The position numbers and the translations under genes are program-made. This document shows, piece by piece, positions 1-64,000 of a DNA stretch of 64,000 bases; positions within the stretch are counted from its first letter, which is position 1; every line of letters begins with the position of its first letter. This DNA comes from Octopus bimaculoides (Eukaryota), in the NCBI RefSeq assembly GCF_001194135.2, contig NC_068988.1, forward strand, positions 95,785,201 to 95,849,200. The letters run 5' to 3'. A model generated the notes under the pieces. That model ran no database searches. It was not told the origin of the DNA and saw nothing but the letters and a program-made list of their open reading frames with translations.

Positions 1-1024
1 TATATATATATATATATGCATATATCAGTGGCCTCATCGGGGATTATTCTGGCCATGATCTCCAGTTCAAGACACTAGCAGACATCTTTTTAATTATTCC
101 CATGATTTCGCTGCTAGCTGTCCATCTTAAACAGACAGCTATAAATGTGTGTATTAATAATGATATTTAGTTATTCTTTTTTACGACGCGCAGAGCTGTT
201 TTTCAAATAGTTTTGTTGTTGTTTAACAATCCTCTCTGCCGCCGTTGACATAACGTAGTTGCTCAGCCAGCCAGAATTGGCAGCCAATTTTCTTTTAATT
301 TCCGCCTTACCTAGAATTGGTGGTGTCGGTGAAAACGGTGATTTAATAATGATTCTGTGAGTTGTTGGCTTTGCACTCTGGGACCATGGAATCTTTGAGA
401 GAGGTGACGTATGGACGTATGTCACTCGTCAAAGGTTAAAGATGAACAGAAAAGAGAGGAACCGATAGTTTTACATCTGAAGTATGTGTCAGGTTCTTAT
501 ATAAACTTACCAGTTGATATCTCAAGAATAAAGCACCATCTTGATTTCTGGTGAAATAGGGAAAAAGGAAAAAGGTTAAAAGTTACACGGTCGAGTTGAA
601 AGTAAGAAATTCTTATAATTTGTAATTGGATGGATAAGTATACCTCTATGTTAATATACATACAAATTGATAAACCTACAAACATACATACAAATAAACC
701 TACATACATACATACAAATAAACATACATACATACAAATAAACCTACATACATACACATACATGCATACATACATACACACAAATAAACATACATACATA
801 ATGAAAAAGAATTTCGTTGAAGAGATTTTCCCCACGTGGTGAATTATAATGAAAAAATATATAATAAAAGAAAAAAATACGCGATTTATATATTTTTAAT
901 ATATTTTAAAGGAGAGAATATTATTATAGTCGACCGGTTGCGATTCGTTAATCGTGACACTACATGCATATACACACACAAGAACACATACGCAAACAAA
1001 CGCACACACACATATTATTACTAC

Positions 1025-1082
<58 letters not shown>

Positions 1083-1084
1083 GT

Positions 1085-1593
1085 GTGAGAGAGCAGAGCA
1101 TGCTATCAAAGTGACACTGGGGCAAAATATACGAAGCCCAGTATACCCATCATGGCTACCCGTCTGATAAGGGTACACCAGGCACATGCATCACAACCAT
1201 ATATGTGTAACATGGTGATTTCATAATCAGTGCATAACCTCGCAAGTGGAGCCCAGTTAGAATTTTCTTCAGGTCGAGTAGCCCATCCCGCTCAAAAGGT
1301 CCCCGAATAAGGGTTGTTTAAGGATGTTGAACGAAACACCCGTGCTTCCGAAGGCGAATTATCCAATCCCCAGAGAATTGCTTTCAACACATGGCTATGA
1401 TGCTCCCCCACTACTTCTGCTCTTGATCAGAGATGCACTTATCGTCAGCCACCAAAGGACACGCTCAACTGGTTAAGGTCAAACAAATCTGTGGTATTGA
1501 GGTGAATATATGCTGTAACCCATCTTTTATACCAAGACAAAACAGTGTACACGATAACACTTCCAATCCGTTAAGATCAGAAGGCACGAGAGC

Positions 1594-1597
<4 letters not shown>
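1085..1597 (-). mobile_element. Interspersed repeat (SINE-like, (AAT)n-tailed family); second copy at 43884-44005
   Basis: GAGAGAGCAGAGCATGCTATCAAAGTGA.ACTGGGG...GGGTACAC is shared with 43884-44005. Bounded by (ATT)n tracts on both sides. Confidence 0.75.
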
Positions 1598-1656
<59 letters not shown>

Positions 1657-2918
1657 ACAAGGCCTAGCAGAAACGTTAGCTTAGCGGTATTTTGTCTGTC
1701 TTTACGCTCTCAGTTTAGATAAACATACATGTGTACAATTTTGATATACAGCAGTTATCTATGTTGTGTATTTAAGTGCCTATATATAAGAGACAGAAAG
1801 AGATAGAGAGAGACAGGGAGAGACAGAGAAAGAGAGAGAGAGAGAGAGAAAGAAAGAAAGAAAGAAATGTAAAAAAATGGTGTTTTTGCTGTATACAAGT
1901 GTGAAGTTATGTCCATAGTGTATGACAAAGAGAAATGAAATGGCAGCAAGAACGAATGCGAGGAAGAGCTTAGTGAATGATTGGTAACAGCCGACCGCAA
2001 AGCAGAACCTCCGGGCATGTTTGGCCAATTCTGGAGAGTGAATCAGATCGAAGCTTTTCATAATCAAAATCTAATTAATCTTGCAGGATGTTCTTACTGA
2101 ATTTTGGTGAGAAATCAAACCGACAACTTACCACGGCCGCCACATGAAATAAATGTTGGAAGGCGTGTTTACTTGACTGTGTCAGTTTAATACATGGAAT
2201 TATACGGTAATATTGTCTGAAAATAACGCCTTAATTTAGACAGAGATATCCAAGGTTCGCTTCTAAGTAAGATTTACTGAAAGTTGCTTACATCAGTGGT
2301 TAATGAGAATGAGTTGTTCAAGAGAGTACACACTTTTAAATTGTTTGCGTTGACTTTGTGGAGTATCTGTTGATGTTGTTTAAAAGGAGGAATTCCAACC
2401 GCGTTTCGTGGTTTGCTACCTCAAAAGCTCCTTTATAGGATCCAGTGGCTAAAGACCACGTCCGGTTTCGGCCCCTACTCCTCTACCGTTTTCGACGTGG
2501 TCCCCCCCCCCTTTCGGAGGTGTCTTCAGCTCTGGTGTTGAGTGCATTTCTTGTTTCTCCTTCTTTCTTCTGTTCTCTGGCCTCTTCGATGAAGCTTCAA
2601 CGAGTGTCAGCGGGCGAATGACCATCCATCCAAATTTCACATTAAATACTTGTTGGTAGGCTCCAGCAGCCAGCACCAGCTAATTGTCACGTGGCACTGT
2701 CTAAACTTCAACTGACCAATGGAGGGGAAGGGCGCGTAATCTTAGCCCGCGCCCTCTCTAAACCTGCCTTCCAACAGTGTCGTGTTAGTTTCAGTTCTAG
2801 AAGCCAGAGCCGACCAGTTGTTTGGTGGTACAAGCGTTCGAACCAGGAGGAGGGGGTATCATGAATGAGACCGTCACCTGTCAATCAGCGATGCTGCTTA
2901 AGTGTCAGTTAGTCTCAC

Positions 2919-3445
2919 CTAGCGATGCCATTTCCCAGCCGGCATGTTATGGCTTTCAACCCATTTTTGGTCTTCTCGCTTCAGCCATATATAGAAGCTG
3001 GTTTTGTCGACTGCCTCCAGCATCCTCCTTATTACTTTTCTTAGCTCTGAGCTTGCAAATGCAAACCTTCTTTTAAATAACGTTGCCATTTTCCTTTCAA
3101 TGAAACCTCTGGCCCCCACTGCCAAGTGGATATACTCGACAGTCCATCCCTGTTCTCTGCACTCTTCGATTAATTTTTCGTACCTCTTCTCCTTCCGTTG
3201 CTCTGCATTAACGATGTTCTCTTCCCATGGCACTGACAGCTCTAGCAAAATTCCAATTCTCTGTTCTGTGTTCCATAGGATTAAGCCCGATCTTTTTGTC
3301 GTTTTTATGAGTGGAAATATTAACAGTCTTTCCAAATCCGTGGCCATCTCCCAGTATCCCTTCCATCTGTCGTCTCTCTCGTATATTTTATTTGAACGCC
3401 TGGCCTTATGTCCTTTCCCTCCTTCGATGAACTGACTGATTTAAC
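2919..3445 (-). mobile_element. HERO/NeSL-type non-LTR retrotransposon 3' fragment (restriction-like endonuclease domain)
   Basis: Translates QFIEGGK...YWEMATDLERLLIFP...TTKRSGLILW...LLELSVPWEE...RKEKRYEKL...AVGARGF...SFYIWLKR. This matches the RLE C-terminus pattern W.MAVDL...RPDIVLW...ELTVPWE...KY...EVG.RGF...WLW.KR. The PD motif is mutated. 2400-2918 may be its 3' UTR. Confidence 0.8.
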
Positions 3446-4149
3446 TGTAAAGAGTCAACTGACTCATGGAAGTGACATTAAAGATGATGTTAATCTCTGA
3501 TCCCTTGATTGGTTATTTTGCATCCCCGACGGGTCTCGGTTGAGCAGATCTATGATCAAAAGCAAGCTTTTCAGTTGTGGTCATCCTGTCACATATCAGG
3601 CTCTGTGCATCAGGGGCTACATGGCTACATTATCCAATGCATGCGTTCCTGCGAAGGAGAGATGCACTTGATTGCAGTTTCTAGCAGATTGAATAACCAC
3701 GTAGAGGATCCTTCATTAGTCCGATCTGATTGCTTGTCAGGTTTCCTGACCCTATTAACTCTGCCACCCGAGTTCCCACTTACGGTGAATTTGTATCGAA
3801 ACCAAAACACGAGAGCATCAACAACAATACCAACCTGTTTATCACTAAACAAGTTGATGTTCATAATTTGTGATAATTAGTGGATCTGAAGGAGATCATT
3901 TATAAACTGCATTGATTTCTCGAATCTATGGAAATCTATTGAATGTACGCCTAATGTTAAAACGTTTTAATTGCATTACGGAACAGGTTGTCAATTAACA
4001 GGTCTTCGATTATTGGCTGTCTATTATTAGAGGCTACATTTCTTTCGCAGATCCAAACATGGATGGCAACGTTTTAAACAGAAAAGTCTTATATGAAAAA
4101 AAAAAAAAAACAGAAACCTCAGCAAATTTAAAAAAAAAAAAGAAATGCT

Positions 4150-4355
4150 CCAGAGAGCCTCTATGAGGTCGTAAGAATTGCTAGAAACAGTAACCAAATT
4201 TTCCTCTAATTACATCCTATCGTCTAAAACAACAGATGTATTGAGTAATGTTACCTGGGTGCACCACACGTAGGAAAAAGATTAGGCAGTCACGGTTGGA
4301 AAGCTTTTCATTATAGATCTATTCGATCAAAGTAGACTTGGGGCTAAATAACAAC
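4150..4355 (+). mobile_element. Old interspersed repeat family ending GGGGCTAAA(C)AACAAC
   Basis: TGCTAGAAA.AG.A.CCAAAT...GATCAA...GGGGCTAAA.AACAAC. Diverged copies at about 3520-3720(-), 9310-9400(-), 14500-14720(+), 53780-54000(+). Confidence 0.6.
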
Positions 4356-4784
4356 GTACTGTCATTATTTGTTGCAATATAAGAAGCCATTCTTATTGCA
4401 TCAAATTAAAGGCAACAGAAAAGCAGAAACAATAAAATGTTGGACAAAAAATCTTTACAACAATTGCTTGTTTCTCCCTGTTCTGATTAAACATCTCGCT
4501 GGGTTCGACTTCCTCTTTCTATGTTTATAGTTTAATATTCAGTGATGAACTGGAGTCTATTTCAGATCTTCTACCTGTTATCGAGTGAGAAATCCAAATA
4601 GCATCAAATCACCATTGTCTCCTTTACCTGTTGTGTCTCCGGGTTAGAGAATGTTGGTGTGGTGTTATTCGTTGTACGTCTGAATGGCCCAGTCGAGGGC
4701 GAAACTCCAAGTAGACTGCCAACATTTGATATAATAAAGAGATGAAATATAACACCCCTCCTCCACAGATACATATAACACACG

Positions 4785-4827
<43 letters not shown>

Positions 4828-5620
4828 CCACATATGAATCGTTGGCGATTTTTCCTCCGTCTTCTTTTTCTATGGGACTTTCCTCTGTTTCTGAAGAAGA
4901 GCTTTGTTGTTGTTGTTTGTGGTGGTGGTGGTGGTCGTCGTCATCGTCGCTCCAGTCGGTTTCGACGTATAAGTGTTTGAAGGAGGGGACTTAAAGTAAA
5001 AGACAGAAAGAAAGAAAAAAGAAAAGAAAAAAACACACACACTAAGAAGTTGCATCTATTTGCGATGGATGCTAAGAAGTCGCAATGGGGACATTGAATG
5101 ATTTTGATTTTGTCCAGGATTGGCCAAATCCGTTGGTTGCAGGCTAGAGTTCTTCTATTGTTCTTTTTTCTTCAACTCAAATTGTTTGGATGCATCGTGA
5201 CACATTTTACGCCATGCAGATCGATCTCAGCAATGACTTTCACAAGATGTCAGGTTAAGCTGTAGAGATTTTAGTGATTGCTTCAACTTATCCTTATATT
5301 TAAGGACAGGTCTTCCTTTACCGCAGTATCCCTCTACTTGTTGGCTATACAAAAGAAATACGATCATCTTTCATTCGAAGAGTATGTCCTACTCATCTGT
5401 ACAGAACTCTAAGCAGCATGTGTCAAGTTTCATCAAAATCGATAAAACGATGTAGGAGGAGTTAGCTAACAACTCCACAAATACACCCACAGACAGAATT
5501 TCCCACGTATGTCGTAGATTATGAGGGAGAATTTTATCCTGGTTAAGTTTATTAACACCAAAGAAGCATTTGTTTTTAACACCATCACGATATGCCGTAG
5601 GACTTTCCATCCTAATGCAC

Positions 5621-5699
<79 letters not shown>

Positions 5700-6533
5700 N
5701 NNNNNNNNNNNNNNNNNNNNNNNNNNNNNNNNNNNNNNNNNNNNNNNNNNNNNNNNNNNNNNNNNNNNNNNNNNNNNNNNNNNNNNNNNNNNNNNNNNNN
5801 NNNNNNNNNNNNNNNNNNNNNNNNNNNNNNNNNNNNNNNNNNNNNNNNNNNNNNNNNNNNNNNNNNNNNNNNNNNNNNNNNNNNNNNNNNNNNNNNNNNN
5901 NNNNNNNNNNNNNNNNNNNNNNNNNNNNNNNNNNNNNNNNNNNNNNNNNNNNNNNNNNNNNNNNNNNNNNNNNNNNNNNNNNNNNNNNNNNNNNNNNNNN
6001 NNNNNNNNNNNNNNNNNNNNNNNNNNNNNNNNNNNNNNNNNNNNNNNNNNNNNNNNNNNNNNNNNNNNNNNNNNNNNNNNNNNNNNNNNNNNNNNNNNNN
6101 NNNNNNNNNNNNNNNNNNNNNNNNNNNNNNNNNNNNNNNNNNNNNNNNNNNNNNNNNNNNNNNNNNNNNNNNNNNNNNNNNNNNNNNNNNNNNNNNNNNN
6201 NNNNNNNNNNNNNNNNNNNNNNNNNATATATATATATATATAATATGCAAAAGGTTTAAAGAGTTAGTGATGACAGACGAGTAAACATATGAGGCAAAGA
6301 ATATATATGGCTTTATTTCCTTCGATTACACCAAAGATATATAAGTTTAGTGAGTCGTTATTTGTGTCTTTCAGACCCGGTTATCTTCTCCTTTCTTCTT
6401 CGTCGTTCTTCCTTTTCTGTACACTGTGATTTACATTAATGAACCCACATTCAGACATTCATATCACAAAAGCTTGGCTGTGTGCGAGTGAGAGCGGCTG
6501 TGTCCTTGTATGCGCATACATACATGCATACAT

Positions 6534-6602
<69 letters not shown>

Positions 6603-7623
6603 NNNNNNNNNNNNNNNNNNNNNNNNNNNNNNNNNNNNNNNNNNNNNNNNNNNNNNNNNNNNNNNNNNNNNNNNNNNNNNNNNNNNNNNNNNNNNNNNNN
6701 NNNNNNNNNNNNNNNNNNNNNNNNNNNNNNNNNNNNNNNNNNNNNNNNNNNNNNNNNNNNNNNNNNNNNNNNNNNNNNNNNNNNNNNNNNNNNNNNNNNN
6801 NNNNNNNNNNNNNNNNNNNNNNNNNNNNNNNNNNNNNNNNNNNNNNNNNNNNNNNNNNNNNNNNNNNNNNNNNNNNNNNNNNNNNNNNNNNNNNNNNNNN
6901 NNNNNNNNNNNNNNNNNNNNNNNNNNNNNNNNNNNNNNNNNNNNNNNNNNNNNNNNNNNNNNNNNNNNNNNNNNNNNNNNNNNNNNNNNNNNNNNNNNNN
7001 NNNNNNNNNNNNNNNNNNNNNNNNNNNNNNNNNNNNNNNNNNNNNNNNNNNNNNNNNNNNNNNNNNNNNNNNNNNNNNNNNNNNNNNNNNNNNNNNNNNN
7101 NNNNNNNNNNNNNNNNNNNNNNNNNNNNNNNNNNNNNNNNNNNNNNNNNNNNNNNNNNNNNNNNNNNNNNNNNNNNNNNNNNNNNNNNNNNNNNNNNNNN
7201 NNNNNNNNNNNNNNNNNNNNNNNNNNNNNNNNNNNNNNNNNNNNNNNNNNNNNNNNNNNNNNNNNNNNNNNNNNNNNNNNNNNNNNNNNNNNNNNNNNNN
7301 NNNNNNNNNNNNNNNNNNNNNNNNNNNNNNNNNNNTATATATATATATATTCACTATGGGGATATTTAAACGTCTTATAGGAATAGTTTTATCCAAGATA
7401 CTCTGGTTTAATATATTATATTTTGAAGAGATATTTCTTCAATGAATATATTATAAAACATCAAAGATTATAAACTCCTTTATTAATTTATTATTTCATT
7501 TTAATTTATCAATTAGTTAACAAATATAAATTAATTTATATCCATTGAATCTCCCCATTTTCAAAATTATACATATATATATATGTATATGTGTGTATGC
7601 ATATATGACAAAGTTAGGTAGCT

Positions 7624-7654
<31 letters not shown>

Positions 7655-8054
7655 AAGAGCGTAATAGTTGTAGGAGGAGCGAGATTAAACCTTATAACTC
7701 ATGCTTTTCACACATCAAGTCCTTCATATATATGCGTTTGCGTTCTAAATATCTAAGCGTCTGTTTGTGCGCATGTTTGAATGCATGTGCACATTTATGT
7801 AAGGGTGCGCGCGCGCGCACCTAAATATGCATGCTTCCATGAGTTTGTATGCCAGGGCATACGATATGTCTATACGTATGCTAGCGCCGTCGTAGACATG
7901 TATTGTTGAAATACAGTTAGATACATAATGTTTGCAAACGTCCATCTTTTTGGGGATTCAGAATATCAAAATATAATGGTGTGGTGTATGTAAGAATGTC
8001 TGTTTCTAATACAGAAATACGAATATGCTTCTGATTGGCTGCTTATGTATTTGA

Positions 8055-8086
<32 letters not shown>

Positions 8087-8476
8087 NNNNNNNNNNNNNN
8101 NNNNNNNNNNNNNNNNNNNNNNNNNNNNNNNNNNNNNNNNNNNNNNNNNNNNNNNNNNNNNNNNNNNNNNNNNNNNNNNNNNNNNNNNNNNNNNNNNNNN
8201 NNNNNNNNNNNNNNNNNNNNNNNNNNNNNNNNNNNNNNNNNNNNNNNNNNNNNNNNNNNNNNNNNNNNNNNNNNNNNNNNNNNNNNNNNNNNNNNNNNNN
8301 NNNNNNNNNNNNNNNNNNNNNNNNNNNNNNNNNNNNNNNNNNNNNNNNNNNNNNNNNNNNNNNNNNNNNNNNNNNNNNNNNNNNNNNNNNNNNNNNNNNN
8401 NNNNNNNNNNNNNNNNNNNNNNNNNNNNNNNNNNNNNNNNNNNNNNNNNNNNNNNNNNNNNNNNNNNNNNNNNNNN

Positions 8477-8528
<52 letters not shown>

Positions 8529-8839
8529 TCATGTATGTGTGCCTTGTAATTTAAGAGCATTTACAAAAATATATATTCTGGAGAATTTTGAATTACAAGG
8601 GAAAGAAAAACAGGAAACAAAATGGGGGAAAGGAAACTTTCCTTAGAATCAAAGTAATCAACGTGTGTTTATAAGTATTCCAGCATGGCTGTTAGAGATG
8701 GGGGGGGTGGTGAAAAAGAAAGTGACAGTAGAAAGTACATTTATATAGCGACCTATGTTTATGACCGTCTTTTTCTTTTTTGATTCTTCTTTTCTCTAGA
8801 GTTTTCATCTGGATCTTAGAAACTTTCTCACCTATTGTG

Positions 8840-8887
<48 letters not shown>

Positions 8888-9637
8888 GTAGTGAAATATT
8901 TGATGTGGCTTTATCGTTATATTTTGGCTAAATTGTTGGATGTTGACGGTTTCGTAACGTAAATGGCGTCGAATCAGTCAGTCTCTGTAAATACAATGTA
9001 ATGGAAAAGTAACGAAGGAAGGAAAGGAAAAGAAGTTCATGTTCATGATATCATAATTATTTTTTTAAAATTTTATTATTTTACTGATGTGATTTGTAGT
9101 TTTGTTTTTTGCTGAATTTTTGGTTTCGGTATTGGTTGGTTTTCGTCTGTTTTCAGTTCTGCGATTCTTCAGACAAAATGATTTTCGCCTAAAAGAAATA
9201 ATAAACGAAAGCAAAGAAAATTAACGATCAATTAATTATATCTGTTATTAATTTAACAATTAAATAATTTAACTAAAACTAGTTTGACGCAAATATTTTT
9301 GTCATTTTAGTCGTTGTTGTTGTTAAATACCATGTCAGCTCTAATGAAGCAGATATGATAAAAAGACACTCCAGCCATGATCATCCTGTTTTATGCTTTT
9401 CGTTCGACACATTATATTTTAGGTTCTGGGTTCTGGGATTTGATTTGAAGTAGGTTTAGATGATAGTTTTTATTAGGCTGAGACCACGTAGAAGCCCCCT
9501 CATTAGCATTTTAGCTTAATTAGCTGCTCTAATTAATAAGTGCTGAGAGAAAGAATAGGATAATAGGTATGCACACGAATAATCATTAAGCAACATTAAT
9601 TAAAATGTTACAATGAATTAATTAACCAGAAAGATTC

Positions 9638-9915
9638 AGCATGGCTGTGTGGTTAGACATTTGCTTCCCAACCACGTAGTTCTGGTTTCAGTCCCACTGC
9701 GTGGCACTTTGGACAAGTGACTTCTACAATAACCTCGGGCCGACCAAAGCCTTGTGAGTGGATTCGGTAGACGGAAACTGAAAAAAGCCCTTCATATATA
9801 ATGTGTGAGTATGTGTGTGTGTGTGTGTGTGTGTGTGCGCGTGTGTATTTGTGTCTGTGTTTGTCCCCTACTATCCCTTGACTACAGCTACTGGTGTGTT
9901 TACGTCTCCCGTAAC
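9638..9915 (+). mobile_element. tRNA-derived SINE, family A
   Basis: Head ATGGCTGTGTGGTT...GGTTTCAGTCCCACTGCGTGGCAC (A/B-box-like) and body GCCTTGTGAGTGGATT.GGTAGACGGAAACTGAAA.AAGCCC, shared with several copies in the window. Confidence 0.85.
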
Positions 9916-11606
9916 ATCCAAGTATGTAAATATGTACTCGCAAAGTCAAAACGTTACAAGTGCAGTGACCGTCTTTATAGGGGTGGCCAAATAAATATCA
10001 ATTCTGTGTGGTGAACTAGTGAAACTGTTAGGGCACCTGAGAGGATGTCTTGTGGCATCGACTAATTTGGATGGTAGACTTAATCCGTCGCAGGGCTTAA
10101 CACCAACACTTGATCCTTGGGTGCTAAGTATGTAAAGAGCTGGAACAAACACCGGCAAGCATTTTGTCCGAAGCCATAAAGCAACTCCGAACCCTTTATT
10201 AACAACAAACAACCGCCGTAATAATAACATTTTCGTCATCTCAGCAGGAGAGGAAGGAAGGATTTGACCTGAGAACAGAGAGTGCCGAAACGAACGTCAC
10301 AAAGCAATTTTTTCCCGACGCTTTAGCGAGACTGCATGGCTAGGGTCGATCGTTTGTTATCTTAATACAGTTTACTCGACTACATACAGCAACAACAACA
10401 ACAACAACAAAACAAGCAGGTAAAAAAAAAAAGTAATTGCAAAGGAAGTTGTGCTTATCGGAATTATCATAATCAATAGTTCATTATTTTCAGGGAGAAA
10501 TAAATCAATAATAAAACAAAAAAACCAAAATAATAATAAAGTAGTGAAATAACAAAATAATAATAAAATAATGAAATTGAAATTCTGATTATTTAATAAG
10601 AATTCTATACTTTAAATAGAAATATTTGCACTTAAGACTTTGGAATTAAAAAATGAACAGGAAAACATTAACAATCGCAATTAACAAACACACACACACA
10701 CACACACACACACANNNNNNNNNNNNNNNNNNNNNNNNNNNNNNNNNNNNNNNNNNNNNNNNNNNNNNNNNNNNNNNNNNNNNNNNNNNNNNNNNNNNNN
10801 NNNNNNNNNNNNNNNNNNNNNNNNNNNNNNTATATATATATACATACATACACGCACAAACATGCATAAGTACGTACATACATACATACATAATACATAC
10901 ATACATACATAATACATACATACATACATTAAAAATTCAGGAAAGAGAGAAAATAAATATAGTGAATTAATGCGGCACTTACAGCTCCTGCACCCCGACT
11001 ATAAATTCTCATAGGTGCATTAGGATATGTACCTACAGACTTACACAAAACCCTAGAAATTCTAGGTTTTTCGATGAAAAAGCAAAAAAAAAAAAAAAAA
11101 AAAAAAAAAGCTGACGCAAGATTCTCCAAATCCAATGTATTAGTGGTACAGTGAAGGTTTGTGAGTCATTCCAAAAATTCTTCTTCTGAGATTCTTTAGA
11201 TGAACAAATGCAGACACCTGGGTCTGTGTATCGACAGTTCAACCAACATACCAACTCAATCACACATTCACAAACACCGGAATCTCAACTGAAAAAGTCT
11301 TGTCGCGTTGTTAGCGGCCGGTTTGAATTCTCTCAAGAACTTAAATAAAACATACATATATACACATCTGTGTGTATGTTTGTTCTCATTTATAGCTTTT
11401 TATAAACATAAACATTAAATTAAAGGCTCTTTAAATACTTTTCAGTTGGTATTTCTCAACGCCTTTATTTTTACAGGTAAAAGGCTGACAATTACTTGAA
11501 AGTTTGGGTTATGTCTGAAGAAGACCACAGAGCTGGAAGTTCGCGATAACCGTCAAACTTTTCCTTGTCACAACAGCAATAACAACAACAACAATAATAA
11601 TAATAC

Positions 11607-11804
11607 TTTCTATTATAGGCGGTATGAATGAAATTTTAGGGGAGGGATGTAAGTCGATTGCATCGAACCCCAGCGTGTAATTGGTACTTATTTCACTTAC
11701 CCCCCGAAAGGATGAAAGGCTAAGTCGACCTTGGTGGAATTTGAACTCAGAACGCATTTTGCCGCCGCCGGCCGGTACACTACCGATCCTGCCATCTCGC
11801 TGCC
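11607..11804 (-). mobile_element. tRNA-derived SINE, family B
   Basis: GAAAGGATGAAAGGCTAAGTCGACCTTGGTGGAATTTGAACTCAGAACG shared with 60105-60290. Confidence 0.8.
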
Positions 11805-12214
11805 TTAAACACGGCAATGATATTGGGAGTAATATAAAGAAGACTTCCATTGAAACAAATGAAAATGTGGTGCTTCTTCAAGATACACACAAGAACACAT
11901 ACACACACACACACACGCACGCACACATGCACACATACACGCACACATGCACATATACACAGACGCAGACGCAGACGCGCGCACACACACACGCACGCAC
12001 GCACACATACACACNNNNNNNNNNCATGCACATATACACAGACGCAGACGCAGACGCGCGCACACACACACGCACGCACGCACACATACACACAAGCAGA
12101 CGCGTGCACACACAAGCCGCACACACACAGACGCAGACGCACGCGCGCACACACACGCACACACACATACACACATACAAGCACAATCAGACATAAAACG
12201 AAAACGAACTGACA

Positions 12215-13401
12215 GAAATAGCTCAGAGTGACCGGTGACACGTATTTGAACAGCAAAGATGAATACGAGTCTATCAAATAATATACAAAATAAATTCTTG
12301 AATTATTAGAAATTTCTCCGCCCCCGGGGAGCTAATTCAAGAATCATGAGCCCTCCAAAATTGACTTGCCATTAAAGAAAAGGAGTTTGATTATTTGAAG
12401 AGAAGAAGACAGCTTTAGATACATGTTTCTTCCTCAATAAGCGTCATCAGCTCCTCAATGAATATATATTATTGTACTAACACTTTACACTTTAAAAAAC
12501 AAATACACTATCTTCACTGAGTTAACAATAATCATTTCTTTTTGCCTGTCTATCAGTCAGTCTGTCTGTCTGTTTGTGTATCTGTCTGTCTCTCCCTCTC
12601 TCTCTCTATGTGTGTCTATATATCTAATGTATGACATGGCGTTATATAGATGAAAGTGTTGGATTTACACACACAACTACACACACACACACACTGACAT
12701 AAAAAAAAAGGACATACGTATATATTTGTAATTGTGTTTACGTACATACACATATACACAGAAATGTTGATATATAACAATTTAATTTCCTGCTCATCGC
12801 CCCACCACCACCACCACTGCTCACTGGCTGGCTAATTGACACTTAACAATCAACAGTATCAACCGAAGGACATCAAAGCTATTGATTTCAAAGTATGAGG
12901 AAATGAGAGTTATACAGTTGCCATTTTCTTCAAGAGTATCAACAGAGAAATGGCTTCTGATGACAATCGATTATTCCGGACGCAGGCATAGCTGTGTGGC
13001 TACGGTGTCCCTTTGTAATCTCGTTGTTTTGGCATCACTGCACGTCACCACGCATTTGTATCTTCTAGAATAGGCTACGATTGTTGCAGCAGTTACTTAG
13101 GAGTAAAATCTGATTGATGGAAACTATGCAAAGCCCAACGTTGGTCAAGTTATGTAGGCATCTCTGATGAGGCCCAAATAAGTGTCGAAAACCGAAGTCT
13201 GTTCTTTTGTTTTTCACACACACACACACACACTCACACAAGCACACATAATACATACATACACACAGGCACACGCACACACGGACAAGCATAAACTACG
13301 GGATTTCTAATAATTCAAGAATTTATTTTGTATATTATTTGATAGACCCATATTCATCTTTGCTGTTCAAATACGTGTCACCGGTCACTCTGAGCTATTT
13401 C
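12215..13401. repeat. Inverted repeat pair (99-bp arms, ~990-bp spacer)
   Basis: 12215-12313 vs reverse complement of 13303-13401: 97/99 identical, with weaker similarity ~15 bp further outward. Confidence 0.92.
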
Positions 13402-13657
13402 AGTGAGTTCATTTTCTCATTTACTGAGAAATAATTAATTTTGCCATATTTGTATGTTTGGTACTAGCTTTACATATATATTATATCTTATCTTGATTCT
13501 GTCTGAGATTCCCGTTCGCATCCCGCTGATATTAAACCGTTAAATACTACAGAATGCAAATTAGAAGCTTCAATTCTCTGGAGCCACGGTATTTGGTGTG
13601 TGTATGTCTACTGCAGAGGTTTGCATATATATTTATAGGCATACATACCTACTTATA

Positions 13658-13693
<36 letters not shown>

Positions 13694-14216
13694 TGTATGT
13701 ATGTATGTATGTATGTATGTATGTATGTATGTATGTATGTGCGCAAATTAGTCGAGTCGTTAGAGTGTATGATGAAATGCCTTGTGGTATTTGTTCTGAT
13801 TCGATTCTCTGCGTCTTAAGGTCAAATCCCTCTAAGGTCAAATTTAATTTTCCTCCTTTCAGAGTTGATAAAAAAAAGTACGAATCCAGGACGATGGACC
13901 GGAAGACGAATTGTTCGAAACATCGGACCGGGATGTTTTTCTGTTTCCGTTCCTGTTTCTGTACATTCTCCGTTGAAATTCCGCCCCGTCACTGTAAAAC
14001 AGCGTAAAGCATTTCTGTCAAGAGTTGTAACCGACAGACAGTATTAGAACTTTGAAGCAAACAATGGAAACTTAGTCTTAAATTGAAAACATCCCCCCAA
14101 CACATACACACACATAGACAAATATATATTCATATATACCTACACGGGTTTCAAACCATGCCTTTGTTTTTTTTTTTTATATAAATTATCAATGTTTAGA
14201 CATCTATTATAATGTA

Positions 14217-14413
14217 TTAATTCATTACCAGTCTCTTAATTACGGGTGAAAAATCGTTCTGTTTCACTGCTCGTTCGTAAGTCTTTTCTAGGGGAAGAAC
14301 TGTGTCGTCATCAATTTCACTTCGTATGGCCCGTTGATCTAATCCTCTCGAAAGGATTTTCATCAACTGTTCGTCACGGTTTGACACATCCATCGAACTT
14401 CTTTTACCATTTC
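14217..14413 (-). CDS. GGNG: GGNG/EP precursor, coding exon 3 (GN-GKR amidation/cleavage site + C-terminal associated peptide)
   Basis: Acceptor atttcttttctatttcag|GA AAT GGT AAA AGA. Open to TAA at 14219-14217. The three exons sum to 64+39+197=300 nt (99 aa + stop). The last three residues are uncertain because of a possible donor CTG|gtaatg at 14229. Confidence 0.85.
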
Positions 14414-15066
14414 CTGAAATAGAAAAGAAATATAAATATATGTATAAATAAATACATAAAAAGAAAAATGCGGTCAAAATCTATGGAAACTGGCGCTAAT
14501 GAAGAAAACCTTACATTATCAATTTGCCTGTAAGAAATAACAGCCAAATCCTCTAAAAATCACACCATACTTTCTTCAGAAAGATCAGGCATATTGGATA
14601 ATGTTCTCTGAAGTGCATTATAACTAAAAGAGATGGTCATTAATGGAACACTGGTTGTCATCATTAACATATCCGATCAGAATTGGACTGGAGCTAAAAC
14701 AAGAATAACAAGATCAACAACATAATAGGCAAATCAAGCATGGTCGCTCTTTGTGGTTACCTGATTTGCCTGAAATAGCGGTCAAATCTTCCTCTAACGA
14801 AACTCCAACGGTCTTTAAACGGTTTAAATAAATATACAAAGTAATCCTCCTTGTGAAAAGTCAATGATGTAATTTCACCGCGTTTTATCTCTCCGTGGAC
14901 AGAAAAATGAATCTATTTGACTAATCTCGCAGAAAGATCGTCCATTTTCCGTTTACTTTTTACAGCGTACTAAATTGCATATGCATTAGAAATTTATATA
15001 ACTTATGTTTCAAATAATCTAAAATAGATTGCACCGTTTCGTGCACTATACTTAAGCTCTTCCTCC

Positions 15067-15112
<46 letters not shown>

Positions 15113-17025
15113 CGTCTTGTCCCTCTAACTGGTAATTAACATCATGATTTAAAGTCTTCTCCTACCCAGCCTCTTTTTATAGACAGTTACTGTATATCCA
15201 ATTGACTACTCCTTATGTCTTCTTTCCTCCCCGAGGAAAAGAGATACATATGACAATATTTATGACCATACCTAGCATGAGTTGTCAACTCACTCTCGTC
15301 CTTTATACAAAATAGATACAGTCCTCTAGTCTTAGATTTAGTAGTTGATAAAAAGATAAATGAATTAGAAATGAATCACAATCCCTTACAATACTATGAC
15401 CCCAATAGGCTTCGTGCGATTTTGGGAAGTGTAGTCTATTCTTAGCTGCAATAGCGACAACATGAATTTCTTCCATATTCTTGCTTTGTTAAAATATTTG
15501 AGAAAAATTATATTAATGTGTCCTTCTTGTTAAAATTTTGTTCATTTGTTTGTGCAGATGAAGATGACACTGATGTAAATTGATGTAATGATTGCATTGT
15601 TCAATTAAATGGAGCCGCTTGAAACAGTCGTACTGCATCACTACTTGATATCCTTTTGCTTATTTTGATTATATATATACATATATAACATTTAATGTAC
15701 AGAATGTAATGATACGAGCTAACTTTTGACGCGGGACTAGGCATATTTTTCTAACACATCTTGTGTCGCTAAGCGATCTTTAGGCGCTAAGCACTTGGTA
15801 TATTCAATTTACAAATATAAAAGAAATCACGAGAAAAAAAACACGAGGAGAAGGTAATTGTAGAATAATTCATCGGAGGGGGGTCCAAAGTCTGCAAGAT
15901 GGCTGCTCAGTCCGGAGAGGGTGGTGTCCTCCAGTTTACCAAAAGAAATTTGTCCATATGTTTGCATTTGCTGGAAATTTTGGATCTGGAATTCAGTAGT
16001 GATGTGGGATTCGTAGATCTAAAAGGAATATACGACCTTTCAACTTCGCCTAAGTTGCATTTCTTAGATCCATACCATGCGTAGCAAGCCAGTTTCGCGG
16101 GTTTACTTTTGTCGATGTGCCTATGAGGTTTGAAGAATAACTCCACATATATGTTCTTAGTAATTATAGACAACACATCAACGCGACACATAAACGAATT
16201 CGAACAGACATACATATATTTATACATTAGGTTATACAGTTTATTAGTTTCGATGATAAAAAGTGAAACTATCTCTATTAATCGATGCGAAAGTATAAAA
16301 ACCATGTTCCGCGGGTCAGACACGGTGTTAACTGAACAATCTCCTTGACAGAATGAATGATTAACTTTATTTGCATATTTTTATTTCTGTTGGCGACTTC
16401 TTCAATAATTTTCTCTTTGATCATTTGTAATTTCAGAAATGATTGCACCTTAGTTGACTGTCTGCCGCTCTACAAATAACGTTTGTCATATTAAAACCGA
16501 TACAAATTTTGATCTAAACTTAAAAAAGGTGATACATTATTTTCATTATTTATGCTATTTTCTTTACAAACCTTTCCCACCCCCAGAGAAGAAACCCAGC
16601 GATTTCCTTACGAGAGCAGAAAAGTTGTTGGAAAGTAAAACAACACATCAATAAAGATTTAAGACTAAAGTGCCGGGGCACGTAGACAAGAAATGAGATG
16701 AATTAATATACGCACAAACACTCATAAACAGACTCATAAAAACAGTCACACGCACGTATATGTGCATATATATAGTATGTATGTGTGTGTGTGTATATAA
16801 ATATATATGTATGTATGTATATGTGTATGTATGTATATATATATATGTGTGTGTGTGCGCGTGTATATGCATCTATGATTGTGTGCAAACGTGTATATAT
16901 TCTGACAACAATAAACTGCTTCCGTCCGAACTTCTTTTCAGCTGTAAAGTGCATACGCAGAATTTCAAATTGCTGCAGTCAAGCGTAGAAGTAGGTCACT
17001 TACATTAACCAATCGAATCACTTAA

Positions 17026-17060
<35 letters not shown>

Positions 17061-17679
17061 CACACACACACACACACACACACACAGATAGATATATATA
17101 CGCACACATACACAAAACATCGCACGATTGTAGAAAGGGTTCGAACTAGACGGGCTGAATCTTATTGATTTCTATCTGGGACTAAATGAGAATTAGACAA
17201 CAAGGTATAGATGATTGGGAATAAACCAACCCAGTGTAACAATCAGTCGGTCGTTTGTTAGTCAAAGTTCTTTCGTCATTGTTCGCCACCTTTTCCATGA
17301 TTTTGTGACTCTCACTCTCGCTCCAAGATCTGCTATGAGTCTTAGAAAAAGGATGCTAGATGTGTCGAAACAATTGTNNNNNNNNNNNNNNNNNNNNNNN
17401 NNNNNNNNNNNNNNNNNNNNNNNNNNNNNNNNNNNNNNNNNNNNNNNNNNNNNNNNNNNNNNNNNNNNNNNNNNNNNNNNNNNNNNNNNNNNNNNNNNNN
17501 NNNNNNNNNNNNNNNNNNNNNNNNNNNNNNNNNNNNNNNNNNNNNNNNNNNNNNNNNNNNNNNNNNNNNNNNNNNNNNNNNNNNNNNNNNNNNNNNNNNN
17601 NNNNNNNNNNNNNNNNNTATATATATGTATGTATATATATTTATATATTTATATATATACATGTAGTCGCCAGGGCTCC

Positions 17680-17950
17680 GTCAGGCGATAATGGGAGGGC
17701 TACTGTTGTACCACTTGTGAGTAAATCCATTCTCGGTATTAATACATCATCTACCTCATCAGTTACCAATGGTAATTTATGTAGTTATGCGGGTGATTGC
17801 TAAATCTCTGTCGATAAGCTTAGCACCATGCAGTGGGCCTTTGCTGAGATGAAGTAAAGCATTAGCATTATAATTAGTTCAAAAATTCTATAGGATAATT
17901 TAGAGCCTGCCATCTATCTCTGGCGTCAACAGTGTTTCCACTCTAACTTT
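17680..17950 (-). mobile_element. Decayed Helitron Pif1-like helicase C-terminal fragment
   Basis: LNYPIEFLN (cf. VNYPTEFLNSL), HLSKGPLHGAKLIDRDL (cf. NL..GLCNGTRLI), DDVLIPRMDLLTS (cf. VLIPRI.L.PS). Same strand as, and downstream of, the 18655-19680 piece. Confidence 0.7.
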
Positions 17951-17979
17951 CTGTGATTTTATCTGCCAAGAGATTCAGA

Positions 17980-18023
<44 letters not shown>

Positions 18024-18033
18024 NNNNNNNNNN

Positions 18034-18240
18034 TAACGTAGTTCTCAGGGAGATTCAGCGTGACACAGAATATGACAAGGTTGGCCCCTTTGAAATACGG
18101 GTACAACTCATTTCTGCCAGCTGAGTGGGCTGGTGCAACGTGAAATAAAGTGTCTCGCTTAAGGACACAGCGCGCCGCCAGGACTCGAACTCACAACCTT
18201 ACGATCGCGAGCCGGATGCCCCTAACCACTAAGCCACGTG
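18034..18240 (-). mobile_element. tRNA-derived SINE related to family C, inserted between the two Helitron fragments
   Basis: TAACGTAGTTCTCAGGGAGATTCAGCGTGACACAG...GGACTCGAACTCAC...CCCTAACCACTAAGCCACGTG. Confidence 0.8.
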
Positions 18241-18248
18241 CCCCCCCC

Positions 18249-18335
<87 letters not shown>

Positions 18336-18554
18336 TATANNNNNNNNNNNNNNNNNNNNNNNNNNNNNNNNNNNNNACACATATACATATATATACACAT
18401 ACACATATACATATATATACACACATACACATATATATATACACACATACACATATATATACACACACATATACATATATACACATACACATATACATAT
18501 ATATACACGCATACACATATATATACACACATACACATATATATACACACACAT

Positions 18555-19680
<1,126 letters not shown>

Positions 19681-20137
19681 TAACATGAAATCTATTCCAG
19701 GGAAACTTGTTTTTTTTTCCTATACACACGGTACACATAACTACACTATCCGCTGTATACTTCTTTTTTTGAAGAAGAAGGTAGGATGTGGATTGAGGGA
19801 AATTCGGCCACTATTTCTAATAGGCTTGATAACCACCTACAGGTACTTCTTCATTATTATATACAATGGTCTTAAAAACGCTTATCATTTTAATATACCA
19901 AGATGTATGTCGCGTATTTAAAATAAATTATTTCTATAGACGCTTTGTATTACTGCAACCTCTTCCTCCTCTTCGAAAAAAAAAATTGTTTCTTATTGAA
20001 ATCTAAATTCCCCAGAGCAGGAATATGGAATATTTTGGCGAAAAGGAAGTTTCAAGAACTACTCAATAGATTTCTAAGCTGAATGAATGGGAAACAATTT
20101 ATAATACACATACACATGCATGTGCATATGTAAGTTT

Positions 20138-20174
<37 letters not shown>

Positions 20175-20288
20175 AGTACACGTCAGTGTATGCATGTATT
20201 TATATACACACACACACACACACACACACATCTTTATATGTACGTATGTGTATATAGATATAAACACACATACATATAAGAGTTTGTA

Positions 20289-20341
<53 letters not shown>

Positions 20342-21139
20342 AATTATTGTCTGTGTGTCTCTACTTCAAAATGTTTTATATCCAGAGTTTGTTAACGATC
20401 CAGTTGTACTTCCAACCACACGAGGCGTAGCGTTGGTGTTTGACCGCTCTACGCGGAAACCCAATCGACCGACAAATGACTTATACATAACATTCCTTCC
20501 TCCACAGGAAAGATACGGTTATAAAGCGGTTGCCCTGTTGCCGTCTGTATAACCTGTGCATCATATGCTACGCCAGTGGTGACTCAATATCTACCTTTTG
20601 TCATTCGCCTGCTCTAAATATAGAATCGTACCTACATACGTTGAAGCATGCATACATACATGCTCAAATATCGATCTTTCAAAACGGTCGCTGAGAATGT
20701 GTGTGTGTGTGTGTGTGAATGCATGTATTTACATGGATTCATAAACAAATATGTGAGTTCGAGCGTGTATGAGTATGCATGTATATTTTTGCGTGACTTC
20801 TTAAGGCAATATGTACGCGGTTGCTAAGGTAGACCTGCGTTTTCTCTCTCAATATCGATCCTGTCTTTAGCACTAAATTTTAAATTTAACTGTACATGAA
20901 TATATATACATACATTCTATTTATACATATATACATAACTATATACAAACGATACTATTGGTTGTTCGCAGCTGAATACATACATATACATACATACATA
21001 CATACATACATACATACATACATACATACATACATACATACATACTTACATACATATATATGTATACACACACACGTATATTTAATAAATATAGATGTGT
21101 ATGGGTGCATGTATATATGTAAGTACTTTTGTGTGTGTA

Positions 21140-21176
<37 letters not shown>

Positions 21177-21247
21177 GCATACACACATACACACATACAC
21201 ACATACACACATATATGTGTACATACACACATATCCCCGTCTCCCTT

Positions 21248-21285
<38 letters not shown>

Positions 21286-21356
21286 TTTTAACTTTTAAAT
21301 TTTCATATTCAAAAGAGACAGAGACTTTAAACTCGATTTATTCACCACTGTATGTT

Positions 21357-21401
<45 letters not shown>

Positions 21402-23353
21402 TCACACACACACAAATAACTGCATACATACTCTGATGGGCACACACATGCACATATACACAACATACGTATGTACGTTCGGGTCGTGTGTGCATACGTA
21501 TGTGTGTGTGTGTGTGAGTGCATATGTGTGTGTGTGTGTGTATTTTTTGCGTCTGTTCTTGAGACAATACATCTATTTGTCTGTTTGCTTAGGTAGGTTT
21601 GCGGATTTCTCTCTTTCGCTTCTCTGCATCTGGAGAGTCAGATATCGCCGATATTCCAAGTCTTAATTATAATTGTTCGCATGATTAATCTTTTAAGAAT
21701 ATCCTGCGTCGTCTGGGCAGGTGAATTTCAGAAAAAGCAGATATTCAGAGATTGGACAAAGCGCAGGGAAACAACGAAAAGAAACTGACAGTAACAAAAG
21801 AGTTCAAATGTATGCGCATGTGCATGTGTGTGTAAGTGTGTGTGTGTGTGTGTGTGTGTGTGTAGCAACAGAGGCAGTATCAATACCAAAAGGTAATATT
21901 TATCTTCCACTTAAAGTGTTATAACACAACATCCACTTTGAGTGGAAAATAAATATTACCTGTCTATATATATACATATATATATATANNNNNNNNNNNN
22001 NNNNNNNNNNNNNNNNNNNNNNNNNNNNNNNNNNNNNNNNNNNNNNNNNNNNNNNNNNNNNNNNNNNNNNNNNNNNNNNNNNNNNNNNNNNNNNNNNNNN
22101 NNNNNNNNNNNNNNNNNNNNNNNNNNNNNNNNNNNNNNNNNNNNNNNNNNNNNNNNNNNNNNNNNNNNNNNNNNNNNNNNNNNNNNNNNNNNNNNNNNNN
22201 NNNNNNNNNNNNNNNNNNNNNNNNNNNATATATATATATATATACAAATATTTACTTGTATGTGTGTGCGTATATATATATTTGTGTGTGCGCGTACGTG
22301 CGTGCGTGTATGTCTGTGTGCGTGTGTATGTCTCTGTGTGTGTGTATGCCTGTGTGTGTGTATGTCTGTGTGTGTGTGTGTTGTGTGTATGTGTGTGCGT
22401 GTGTGTGTGCGCGCGCGTCCTGGGTATGGCGTTGAACTGCATCCGGTTGTGAGGCACCAGTTTGGTAAACCATTCAACAACCCACATGCACTGTTGACTT
22501 CACTTAAACATTATTTGCCGTATGACATCAACATTTTCGTCGCTCGAAACTGTGACCTGGTCACAGGTAAGATTACACTGTATAACACAGGTAGATAAAC
22601 ACAGGTATATAAACTGAAACTTTTCGGGGAAAGAGAAAACTTGCTTAAATCGATACTGAACTGTTAAATCATATTTGTTTTAACGACCCCATAATGACAG
22701 CGTTCGACTTCTGTCGGATTTGAACCATGAATTTAGAGTGACACAACTAAAAGCCAATAATAATATTTGACACCAGCGCAAAACCCCACATTTTGTAGGA
22801 TAGAAATAAACTATTGCTTGTATTACACTCCATTTTCTGTACAGATATGTAACCCAAAAAATACAAACGATGCACACCTACATTAAAGATATTTTGACAA
22901 TCCGTTATGTAATTATGCAAATGGCAACATCACTGCATCAATGATGAACAAAACAACAGCGCAACGAATTGTATTCTTCGTCAAATGCTCTTCAGTTCTA
23001 ACTCAAGTGCGCAATAAACATATTTTTGTTTTCACAGTTATTCTTGGTATAATAATTAATTGTGCATTTCGTACGGAACTTTTAGATTCATTCAATTGTG
23101 TGCTTCGAGATTTTTGCTTGATGTTTTTAACTTTTTATATTCTTGGATAATCTCCTTGATTATTTCTAGCATCTTGGATTCCACGAAAGAAAACTCTAGA
23201 ATAAGTCATCCATTTATTCTATACAAAGATGGTGGCAGAAAGCACTCTTCAAATGTCTATTTTTTCACGAACTGCGACTTAAGGAGGCTGGATATTTCAT
23301 TTATTGCAGTAAAACAATGACTTGCTTTTGGCATGATGACTGTAAAAACAAAC

Positions 23354-23421
<68 letters not shown>

Positions 23422-23560
23422 TCTCTATCTATCTATCTATCTACACACCTATAAATATATATTTATGTACAAACCCATACGTACATATGCACGTATGTAT
23501 ATATATACTTATATATGTATGGATATATTTGTGTGTATATGGGTGTCAACATATACATAA

Positions 23561-23611
<51 letters not shown>

Positions 23612-24160
23612 NNNNNNNNNNNNNNNNNNNNNNNNNNNNNNNNNNNNNNNNNNNNNNNNNNNNNNNNNNNNNNNNNNNNNNNNNNNNNNNNNNNNNNNNN
23701 NNNNNNNNNNNNNNNNNNNNNNNNNNNNNNNNNNNNNNNNNNNNNNNNNNNNNNNNNNNNNNNNNNNNNNNNNNNNNNNNNNNNNNNNNNNNNNNNNNNN
23801 NNNNNNNNNNNNNNNNNNNNNNNNNNNNNNNNNNNNNNNNNNNNNNNNNNNNNNNNNNNNNNNNNNNNNNNNNNNNNNNNNNNNNNNNNNNNNNNNNNNN
23901 NNNNNNNNNNNNNNNNNNNNNNNNNNNNNNNNNNNNNNNNNNNNNNNNNNNNNNNNNNNNNNNNNNNNNNNNNNNNNNNNNNNNNNNNNNNNNNNNNNNN
24001 NNNNNNNNNNNNNNNNNNNNNNNNNNNNNNNNNNNNNNNNNNNNNNNNNNNNNNNNNNNNNNNNNTATTTTATCGAATTAAATGTAAGCAATTATCTTTT
24101 TATTTACATTTTTTAATATACTAAAATCACCAGAGAAATTTGCCAGTAATAATAATAATA

Positions 24161-24217
<57 letters not shown>

Positions 24218-24235
24218 GTAATAATAATAATAATA

Positions 24236-24565
24236 GGGAAGAGGGTCGAAAGCGTGACTCACATTGTTAGTGCTTGGGAAAGTCTTGCGCAGAAAGAGTA
24301 CAAGCGTAGACACGACAAAGTAGCCCAAAACCTCCACTGGCTACTATGTACAAAGTACAAAGACCACGAAATTGCAGTATTCAAGATGTGGGGCATAAAC
24401 GTGAAAACAATATCAGTTATAACTGGGGCATTAAGCATGATAAAAAAACATATGAACAAAAACGTAAAAATTATACCTGGACCCTCAATATTACACACTG
24501 TCCCCACAAAAATAGCTCTGCTAGGACTAGCTACATCCTACATAAAGACATTATCAATTCAATAA
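24236..24565 (+). mobile_element. R4/Dong-type non-LTR retrotransposon 3' fragment, internally deleted
   Basis: ESVTHIVSAWESLAQKEYKRRHDKVAQNLHWLLCTKY (zinc-knuckle end/RH motif) is fused directly to MWGINVKTISVITGALSMIKK...KIALLGLATSYIKTL* (RLE C-terminus). The PD..D core is absent. Directly follows a (TAA)n tract. Confidence 0.75.
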
Positions 24566-24729
24566 TACGACTTCAACAATCCACAAACACAAGACACACT
24601 CTATATAGTAAATATCCAATAAAATTAACAACCACCACAACCGGTACTCGACAGGGCGGATACCCAACAAGAGCACAACTCGCATTATACACACAACACA
24701 CAATACAAGCACAAATACAACATAAGACT

Positions 24730-25010
24730 GGAACCAAAATCTTGGAGATGATTAAAATGTCAGCTACGATGGATCCATCAGGAAGGAGAATTCAAGGAAT
24801 AAATACCACAAAAAAGTTTTTTAAAATATGGTCGTCTGAATTTTCAGCTTACAACAAGCAATATCGATCGCATCATCTTTGCAATGCTTATCCTCGCGCT
24901 CACATTTTGCATTCTGAACTGGTCAATGCTAGAGGTCAGTGAGACAGACATACGAATTCATAAGCTGCTCAGTGATATTGGAAAATTTAGCTTTAATGGA
25001 GATGTAGACA
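24730..25010 (+). mobile_element. R4/Dong-type reverse transcriptase C-terminal fragment (decayed)
   Basis: Frameshifted LGDD*NVSYDGSIRKE / KIWSSEFSAYNKQ / IFAMLILALTFCILNWSMLEVSETDIRIHKLLSDIGKFSFNGDVDRL*FP. Matches YLG.DENISY.G.I.KE...KIWSSELSAYNK...FA.P.L..TFGILDW...EI...DI..RK.L...G.FH.NSD.DRLY.P. Confidence 0.75.
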
Positions 25011-25418
25011 GGTTATAATTCCCATGCGATTATAGACTGGACAGCAATATGATGAGAAGAACACGGCGTAAAGGCAGCATCTATGGACCATCGATAATAA
25101 GTGAACAAATCAAGTACCCAAGATAAACTTTCAGTTTCAGATATAATTATTGGAGCAATAAGATACGACCAACCCTCCTGGATTAGGATAGGGTTAAACT
25201 TAGAGATTCTTGAGCAAGGAATACAACTTGTTAATTCATATGCTACAAATGGTCAAGATATCTGGGACAATAAGAATCTGTTAGGAATTCTTAAGATTTA
25301 ATGAACGATGAAGAAAACAAGATGCTTTCCTTCACAACCTTGCTATCAAGAAGATGACCAGTCAAAATGAACTCTAAATTTAAAAGAAACAAGAAAACAC
25401 ACATATATGCACACTCAT

Positions 25419-25486
<68 letters not shown>

Positions 25487-26513
25487 ACACAAACGCACAT
25501 ACACACACACATCTCCTTGCTTCCGGATGACTTAAAAGGTCATTGAATGTCTTGCAAGACACATGACCCAATTAACATTCACAGACAGACTATAACATCT
25601 CCAAACATAGAATATATTCTCTATAAAGACATGATTATGTCGTTCAGTACATGTAATTTACGCATTTCTAAATTCCTAAGGAATGGCAAAGAAATTGCTT
25701 TGATAACCTCATTGAACTTCAGGCAAGTTTCAACTGGCGACGATAAAACAGTAAAATATAAACCAGTGAACAGAGAATACCGGAAGATTTCGTGGTCGTT
25801 GTTACTTATTCTCAAGTCAAACCTGATCGATCAGATCTAGGGTGAAAGGCGTTCCAACTGTAACCACCGGGTTGTTTTTATATATCTATGATGACATTAT
25901 CTAAGGTGTACTTTTAAATTTAGGGTAATAGGGTTTAGATTGTAGGGATGTGACAGCTATTTCTAGTAAATGGAGCGATCGTGTAGAAAGTTCCCCTAGC
26001 AGGCTGAGAGAAACTGGAGTTTATTTACCGTTGTATATTCGAGTAGAGAATTACTGTTTAGAGAAACATAGTCAGGGACAGTCGGTTTGTCCAAGAATAT
26101 CTGAGAGTAGATCGGGATGGTCGTCGACAGAACGCTTTTAATTCCGCTCAGTGAGGTCTGACCCAAGGCTAAACAATAACGAAAACCATACAACTCAAAA
26201 TGTCCGAAATGTTGGCGTTTATTATTTCACGATAACTATTTACAATTAGCTCTGACTGACATATAGAGACGCACATTCAATAACACCGTTTACAAATTCT
26301 ATGCTTGGAATGACCGATTTAAGTACTATTGGAACTTACTGATAAGGTACAGGAATCATATATATATATACATATATATATACCATTCTGCCTAAATAAT
26401 GGAACTACAGATACAGTACCCCTGAATATCTCACGTCTATTTTCATTCCTCCACTTCACTCTCTATTTCATATCTTATCTAGAATAACTATTGCTTAACC
26501 ATTTTTTCACACC

Positions 26514-26561
26514 GTCTCCGATGAAGGGATAAATAAAATATCCCGGAAACAGCTGTAAGAC
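26514..26561 (+). ncRNA. Penelope-type minimal type I hammerhead ribozyme motif (core mutated)
   Basis: Stem I GUCU/AGAC; core CCGAUGA (consensus CUGAUGA); stem II GGGAUA/UAUCCC; GAAA; palindromic stem III ACAGCUGU; GUA cleavage triplet. Confidence 0.6.
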
Positions 26562-26647
26562 CTTATATTTATAAATGTTCTGAAATCGTTCACAGCCTTG
26601 GATTTTTATATCATTCTGTTAATTTATATATATATATATACATACAT

Positions 26648-26725
<78 letters not shown>
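26648..26725 (+). repeat. (GATA)n microsatellite
   Basis: Direct reading. Confidence 0.95.
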
Positions 26726-26726
<1 letters not shown>

Positions 26727-26960
26727 TCACGTGATCACGTGACCGACTAGACTATCAAATGTCGTTACACATTGCTGGTCACAATGCACTTTGCATCGTT
26801 TTAGCCTTCGAATGACGCGACCCCGCTCATCGAAAAGAGACTGAAGCAACGTGAAACTAAGTGTGTTGCTCAAGAAAACAACGCACCACCCGGTCTTGGA
26901 ATCGACCGCATGATCTCCCGATCGTGAGTACAACAGACTAACCACTGGGACGCACACCTT
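26727..26960 (-). mobile_element. tRNA-derived SINE (distinct 3' module) with (TATC)n tail
   Basis: GAAGCAACGTGAAACTAAGTGTGTTGCTCAAGAA.ACAACGC...GGAATCGA...ACTAACCACTGG head shared with 18034-18240 and 51820-52070. Adjacent (GATA)n at 26648-26725. Confidence 0.7.
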
Positions 26961-28049
26961 CATATATCTATATATACACGTATGCAGTTATGTATATGTA
27001 TTACTTAGATAATGTAGATAGATGTTTAGTTGATAGCATAAGAAAATATCTGATGCTATACAGAAACAAAAACAGTCTACATAATCGAAATATAAACAAA
27101 TAATTTAAATAATATATTATAGCATAAAGATCAAATAAAAAAAAAATAACGTTACGAAAAACTCTCAATTCTATCGAACATTCTCTTCTGTTAATCGTCT
27201 CACCACGACAAGTTTTGCTTCAATTTTTTCCCCTCCGTTTTCTTCATTTTATCTGTTTGTTTGTTTGTTTGTTTATCTCATTAGCCCGATATTCTGTCGT
27301 CTGCTGTTTTCCCTTTCTTTATTTTTCTTTTTCTTTTCTCCTTCCATTGATTTACTTACAGTACAGAAATGAAGAACAATAACACAGTGTGCAACAAAAA
27401 GAAAAGTAATCCTCAAGTATAAGCAACGTCATATATACATACATGTATATATATATGTGTGTTGTATATATATATATACACATATATAAGTACAAAGTTA
27501 GATATGTAATATGTATATATATAAATACATAGTTAGATATGTAGATATATGTGAATGTGTGTATGTAGAGGTGCATGTATTGCTTCAACTCTAGCAGAAG
27601 GGAAATAAATGATTTACACCCAATCAAATATTATTTTTTTCCCCTTTCTTTCTTATTAATCATTTCTATTTTCCCCCCAATGTTTTGGTTAAAAAAAAAT
27701 AATACAAACAATACTAATAAGACAAACAAAAAACCCATTTTTTATTCGTTTACCTTTAGCAGAGTATAACGAATCTAATCATACTTTAATATTAAAGATT
27801 GGGACCGTGTTAAGAATGTGGAAGAAAGGCAGAGGTAATGTGAAAGAATGGAGCCAGGTCAATGCATTTGGTTTGAGAAATAAATCAGAAGAAACATGCA
27901 AAAATGTAGTTTGTGTTGTGATGCTCTGTACGCGTACACTTATACACACAGACACACATATACCTATACGTACATGCATACATACATGCATATATATTTA
28001 CATATACAGATATATACATATATATGTATGTGAATATATCTGTGAATGC

Positions 28050-28082
<33 letters not shown>

Positions 28083-28844
28083 TGTATGTATGCATGTTTG
28101 TATGTATGTATGTATGTATGTATGTATGTATGTATGTATTATGTATGTATGTATGTATGTTTGTATGTATGTATGTATGTTTGTTGAGAGGAGACAAAAA
28201 CATACGTCAATTAAGGAATGATATACTGTTTCATGTTTGTTCGAAAATGCTGCTGTATTGTCAGATAAGTGACAGTATAGTTTGATACTGTTACAAGATG
28301 GGTTTCTCTTCCGCACGTCATTAGCAAACAGAGAGACAGCAAAATAAATGACAGAAAACAAAATAATTTGTCAACTCACTAATCTACATTAAGGAATTGA
28401 CGTATTCACTACTCCTGTATGAATACGTCTCTACATCAAGATATAAATACTAACACAATCAGGCACATACGTGCACACACAGCTGTATACGTATGCATGA
28501 ATCTATGTGTGTATGTATATGATCTAAGAGGTCACATTGCGGTCATTCCCATCATAAGTTCTTGCAGGATATGGCTACATTCGTTAAGGTCTTACGATCG
28601 AAACAGCTGTAAAGTATCTCCTTAAATAATAAAAGAATAGAAAACGTCTATATTCGTATCATGTTTAAAAGAAGTCTACTTAATTTCCTGGGATGTTGTA
28701 TCTCTGATAACATAGTCCGTTGTTCCTGTCGATAAATCGTGTAGTTGGATCCAGTGGAAGGATCTAGCGGCGCTGGTGTATACAATCATGTTATTCAACG
28801 TAGCAACAGCCCAGTCTTTCCTGTATAAGTTTGTGCTAGACCAG

Positions 28845-28878
<34 letters not shown>

Positions 28879-29831
28879 NNNNNNNNNNNNNNNNNNNNNN
28901 NNNNNNNNNNNNNNNNNNNNNNNNNNNNNNNNNNNNNNNNNNNNNNNNNNNNNNNNNNNNNNNNNNNNNNNNNNNNNNNNNNNNNNNNNNNNNNNNNNNN
29001 NNNNNNNNNNNNNNNNNNNNNNNNNNNNNNNNNNNNNNNNNNNNNNNNNNNNNNNNNNNNNNNNNNNNNNNNNNNNNNNNNNNNNNNNNNNNNNNNNNNN
29101 NNNNNNNNNNNNNNNNNNNNNNNNNNNNNNNNNNNNNNNNNNNNNNNNNNNNNNNNNNNNNNNNNNNNNNNNNNNNNNNNNNNNNNNNNNNNNNNNNNNN
29201 NNNNNNNNNNNNNNNNNNNNNNNNNNNNNNNNNNNNNNNNNNNNNNNNNNNNNNNNNNNNNNNNNNNNNNNNNNNNNNNNNNNNNNNNNNNNNNNNNNNN
29301 NNNNNNNNNNNNNNNNNNNNNNNNNNNNNNNNNNNNNNNNNNNNNNNNNNNNNNNNNNNNNNNNNNNNNNNNNNNNNNNNNNNNNNNNNNNNNNNNNNNN
29401 NNNNNNNNNNNNNNNNNNNNNNNNNNNNNNNNNNNNNNNNNNNNNNNNNNNNNNNNNNNNNNNNNNNNNNNNNNNNNNNNNNNNNNNNNNNNNNNNNNNN
29501 NNNNNNNNNNNNNNNNNNNNNNNNNNNNNNNNNNNNNNNNNNNNNNNNNNNNNNNNNNNNNNNNNNNNNNNNNNNNNNNNNNNNNNNNNNNNNNNNNNNN
29601 NNNNNNNNNNNNNNNNNNNNNNNNNNNNNNNNNNNNNNNNNNNNNNNNNNNNNNNNNNNNNNNNNNNNNNNNNNNNNNNNNNNNNNNNNNNNNNNNNNNN
29701 NNNNNNNNNNNNNNNNNNNNNNNNNNNNNNNNNNNNNNNNNNNNNNNNNNNNNNNNNNNNNNNNNNNNNNNNNNNNNNNNNNNNNNNNNNNNNNNNNNNN
29801 NNNNNNNNNNNNNNNNNNNNNNNNNNNNNNN
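28879..29831. other. Assembly gap (one of many N runs, most flanked by (TA)n or (CA)n)
   Basis: N run; gaps next to microsatellites are typical of short-read scaffolds. Confidence 0.95.
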
Positions 29832-30584
29832 NCCTCTGGTGGCCACGAACATCGTCAGTATTTTAATATCGAGAAATTTATTTTTGTGAGCTCAAAGTAG
29901 TGACGTCTATTCTTTTTGATTTGATGACGTCATAGGAAGGGTACACATCTGTGTTTTCTGATAATGAGAAAAGATGAAATAATAATGTGATAATGATTTT
30001 GAACTAGCTCTCCTCCACCACTCTATGTTATTTTTCCCCCTCCCCCTCTCTCTCTCTCTCTCTCTCTCTCCCTCTCTCACAAATTGACGACAATCACTCA
30101 TCGTCTGCCACTTATTATCATTTCATTCCATTCAACTCTCAACTTCCCCAAACTTCCTGGAGTGCTTTCTGGCATCGATCATCTATCGATCAACTCTTTA
30201 TGCTTAATTCTTTAATGTCAGTAAATTGAATTCCAACACAAAACAACGCGTACACACAATATTCCTTCCATTTATATATGTATGTATGCATGTATGTATG
30301 TATGTATGTATGTATGCATGTATGTATTTTGTATGTATGTCATTATTCAGTTTCATTTCAAGATCTCTTGCCAACAGAGAAAGAACCGGTTTTTAACCTA
30401 GATCCCAAGTTCCTTCATTGGAATTTCAACATCAACAACAGGGTATTTTTGTTTGTATGCATGTATGTATGTATGTATGTATGTATGTATGTATGCATGT
30501 ATATGTGTATACGCAGATTTGTATGTTTTGCTTTATGTATGTATTCCCATGCGTATACTTACATACCTAGACATGCTCATATAT

Positions 30585-30775
30585 ATTTGAATGATAAACT
30601 TCTGGAATGTTTTACAGATTTTTACAGTTCCAATGGTGGATTGGATCTGTAGTCTTCGAATCAACTTTCTGCTTTCTGGCTTAGAGAAGCCTATTTTCTT
30701 AAGATTGTTATTTAGGTAGTGTGCTAAATATTCCAGTGCCACAATAATTACAGGTATATACCTGAACCTTAAAAC
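30585..30775 (-). mobile_element. R4/Dong-type RLE retrotransposon extreme C-terminal fragment
   Basis: FRYIPVIIVALEYLAHYLNNNLKKIGFSKPESRKLIRRLQIQSTIGTVKICKTFQKFII resembles the F.FIPVIIGALGY...L..LGF...LI..LQ.....GTVKICKTF terminus of RLE elements. Confidence 0.7.
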
Positions 30776-31624
30776 CCCGCAACTTCCGAACCAAACTCCC
30801 TAAATACAAACCTACGCATATATAGACAATTAAAAATAGATGCACTCCCCCCCCCCACAAAAAAAAAATGTCTCAAAATTCACTCCGAATCATTTATGCG
30901 AAGGTAAGTTTATATTACAAATTTTAATGCACTAAAAACTTTTTACGTATTAATAAGCGCTGCTGAAAATGGGATGCGTCTAGTACGCCCATGCTTCCTT
31001 TACACCATTAAATGTTGTACATATATAAACACTATCAACACACACACACACACACACACACACACTTATACAGACATATATACACATACTCATGTACATG
31101 CATATACATACACGCATGCATAATATATATATACGTGCCTATTCATTCACCCGGCCACACACCCACACATACACATAGCTGCTATCTCAGTACTAAATGG
31201 ATATTTACTCAAGTTTGATGTCATTTTTTTTTTTTGCATACTATTCCAGTCTGTTGCTTATTTATCAGATTAATGTTGCAGTTTTATATAACAACCTCGC
31301 CATTGATTACTTCCTGCTCGCTGTTGTATTTCGCCAAAAATGAACGGAATGGCTTGCGCTTGAAACACGTATATGTCGGAATCATATACATGTGTATGTA
31401 TGTATATGCATGTGTGTGTGTGTGTATGAACATGTATGTGTATATTTATATTTATATTTTTATTCATTTCTCTCTCTATCTCTCTCTCTCTCTACACGCA
31501 TATATATATCAAGTACACAAACGCACACACACTCACACGAACAGACACATGCGCACACGCAGAAACAGACTTATACAAATTAATGTGTTATATACTATAC
31601 TAATATATATATATATATACATAT

Positions 31625-31790
31625 ATACGACAAGCTTCTTTCTGTTTCCGTCTACCAAATCCACTCACAGGGCTTTGTTCGGCCCGAAGCTATAGTAGAA
31701 GACACTTGCCGAAGGTACCACGCAGTGGGACTGAAGCCAGAACCATATGGTTGGTAAGCAAGCTACTTACCACACAGCCACTCCTGCGCC
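31625..31790 (-). mobile_element. tRNA-derived SINE, family A (head+body)
   Basis: Highly similar to 42730-42893. Confidence 0.85.
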
Positions 31791-31921
31791 TATACATATA
31801 CATACATACATATAGAGGGATATGTATGTAATATAATTTTTCTGCATCTTCAGATTTTTCAATTTGCTAGGCCACTGGTTTTAAATTGATATTAATCAAA
31901 TTAATATTCAATTTTTCACCC

Positions 31922-31991
<70 letters not shown>

Positions 31992-33017
31992 CATTATATA
32001 TATACCAACACATATATTCATATAGTCTTATCATAAGTATAAGCATGTACAATATTTGTATGCACCCATCTGGATATACATACACACACATACNNNNNNN
32101 NNNATTATTATTATTATTATTATTATTATTATCATTATCTATATATATATATACCAACACATATATTCATATAGTCTTATCATAAGTATAAACATGTACA
32201 ATATTTGTATGCACCCATCTGGATATACATACACACACATACACGTACACACGCACACACACACACACATATATACATGCATATATACTGACACACAGTA
32301 TACAAACATATACACGCTTATAACTCACACGCATATGTGCACACACACACACAGATATATGTATAAATACCGACACACACATACACAGATAGGTACATAT
32401 ATACATACATACAGACACACACACAAACACACACACAGACACGCGCGCGCGCGCGCGCTGTAAGTCTTGCTGACATTTTCGTCGATAGATTTGATATTTA
32501 AACATTTTCTTCCCTCCGCGATAAATATGTTTATCATAAATAACGCTTTGAACTTCAAGGAAATTCAAATTGAATTTTTTAATAGTAAATTGCAAAGAAA
32601 GCCTAATGGAATAAAATATGGGTTCGATTTCTTCCTATCAAACCTTTTAGAAGTTTTTAACTTGAGATTAATTTTTAAGAAAACTACTATTCTAAGAAAA
32701 GTTGGAAGTGCGTATATTTTCGGTTCTGCTTGTCTGTTATTTTTGTTCCTGTCTTTATCAATATTTTTGATGGCGAGCGAATAGTTTTTATATTAAGTCA
32801 GGGAATATCGGTTGTGAAGTTTTATTTATCTATTTATTTATTTATAATTTTTGGTTTGAAAATGTTGGTTTGAGAAACACTAAAAATGTCCTTTCTCACA
32901 TCAAAAATAATGAGATACAATACAGAAAATATATATAAAAATATCGAAGGGTAACAAATGTTGTGTGAGAATACCAAAGCGATATTTCTATTCAATGGAA
33001 TTCTTCTTCTTCTTCTT

Positions 33018-33103
<86 letters not shown>

Positions 33104-33179
33104 CCTCTTCTTTCAATTTTGCTTCCATTTCTTGCCGACGCCTAGGACAAAGAAACTCACTATGTACATTGAAGGTCGC

Positions 33180-33385
33180 AAGCTAACAGAATCATAAGCA
33201 CGCCCAGAAAAATGCTTAGGCATTTTGTCTTTCCGTATGTTCTGGGTTCAAATTCTGCCGAGGTTGACTTTGCCTTTCACCCTTTCAGAGTCGATAAAAT
33301 AAGTACCAGTTACGTATTGGGGTCGACATCATCAACTTAGCCACTCCTGCCAAATTTCAGGCCTTTTGCTACAACAACAGAAAGG
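33180..33385 (+). mobile_element. tRNA-derived SINE, family B
   Basis: GGGTTCAAATTCTGCCGAGGTTGACTTTGCCTTTCACCCTTTC...GATAAAATAAGTACCAG. Confidence 0.8.
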
Positions 33386-34479
33386 TTTATTGCTTTATTG
33401 CTTCTTTACTTTCTGGAGGAGTAACCTCAATCCTGTAAATATTACCAAAATGAAGTAGATTTGACAAGTTTATTTTTGAACCTGTGGAAGACACGCAAGA
33501 TGTCGAAGTATCGTTCATTTGATAACAGTCGCACTCTTCTTTATTGCTTCTTTATATTCTGGAGGAGTAACTTCAATCCTATTATTATTGTTGTTGTTGT
33601 TGTTGTCGTCGTCGTTGTTGTTGTTGTTGTTATTATTATTACTACTACTGGCACGAGCTGATTAGATTTTGGGATCGATCCGATATCGGACAAAGATTCT
33701 GGATTATTTGTTATATTTACTTTTCTTTACATGATTACGATCTTACGTTGACTTTCAAGTCTTTCTCAATTATCTCCATAAAGGCGACGTCTTCGGTGAT
33801 GGTCCATTAACCCGTTAAATGATATGCAAGAATCTTAATTTTACGTTTTTTTCCTCCACTGTTGGAGAACTAAAAATGGTAAATGAAGAGTTACTGAATA
33901 ATCAGGAAATTGAAGCTAATCAGCAGCTGAGCTGCTGCTACTATTACTACTACTACAACTAATACTACAACCACAACCATCACTACTACTAGAAGACCAC
34001 CACCACCACCATAACAACTACAACTAATACTACAACCACAACCATCACTACTACTAGAAGACCACCACCACCACCACCACCACAACAACAACTACAACTA
34101 CATCAACGACACCTGCTCTAATAAGTGCCGCCATAATTCCCCAACCTTCCACCAATTTAATTCTAAAGACTATTTGTACTTTATCAAATGGCCTCCAAAT
34201 GACATCTATCTTGCAATCTAATGGCGAAGTCGGTGGCAGCTGAGACGCGGGTAAAAATCATTCAGCTGCTTCACACTCGATGACGTCTCTTGCTCTCTTT
34301 CTTTCGCTTCTTTCATCCTCTTCTTCTTTCTCATTATCTTCATTATTACTCCTCTCCCCTCCCTCCATTGTCATTATGTTCAACATCCTTATTGCTACCA
34401 TCTCCAATGTCGTACATATATACATACATACATACATGAACAGGCACACTCACGCACGAATATATGTGGATACACACAC

Positions 34480-34510
<31 letters not shown>

Positions 34511-35228
34511 NNNNNNNNNNNNNNNNNNNNNNNNNNNNNNNNNNNNNNNNNNNNNNNNNNNNNNNNNNNNNNNNNNNNNNNNNNNNNNNNNNNNNNNNNN
34601 NNNNNNNNNNNNNNNNNNNNNNNNNNNNNNNNNNNNNNNNNNNNNNNNNNNNNNNNNNNNNNNNNNNNNNNNNNNNNNNNNNNNNNNNNNNNNNNNNNNN
34701 NNNNNNNNNNNNNNNNNNNNNNNNNNNNNNNNNNNNNNNNNNNNNNNNNNNNNNNNNNNNNNNNNNNNNNNNNNNNNNNNNNNNNNNNNNNNNNNNNNNN
34801 NNNNNNNNNNNNNNNNNNNNNNNNNNNNNNNNNNNNNNNNNNNNNNNNNNNNNNNNNNNNNNNNNNNNNNNNNNNNNNNNNNNNNNNNNNNNNNNNNNNN
34901 NNNNNNNNNNNNNNNNNNNNNNNNNNNNNNNNNNNNNNNNNNNNNNNNNNNNNNNNNNNNNNNNNNNNNNNNNNNNNNNNNNNNNNNNNNNNNNNNNNNN
35001 NNNNNNNNNNNNNNNNNNNNNNNNNNNNNNNNNNNNNNNNNNNNNNNNNNNNNNNNNNNNNNNNNNNNNNNNNNNNNNNNNNNNNNNNNNNNNNNNNNNN
35101 NNNNNNNNNNNNNNNNNNNNNNNNNNNNNNNNNNNNNNNNNNNNNNNNNNNNNNNNNNNNNNNNNNNNNNNNNNNNNNNNNNNNNNNNNNNNNNNNNNNN
35201 NNNNNNNNNNTATATATATATATATACA

Positions 35229-35390
35229 GGCGCAGGCGTGGATGAGTGGCAAGAAGTTTTCTTCCTAACCACATGGTTCTAGGTTTAGTTCCACTCTGCG
35301 GCACCATGGGCAAGTGTGTTCCACTATAACTTCGAGCTGATCAACGCTTTGTGAGTGGATCTTGTAGACGGAAACTAAAAGAAGCCCATC
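35229..35390 (+). mobile_element. tRNA-derived SINE, family A (head+body)
   Basis: GGCGCAGGCGTGG...GTAGACGGAAACTAAAAGAAGCCC. Confidence 0.8.
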
Positions 35391-35529
35391 ATGTATATAT
35401 ATCTATATCTTTGGTGATATTTCAATGATCCAGAGGAATTTTGTTTTTGTTAATGGCTTTTTCTGGACGCACAGGCTGTGTCCATGGCCTTCGTAGGCCT
35501 TTTCATCTTAGTGAGAGCGACAATGTTCG

Positions 35530-35676
35530 CCAGTTGTGAGTTGACGACTTCAGAAAAGAAATTCCAAAGGGAGAAAGTATTGGGGAAGAAGGAATGGGCA
35601 TAGTGGTTACTATAGGGCCTGTAAATAGACACTACAGGAATGGTCATGGATGGAGAGACGAGTGAGTTGGAAGGAC

Positions 35677-35680
<4 letters not shown>
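35530..35680 (-). mobile_element. CR1/L2/Jockey-group LINE ORF2 C-terminal fragment
   Basis: VSIYRPYSNHYAHSFFPNTFSLWN matches the conserved ...RTNHY.NSFFPRT..LWNSLP terminal motif. Confidence 0.6.
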
Positions 35681-35718
<38 letters not shown>

Positions 35719-35719
35719 A

Positions 35720-35778
<59 letters not shown>

Positions 35779-35823
35779 GTCCCTGGTACTCAAATATGAT
35801 ATAGGAATAAAACAATATCATAA

Positions 35824-35961
35824 CTGTTGTGTCTGGGGAGAGTCATTCTCTTTTAGTGCCTTATAATTTAACACACTCACCGGAAATGAGTGGAAATTTT
35901 ACCGGTGGGTGTATTAAATTATAAGGCACCAAAAGAGAATGACTCTCCCTAGACATAACAG
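35824..35961. repeat. 138-nt palindromic hairpin element (60-bp arms, 18-nt loop)
   Basis: Arms 35824-35883 and 35902-35961 are reverse complements at 55/60 positions by manual alignment; all differences are transitions. Confidence 0.95.
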
Positions 35962-36512
35962 AATATGCTTCAACACACGAACTCACATAAAGAATCTTGC
36001 AAACCAAAACCAAAAACGAAATACCATAATTGTTTGGCTGAGATGTCATATAGTTCGTTAGCTTTTATCATTAGATGTAGGGATCTGTATATTCTTTCAA
36101 TAAATTTGAAACGTGGTTATAAATCGTTAATTCTTTTTAATGGAGTCATAGAAACAACTATGCCTCGGTGAACGTGTCCCTCTTTCAGTTATATTCACAA
36201 TACGACATTAATTTAAAAGTACAAGATAATGGACAATAATGAAGCATTTGTAATTTTTCCAGTAAATCCTACATATATAACGATTCGTAGCTCATAACCT
36301 GAGGCACCGACATAACGATAGATAGATCGAATCATGTTGAAGTTAAGTGTTTATGAATCACAGACACATCGGCTGATTGTTCAACTCCGAACTTCATTAT
36401 TTTCATACAGGCTCTTCCCCCACTTTGTGCCTCCTATTCTTACCGTTCGAGTGTAGAAAGAAAAGCTAAGAAAGATGCTGTAACAAAGGAAAATAAAAAG
36501 ATAACAACTTAC

Positions 36513-36551
36513 CTCCGAGACATGCGTGCATATTATGTCTGTTGCATTTTG
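36513..36551 (-). CDS. GGNG: GGNG/EP precursor, 39-nt coding exon 2 (mature peptide core (A)KCNRHNMHACLG(G))
   Basis: Acceptor tttttttttttctcatttcag| and donor GGAG|gtaagt. Reads CA AAA TGC AAC AGA CAT AAT ATG CAC GCA TGT CTC GGA G. C...HACLGGN-amide is the EP/GGNG signature. Confidence 0.92.
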
Positions 36552-37799
36552 CTGAAATGAGAAAAAAAAAATCAAATAAATAATTTCAAAGACATATTGT
36601 TTTATTTTACAGCGATACAAAGCTAAGTTTTCATAGAAAAAAATATAATCGAGAAGTGTTCAAAGTTCAAAGTTAATTTCGGCGGGATTTCGATTCGAAA
36701 CTGAGATGTGTAGGATTAAACAACGGCAAGAAATTTTGAGAGGAGGGGTATTGGTCGATTATATTGACCCAAATACTTTACTGATACTTTATTTTCCCCC
36801 TGTAGGGATGACAAGCAAAGCTGACCTCGCCTGGAGCAGCATTCATTTCTAAAAGATTATCATCCGATTATTTGTCCATCTGGCGTCCTTTCTTTGCATA
36901 TCATTAGTTTGTGACTTGAAGACAAGGGGATTCTTTTTAATGGCAGGGTTATCGATGATAAAATGGATTCAAGCGTTACTATTGGTTATTATTTCATCGG
37001 CGGCGGCCTAAGCAGAATCGTTAGCACCCCCGGGCAAACTACTTAGCGGCATTACGTTCTGAGTTCAAATTTCAAATTCTTTCGCGATCAACTTTGCCTT
37101 TCATCGTTTCGGGGTCGATAAAATAAGTACCAGTTGAGCACTAGGGTCGATGTCATCGACTTAACTCTTTCCCCGAAATTACCCTCTTTGTTCCAAAACT
37201 TGAAACCATTTTCTTTTTATCCATTCAGGAAAAATAAACTGCGAGGTAAACTATGGCGTAATTTAAACCTGAAAGAGCAAGTTTAAATACTCTGCAACCT
37301 TCGACCTTGTGCCATATTCTCAAGGCTCCTTATTTTAAATCATTATTCATAATGGTTAACAGTTGATCGCAAGAGAATATAATGAGATTCGGAATTCCAA
37401 GGTGGCGGCAATTCACAGTAAGTGTAACGACATCTCACCCCCATGAAAAATACACACGCTTCCTTAAATAATCGAAAACAACATCGAAAACTTCTGATCT
37501 AAAATATTTAGCCTTCAAGAGTATTCACTTTCCTTGCAACTAGAATGTCGAATGTAACAGAGCGAAAAGCAAAATAGTTTTTCGGAACATCTTTTCCGAA
37601 ATATCTCCGATAAAATGTTTTATTTCTGATAAACATCAAAGACAGCCACGTGTCCATGGTGTGTGTCTGATGATTTAGAATAATTTCCTTGATTGTTTTT
37701 TATGTTTACACTTTGTACGCTTGCAGAAAAAGTATGTAGCAGCAGACAGAAATACAAATCGTTGAGAGAGAGAGAGAGGGGGGGTGGCTGTAATTTCTT

Positions 37800-38397
37800 T
37801 ATTTCCTTCTGCATATCAGCACCTGCGAAGTAGATATTGCTGGCAGCCATTACAAGCTGCGGTGTTGCGGTTTATGGCGGAGAGACGTACATTTAACCTG
37901 ATAGGAAAGATAAACTGTACTTGTTATTTAGAAACGTTTGCGTTCGAACTGTGTACGGAGCAATGAGTAACAGTGACTATCATGAACAGACAGACATCTA
38001 ACCCGAAAACATCGACTGAAAGGATCAGTGATCAATATTCAATCGATCTATCCAGTTTATGACTATCTACATTAATCCCACCGATGGCCGTTCTCATTTT
38101 CTTCTCTCGCACACGACTTGACTTCGAGCCACATTCATAAACGGACTGGCATTGTATTAGAGCCTCAGAGCATCAAAGAACGCACTGTTAGTACTCTTTG
38201 GCCAGAAATGTGATGTGCCATTGTATAAAAAAACAAAATTTTAACATACATTGGCTCAGTACATTCAGATATAAACATCTTTCCTATCTTTCCTATCAGG
38301 TTAAATGTATGTCTCTCCTCTATAAACCGCAAAACCGCTGCTTGTAATGGCTGCCAGTAATATCTACTTCGCAGGTGCTGATATGTAGAAGGAAATA
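37800..38397. repeat. Long inverted repeat / foldback element (113-bp arms, 372-bp spacer)
   Basis: 37800-37912 vs reverse complement of 38285-38397: 106/113 identical by manual alignment; no TSD seen. Confidence 0.9.
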
Positions 38398-39164
38398 GCA
38401 AGTCGCATGGGAATGGATGATTAACGAGCTTTTGTAAACATTCAACCGACTGAGTGAAAGTTAGAACTTCGGTATTCTAACAATTGACACTGTCCATGCC
38501 GGAAGGTTAAAGACAAATACTGCTTCTGACAAATTACATTAATAAAAAAAAATTGGCAAACGTCTGATGAGGAAGTCTCTACGCAGTTGCACGATTTGCT
38601 AGAAAATGCCTCCAAATCTTCTTCGAATCCAAAGAGAGGAAGAATTTATGTGGGACGATGTTGTTTTTGATATACATCGGAAAAGATGGGACAATTAAAG
38701 CTTAACCCCATTTTATCATACGTCCGCTCAAAGAGAGGACTCAGGACTAAACACCAACAACATCCACGGAAAAAAATAAATAAAACACCTCAATCTGTCG
38801 TTTCCATCCAAAAAACTATCTGGCATAGTTCCTTGTTAAGAGAAACTGTCTTCATGACAATTTTGTTTTGTTTTTTAGTAGATGCAATTGGGGCGTTTTT
38901 CATTAATTTCCTTAAGTTCAGAATAAAGATAAATTGTTATGAAATAATTTTCATTGAAATTAACAAACCAAGAAGATAACTTAGTAACTGATGCTATAAC
39001 CAACAATTCCAAACTTTCTTTTATCGTTTCCAGAATATTCGAAAACTATTATGGCCTCTTTAAACTATAGTTTATAAGAAAGTAATTCTTAAGACCCAAT
39101 AATAAATGTGCTTCAATGGAATTCTTTCCAAATACCGTTTATTTTTGTTAGAACACAATGGTGA

Positions 39165-39198
39165 TGGGGGTGGTGAGAATGAGGATGATTATGATGAT

Positions 39199-39229
<31 letters not shown>

Positions 39230-39305
39230 AGGAGGAAGAGGAGGTAGAGGAGGACGACGATGACGACGACGAAGACGAGGAGGAGGCGGATGAGAATGAG
39301 ATGAC
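39165..39305 (+). repeat. Compound (GAT)/(GAG)/(GAC)n microsatellite
   Basis: Direct reading; gives a spurious poly-D/E ORF. Confidence 0.85.
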
Positions 39306-39498
39306 TAAACGAGGAAAACCTCAGACAAGATTTTCATGGTGACAAAAGTAAGGTTAACATAACTGTGTGTGTATGTGTGCATGTGTGTTTGTGTGTATGT
39401 GTGTTTGTGTGTATGTACACACAAACACACATGCACACATACACATATATATATATATATATACACATATATATATATATAGACATATATGTATATAC

Positions 39499-39535
<37 letters not shown>

Positions 39536-39555
39536 AATATATCTATATATAAATG

Positions 39556-39595
<40 letters not shown>

Positions 39596-42377
39596 GTATA
39601 TACATATGTGTGTTTATGTGTGTGTGTTTATGTGTGTGTGTGCGTGTGTGTTTGTGTACACATCCACGTATGTGTGTGTGTGTGAGTAATCTAATTTTGA
39701 GTGAACTCTTCATTTANNNNNNNNNNNNNNNNNNNNNNNNNNNNNNNNNNNNNNNNNNNNNNNNNNNNNNNNNNNNNNNNNNNNNNNNNNNNNNNNNNNN
39801 NNNNNNNNNNNNNNNNNNNNNNNNNNNNNNNNNNNNNNNNNNNNNNNNNNNNNNNNNNNNNNNNNNNNNNNNNNNNNNNNNNNNNNNNNNNNNNNNNNNN
39901 NNNNNNNNNNNNNNNNNNNNNNNNNNNNNNNNNNNNNNNNNNNNNNNNNNNNNNNNNNNNNNNNNNNNNNNNNNNNNNNNNNNNNNNNNNNNNNNNNNNN
40001 NNNNNNNNNNNNNNNNNNNNNNNNNNNNNNNNNNNNNNNNNNNNNNNNNNNNNNNNNNNNNNNNNNNNNNAGAAACGAAATTAAGAAAAAAATAACGGAA
40101 GAAATCTCTCTAAATTGTTCTTCAATAAATTAGAAACGGTTCACTGATCAACTGTGAAGGTTAACATGTGATCAATAAAAGCAGTCACCATCAGTCAACT
40201 GTCAGGATATACAACCAGTTCAGTATTCTTTTCGCCTTTCAATTTCCCCAACTACGTCGTCTCCTCTTCCTTCACTCCACGAAATTTGGGGAAAGAGAAA
40301 AGATGGCGGCTTCGTTTATCTTTTGTTTTGTTTTACATGTTAACACTGCGTTATAGGGTCAGTCTGTCTGTTCGTGTCTCACTGACCCTATTAATATACA
40401 GTAATGTTATGAAATTATATGGAACAGAATGATATCCGTTAATAGATATTTTAGAAGCTTTCAAAAAAAACAACCCATTAAAATATTGTTTCTAATTTAG
40501 ATGCGAGGCCAGCATCTCCGTACGGGGAGAGAGTCGATTATATTTCTTTCCTTCCTCAATCTTCTGAGATGATTCTTCAACTCATTTTCTCATTCAATTT
40601 CACTCAGCCCCACCCTCGGGCATCTGATTTTTCATTTCGTTTCATGTTTGTTTTTTCTTCTACTCTCTCTTCTGCTATTGATGGTGGGTTTTTTTCTTTT
40701 TTCCAAGAACATTCACCAGAATGGATCTAATGCTAAACGTTGTTTTCTAATGTTTCTTTTAATTTTCATCCGTTTGGTATGGTTCACTATTTTTGGTTTT
40801 GGTTTCCACTGTTGGTGAATAAAGAGGAATTTTTAGGGAATTTCGTTCGTGTTTAAAATACATTGACAATGGCGTCCCCCTAAAATATTCTTGATGTTAT
40901 TACATTACTATGGTGATTAAGGAAGTGTAGTTATAGAAATGATAGAAAATCAGGGCTATAATATTTAGCTTTGTACTAGTATATTCCGAGTTCAAATTCC
41001 ACTAAGATGGAATTTTTTTTTTTTTTCGAACATCGGACTTATTATTATCGTTTACTCAGAAAAGAAAGTAAAACTCATGACTTTTTTTTAAGGGAGTTGA
41101 AAGCTATAGAAGGAGGTGTTGTTGTTCGAATGATTATAAGAAAGTGGATTTCGCTTTATGAGCAGACAGTTATTCCAATCTTGGTCCTNNNNNNNNNNNN
41201 NNNNNNNNNNNNNNNNNNNNNNNNNNNNNNNNNNNNNNNNNNNNNNNNNNNNNNNNNNNNNNNNNNNNNNNNNNNNNNNNNNNNNNNNNNNNNNNNNNNN
41301 NNNNNNNNNNNNNNNNNNNNNNNNNNNNNNNNNNNNNNNNNNNNNNNNNNNNNNNNNNNNNNNNNNNNNNNNNNNNNNNNNNNNNNNNNNNNNNNNNNNN
41401 NNNNNNNNNNNNNNNNNNNNNNNNNNNNNNNNNNNNNNNNNNNNNNNNNNNNNNNNNNNNNNNNNNNNNNNNNNNNNNNNNNNNNNNNNNNNNNNNNNNN
41501 NNNNNNNNNNNNNNNNNNNNNNNNNNNNNNNNNNNNNNNNNNNNNNNNNNNNNNNNNNNNNNNNNNNNNNNNNNNNNNNNNNNNNNNNNNNNNNNNNNNN
41601 NNNNNNNNNNNNNNNNNNNNNNNNNNNNNNNNNNNNNNNNNNNNNNNNNNNNNNNNNNNNNNNNNNNNNNNNNNNNNNNNNNNNNNNNNNNNNNNNNNNN
41701 NNNNNNNNNNNNNNNNNNNNNNNNNNNNNNNNNNNNNNNNNNNNNNNNNNNNNNNNNNNNNNNNNNNNNNNNNNNNNNNNNNNNNNNNNNNNNNNNNNNN
41801 NNNNNNNNNNNNNNNNNNNNNNNNNNNNNNNNNNNNNNNNNNNNNNNNNNNNNNNNNNNNNNNNNNNNNNNNNNNNNNNNNNNNNNNNNNNNNNNNNNNN
41901 NNNNNNNNNNNNNNNNNNNNNNNNNNNNNNNNATATATACACATACATATTTATAAAGTGTGTGTGTATGAGTGTATCTGTGTGTATGCATGTATGTGTG
42001 ATAGTAATGACTTATTACGTAAACGGTTAAGATCTTGAATATTAAATTGTATAAAAAGACATTGAAAAACTTGGCATAAAACAATAATAAAAACGAAAAT
42101 AGATGTTCCGAGGAGAATCAACACAGGAATCAGTTGTGGAAATGATGCCGAGGAAATGGAGTGAAATTCAATGGGAAACTGAAGTTCATGAACGCAGACA
42201 TATACGGCGTTTCGTATGTAGACACCTCTGCACAGCGACATCTACGTCGCCATTTGACGTGGATTTGAATGTCTATTGGCAGAACGTCTGTTACAATTGA
42301 CATCTCTCATTTGCAGCATCTTATTGATAATATTCGGTAGAGAAAATAAACAAAATCTCTTCTTTAACCCTTCAAGG

Positions 42378-42423
<46 letters not shown>

Positions 42424-42893
42424 TTTTACTTGTTTCAGTCATTTGACTGCAGCCATGCTGGAGCACCGCCTTTAGTCGAGCAAATCGACCCCAGGACTTA
42501 TTCTTTGTAAGCCTAGTACTTATTCTATCGGTCTCTTTTTGCCGAACCGCTAAGTTATGGGGACGTAAACACACCAGCATCGGTTGTCAAGCGATGGTGG
42601 GGGGGACAAACACAGACACACAAACATATATATANNNNNNNNNNNNNNNNNNNNNNNNNNNNNNNNNNNNNNNNNNNNNNNNNNNNNNNNNNNNNNNNNN
42701 NNNNNNNNNNNNNNNNNNNNNNNTATACATATACGACGGACTTCTTTCAGTTTCCGTCTACCAAATCCACTCACAAGGCTTTGGTCGGCCCGAGGCTATA
42801 GTAGAAGACACTTGCCCAAGGTGTCACGCAGTGGGACTGAACCCGGAACCATGTGGTTGGTAAGCAAGCTACTTACCACACAGCCACTCCTGC
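42378..42893 (-). mobile_element. tRNA-derived SINE, family A, near full length with (TAG)n tail (contains N gap)
   Basis: Reverse complement of the family A head, body and 3' module, ending in (AGT)n at 42378-42422. Confidence 0.88.
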
Positions 42894-42942
<49 letters not shown>

Positions 42943-44006
42943 CATAAATGTGCTACTAAAGTTTCGACTTCTAGCAGTTAATATTTTACTTCAGAAAAGC
43001 GCCGAGCAAAATGCTTCGCGACATTTCATCCGTCTTTACGTTCAGAGTGCAAATTCCGCTGAGGTCGACTTTGCCTTTCATCATTTTGGGATCGATAAAA
43101 TAAGTACCTGTTAAGAAGTGGGGTCGATGTAATCGACTTACCCCCTCTCATGAAATTGCTGGACTTGTGTCAAAATTTCACTTCACGCCCCTCCAACACT
43201 CTTGAGAAAGGCATCTATTCTTCACTAAATTTGATTCTTGTACCTAATTAGGAAATCAATCAATTGAAGGATATCAAAAATAAATTAAGTCTTCGATCAT
43301 AACTAAAGCCGTGATGGTCTTTGGGGATTGCGATTCAGAGAGTATCATCTCCTTTTAACGAACAGAGGAATTGTGGAATTATTAAGGTGTAATACAAACA
43401 TATCGGTTCCGCTGCATGGCTACAGAAAAAAAAAATTGAAATCGTGTTTCTAAAGAATTTTATTTTACAGAAAGTATCTTTTAAATTCCGTTTAGTTTTT
43501 ACAGAGATCCATGACATGTATTTGCCTCTGGTGAGTTCTGAGCCAATAAACTTTGGAAAGCATTAACAGATATTGAATTATTTCGCAATAAGAAGGCAAA
43601 AACTAAGTGAAATCAGAGATCGAAATCGAAAAGGGTCAGATGACTGCAATTTTATTAATTATTTTAAATTCCAATTGGAAGTAGATTTGAATGAACTAAA
43701 TACTTTTACCTTCCCCTGTTTATGTCCTTCAAATCCAGCCCTGATCGAATTTACCTCTCACTACCACCGCTGCCTCCCGAATTCGAGACGCACAAATTAA
43801 GGAGGGAGGTGGATGCAATCTATCGTAACTCAAATTTTTCTAGCCTTCTATTAATGTAAGAAATTATCATGATTGTTATTGAATGAGAGAGCAGAGCATG
43901 CTATCAAAGTGATACTGGGGTATAAATATACGAAGCCCAGTATACCCATCATGGCTACCCGTCTGATAAGGGTACACAAGGTGCACGCATCACAACTATA
44001 TGTGCT

Positions 44007-44320
44007 ATGCTGGAGCACCGTTCTGAAGGGTTTAGTCAAGCAAATCGACCCCAGTGTTTATTTTGTTTTTGTTTTAAAGCTTGGTATTTATTCTATCAGT
44101 CTCTTTGCTGAACCGCTGGAATACAAACCAACTCCGGTTGTCAAGTGGTAGGGAGAACAAACACACACACATATTTATTTATACACACATTTATTTATAC
44201 ATACATATTTATTTATACACACATATTTATTTATGGAACGGGTTTCTCTCAGTTTCCGTCTGCATATCCACTCTCAAGGTTTTATTCTGTCCGAAGCTTA
44301 GAGTAGAACACACTTGCTCA
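44007..44320 (-). mobile_element. SINE family A, 5'-truncated and diverged
   Basis: TGCTGGAGCACCG...CAAATCGACCCCAG...CAGTTTCCGTCT matches the reverse of the 42440-42800 module. Confidence 0.7.
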
Positions 44321-44708
44321 TGATGTCTCCTTTCTCAATTCATTTATTTCTTAGACTGATCTTTCTGGCCCCTATAAAAGTTTTATGAGTTAGGTGTCTT
44401 GGCTAAGGTGACATTACAGCTCGTATCAGGAGGAACATTCTGCCAACGGTACAACGCAATCCATTCAGTTACCTAGTTTACTGAGAATATTGGTTCAAAT
44501 TTTGGCAGAAGGCCAGCAATTTGGATGGGAGGGGGGTTTAAAAGTGGAATACATCGACCCCAATGATCAACTGGTACCTATTTGATAGGTACAAGATGTT
44601 CATATCTTGACCCATTCGGCTTCATTTTTTACTCTTTCTGGGATCAATAAAATAAACATTAGATATTAGGGGTCTATCTCTCTGTCTCTGTCTCTGTTTC
44701 TCCCTGTA

Positions 44709-44779
<71 letters not shown>

Positions 44780-45975
44780 NNNNNNNNNNNNNNNNNNNNN
44801 NNNNNNNNNNNNNNNNNNNNNNNNNNNNNNNNNNNNNNNNNNNNNNNNNNNNNNNNNNNNNNNNNNNNNNNNNNNNNNNNNNNNNNNNNNNNNNNNNNNN
44901 NNNNNNNNNNNNNNNNNNNNNNNNNNNNNNNNNNNNNNNNNNNNNNNNNNNNNNNNNNNNNNNNNNNNNNNNNNNNNNNNNNNNNNNNNNNNNNNNNNNN
45001 NNNNNNNNNNNNNNNNNNNNNNNNNNNNNNNNNNNNNNNNNNNNNNNNNNNNNNNNNNNNNNNNNNNNNNNNNNNNNNNNNNNNNNNNNNNNNNNNNNNN
45101 NNNNNNNNNNNNNNNNNNNNNNNNNNNNNNNNNNNNNNNNNNNNNNNNNNNNNNNNNNNNNNNNNNNNNNNNNNNNNNNNNNNNNNNNNNNNNNNNNNNN
45201 NNNNNNNNNNNNNNNNNNNNNNNNNNNNNNNNNNNNNNNNNNNNNNNNNNNNNNNNNNNNNNNNNNNNNNNNNNNNNNNNNNNNNNNNNNNNNNNNNNNN
45301 NNNNNNNNNNNNNNNNNNNNNNNNNNNNNNNNNNNNNNNNNNNNNNNNNNNNNNNAGGATTAGTATAAAGTAACTTTATACTAATTTTTTAGGATTAGTA
45401 TAAAGGAAACTGGGTAGAGGGGGATCCCAAATCAAGATGTTAATTACCAGTTAAAGGGGCAAGACGCTAATAAAACTTATGATAATACAGAGGAAATTAT
45501 CATGGGGTACTATGGGTGATTGTTTATAAACAATATTGTTATGTTGTATAAAGAGAAAATTTATGATTATTAAAAATGATATTATAACCAAAATAGATAA
45601 ACTGGGTATATATAAGCATATACATACATATATACATACACACACATACCCGTACACACACATATATATGTGTGTGTGTGTGTGAATGTGTACGTATGTA
45701 TGTAGACACTCGCGATATCCAATGAGTTGAAAGATGATGTAATCAAAAAAAGTTATAGACAAATGGAGACATGTGATTTAGGCGCGCGCGCGCACACACA
45801 CACACAAACACACACATACACAAACACACACACACACACACACACACACTCATAAACATATAATCTGTAATTACACACTATTGTGCGTATGTACCCTTGC
45901 ATGCAAACTTGCACACATAAAGAGGGCTGATGTTGTTTGTAAAGTTGATATGATTATTATTATTATTATTATTAT

Positions 45976-46026
<51 letters not shown>

Positions 46027-47403
46027 AAGGGGTAGTAGAAGGAGTAGTAGAAGGAGTAAAGTGACAATTAATTACTAACACACTTCATTAATTACGAAAG
46101 CTAGCAGTCCCTATGTGTAACCTGCTTATCAGGTGTAATTAATTAATTAAATTGAGTAAAAATGTCCAAAGTCTGCGAGATATGACAGCGTCATCATCTT
46201 TCCGAAACAGATTCCATATTATCGCACTGGAATTATGAGGGTGGCGTAATGCACGGAACTGTGAGAATGGCGTAACATAAACGGCCATAATTCTCTACTA
46301 AAAACGGGCGTCCATGATATAAGACCTCATTATTATAATGATTAGAAGGGTGGTAAGTGTAGAGGCTTGGCAAAATCAGTTGAGCATCGGATAAAATATC
46401 TTGCGCTATGTTTTCCGGCTCTTTTCGATAAAATAAAAAAAAGCAGCGAAGTACTGGGGTCGATTTAATCGATTANNNNNNNNNNNNNNNNNNNNNNNNN
46501 NNNNNNNNNNNNNNNNNNNNNNNNNNNNNNNNNNNNNNNNNNNNNNNAGAATCTGTGACCTCGTACCTATGAGGACTCTGTGACCTCGCACCTAGGGGTG
46601 ATCGTTGTAAGGGTTGTGGATAACAGAATCTGCAGAAAGCCGGACAAAATGTTATAAAGTATTTAGTTACATCCTTTTTTATCTTCTGAATTCGAATCTT
46701 TCCCGGATTAAGTTTACTTTTTCTTTTGTCCGGATTGATAACAATAGAATTTAATATTTTCCTAGGCGAGATCGACCTTGTTTTTCATCCTTTCGAGGTC
46801 AATGAAATAAGTACCAGTTAAATACTGGGGTCGACGTAATCGATCTTTCCACATCCCAAACATTTTAGGCCTTGTGCCTATAACAGAAAGGAACATTTTA
46901 CTTGTCGAGAAAGCAGAACGGTTTTGATTGAAGCAATTTCATTTTAGATATATCTCTAATAGCCTTGGGAAAGCATAAACATCACAACTTCCACACTGAA
47001 ATACAGAGAATTTGCGTCAAACCAGGAAGAAGCAATATCTAAATTCCTTTCTATAAAGCGCAGGCAGAGCAAGATGATCGTAGGGATGTTGCAAGATGTC
47101 GCCATTTTGATTACTTGTTTCAGGTCGTGTTGTCTCCGCGATAGGAGAGGCCCATGACCTTTTGTCGAGCTTTTGACTCTGTTTGAAGGAAGGAAAATAT
47201 TGTCAACCCGAAGACCTGATCTGAATGTTTGCAACGGTTAAACTTTGTTAGAGGCACCCCATCACAAATTAAACCATAGCAGGATTTGAACTCAGAGCGC
47301 AAAAAACTGGAATAAATGCCGCACGACAATCCGTCTGACGCTCTACCGCTTCTACCAATCTACGCCATTAAACTGGACGGACGTTAGCTTTACAGAGTTG
47401 ACC

Positions 47404-47468
47404 ACAGAGAATCAACAGAACCGACAGAGAGTCAACAGAACCGACAGAGAGTTAACAGAACCGACAGA
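47404..47468 (+). repeat. 20-bp minisatellite x3
   Basis: ACAGAGAATCAACAGAACCG / ACAGAGAGTCAACAGAACCG / ACAGAGAGTTAACAGAACCG. Confidence 0.9.
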
Positions 47469-47859
47469 CGAAATGTATTGAACAAGTTTGTATTTCGTCT
47501 GACATTCCACCACCTCAGCCAATTTCCTCACCTCATTTTGGTTCGCGCCCAGGATTTCATCTGAAGTTAAGGTTTGTTTTGGTGACCAAACAAAAACTCA
47601 ACACAGATTCCGAACAGTGGCCGTTTATCTATGCAAAAGACGTTTATCAAATGTATTTTGATGTACACACATATTCATGGACGTGTCTTTCTTTAGCGGT
47701 GTATTACATGAACACACACACACCCACATACAAACGCATATACAGACACAAACATTTTTATTACAGTACAAGCCGATCAACGGAACAGCCTCTTCCTGAA
47801 ATTAGTGTGTAAGTGGCTGAGTGCTCCACAAACACGCATGTCCTTAACGTAAGTTCTCA

Positions 47860-48080
47860 GGTAATCCCTCGACTATCGCGAGTGTTACGTTCCAAAAGGC
47901 TCCGCGATAGGTGAAAATCCGCGAAGTAGAAACAGTACTGTACTGTATATTTTTTTAATTATTTTTATAATTTTTATATACTTATTTTATCATAAATGCA
48001 AAACAACACCACGGGGGAATCGACGGAAGCTTAAATAATAAACCGCGATTGGTGAACCACGATATGGTCATGGATTATTG
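47860..48080. mobile_element. pogo/Tigger-like MITE (~220 bp)
   Basis: Left end (cag)GTAATCCCTCGACTATCGCG. Right end CACGATATGGTCATGGATTATTG-TA is a degenerate reverse complement. It truncates the adjacent SINE fragment at 47770-47860. Confidence 0.5.
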
Positions 48081-49085
48081 TATATATATATATATGTATA
48101 NNNNNNNNNNNNNNNNNNNNNNNNNNNNNNNNNNNNNNNNNNNNNNNNNNNNNNNNNNNNNNNNNNNNNNNNNNNNNNNNNNNNNNNNNNNNNNNNNNNN
48201 NNNNNNNNNNNNNNNNNNNNNNNNNNNNNNNNNNNNNNNNNNNNNNNNNNNNNNNNNNNNNNNNNNNNNNNNNNNNNNNNNNNNNNNNNNNNNNNNNNNN
48301 NNNNNNNNNNNNNNNNNNNNNNNNNNNNNNNNNNNNNNNNNNNNNNNNNNNNNNNNNNNNNNNNNNNNNNNNNNNNNNNNNNNNNNNNNNNNNNNNNNNN
48401 NNNNNNNNNNNNNNNNNNNNNNNNNNNNNNNNNNNNNNNNNNNNNNNNNNNNNNNNNNNNNNNNNNNNNNNNNNNNNNNNNNNNNNNNNNNNNNNNNNNN
48501 NNNNNNNNNNNNNNNNNNNNNNNNNNNNNNNNNNNNNNNNNNNNNNNNNNNNNNNNNNNNNNNNNNNNNNNNNATATATATATATATATATATAACATAT
48601 GCATATTTATAGGCATATATACATTCACACATATATCCCGAGGGGAGGCGCGTTGCCCAGTGATTGTGGTTTTGGGTTCAATTCCTGGAGTAGGCGGATC
48701 GTTGTAATTTTGAGCAAGGCACTTCATTTACCTTTACTCCGGTTTACTCAACTGTAAGTTAGTATCAAGTGAGTGCTGGTACCGCCCTCTCTTCCTTCAG
48801 CTGTCACATCCTCCGTGCTAGGAAGGCCGAGACAGTGTCTAACTCTGTTTTCGACTGCACACGCCCCTTCAGTAATTATCGAAAGCATGGTACAGGCCAA
48901 CAAGTCACACTCGTTTACCTAAGAGTATAGATTTGGATTGAGTTTGTCACTTGCTACTCTGAGTTGAGTCTCACCTGTAGGTGAATAAGATCTTCAGAAC
49001 AGCGGGAGACTGACTGCACCAGAATGAAATATAATATTAATCTCTCTAGTATGGTATCGAGTGCTCCATATATATATATATAAAT

Positions 49086-49435
49086 AACGTGGCACTCCGT
49101 CGGTTGCGACGACGAGCGTTCCAGTTGATCCGATCAACGGAACAGCCTGCTCGTGAAATTAACTTGCAAGTAGCTGAGCACCCCACAGACACGTGTACCC
49201 TTAACGTAGTTTTCGGGGAGATTCAGCGTGACACAGTGTGACAAGGCTGACCCCTTTAAAATACAGGTACAACAGAAACAGAAAGAAAGAGTGAGAGAAA
49301 GCTGTGGTAAAAGAGTACAGCAGGGTTCGCCAGCAACCCCTGCTGGAGCCTTGAGAACTCACAACGCCCGATCTAGGAATCGAGACTGCGATCTCATGAC
49401 TTCGAGTCCACTGCTCTCACCACTGGGCCATTTCG

Positions 49436-49438
<3 letters not shown>
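49086..49438 (-). mobile_element. tRNA-derived SINE, family C
   Basis: tRNA-like head at the right end (reverse of GAATCGAGACTGCGATC...CCACTGGGCCAT). The module TTAACGTAGTT.TC.GGGAGATTCAGCGTGACACAG is shared with 18034-18240 and 47770-47860. Confidence 0.8.
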
Positions 49439-49484
<46 letters not shown>

Positions 49485-50019
49485 TACATTTATATGTGTG
49501 TACAGTCGACAGGTGAGATCCAGAGAATCTCCGTATAGAAGACACTTAGTAGTGTTCAAAGGATTCAGACTTAGACCCCGATTTCTTTACGAGGGCCAAT
49601 TCAAACCCAAGCTTTAATTTATTTATCTCGCATAATTGCCTCACACACGCTCGCGCACACACGCGCGCGTGTGTGTGTGTGCATAAATATAAATGGAAGA
49701 CAACGTAAATATGGTTTTTCTCCTAGTTTTGACAAAATATCGTTTCACCTCTGACTTTACATAAACCAAGTTTTAACTGATAAACCATATAACACGTGAC
49801 TATGGAGGCCTCTGATCTAATTCCTTTGTCTATTCCTTCAGTTTTAATGGCGTGGTTTTGTTTGTTATTAAATCTATCATAAATCTTCGATATTTTTTTT
49901 TACTTTCTACTTAATCCCGCAATATGTTAAAAACTGAAAAGAATTCTTTCTAATTTTCTGTAAATCTTGAAAATGGATGCTAGCCATGTTCTGCTTCCAA
50001 TGTCAGCAAGCAGACGACA

Positions 50020-50225
50020 GTGATCTGACAAAATCGTTAGCACACCGGACAAAACGCTTAGCGACATTTTTCCCGGCTTTACATTCTGAGTTCAAGTTCC
50101 GCCGAGGTCAACTTCGCCTTTCAGCCTTTCGGGGTTGATAAAATAAGTACCAGTTGATAACTGGAGTAGATATAACTGACTAGCCCCTCCGCACAATATT
50201 CCAGGTCTTGTACCCATAAAACAAA
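50020..50225 (+). mobile_element. tRNA-derived SINE, family B
   Basis: GAGTTCAAGTTCCGCCGAGGTCAACTTCGCCTTTCAGCCTTTCGGGGTTGATAAAATAAGTACCAG. Confidence 0.8.
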
Positions 50226-50766
50226 GAAATATAAGCAAATATAATCACGCTGCTAACAGCAGCAAGGAGCCACGTAAAAGACATGTTGTAAGTCCTCTCT
50301 GCACACCCACCTAATAACTCTGTAGACAGGACAGCAGTGACAACAGCAAGGGCTGAGGAAAAGGAGTCGGGCCTCCAGAGATTCTTCTTGGTTATTTAAA
50401 AAGTCTACACTTCCCTTTTGCTGTTATTTTACTCTGTTTATGAGCAGAACATCTTGGTTGTATGGGGGGAACTGTTCAATAGGAAGACTGTCAGAGGAGA
50501 GAACCCGCACATATAAATCTCCGTCATAGGATTAAGGGAATATATTGGTTTTAGAAATATTTAACTTCTTTATTTTGGTTTCGTCTGAAATACATTCTTA
50601 GGCTTTGCACAGTTTTTTTTTTTTTCATGACCAAATAAAATCGAATTCGAGGGAAAATCAATGATTAAACGTTCTTTAGTCCATGGCCAGTCCTTAGAGA
50701 ACAGGGCAAACAAATAATGAAAGATGTTCTTTTTTTTTACCCAAACATGCTGCATCTAGGATTATA

Positions 50767-51287
50767 CAGGGTGTTCCCCCAAAATTGACATCATTTCGGA
50801 GTCTGATAACATAGTCAATTCTCGCTCAAATGATGTTTAGATTGGACATACCAGTGATAATAACATTGTGCTGCTGAAATGGCCACCACGTCCACCTGAC
50901 TAGACACCTTGTGGGTTTTTTTTTTCTATGGTGCTATGTGAAAGGAGCGGTCTATATCCCACCTCTTCCTACAAGTCTAGAGGAACTCAAGCAGAGAATC
51001 AGTGAAGCGCTGGAGAATGTTACGCAAGACATTCTACAGCGTGTCTGGCAGGAGCTGGACCACCGCCTTAACGTGTGTCATGTCACAGGTGGTGCGCAGA
51101 TTGAATATTTGTGAAGCTTTGTGAAATCGGTTATAAAATCTACATCCCTCTGGATCTCCTGTTCGAATTTCGATAGATAAATCTTTTATTGTTCAACATG
51201 AAATCCTATTTAATTTCGATTGCCTCAGACATGTAGTTACTCAGATATTCATATTTCAAATGATGTCAATTTTGCGGGGACACCCTG
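50767..51287 (+). mobile_element. Tc1/mariner internal-deletion derivative (521 bp) with TIRs, TA TSD and transposase C-terminus
   Basis: 30-bp TIRs CAGGGTGT(T/C)CCC(C/G)CAAAATTGACATCATTT, 28/30 identical, flanked by TA at 50765-66 and 51288-89. Internal WPPRPPD*TPCGFFFLWCYVKGAVYIPPLPTSLEELKQRISEALENVTQDILQRVWQELDHRLNVCHVTGGAQIEYL (WPPRSPDL.PCDF motif). Confidence 0.92.
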
Positions 51288-51819
51288 TATTATCAATGTG
51301 TTCTTAAGACGAAGGGCGTGATTTGTAAGAGATGTGGCTGCTACTTCTAAAAGAACAGACCAAAGGAATCATAGGTACAATTAATTATCTCCAATAACTT
51401 CTGGAAAACTGAAATCGACATCGGTTGACTAAAACTTTTGTCGTAGTTTGATGTTTGTACATTTAAAAAGCCATAGCGACTGATGTAGAGGCTTACACAG
51501 AGAGACCAACGTCTGGACAATGTCCGCCCTTCCTCATAAATTGTCCAAATCATTTACGCTACCATCGACTGTAGAAAGTGAATGAATATCATAGAACATT
51601 GACTCCTAATTACTGAGTATTTAACTTTGCTTCTATGCGATTAAAACACAATTTGAAATTGTGACGATTGCCATTGAGCAGAAACACGTTTCAGATAATC
51701 CTAGCTCGGTGATAATTACTTTCGCTCATATTGTTAATAACCGTGCGAAATATGGGAATCTTTGAGTTTTCCCAGCACCCTGAAGGCAATAGGGGTAAAC
51801 CATGAAGGAACCACAAGAT

Positions 51820-52070
51820 AGGATTGGTTAGTCCATATTACTCCGTGAGGAGCATAGGCCAGTTTCCTGGTTTTTCTGATGTCTATATTCCTCCCAGGAC
51901 GGAATGCCAGTCCATTGCAGGATTACCGATTTTCACCAACTGGGTGGACTGGAACCAACTGAAATGAAGTGGTTTGCTCAAGAATACATCGCATCACCCA
52001 GTTCAAGAATCGAAACCACAATCTTACAATCACGAGTCCAACACCCTAAATACTACGCTATGCGCCTTCA
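51820..52070 (-). mobile_element. tRNA-derived SINE (diverged)
   Basis: GAAATGAAGTGGTTTGCTCAAGAATACATCGC...AAGAATCGAAACCACAATCTTAC...GAGTCCAACACCCTAA head similar to the other SINE heads. Confidence 0.65.
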
Positions 52071-52700
52071 CACAAGGCAGTATTAGTAACCAAAATTTTC
52101 CCCCAAATCTCACCCAAACATATTAAAGCGAAAAACAATACGTGACGAAAAAAATGTTATGACAGGCACCGTTTGAATACTTTTAATGATAGGCTCGTTC
52201 TCTCAAGGTAGTCATGGAGTCCAAAGAACAACAACGGGCAAAGACGCTGTTCTTTAATAGGGAAGTATGGATCGGTTCCCTTGATTTGTCCATTTAATTG
52301 GTCAAGTCAGTGGGTGTCAGCGTTTTGGTCAAAGGATCGAATCGTTTCTTACTTTCTTTTTCTTTTTAGTACTGAATGGTGGAATCATTAGAATTCATTA
52401 GAATTCGTTACGACTCTGTGTTTTGAGTTCAAATTCTACAGACATCAACTTTGCCTTTCATCCTTTCAGGATTGATAAGAAAAAAAAAAAAAGTAACTGA
52501 CCAGCATCTTTTTCTTTCTGAATGAAATTTGGGTGAAAAGTCACAAAAATTACAGAAAAATATTTTTGTTAGGCACCCTGGTTTATCAAGAATTACTTCA
52601 CCGATGTGTATATTTTTATAGAAGGTTGAACACACGAGTTGATATATATATATGGAAAAAAGTCAAGGTAGAAAATGCTAAAATAATTTTATAAAAAACA

Positions 52701-52726
52701 TTTCAGTACCGGTTTCGGTCATTGAG
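52701..52726 (-). ncRNA. 3' half of a Penelope-type minimal hammerhead motif (5' half lost in N gap)
   Basis: Minus strand reads C-UCAAU-GACC-GAAA-CCGG-UA-CUGAAA: stem II 3' strand, GAAA, palindromic ACCGGU stem III, GUA triplet. It abuts the gap starting at 52727. Confidence 0.45.
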
Positions 52727-55094
52727 NNNNNNNNNNNNNNNNNNNNNNNNNNNNNNNNNNNNNNNNNNNNNNNNNNNNNNNNNNNNNNNNNNNNNNNNNN
52801 NNNNNNNNNNNNNNNNNNNNNNNNNNNNNNNNNNNNNNNNNNNNNNNNNNNNNNNNNNNNNNNNNNNNNNNNNNNNNNNNNNNNNNNNNNNNNNNNNNNN
52901 NNNNNNNNNNNNNNNNNNNNNNNNNNNNNNNNNNNNNNNNNNNNNNNNNNNNNNNNNNNNNNNNNNNNNNNNNNNNNNNNNNNNNNNNNNNNNNNNNNNN
53001 NNNNNNNNNNNNNNNNNNNNNNNNNNNNNNNNNNNNNNNNNNNNNNNNNNNNNNNNNNNNNNNNNNNNNNNNNNNNNNNNNNNNNNNNNNNNNNNNNNNN
53101 NNNNNNNNNNNNNNNNNNNNNNNNNNNNNNNNNNNNNNNNNNNNNNNNNNNNNNNNNNNNNNNNNNNNNNNNNNNNNNNNNNNNNNNNNNNNNNNNNNNN
53201 NNNNNNNNNNNNNNNNNNNNNNNNNNNNNNNNNNNNNNNNNNNNNNNNNNNNNNNNNNNNNNNNNNNNNNNNNNNNNNNNNNNNNNNNNNNNNNNNNNNN
53301 NNNNNNNNNNNNNNNNNNNNNNNNNNNNNNNNNNNNNNNNNNNNNNNNNNNNNNNNNNATATATATATATATATATAAGATGGATTTGTGAACAGTAACC
53401 GTCGACTAAATTTAACTCATAAGAAATTCATTTGAGGCCAATATAAAAAAAAATCATCTGTCTAAGGCTCTTATATCAACCGTCCCGGGGGAATGAAAGG
53501 AAAAATCGTCTTTGGGATTTGAAATAATTATGTCAAAAATCTTAAGAAAATCCCACATCCCATTTTTGTCGGGTACTTAAGCACTTTACTGTTCCCTGAT
53601 AAATACTGATGGATTAATTTCTGAAATAAACTTGTCACTTTGCTTATATTCCACAATTCCTGTATGATAATCAGAATTAAAAGTAGAATGTAATAAATGT
53701 CTCGTTCCTAAAGATTCCAAGTTCAAATCCTGCAAGAGTCGACTTCGCCTTTTATTCTTTGCAGATCCTGGTTCAATATCAATCAAGTGTATATCACCCT
53801 CACAAACCTGTCTTCTCTACAAGGTCGCTCGAGCTGCTAGTAATCACAGCTAATATCTCTTTCACATCGCACGCTACTATCAACCGTAAACACTATTCCA
53901 TGGTAAAATAAAAAAAAAACAAAGTGGGCATTGGTTGGAATGTTTTTGATTATGGGTCGACTTGTTGAGAGCCTACTCGGGGCTAAACAAAAGGAACAAC
54001 TTTTTATTACCAACTAATCTAAGAAGAAACTGTTATTAAATATGGAATGGGATGAAAATATCCTGGATTGATATCCTATCGTTATTCGCTTCTGTCCACT
54101 TGTTTCTATATTAAAGTCCTGCCATGTTTCACTTTGAATTCCATCGCTCCAGAACCAACCAAAAATATTCTCAATAGAATAATTTCTAAGTTATCTTTCA
54201 TAGATTGCTCCTTTACGAAACTTCCTTTATTAAAGGTTTAAATCTGATATAAAAGTTACAGATATTGTGATGAAAGTCAAGTATTATTGGAAGTTTGAAA
54301 ATATCTTAATGATGTAGGACATGCAAAATGAATAACAAGGATGTAAGCCCCCGCTCAGATTGCTAAAAGTTGCAGTTAATCGTTCCTCAAATTACACCTT
54401 ACCAACTCGAGAGAAGGATCACATTGAGTAGTGATAATCGAAATACACAAGAACTTTAATCTATTAACGTTAATCTTTTAATCTCTGTTCGACAAGGTTT
54501 CCTCCTAAAGCCAAACAACATCAATAACAACAAAATCAAAAATATTCTAATCATATGAGAGTATCGATGTATCAATTATTTCATTCATCAATCACAAAGA
54601 TCGAAGTTGATTGTAGACTGCAGTGGGCAGAATGACAAAGAAACCAAAACTTATCTACGGCCAATCAGAAGTTTTGAAGTTGCTTGCATTCACAATTTTG
54701 TTAATCTTTTAAATATTTCAATTTTAATGAAGTCACTAAAACGGCACCAAGAAATGGTTTTGTGATGGGTGTGTGTGTGTGTTCTGTTTATATGTGGAGA
54801 TGCGCCATGTGTCATGTGATACGTACAACATTAAAATGGTTAACAGACTCTTCGGATCTTAGTGTGTCGAAGTAAAGTTAGGCTGTTTCCGATATTCAAG
54901 TATACAGAAACACAAATAAATGCACACGCTTGCATAGACACACAGACACACACACAAATATGCATAAGCACAAACACTCGACAACACACACACACACTCA
55001 CACACACATATATGTATACATGGATGCATCCCAATAATATATATGGTATATATAAAATATATACATATAAGCAATATATTATATATATATATAA

Positions 55095-55174
<80 letters not shown>

Positions 55175-55275
55175 TATATATATATATATATTATATATAC
55201 ATGTATAATATATATATGTAATATATACATATGTATAACATTTGTGTATATATATGTGCATATATATATATATGC

Positions 55276-55316
<41 letters not shown>

Positions 55317-55779
55317 CATATACACACAGATACACATACACACACACATACACACACGCATATATATATATATATAGAAAAAATATTCACGTGCTAATAC
55401 ATACATATACACGCCCCCGCACATACACATATACATATATGCAATATTTCATTTTAATTGATTTTAATTAACATGCGTGAGTTTTCTGTCAGTGCGTGCG
55501 TTCGTTCGTTCGTGTGTATTGTGAGTCTCTTTGACTTTAACCAAACTTCTTATAATCGAAGAACTACCCATTAAAGTCTTCTAACAGACCTGAAGAACTT
55601 TTACATAAAAATGCCAACTGTTCAAATGGTTTAAAAACAGAAATAAATACAATCGTAATTTTTGATATGACAAAAATATAATTATTTTGAAAACGAAAAC
55701 ACACGCACGCACATAAACACATACGTGCGTACATACATATACATATATATGCTTTTTTTAAATTCCAACTACATACATG

Positions 55780-55859
<80 letters not shown>

Positions 55860-55888
55860 TTACAGTTAAGTTTTAAGAGAGCACTTAC

Positions 55889-55952
55889 CTGCATTTGCTA
55901 TTGATAAAAGAATTACAGCAGAAACGAGAAATAGACTGAGCCGAAGAGACAT
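55889..55952 (-). CDS. GGNG: GGNG/excitatory peptide (EP/CCHamide family) precursor, coding exon 1 (signal peptide MSLRLSLFLVSAVILLSIANA + 1 nt)
   Basis: ATG at 55952-55950. 21 codons form a basic N-region, hydrophobic core and A-N-A cleavage motif. Ends GCA G|gtaagt (consensus donor, phase 1), in frame with exon 2. Confidence 0.88.
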
Positions 55953-55974
55953 GTTGCAAGAAGAGTTCTGATCT

Positions 55975-56010
55975 AAATGAAGATTTTCCGAAATCTACGG
56001 AATATTTATA
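55975..56010 (-). promoter_or_regulatory. Putative core promoter of the GGNG gene: TATA box + initiator
   Basis: TATAAATA at 56010-56003 (minus) and TCATTT initiator-like motif at 55980-55975 with the A at 55978, 32 nt from the TATA start and 26 nt before the ATG. Confidence 0.55.
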
Positions 56011-57500
56011 GAGCGATGCAAATTCTCAATCCTTGGTTGCGATTCGATTTGGCTTCTTTATAATCTTTCACAAAAGTTTTGTGTCGCTCACACACACACA
56101 CACACACACACACGTACACACACACACACGCACACACACGTACACACGTACACTCACACATACACCTATAATTAATGACGGGAGCGCACACTCATGCGCA
56201 CTCGCGCAACCCGCCCTCACTGCGTTAACGTTTCCTCCTCTCCACCCATTTCGGATAATTTATTGCTCGTGTTTAATATTGTAACCGAGTACGGGCTTAA
56301 AATAAAGCGTGGGTCGCTTCGTAATCTAATAAATAAAGACCGTTACCAATATCTCCTTGCTTTTTATGTATAATCACTGTGTGTGTGTGTAGGGGAGGGC
56401 TTACCTGTGAATGAGTGTGTGTGTTAAGTAAATACTATATGCATCTGACACACACACACACACACACAGACACGCACACACATATATGTATATATTCATA
56501 TGCATGTGTTTACGTATGCGTGTGCGCGTTTGTCGACGTCCCTCTGTGTTTGCCCATGCGCGTGCGCAAGTGTGCGTGCATTTGTGCGTGTGTGCGTCAT
56601 GTCCGTACGCATGTGTGCGTACGTGTTACGCGCGTGCCCGACACGTGTATGTGAATGCCTCAGTTGTGTCTGTCTGTCTGTCTGCATTGACGCGTTGAAT
56701 AGATCCTTCCTCTTTCTCCCCCCCCCTCGTTCCTCCTCCCTCCCTCCTTCTCTTCTCTCTCTCTCGCGCTGTATATGTGTTTGTGTATGTGTGTGTCTAT
56801 GTATGTATAAAACGTTTGAGCGTAGAGTATGTATGTGTNNNNNNNNNNNNNNNNNNNNNNNNNNNNNNNNNNNNNNNNNNNNNNNNNNNNNNNNNNNNNN
56901 NNNNNNNNNNNNNNNNNNNNNNNNNNNNNNNNNNNNNNNNNNNNNNNNNNNNNNNNNNNNNNNNNNNNNNNNNNNNNNNNNNNNNNNNNNNNNNNNNNNN
57001 NNNNNNNNNNNNNNNNNNNNNNNNNNNNNNNNNNNNNNNNNNNNNNNNNNNNNNNNNNNNNNNNNNNNNNNNNNNNNNNNNNNNNNNNNNNNNNNNNNNN
57101 NNNNNNNNNNNNNNNNNNNNNNNNNNNNNNNNNNNNNNNNNNNNNNNNNNNNNNNNNNNNNNNNNNNNNNNNNNNNNNNNNNNNNNNNNNNNNNNNNNNN
57201 NNNNNNNNNNNNNNNNNNNNNNNNNNNNNNNNNNNNNNNNNNNNNNNNNNNNNNNNNNNNNNNNNNNNNNNNNNNNNNNNNNNNNNNNNNNNNNNNNNNN
57301 NNNNNNNNNNNNNNNNNNNNNNNNNNNNNNNNNNNNNNNNNNNNNNNNNNNNNNNNNNNNNNNNNNNNNNNNNNNNNNNNNNNNNNNNNNNNNNNNNNNN
57401 NNNNNNNNNNNNNNNNNNNNNNNNNNNNNNNNNNNNNNNNNNNNNNNNNNNNNNNNNNNNNNNNNNNNNNNNNNNNNNNNNNNNNNNNNNNNNNNNNNNN

Positions 57501-57531
<31 letters not shown>

Positions 57532-57830
57532 CGCCTTTGCGTGTGTGCAAAGAAAAGAAAGAAAAGATATATGCTAGTAGTTTAGTAAACACACACACAC
57601 ACACACATAAAGACCTCCATAGACGCATCCATACACACATTACAAACACGCACCGTTAGTACCCCATACACACCCACCAAGACATGTTTCCTAGTTTTTC
57701 ACAGATGCTTCCAAAAGGTAGAATTTGGCGGGGGTGGGGTGGGGCGGAGAGGGAGAGGAGAGATTCCGAAAAAGAGAGATTTTTAATTGATTTTTAAGTT
57801 TTATGTATATTTTTACATACCATCTAAAAC

Positions 57831-57870
<40 letters not shown>

Positions 57871-58524
57871 GTGGGATAAAAATGAAAAACAATTTAACTA
57901 AAAAGTACGTAGGAAGTAAATCATGTGTGTGTGTGTACACATATATGTATGTGTGTGCTTGTGTGTGTGTGTGTGTGTGTGTGAGTGAGTGTGCATATTG
58001 ATAAATGTATTATATGTATTTATATATATGTATATATGTATATAGGTATATTTATATATATATATATATATACATATATTTGGGTATGTGTATATTGACA
58101 TATATATATATGTGTGTGTGTTCTCTCTCTCTCTTTCCTTCTCTTTGTCTCACGCACACACACACACACACATATAGGGAGAAAGATAAACGAGACAGAT
58201 ATATAGATACATACACAAACAAATGCAGACATACATTCAGACAAGCATTCATACATACATAAATACACACTCACACACACTCACAATGTTTACGTACACA
58301 CATACACACATACCTACATGCTTGTATACATACACACATACATACACACACACACACACCTTAATATATAGAAATACTATACGAGTCATTGGAAGAGACG
58401 AAAAAATGTAAATAAATAAAAATGCGTCGGTGAAGATAATGTCGGATGATAAGCTGTGTTCACCGGTTTGATCAGATAGGCTTAAACAGCCTCACGTCCT
58501 CCCCCCACCTCTCTCTCTCTTTAT

Positions 58525-58569
<45 letters not shown>

Positions 58570-59113
58570 NNNNNNNNNNNNNNNNNNNNNNNNNNNNNNN
58601 NNNNNNNNNNNNNNNNNNNNNNNNNNNNNNNNNNNNNNNNNNNNNNNNNNNNNNNNNNNNNNNNNNNNNNNNNNNNNNNNNNNNNNNNNNNNNNNNNNNN
58701 NNNNNNNNNNNNNNNNNNNNNNNNNNNNNNNNNNNNNNNNNNNNNNNNNNNNNNNNNNNNNNNNNNNNNNNNNNNNNNNNNNNNNNNNNNNNNNNNNNNN
58801 NNNNNNNNNNNNNNNNNNNNNNNNNNNNNNNNNNNNNNNNNNNNNNNNNNNNNNNNNNNNNNNNNNNNNNNNNNNNNNNNNNNNNNNNNNNNNNNNNNNN
58901 NNNNNNNNNNNNNNNNNNNNNNNNNNNNNNNNNNNNNNNNNNNNNNNNNNNNNNNNNNNNNNNNNNNNNNNNNNNNNNNNNNNNNNNNNNNNNNNNNNNN
59001 NNNNNNNNNNNNNNNNNNNNNNNNNNNNNNNNNNNNNNNNNNNNNNNNNNNNNNNNNNNNNNNNNNNNNNNNNNNNNNNNNNNNNNNNNNNNNNNNNNNN
59101 NNNNNNNNNNNNN

Positions 59114-59325
<212 letters not shown>

Positions 59326-59626
59326 TCGTCTGGGTATATATCTCTGATTTAGTAACAACGGGGCGTGGTGTTAGAGATTAAATAGAAAACTTTGTTTTGG
59401 TTCTTTTTTTCTTCGTCTTTTTTTTATCATTTGTTTTTGTCTTGCGTTTGTCGCTTTCTTTTTTGTCTTCTTTTTATTTACAATCAATTGTTAGACGACA
59501 TTGGAATCATTGATGTTGTTGTTGCCGTCATCCTCATCAGCTTCTCTGACACAACAGAATCAAGACGACGAGCAGTCGGACGAGTATCGAATCACCACCA
59601 TCAGTTTAGTCGTTCGTCGTAGTCTT

Positions 59627-59662
<36 letters not shown>

Positions 59663-60104
59663 AAGAGAAAGAAAGATAAAACAACACCTACGTGCTTTTC
59701 TCACCTGAGCTGTTTATTTCTGTTCTTTTCTTCAACGATCTTATTATTTTCCCCATAATGTTACTCCCTCTCTCCCTTACTTCATTGCCCCACTCGCACA
59801 TTCATACATACACACATACACAAATACATACATACAAACAGACAGGAACACAGACGTGTGTGTGTGTGTAAATACACACACACACATATATATATTCATG
59901 TATGTATGTATGTGTGTGTAATATATGCATTCTGTATTCCAGTAACGATATGATGGTCCGCTCGTTACTCTTGCTCCACACCACTTAATTAAATCTTAAA
60001 CCATTTCTTCTCTTATAACAATTATTTATCTAATTTTTCTTTTGTTGCTTGTTCCTAGGAATGTGTGTGTGTGTGTACACATGCACACGATGCATATATC
60101 TTTT

Positions 60105-60290
60105 CTAATGTAGGCACAAGGCCCGAAATTTGTGGGGAGGGGGCCAGTCGATTAGATCGACCCCACTACGACCCCCAAAAGATGAATGGCAAAGTCGACC
60201 TCGGCGGAATTTGAACTCAGAACGTAAAGACAGATGAAATACCGGTAAGCATTTCGCCCGGCGTGCTACCGTTTCTGCCAGCTCGCTGCC
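60105..60290 (-). mobile_element. tRNA-derived SINE, family B
   Basis: Reverse complement of GGC.GCGAGCTGGCAGAAACG.TAGCACGCCGGGCGAAATGCTTA...GAGTTCAAATTCCGCCGAGGTCGACTTTGCC. Further copies lie at about 11607-11804(-), 33180-33385(+), 37000-37205(+), 42985-43180(+), 46750-46890(+), 50020-50225(+). Confidence 0.85.
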
Positions 60291-60640
60291 TTGCACGATG
60301 TGTATATCTGTTGGTGAGCTGTAAGTATTTACACTCAGAAATGAAAACAAAATATAACTCACTAATTCATTTTGTAAACAATTTTTATTTCTCCGTCTCT
60401 ATTATCAACATGTTATTCCGTATACATCTTCACCATCACAACCTTTTGTTTGTTTTATCATCGTCTATAATGGTTAATATTTGTGTTTATAGCTTAGAAT
60501 GTTTATCTGTTTATATTAACAACAATTTCATTAAGTTACGCTAACAAGTTTTTAGTAAAATAAAATTACCTTTCATACTCAATTTGCATAAGCTACTCTG
60601 TTATTTTTGCATGTTAAAATGTTTTTGAAACATTTGTATA

Positions 60641-60714
60641 TAGACAGAGGCATATATGCGTATATAGATAGACAGAGGCATATATGCGTATATAGATAGA
60701 CAGAGGCATATATA
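60641..60714 (+). repeat. 28-bp minisatellite x2.6
   Basis: Unit TAGACAGAGGCATATATGCGTATATAGA. Confidence 0.9.
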
Positions 60715-61140
60715 CATATATGCGTATACATATATACATACAGATCTACATACGGCTGGAATTAAGGTCAACATCCAGGATGAGCCAAACTAATAAACAC
60801 ACCCAAAGAAATCATTGCGTTAACGTTGTTTTCAGCAGAAAATGGTAAAAGCTATTTATAGTTGAAGAACTGCATTATTTTCAGGTACATTAGCAACCTT
60901 AAAGAGAATCGGAACATGGGAAATTGACAATGTTAGGTATCGCTAAATTGCTCGTGTCTTAGAATTCTTACGTTTATAAATGGTTCGACAACTTTAATGT
61001 GACAAAACTATTCGTGTTTTCTGGTAGTAGGAGTTATTTAGCTGGATTTGGAAAATGATTTCTGTAGAACTGTGAATTTATTATCTGCTGGACGTTCTGC
61101 TTGGATAAATACCAACAATAAATACCAGTAATATCATGAA

Positions 61141-61402
61141 TTGGAGTAAAGATCGTTTGCCAACATGATATGGCAGTCCTAGTTTAGGACGAACGCTGCT
61201 GTAATTTAGTCCCAGGAGACATCGTCTCCAGCTGGCTATACGACACGATCTGTGTCCTTATATTTTCGAACAAGGGAATCTAGCACCTCCTCTCAGCTCA
61301 AAACAATATCTGTGTATCGTGATGTCTCCTGGGGCTAAATTACTACAACATTCGTCCTAAAACAGGTTGCCATGTTATGTTGGCAAACAATCTTTACTCC
61401 AA
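61141..61402. mobile_element. Foldback MITE-like element (~80-bp arms)
   Basis: TTGGAGTAAAGATCGTTTGCCAACAT...CCCAGGAGACATC is inverted at GATGTCTCCTGGGG...ATGTTGGCAAACAATCTTTACTCCAA. Confidence 0.8.
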
Positions 61403-64000
61403 AGTACTGTTACTGAATATCTCTCGTGAGATTTACAAATAGTAATTTTCTAATATGAATTGTTTGCTTTTCCAGTGATGTAGGTGTCCGAAGTATAACA
61501 CTACACTTCGTGTCTGTCAGAGTGTGCAGTACATTTCTCAATTTGAGGAAGTATGCTATAACTCGAACAACAAATGACTTGCTCCGAGTCGTTCGGTCGA
61601 TTGCTTACGTATCTTAAATCTTTTTATCTTTCATGATTTATATCATTTATTCAACATTTCACCTTATGATGTTTTTTTTAGTCAACTGCTTGACCTTTCA
61701 CAGCTGATCAACCTTATTAAATTAATAATTATTATCATTCTTTTTGTCTGTAATTAGCTGAATTAAGTTTGCTTGGTATGAATGCTTAATTATATAAGTA
61801 TACAAAAATGTGAATTATTTTGTGGAGTATTTCAGCCAACAATTACTGTCCTTTCAGTTCTCTTTATATCAAATAGATTGACCCAATCCAGCTAAGGTAA
61901 ATTTATCGATAACAGAAAGATTAAGAGTATATTTATTTCCAGAGTCAAACCTAGATCTGATTGTATTTGGTCATTGATTGCCCATGCTTCAGTGGAATTG
62001 CTTATTACGTTCGAAATAGAGAATTTAGACTATTATTGTTCATCTGTTGATGGTTGAAAGTCTTAAACATAGAATTTTGTTCGAATAGTTAATGCTAAAA
62101 TGATACTAAAACATTCCGCATTAATTTTGTTCATTAAACAATCAACTGAAAGACTTTGGTTTGTATTTGGGAAATTTCTAGAAAGATTTCTAAAATGTGG
62201 CAGATTCCTCAAACAATAATTCTCAAAGAAAACAACTTACTGATGGGATTTCTATGTTGCCGTGCTTCGATTATAATTTTGTGCCTTGCGAAGTATTGAG
62301 GGATTGTTTCTTTGTTCATAAATTACGAAATAAGGGAACAGCAAAACAACTGACGTTTTATTCGTCAAGAAATAGACAACCTCCAGTGTCTTAAGTCTCT
62401 CAACAACTAAATATTTTATTTCTTCATCAAACGCTCCATTCAGAATAAAGTAACAATATACTTTAAATTGCAAAATTTGTAACAGAATTAAGAATAGATA
62501 ACTTATATGGGCCAGCATTTTCTCGTTAACAAAAAGAAGAAAGTTCGTACGAGGAATAACGATCAAACGAATCTTTAGTAAACAATAATGACCGTTCCAG
62601 AGCTCTACACATGTATAACTAGCAGAAGATTAATGAACAACAAACTCAGACAAGATATATAAGGTCATCCCGATCTGCGACGTCATCAAAGGAGTAAGAT
62701 AAGCTTCGAAACTTATCCATTAACACAATGAACATTCTCTAAACATTTAAAATAAACATCTGGAATAGATATTCCAACAAAAGGAGCTCAGTGACAAAGT
62801 TTTGCTGATAAAAAATTTTTAAAAAAAGAAGCTGTTTTCTTTAAGAAAAATAATTGGAGTATAATTAGAAACGCTATTAGTTCGTCGATGTTCCATTAAA
62901 AACTTCAATATGTAAAAAGTTCTGCACATCTAAATGGTATATACAAGCACACATTATAAGCACTAATATATATNNNNNNNNNNNNNNNNNNNNNNNNNNN
63001 NNNNNNNNNNNNNNNNNNNNNNNNNNNNNNNNNNNNNNNNNNNNNNNNNNNNNNNNNNNNNNNNNNNNNNNNNNNNNNNNNNNNNNNNNNNNNNNNNNNN
63101 NNNNNNNNNNNNNNNNNNNNNNNNNNNNNNNNNNNNNNNNNNNNNNNNNNNNNNNNNNNNNNNNNNNNNNNNNNNNNNNNNNNNNNNNNNNNNNNNNNNN
63201 NNNNNNNNNNNNNNNNNNNNNNNNNNNNNNNNNNNNNNNNNNNNNNNNNNNNNNNNNNNNNNNNNNNNNNNNNTATATATATATAATGGAACAAAAACGC
63301 AATAGAAGACAATAAAACATTTGGACAGATAGACGATACAAGGGCGGACAAGAGAAACACCAATTAGAAGGACAGGCAAAAAAAAGGACGAGTCATTCGT
63401 GGCCTTCTTTCGTCAGCCAAGGTGCCAGAAGTCCTTATAGTTTCGAGCAGTTCTATTTGTTCGGTGAATATGATTTTACCTCCAACAGTCATGCATTCAT
63501 AGAGGTATATTGACACATGATGATTTCATGGTGGATGAAGGTTTTCGATTGTCCGAACCGTTAGACAAACACCCTGTGTTATTCGTTCCCGCCCTTGGTG
63601 TATTCAGCTCAAATACACTCGTGACTATTAGCCATCATTATATTTTTACTACAATATCCAGATACCATTTCTCTTTAAACTCCGTGAGCCATTGGTATTT
63701 CATTTAACCCAAGTTGCACCGAATACTCTCGCATTTCCACATTTATTCTATCTTCTTTCTTTCCGCACAAGAATGATTTTTATTTTGTTTTTATTTCCTT
63801 TAATCGTCCTCTTATGCTTTTCATTTGCCATCGTATTTATTGTCTTTAGTTTTAAGTAGTGTTTTTCTTTGTATTTCTATGTTTTTCTTTTCTTCATTCT
63901 TTTCCCTACTCTAACTCTTCACACACGCGTGCAAGCGAACAGAATACTCTAACTGATAAGTCACTATAAATGGCCCTATAAATTGTTCTTTATGAAAACA

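What the first reader, a model, noticed from the sequence alone, without database searches (positions are those of the whole stretch)
36513..36551. Atypical mature peptide: no Trp and a shorter disulfide ring (C-x7-C)
Predicted product AKCNRHNMHACLGGN-NH2 keeps the AKC start and HACLGGN-amide end. It replaces the usual ..G.WAIH motif with NRHNMH, and its ring has 7 residues between the cysteines. As I recall them, the leech and gastropod EPs have 8 and insect CCHamides about 6. Loss of the conserved aromatic residue suggests a lineage-specific ligand with altered receptor pharmacology or a co-evolved receptor (inference).
Basis: partly seen in the sequence, partly recalled or inferred. Interest (0 to 1): 0.7.

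Follow-up and report, generated by a model that had tools for sequence, protein, structure and literature searches.

The report
Octopus excitatory-peptide gene, tryptophan-less ligand
The 39-base stretch is a real micro-exon of the octopus version of a well-known invertebrate gut/brain neuropeptide gene (excitatory peptide/GGNG/CCHamide). Its predicted hormone lacks the aromatic residue found in every other family member I could inspect, a modest but genuine octopus-lineage peculiarity.

Summary
Confirmed. Window 36551..36513 (minus strand) is a 39-nt, phase-1/phase-1 micro-exon with canonical splice sites. It is exon 2 of a 4-exon, ~47-kb gene whose spliced product is identical to RefSeq XP_014768932.1, an 'uncharacterized protein' of Octopus bimaculoides. 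The precursor is signal peptide | AKCNRHNMHACLGGN | GKR | spacer, the architecture of trochozoan excitatory peptide (EP/GGNG/CCHamide) precursors. The intron inside the second Gly codon of GGNG sits at the same place and phase as in oyster and pygmy squid. The ring has 7 residues and no Trp/Phe/Tyr.

This is not a sequencing error. O. vulgaris, O. sinensis and Argonauta hians have the same 39-nt exon: AKCSRHNLHACLGGN in the two Octopus species and VKCTKKNLHVCLGGN in Argonauta.

Among roughly 100 EP/CCHamide sequences inspected, all others keep an aromatic residue three positions before the His. Short rings are not unique: squids have VKCKWYDHICLGGN (ring 6), and a brachiopod and an annelid have ring 7. 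So the loss of the aromatic residue was seen only in octopods, but the shorter ring was not.

The original genome model (Ocbimv22005111) missed this exon, which is why published comparative sets lack the octopus ring. Altered pharmacology or receptor co-evolution remains untested. Interest is moderate.

The parts
56003..56010 (-). TATAAATA box about 50-60 nt upstream of the start codon (putative core promoter)
   Evidence: Sequence read. Its function is inferred only from position.
55889..55952 (-). Exon 1 coding part: ATG plus a 21-residue signal peptide MSLRLSLFLVSAVILLSIANA, plus the first base (G) of the Ala22 codon. Donor G|gtaagt.
   Evidence: Exact match of the spliced product to XP_014768932.1.
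36513..36551 (-). Exon 2, the finding. A 39-nt micro-exon, phase 1 at both ends, encoding (A)KCNRHNMHACLG(G). This is almost the whole mature peptide, including both Cys. Acceptor tttcag|, donor |gtaagt.
   Evidence: The exon and its splice sites are conserved in O. vulgaris (L001 30996..) and Argonauta hians (L002 32369..).
14229..14413 (-). Exon 3. It completes Gly35, then N36, the amidation donor G37, the dibasic cleavage site K38-R39, and the spacer SSMDV...VIKRL. Donor CTG|gtaatg.
9153..9188 (-). Exon 4 coding part: AKIILSEESQN plus the TGA stop. Acceptor ttttag|.
   Evidence: The C-terminal motif KRLAK(I/L)IL..E..Q is conserved in squid orthologues.
9072..9077 (-). AATAAA, a possible polyadenylation signal about 75 nt after the stop codon
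   Evidence: Sequence read. Inference only.

Best explanation
The feature is exon 2 of the Octopus bimaculoides orthologue of the trochozoan excitatory peptide (EP = GGNG peptide = CCHamide-type) neuropeptide gene.

Predicted processing of the 107-aa preprohormone, inferred from the sequence and from the established processing route of this family:
1. The signal peptide is cut after Ala21 (A-N-A|A).
2. A prohormone convertase cuts at K38-R39.
3. The basic residues are trimmed.
4. Gly37 is converted to a C-terminal amide.
5. Cys24 and Cys32 form a disulfide.

The product is cyclic AKCNRHNMHACLGGN-NH2. It most likely signals through the octopus EP/CCHamide-type (GRP/NMB/endothelin-receptor-related) GPCR, as in annelids, nemerteans and Aplysia.

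In the octopod lineage the ring lost one residue, the Gly of the usual C-x-G-x-W. The otherwise universal aromatic residue became His (Octopus) or Lys (Argonauta). The C-terminal half, [ML]-H-[AV]-C-L-G-G-N-amide, stayed fixed.

Shown here: gene structure, orthology, conservation among octopods, and uniqueness of the aromatic loss within the sequences surveyed. Inferred: processing, disulfide, amidation, the receptor, and any change in pharmacology.
For: Gene model and identity:
- Canonical splice sites at all exons, and a spliced ORF identical to XP_014768932.1.
- Orthologues: O. vulgaris and O. sinensis at 95-96% identity with AKCSRHNLHACLGGN. Argonauta hians at E 2e-17 with VKCTKKNLHVCLGGN.
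- The 39-nt exon and its flanking TTTCAG/GTAAGTTG are conserved in three genomes.

Family assignment:
- In an alignment with 9 molluscan, annelid and brachiopod EP precursors, K23, C24, C32 and G34-R39 are invariant. H30 and L51 are nearly invariant.
- The layout is the same throughout: signal peptide, then peptide, then GKR.
- A profile built from this alignment retrieves annotated and unannotated EP precursors of bivalves, gastropods, chitons, Lingula and the leech LEP.
- Unspliced oyster ORFs (P0025, P0026) break at ...CFGG|intron and intron|(G)NGKRS. An intron-retaining Idiosepius transcript (...HICLGERERV) breaks at the same place. So the phase-1 intron in the second Gly codon is shared.
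- Squid precursors (D. pealeii EST JK324610.1, Idiosepius notoides) are 42-45% identical over the full length, including ...SP.IKRLAK.IL..E.Q..

Receptor:
- An EP/CCHa-type receptor candidate exists in O. bimaculoides (XP_014782347.1) and groups with molluscan EP/CCHa receptors.
- EP receptors are validated in Platynereis, Lineus and Aplysia (PMC12969411).
Against: - No peptide-level or transcript-level data for octopus were available to me. Cleavage, amidation and the disulfide are inferred.
- The residue thought to be a core part of the family's pharmacophore is missing.
- The N-terminal half of the ring varies among octopods (N/S/T, R/K, H/K, M/L). This could mean relaxed constraint rather than a tuned ligand.
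- Two of the five O. bimaculoides/O. vulgaris differences fall in the 15-residue mature peptide.
- No cephalopod EP receptor has been deorphanised.
Confidence: 0.8

Rival explanations
1. Decaying ligand. The EP system is under relaxed selection in octopods. The peptide is on its way to loss or is no longer the functional ligand of the EP/CCHa receptor.
For: The otherwise universal aromatic residue is lost, and its position is not even conserved (His in Octopus, Lys in Argonauta). The mature peptide carries 2 of the 5 O. bimaculoides/O. vulgaris substitutions and 6 of 15 differences to Argonauta. In other phyla the mature peptide is the most conserved part of the precursor.
Against: The ORF, signal peptide, both Cys, His30, CLGGNGKR and all splice sites are intact in four species spanning the Octopus-Argonauta split. 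The substitutions are conservative (N/S/T, R/K, M/L, A/V). A receptor candidate is retained.
Confidence: 0.1
2. Neofunctionalised paralogue. Octopods keep a canonical Trp-containing EP gene elsewhere, and this gene is a diverged duplicate. Some gastropods have two EP precursors.
For: Two precursors exist in Reishia, Charonia, Deroceras and chitons. My profile search is not exhaustive: it missed the Argonauta protein, which is known to be in the database (versus 41).
Against: The profile search returned only this cluster from the Octopus proteomes, with no canonical form. The full HMMER search found no second octopod relative. No alternative Trp-encoding exon exists in the window or in the O. 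vulgaris or Argonauta loci. The precursor is collinear with, and 42-45% identical to, the single squid precursor.
Confidence: 0.07
3. Assembly or annotation artefact. The odd ring results from sequencing errors or a wrongly chosen exon in a gappy draft assembly.
For: The window is 13.9% N with 23 gaps. The first gene model for this locus was indeed wrong.
Against: There is an exact match to the RefSeq protein on a 97.8-Mb scaffold. The same 39-nt exon is present in independent O. vulgaris and Argonauta assemblies. The O. sinensis protein agrees.
Confidence: 0.01
4. Secreted toxin or 'doppelganger' peptide recruited from the neuropeptide gene for use in venom rather than endogenous signalling.
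For: Octopods make venom peptides that mimic prey neuropeptides (bioRxiv 10.64898/2026.02.02.703354). Fast evolution of the mature region is typical of toxins.
Against: That study screened cephalopod salivary-gland secretomes with GGNG and CCHamide models. It reported mimics only of stanniocalcin, luqin, myosuppressin, tachykinin and neurotensin. The gene is single-copy and collinear with the squid neuropeptide precursor.
Confidence: 0.02

Closest known systems
Molluscan/annelid excitatory peptides (GGNG peptides): Aplysia apEP/CCHa KCHGRWAIHACFGGN-NH2, Reishia (Thais) TEP-1/2, scallop GKCRGRWSIHACLGGN-NH2, leech LEP, Platynereis EP
   Same: Precursor layout: signal peptide, a single peptide, GKR, then an acidic spacer with an L..(I/L)L motif. 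K-C start, two Cys, H-x-C, and C-x-G-G-N-amide end. The phase-1 intron in the second Gly codon is shared with oyster.
   Different: The ring has 7 residues rather than 8, because the Gly after the first ring residue is missing. The Trp is replaced by His or Lys, and the following Ala/Ser by Asn. The N-terminal half of the ring is variable among octopods.
Decapodiform cephalopod EP: VKCKWYDHICLGGN-NH2 (Doryteuthis pealeii EST JK324610.1; Idiosepius notoides transcript), listed in Thiel et al. 2021 Suppl. 26
   Same: Clear orthologue. The precursor is 42-45% identical over its full length. Shared features are the [AV]KC start, H-x-CLGGNGKRS, QL(L/M)KIL, and the SP.IKRLAK.IL..E.Q C-terminus, with the same intron position.
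   Different: Squids have a 6-residue ring and keep two aromatic residues (W-Y). Octopods have a 7-residue ring and none.
Arthropod/ecdysozoan CCHamides (e.g. Drosophila CCHa-1 SCLEYGHSCWGAH-NH2, CCHa-2 GCQAYGHVCYGGH-NH2)
   Same: Disulfide ring, His before the second Cys, Gly-rich amidated tail, the same receptor family, and a brain-gut peptide role.
   Different: 6-residue ring, an aromatic-Gly-His core, and a C-terminal His-amide rather than Asn-amide.
Other trochozoan EPs with a 7-residue ring: Novocrania anomala GKCRQWSSHHCWGGN, Dinophilus gyrociliatus GKCPVWALHACAGGN
   Same: The same ring length. MAFFT places the gap at the same place (the Gly position) as in octopods.
   Different: Both retain the Trp.

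Membership tests
EP / GGNG / CCHamide neuropeptide precursors | Precursor architecture: N-terminal signal peptide followed directly (0-2 residues) by a single peptide copy, then a Gly-Lys-Arg amidation/cleavage site | tested here: met
   MSLRLSLFLVSAVILLSIANA|AKC...GGN|GKR|S.... The layout is the same in all aligned family members.
EP / GGNG / CCHamide neuropeptide precursors | Two Cys residues in the mature peptide, able to form one intramolecular disulfide ring | tested here: met
   C24 and C32 are invariant columns in A1 and A3. Formation of the disulfide itself cannot be tested with these tools.
EP / GGNG / CCHamide neuropeptide precursors | Trochozoan C-terminal motif C-x-G-G-N-(amide), with His two residues before the second Cys | tested here: met
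   H30-A-C32-L-G-G-N36-G-K-R. G34 to R39 are invariant, and H30 is nearly invariant.
EP / GGNG / CCHamide neuropeptide precursors | Aromatic residue (W in most trochozoans, F/Y/W in ecdysozoans and rotifers) three residues before the His position | tested here: not met
   Octopus has His and Argonauta has Lys at that position. Every other sequence inspected has W/F/Y there. This is a conserved feature rather than a formal definition. It lowers 'typical member', not orthology.
EP / GGNG / CCHamide neuropeptide precursors | Ring of 8 residues (typical trochozoan) or 6 (ecdysozoan) | tested here: not met
   The ring has 7 residues. Ring length in the family ranges from 6 (squid, ecdysozoans, rotifers) through 7 (Novocrania, Dinophilus) and 8 to 9 (Gymnomenia, Wirenia). 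The feature is therefore not strictly defining.
EP / GGNG / CCHamide neuropeptide precursors | Shared gene structure: the peptide is encoded on a short exon ending with a phase-1 intron inside the second Gly codon of G-G-N-G | tested here: met
   Octopus: GGA G|gtaagt ... cag|GA AAT GGT. Oyster read-through ORFs P0026 (...CFGG|SWLK) and P0025 (...SLG|NGKRSW). Idiosepius intron-retained transcript ...HICLG|ERERV. The same structure is seen in O. vulgaris and Argonauta.
EP / GGNG / CCHamide neuropeptide precursors | Significant sequence similarity of the whole precursor to recognised members | tested here: met
   42-45% identity to squid EP precursors. It is retrieved together with EP precursors by a family profile at 107 bits. 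There is no Pfam model for the family.
EP / GGNG / CCHamide neuropeptide precursors | The ligand activates an EP/CCHamide-type (GRP/NMB/endothelin-receptor-related) GPCR | not testable with these tools
   Only the presence of a receptor candidate is known: XP_014782347.1 in O. bimaculoides, placed within the molluscan EP/CCHa receptor group of a published tree.
EP / GGNG / CCHamide neuropeptide precursors | The mature peptide is C-terminally amidated and detectable in nervous or gut tissue | not testable with these tools
   The Gly-Lys-Arg signal is present. No peptidomic data were accessible.

The most novel reading that the evidence does not exclude
Octopods have re-engineered the pharmacophore of an ancient bilaterian peptide system. 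After losing the aromatic ring residue that is otherwise universal from rotifers to insects, the octopod ligand binds mainly through its invariant [ML]-H-x-C-L-G-G-N-amide half. Its receptor would have co-evolved so that canonical EPs and the squid peptide no longer cross-activate it, or the ligand would have switched receptor. This would be a natural experiment in ligand-receptor co-evolution within coleoid cephalopods, comparing ring 6 with W-Y in squids against ring 7 without aromatics in octopods.
Probability: 0.3. Interest if true: 0.55.

Novelty: new variant of a known kind. Interest (0 to 1): 0.4.

Why it matters
EP/CCHamide is a conserved protostome brain-gut peptide system. It is related to vertebrate GRP/neuromedin-B/endothelin signalling and is linked to feeding, satiety and gut motility. 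No cephalopod member has been functionally studied. According to a 2026 preprint, only one cephalopod neuropeptidome survey exists.

The octopod ligand is the only family member I found without the aromatic ring residue. Its true sequence has been absent from published comparative sets because the first genome annotation skipped the 39-nt micro-exon.

This gives a ready-made, cheap test of which residues matter for receptor activation: three synthetic peptides against one or two receptors. It also gives a correct sequence for antibody, probe or mass-spectrometry work on octopus feeding and gut control. It is a useful correction and a modest evolutionary curiosity, not a new kind of system.

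Tried and rejected
- The Python sandbox was lost. Motif scans were then done with the DNA search, and divergence counts by hand.
- Pfam found no family for the precursor. No curated model exists.
- I looked for alternative or mutually exclusive peptide exons encoding a canonical W-A-I-H-A-C ring. There are none in the sequenced part of the window or in the O. vulgaris and Argonauta loci. The single + strand hit at 28774 is at chance level.
- P0005, a 795-aa repeat protein hit in the exhaustive HMMER search, is spurious. It is a low-complexity ...GKR repeat.
- The profile search did not list the Argonauta protein although it is in the database. I therefore do not treat the absence of other hits as proof.
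- Neither protein search found decapodiform sequences. They came instead from supplementary data of Thiel et al. 2021.
- I could not obtain the Sepia officinalis GGNG sequence (Zatylny-Gaudin 2016, not held).
- No paper in the library mentions the peptide string or the gene IDs.
- The bacterial promoter/terminator scan is irrelevant to a eukaryotic gene and was ignored.
- The venom-toxin idea was checked against the 2026 cephalopod venom preprint and found no support.

Full report
**Observation**

On the minus strand, window 36551..36513 reads CAAAATGCAACAGACATAATATGCACGCATGTCTCGGAG. It is preceded by a polypyrimidine tract and cag, and followed by gtaagt. In the only open frame it encodes (A)KCNRHNMHACLG(G), with a split codon at each end. 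A degenerate search for H-x-C-x-G-G plus a splice donor hits only this site in 64 kb, against 0.09 expected from shuffles.

**Gene model, all on the minus strand**

- Exon 1: ATG at 55952 through 55889. It encodes MSLRLSLFLVSAVILLSIANA plus one G, with donor G|gtaagt. A TATAAATA box lies at 56010..56003.
- Exon 2: 36551..36513, 39 nt.
- Exon 3: 14413..14229. It begins GA AAT GGT AAA AGA, which completes Gly35 and gives N-G-K-R, and it ends ...AAG AGA CTG|gtaatg.
- Exon 4: 9188..9153. It encodes AKIILSEESQN and the stop. An AATAAA follows about 75 nt downstream.
- The introns are about 19.3, 22.1 and 5.0 kb.

The concatenated CDS translates to a 107-aa protein. An exact-sequence look-up identifies it as XP_014768932.1, 'uncharacterized protein LOC106868263 [Octopus bimaculoides]'. 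The window is therefore O. bimaculoides, and the current RefSeq model agrees with mine.

**Not an error**

The 90%-identity cluster also holds O. vulgaris CAI9727000.1 and O. sinensis XP_029639638.1. Both have AKCSRHNLHACLGGNGKR.

An exhaustive HMMER scan of 1.84 billion representatives found one further true relative. It is Argonauta hians GAB1603730.1 (E 2e-17, 50% identity), with VKCTKKNLHVCLGGNGKR.

I fetched the O. vulgaris and A. hians loci and aligned the exon with its flanks. All three genomes have a 39-nt exon bounded by TTTCAG| and |GTAAGTTG, with no Trp codon.

**What it is**

I aligned the octopod proteins with scallop, oyster, whelk, triton, chiton, brachiopod and annelid EP/GGNG precursors taken from published supplements.

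- K23, C24, C32 and G34-G35-N36-G37-K38-R39 are invariant. H30 and L51 are nearly invariant.
- The layout is identical throughout: signal peptide, then one peptide, then GKR, then a spacer.
- A profile of this alignment retrieves EP precursors of many bivalves, gastropods, chitons, Lingula and the leech LEP.
- Gene structure agrees too. Unspliced oyster contig ORFs break at ...HMCFGG|SWLK and ...SLG|NGKRSW. An intron-retaining Idiosepius transcript breaks at ...HICLG|ERERV. The phase-1 intron inside the second Gly codon of GGNG is therefore shared with octopus.
- Squid precursors are 42-45% identical to the octopus protein over the full length. These are the Doryteuthis pealeii EST JK324610.1 and an Idiosepius notoides transcript. 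The similarity includes QL(L/M)KIL and the C-terminal ...SP.IKRLAK.IL..E.Q.

I conclude that this is the octopod orthologue of the EP/GGNG/CCHamide gene.

**How atypical is it?**

I inspected roughly a hundred EP/CCHamide sequences from Thiel et al. 2019 Suppl. 1, Thiel et al. 2021 Suppl. 26 and my own hits.

Ring length is not fixed in the family:

| Ring length | Taxa |
|---|---|
| 9 | solenogasters Gymnomenia, Wirenia |
| 8 | most trochozoans |
| 7 | Novocrania, Dinophilus, octopods |
| 6 | ecdysozoans, rotifers, Loxosoma, and squids (VKCKWYDHICLGGN) |

So the shorter ring is not novel. Both coleoid lineages have shortened rings.

By contrast, every non-octopod sequence has W, F or Y three residues before the His (or before its rare Q/M/N substitute). 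Octopus has His there and Argonauta has Lys.

Aligned from the conserved C-terminal side, the octopod ring lacks the Gly of C-x-G-x-W. It has W changed to H/K and A/S changed to N. It keeps [ML]-H-[AV]-C-L-G-G-N.

The N-terminal half of the ring also varies among octopods. Two of the five O. bimaculoides/O. vulgaris differences lie in the 15-residue peptide. This is unlike the near-invariance of the peptide in other phyla.

**Why it has been overlooked**

The EP cluster in the published query collection contains 'octopusBimaculoides.Ocbimv22005111'. Its sequence runs ...[14 protein letters not shown]|GNGKRSSMDV...VIKRLVMN.

- Its N-terminal part maps to a cryptic, phase-compatible exon in intron 2 of the window (18842..18695), preceded by translated CA-microsatellite.
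- Its end is a read-through of the exon 3 donor.
- That first-generation model therefore lacks exons 1, 2 and 4, so the octopus ring never entered those comparisons.
- No paper in the searchable library contains the peptide string or the gene identifiers.
From the two squid sequences I expect it to be the W-Y form, but that is inference.

**Mechanism**

Shown: a secretory signal with A-x-A before the peptide, two Cys, and a Gly-Lys-Arg amidation/cleavage site.

Inferred from the established biology of the family: signal peptidase, prohormone convertase, carboxypeptidase, amidation and disulfide formation give cyclic AKCNRHNMHACLGGN-NH2. This would act on an EP/CCHamide-type GPCR.

O. bimaculoides has such a receptor candidate (XP_014782347.1). 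In a published tree it groups with molluscan EP/CCHa receptors. Its branch length (0.36) is similar to Lottia's (0.36) and shorter than oyster's (0.56). This is weak evidence against dramatic receptor divergence.

EP receptors respond at 8-80 nM in Platynereis, Lineus and Aplysia, where the peptide modulates feeding and gut function or ciliary swimming. No cephalopod receptor has been tested.

**Rivals**

- Relaxed-constraint or decaying ligand. It is supported by the variable ring half. It is opposed by the intact ORF, splice sites and invariant C-terminal half across the Octopus-Argonauta split.
- Diverged paralogue with a canonical gene elsewhere. No second hit in Octopus proteomes and no alternative exon, but my searches are not exhaustive.
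- Artefact. Refuted by three genomes.
- Venom recruit. A 2026 screen of cephalopod salivary secretomes with GGNG/CCHa models reported none.

**Verdict**

The loss of the aromatic residue is a genuine feature that I found only in octopods. The 'shorter ring' is ordinary variation. The pharmacological interpretation is untested.

It is a new variant of a known kind, of moderate interest. Its main uses are as a corrected ligand sequence and as a clean structure-activity and co-evolution test case within coleoid cephalopods.

Noticed in passing
window 18695..18842 (minus strand), within intron 2: A cryptic exon (cag|AGGGCAGAA...ATTACTG|gtgatg, phase-compatible with exon 3) supplies the bogus N-terminus of the first-generation gene model Ocbimv22005111. 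That model is still reproduced in published neuropeptide query collections. It lacks the signal peptide, the peptide micro-exon and exon 4.
   Followed up: yes
window 9153..9188 plus 14229..14240 (minus strand); alignment A3: After a K-R site at the end of exon 3, the precursor ends in LAKIILSEESQN. This tail is strongly conserved in squids (LAKLILPDETQN, LAKLILPEESQT) and recognisable in Argonauta (LARETLNEDLQYY). It may be a second, coleoid-conserved processed peptide or a sorting motif.
   Followed up: partly
mature-peptide codons, window 36513..36551, versus L001 30996..31034: Between O. bimaculoides and O. vulgaris the 39-nt exon differs at 5 bases (2 amino-acid changes, N/S and M/L). This is about as much as the flanking intron. 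2 of the 5 protein differences fall in the 15-residue peptide, so the ligand is not the slowest-evolving part of the precursor, unlike in other phyla.
   Followed up: partly
proteins P0025, P0026, P0027 (Logan contigs, oyster-like) and Idiosepius 42226: Intron-retaining or unspliced ORFs from other molluscs reveal that the peptide lies on its own short exon and that the GG|NG intron is ancient. This is a handy way to read gene structure from transcript or contig ORFs.
   Followed up: partly
whole window; gaps listed: 13.9% of the window is N, in 23 gaps. Almost every gap is flanked by di-, tri- or tetranucleotide microsatellites such as (AT)n, (CA)n and (TATG)n. (AT)38 lies about 30 nt into intron 1 (55781..55856) and (CA)n lies just upstream of the TATA box (56089..56165). 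Unsequenced intron parts could in principle hide small exons.
   Followed up: no
window 2919..3347 (minus strand): A 142-aa ORF (MATDLERLL...LELSVPWEENIVNAEQRKEKRYEKLIEECREQGWTVEYIHLAVGARGF...) looks like real protein-coding sequence, possibly a fragment of a mobile element. It lies downstream of the gene. No Pfam family passed threshold.
   Followed up: partly
The alignment-based homologue search did not return the Argonauta hians protein, even though that sequence was a row of the query alignment and is in the database. Negative results from that tool should therefore not be read as absence.
   Followed up: no
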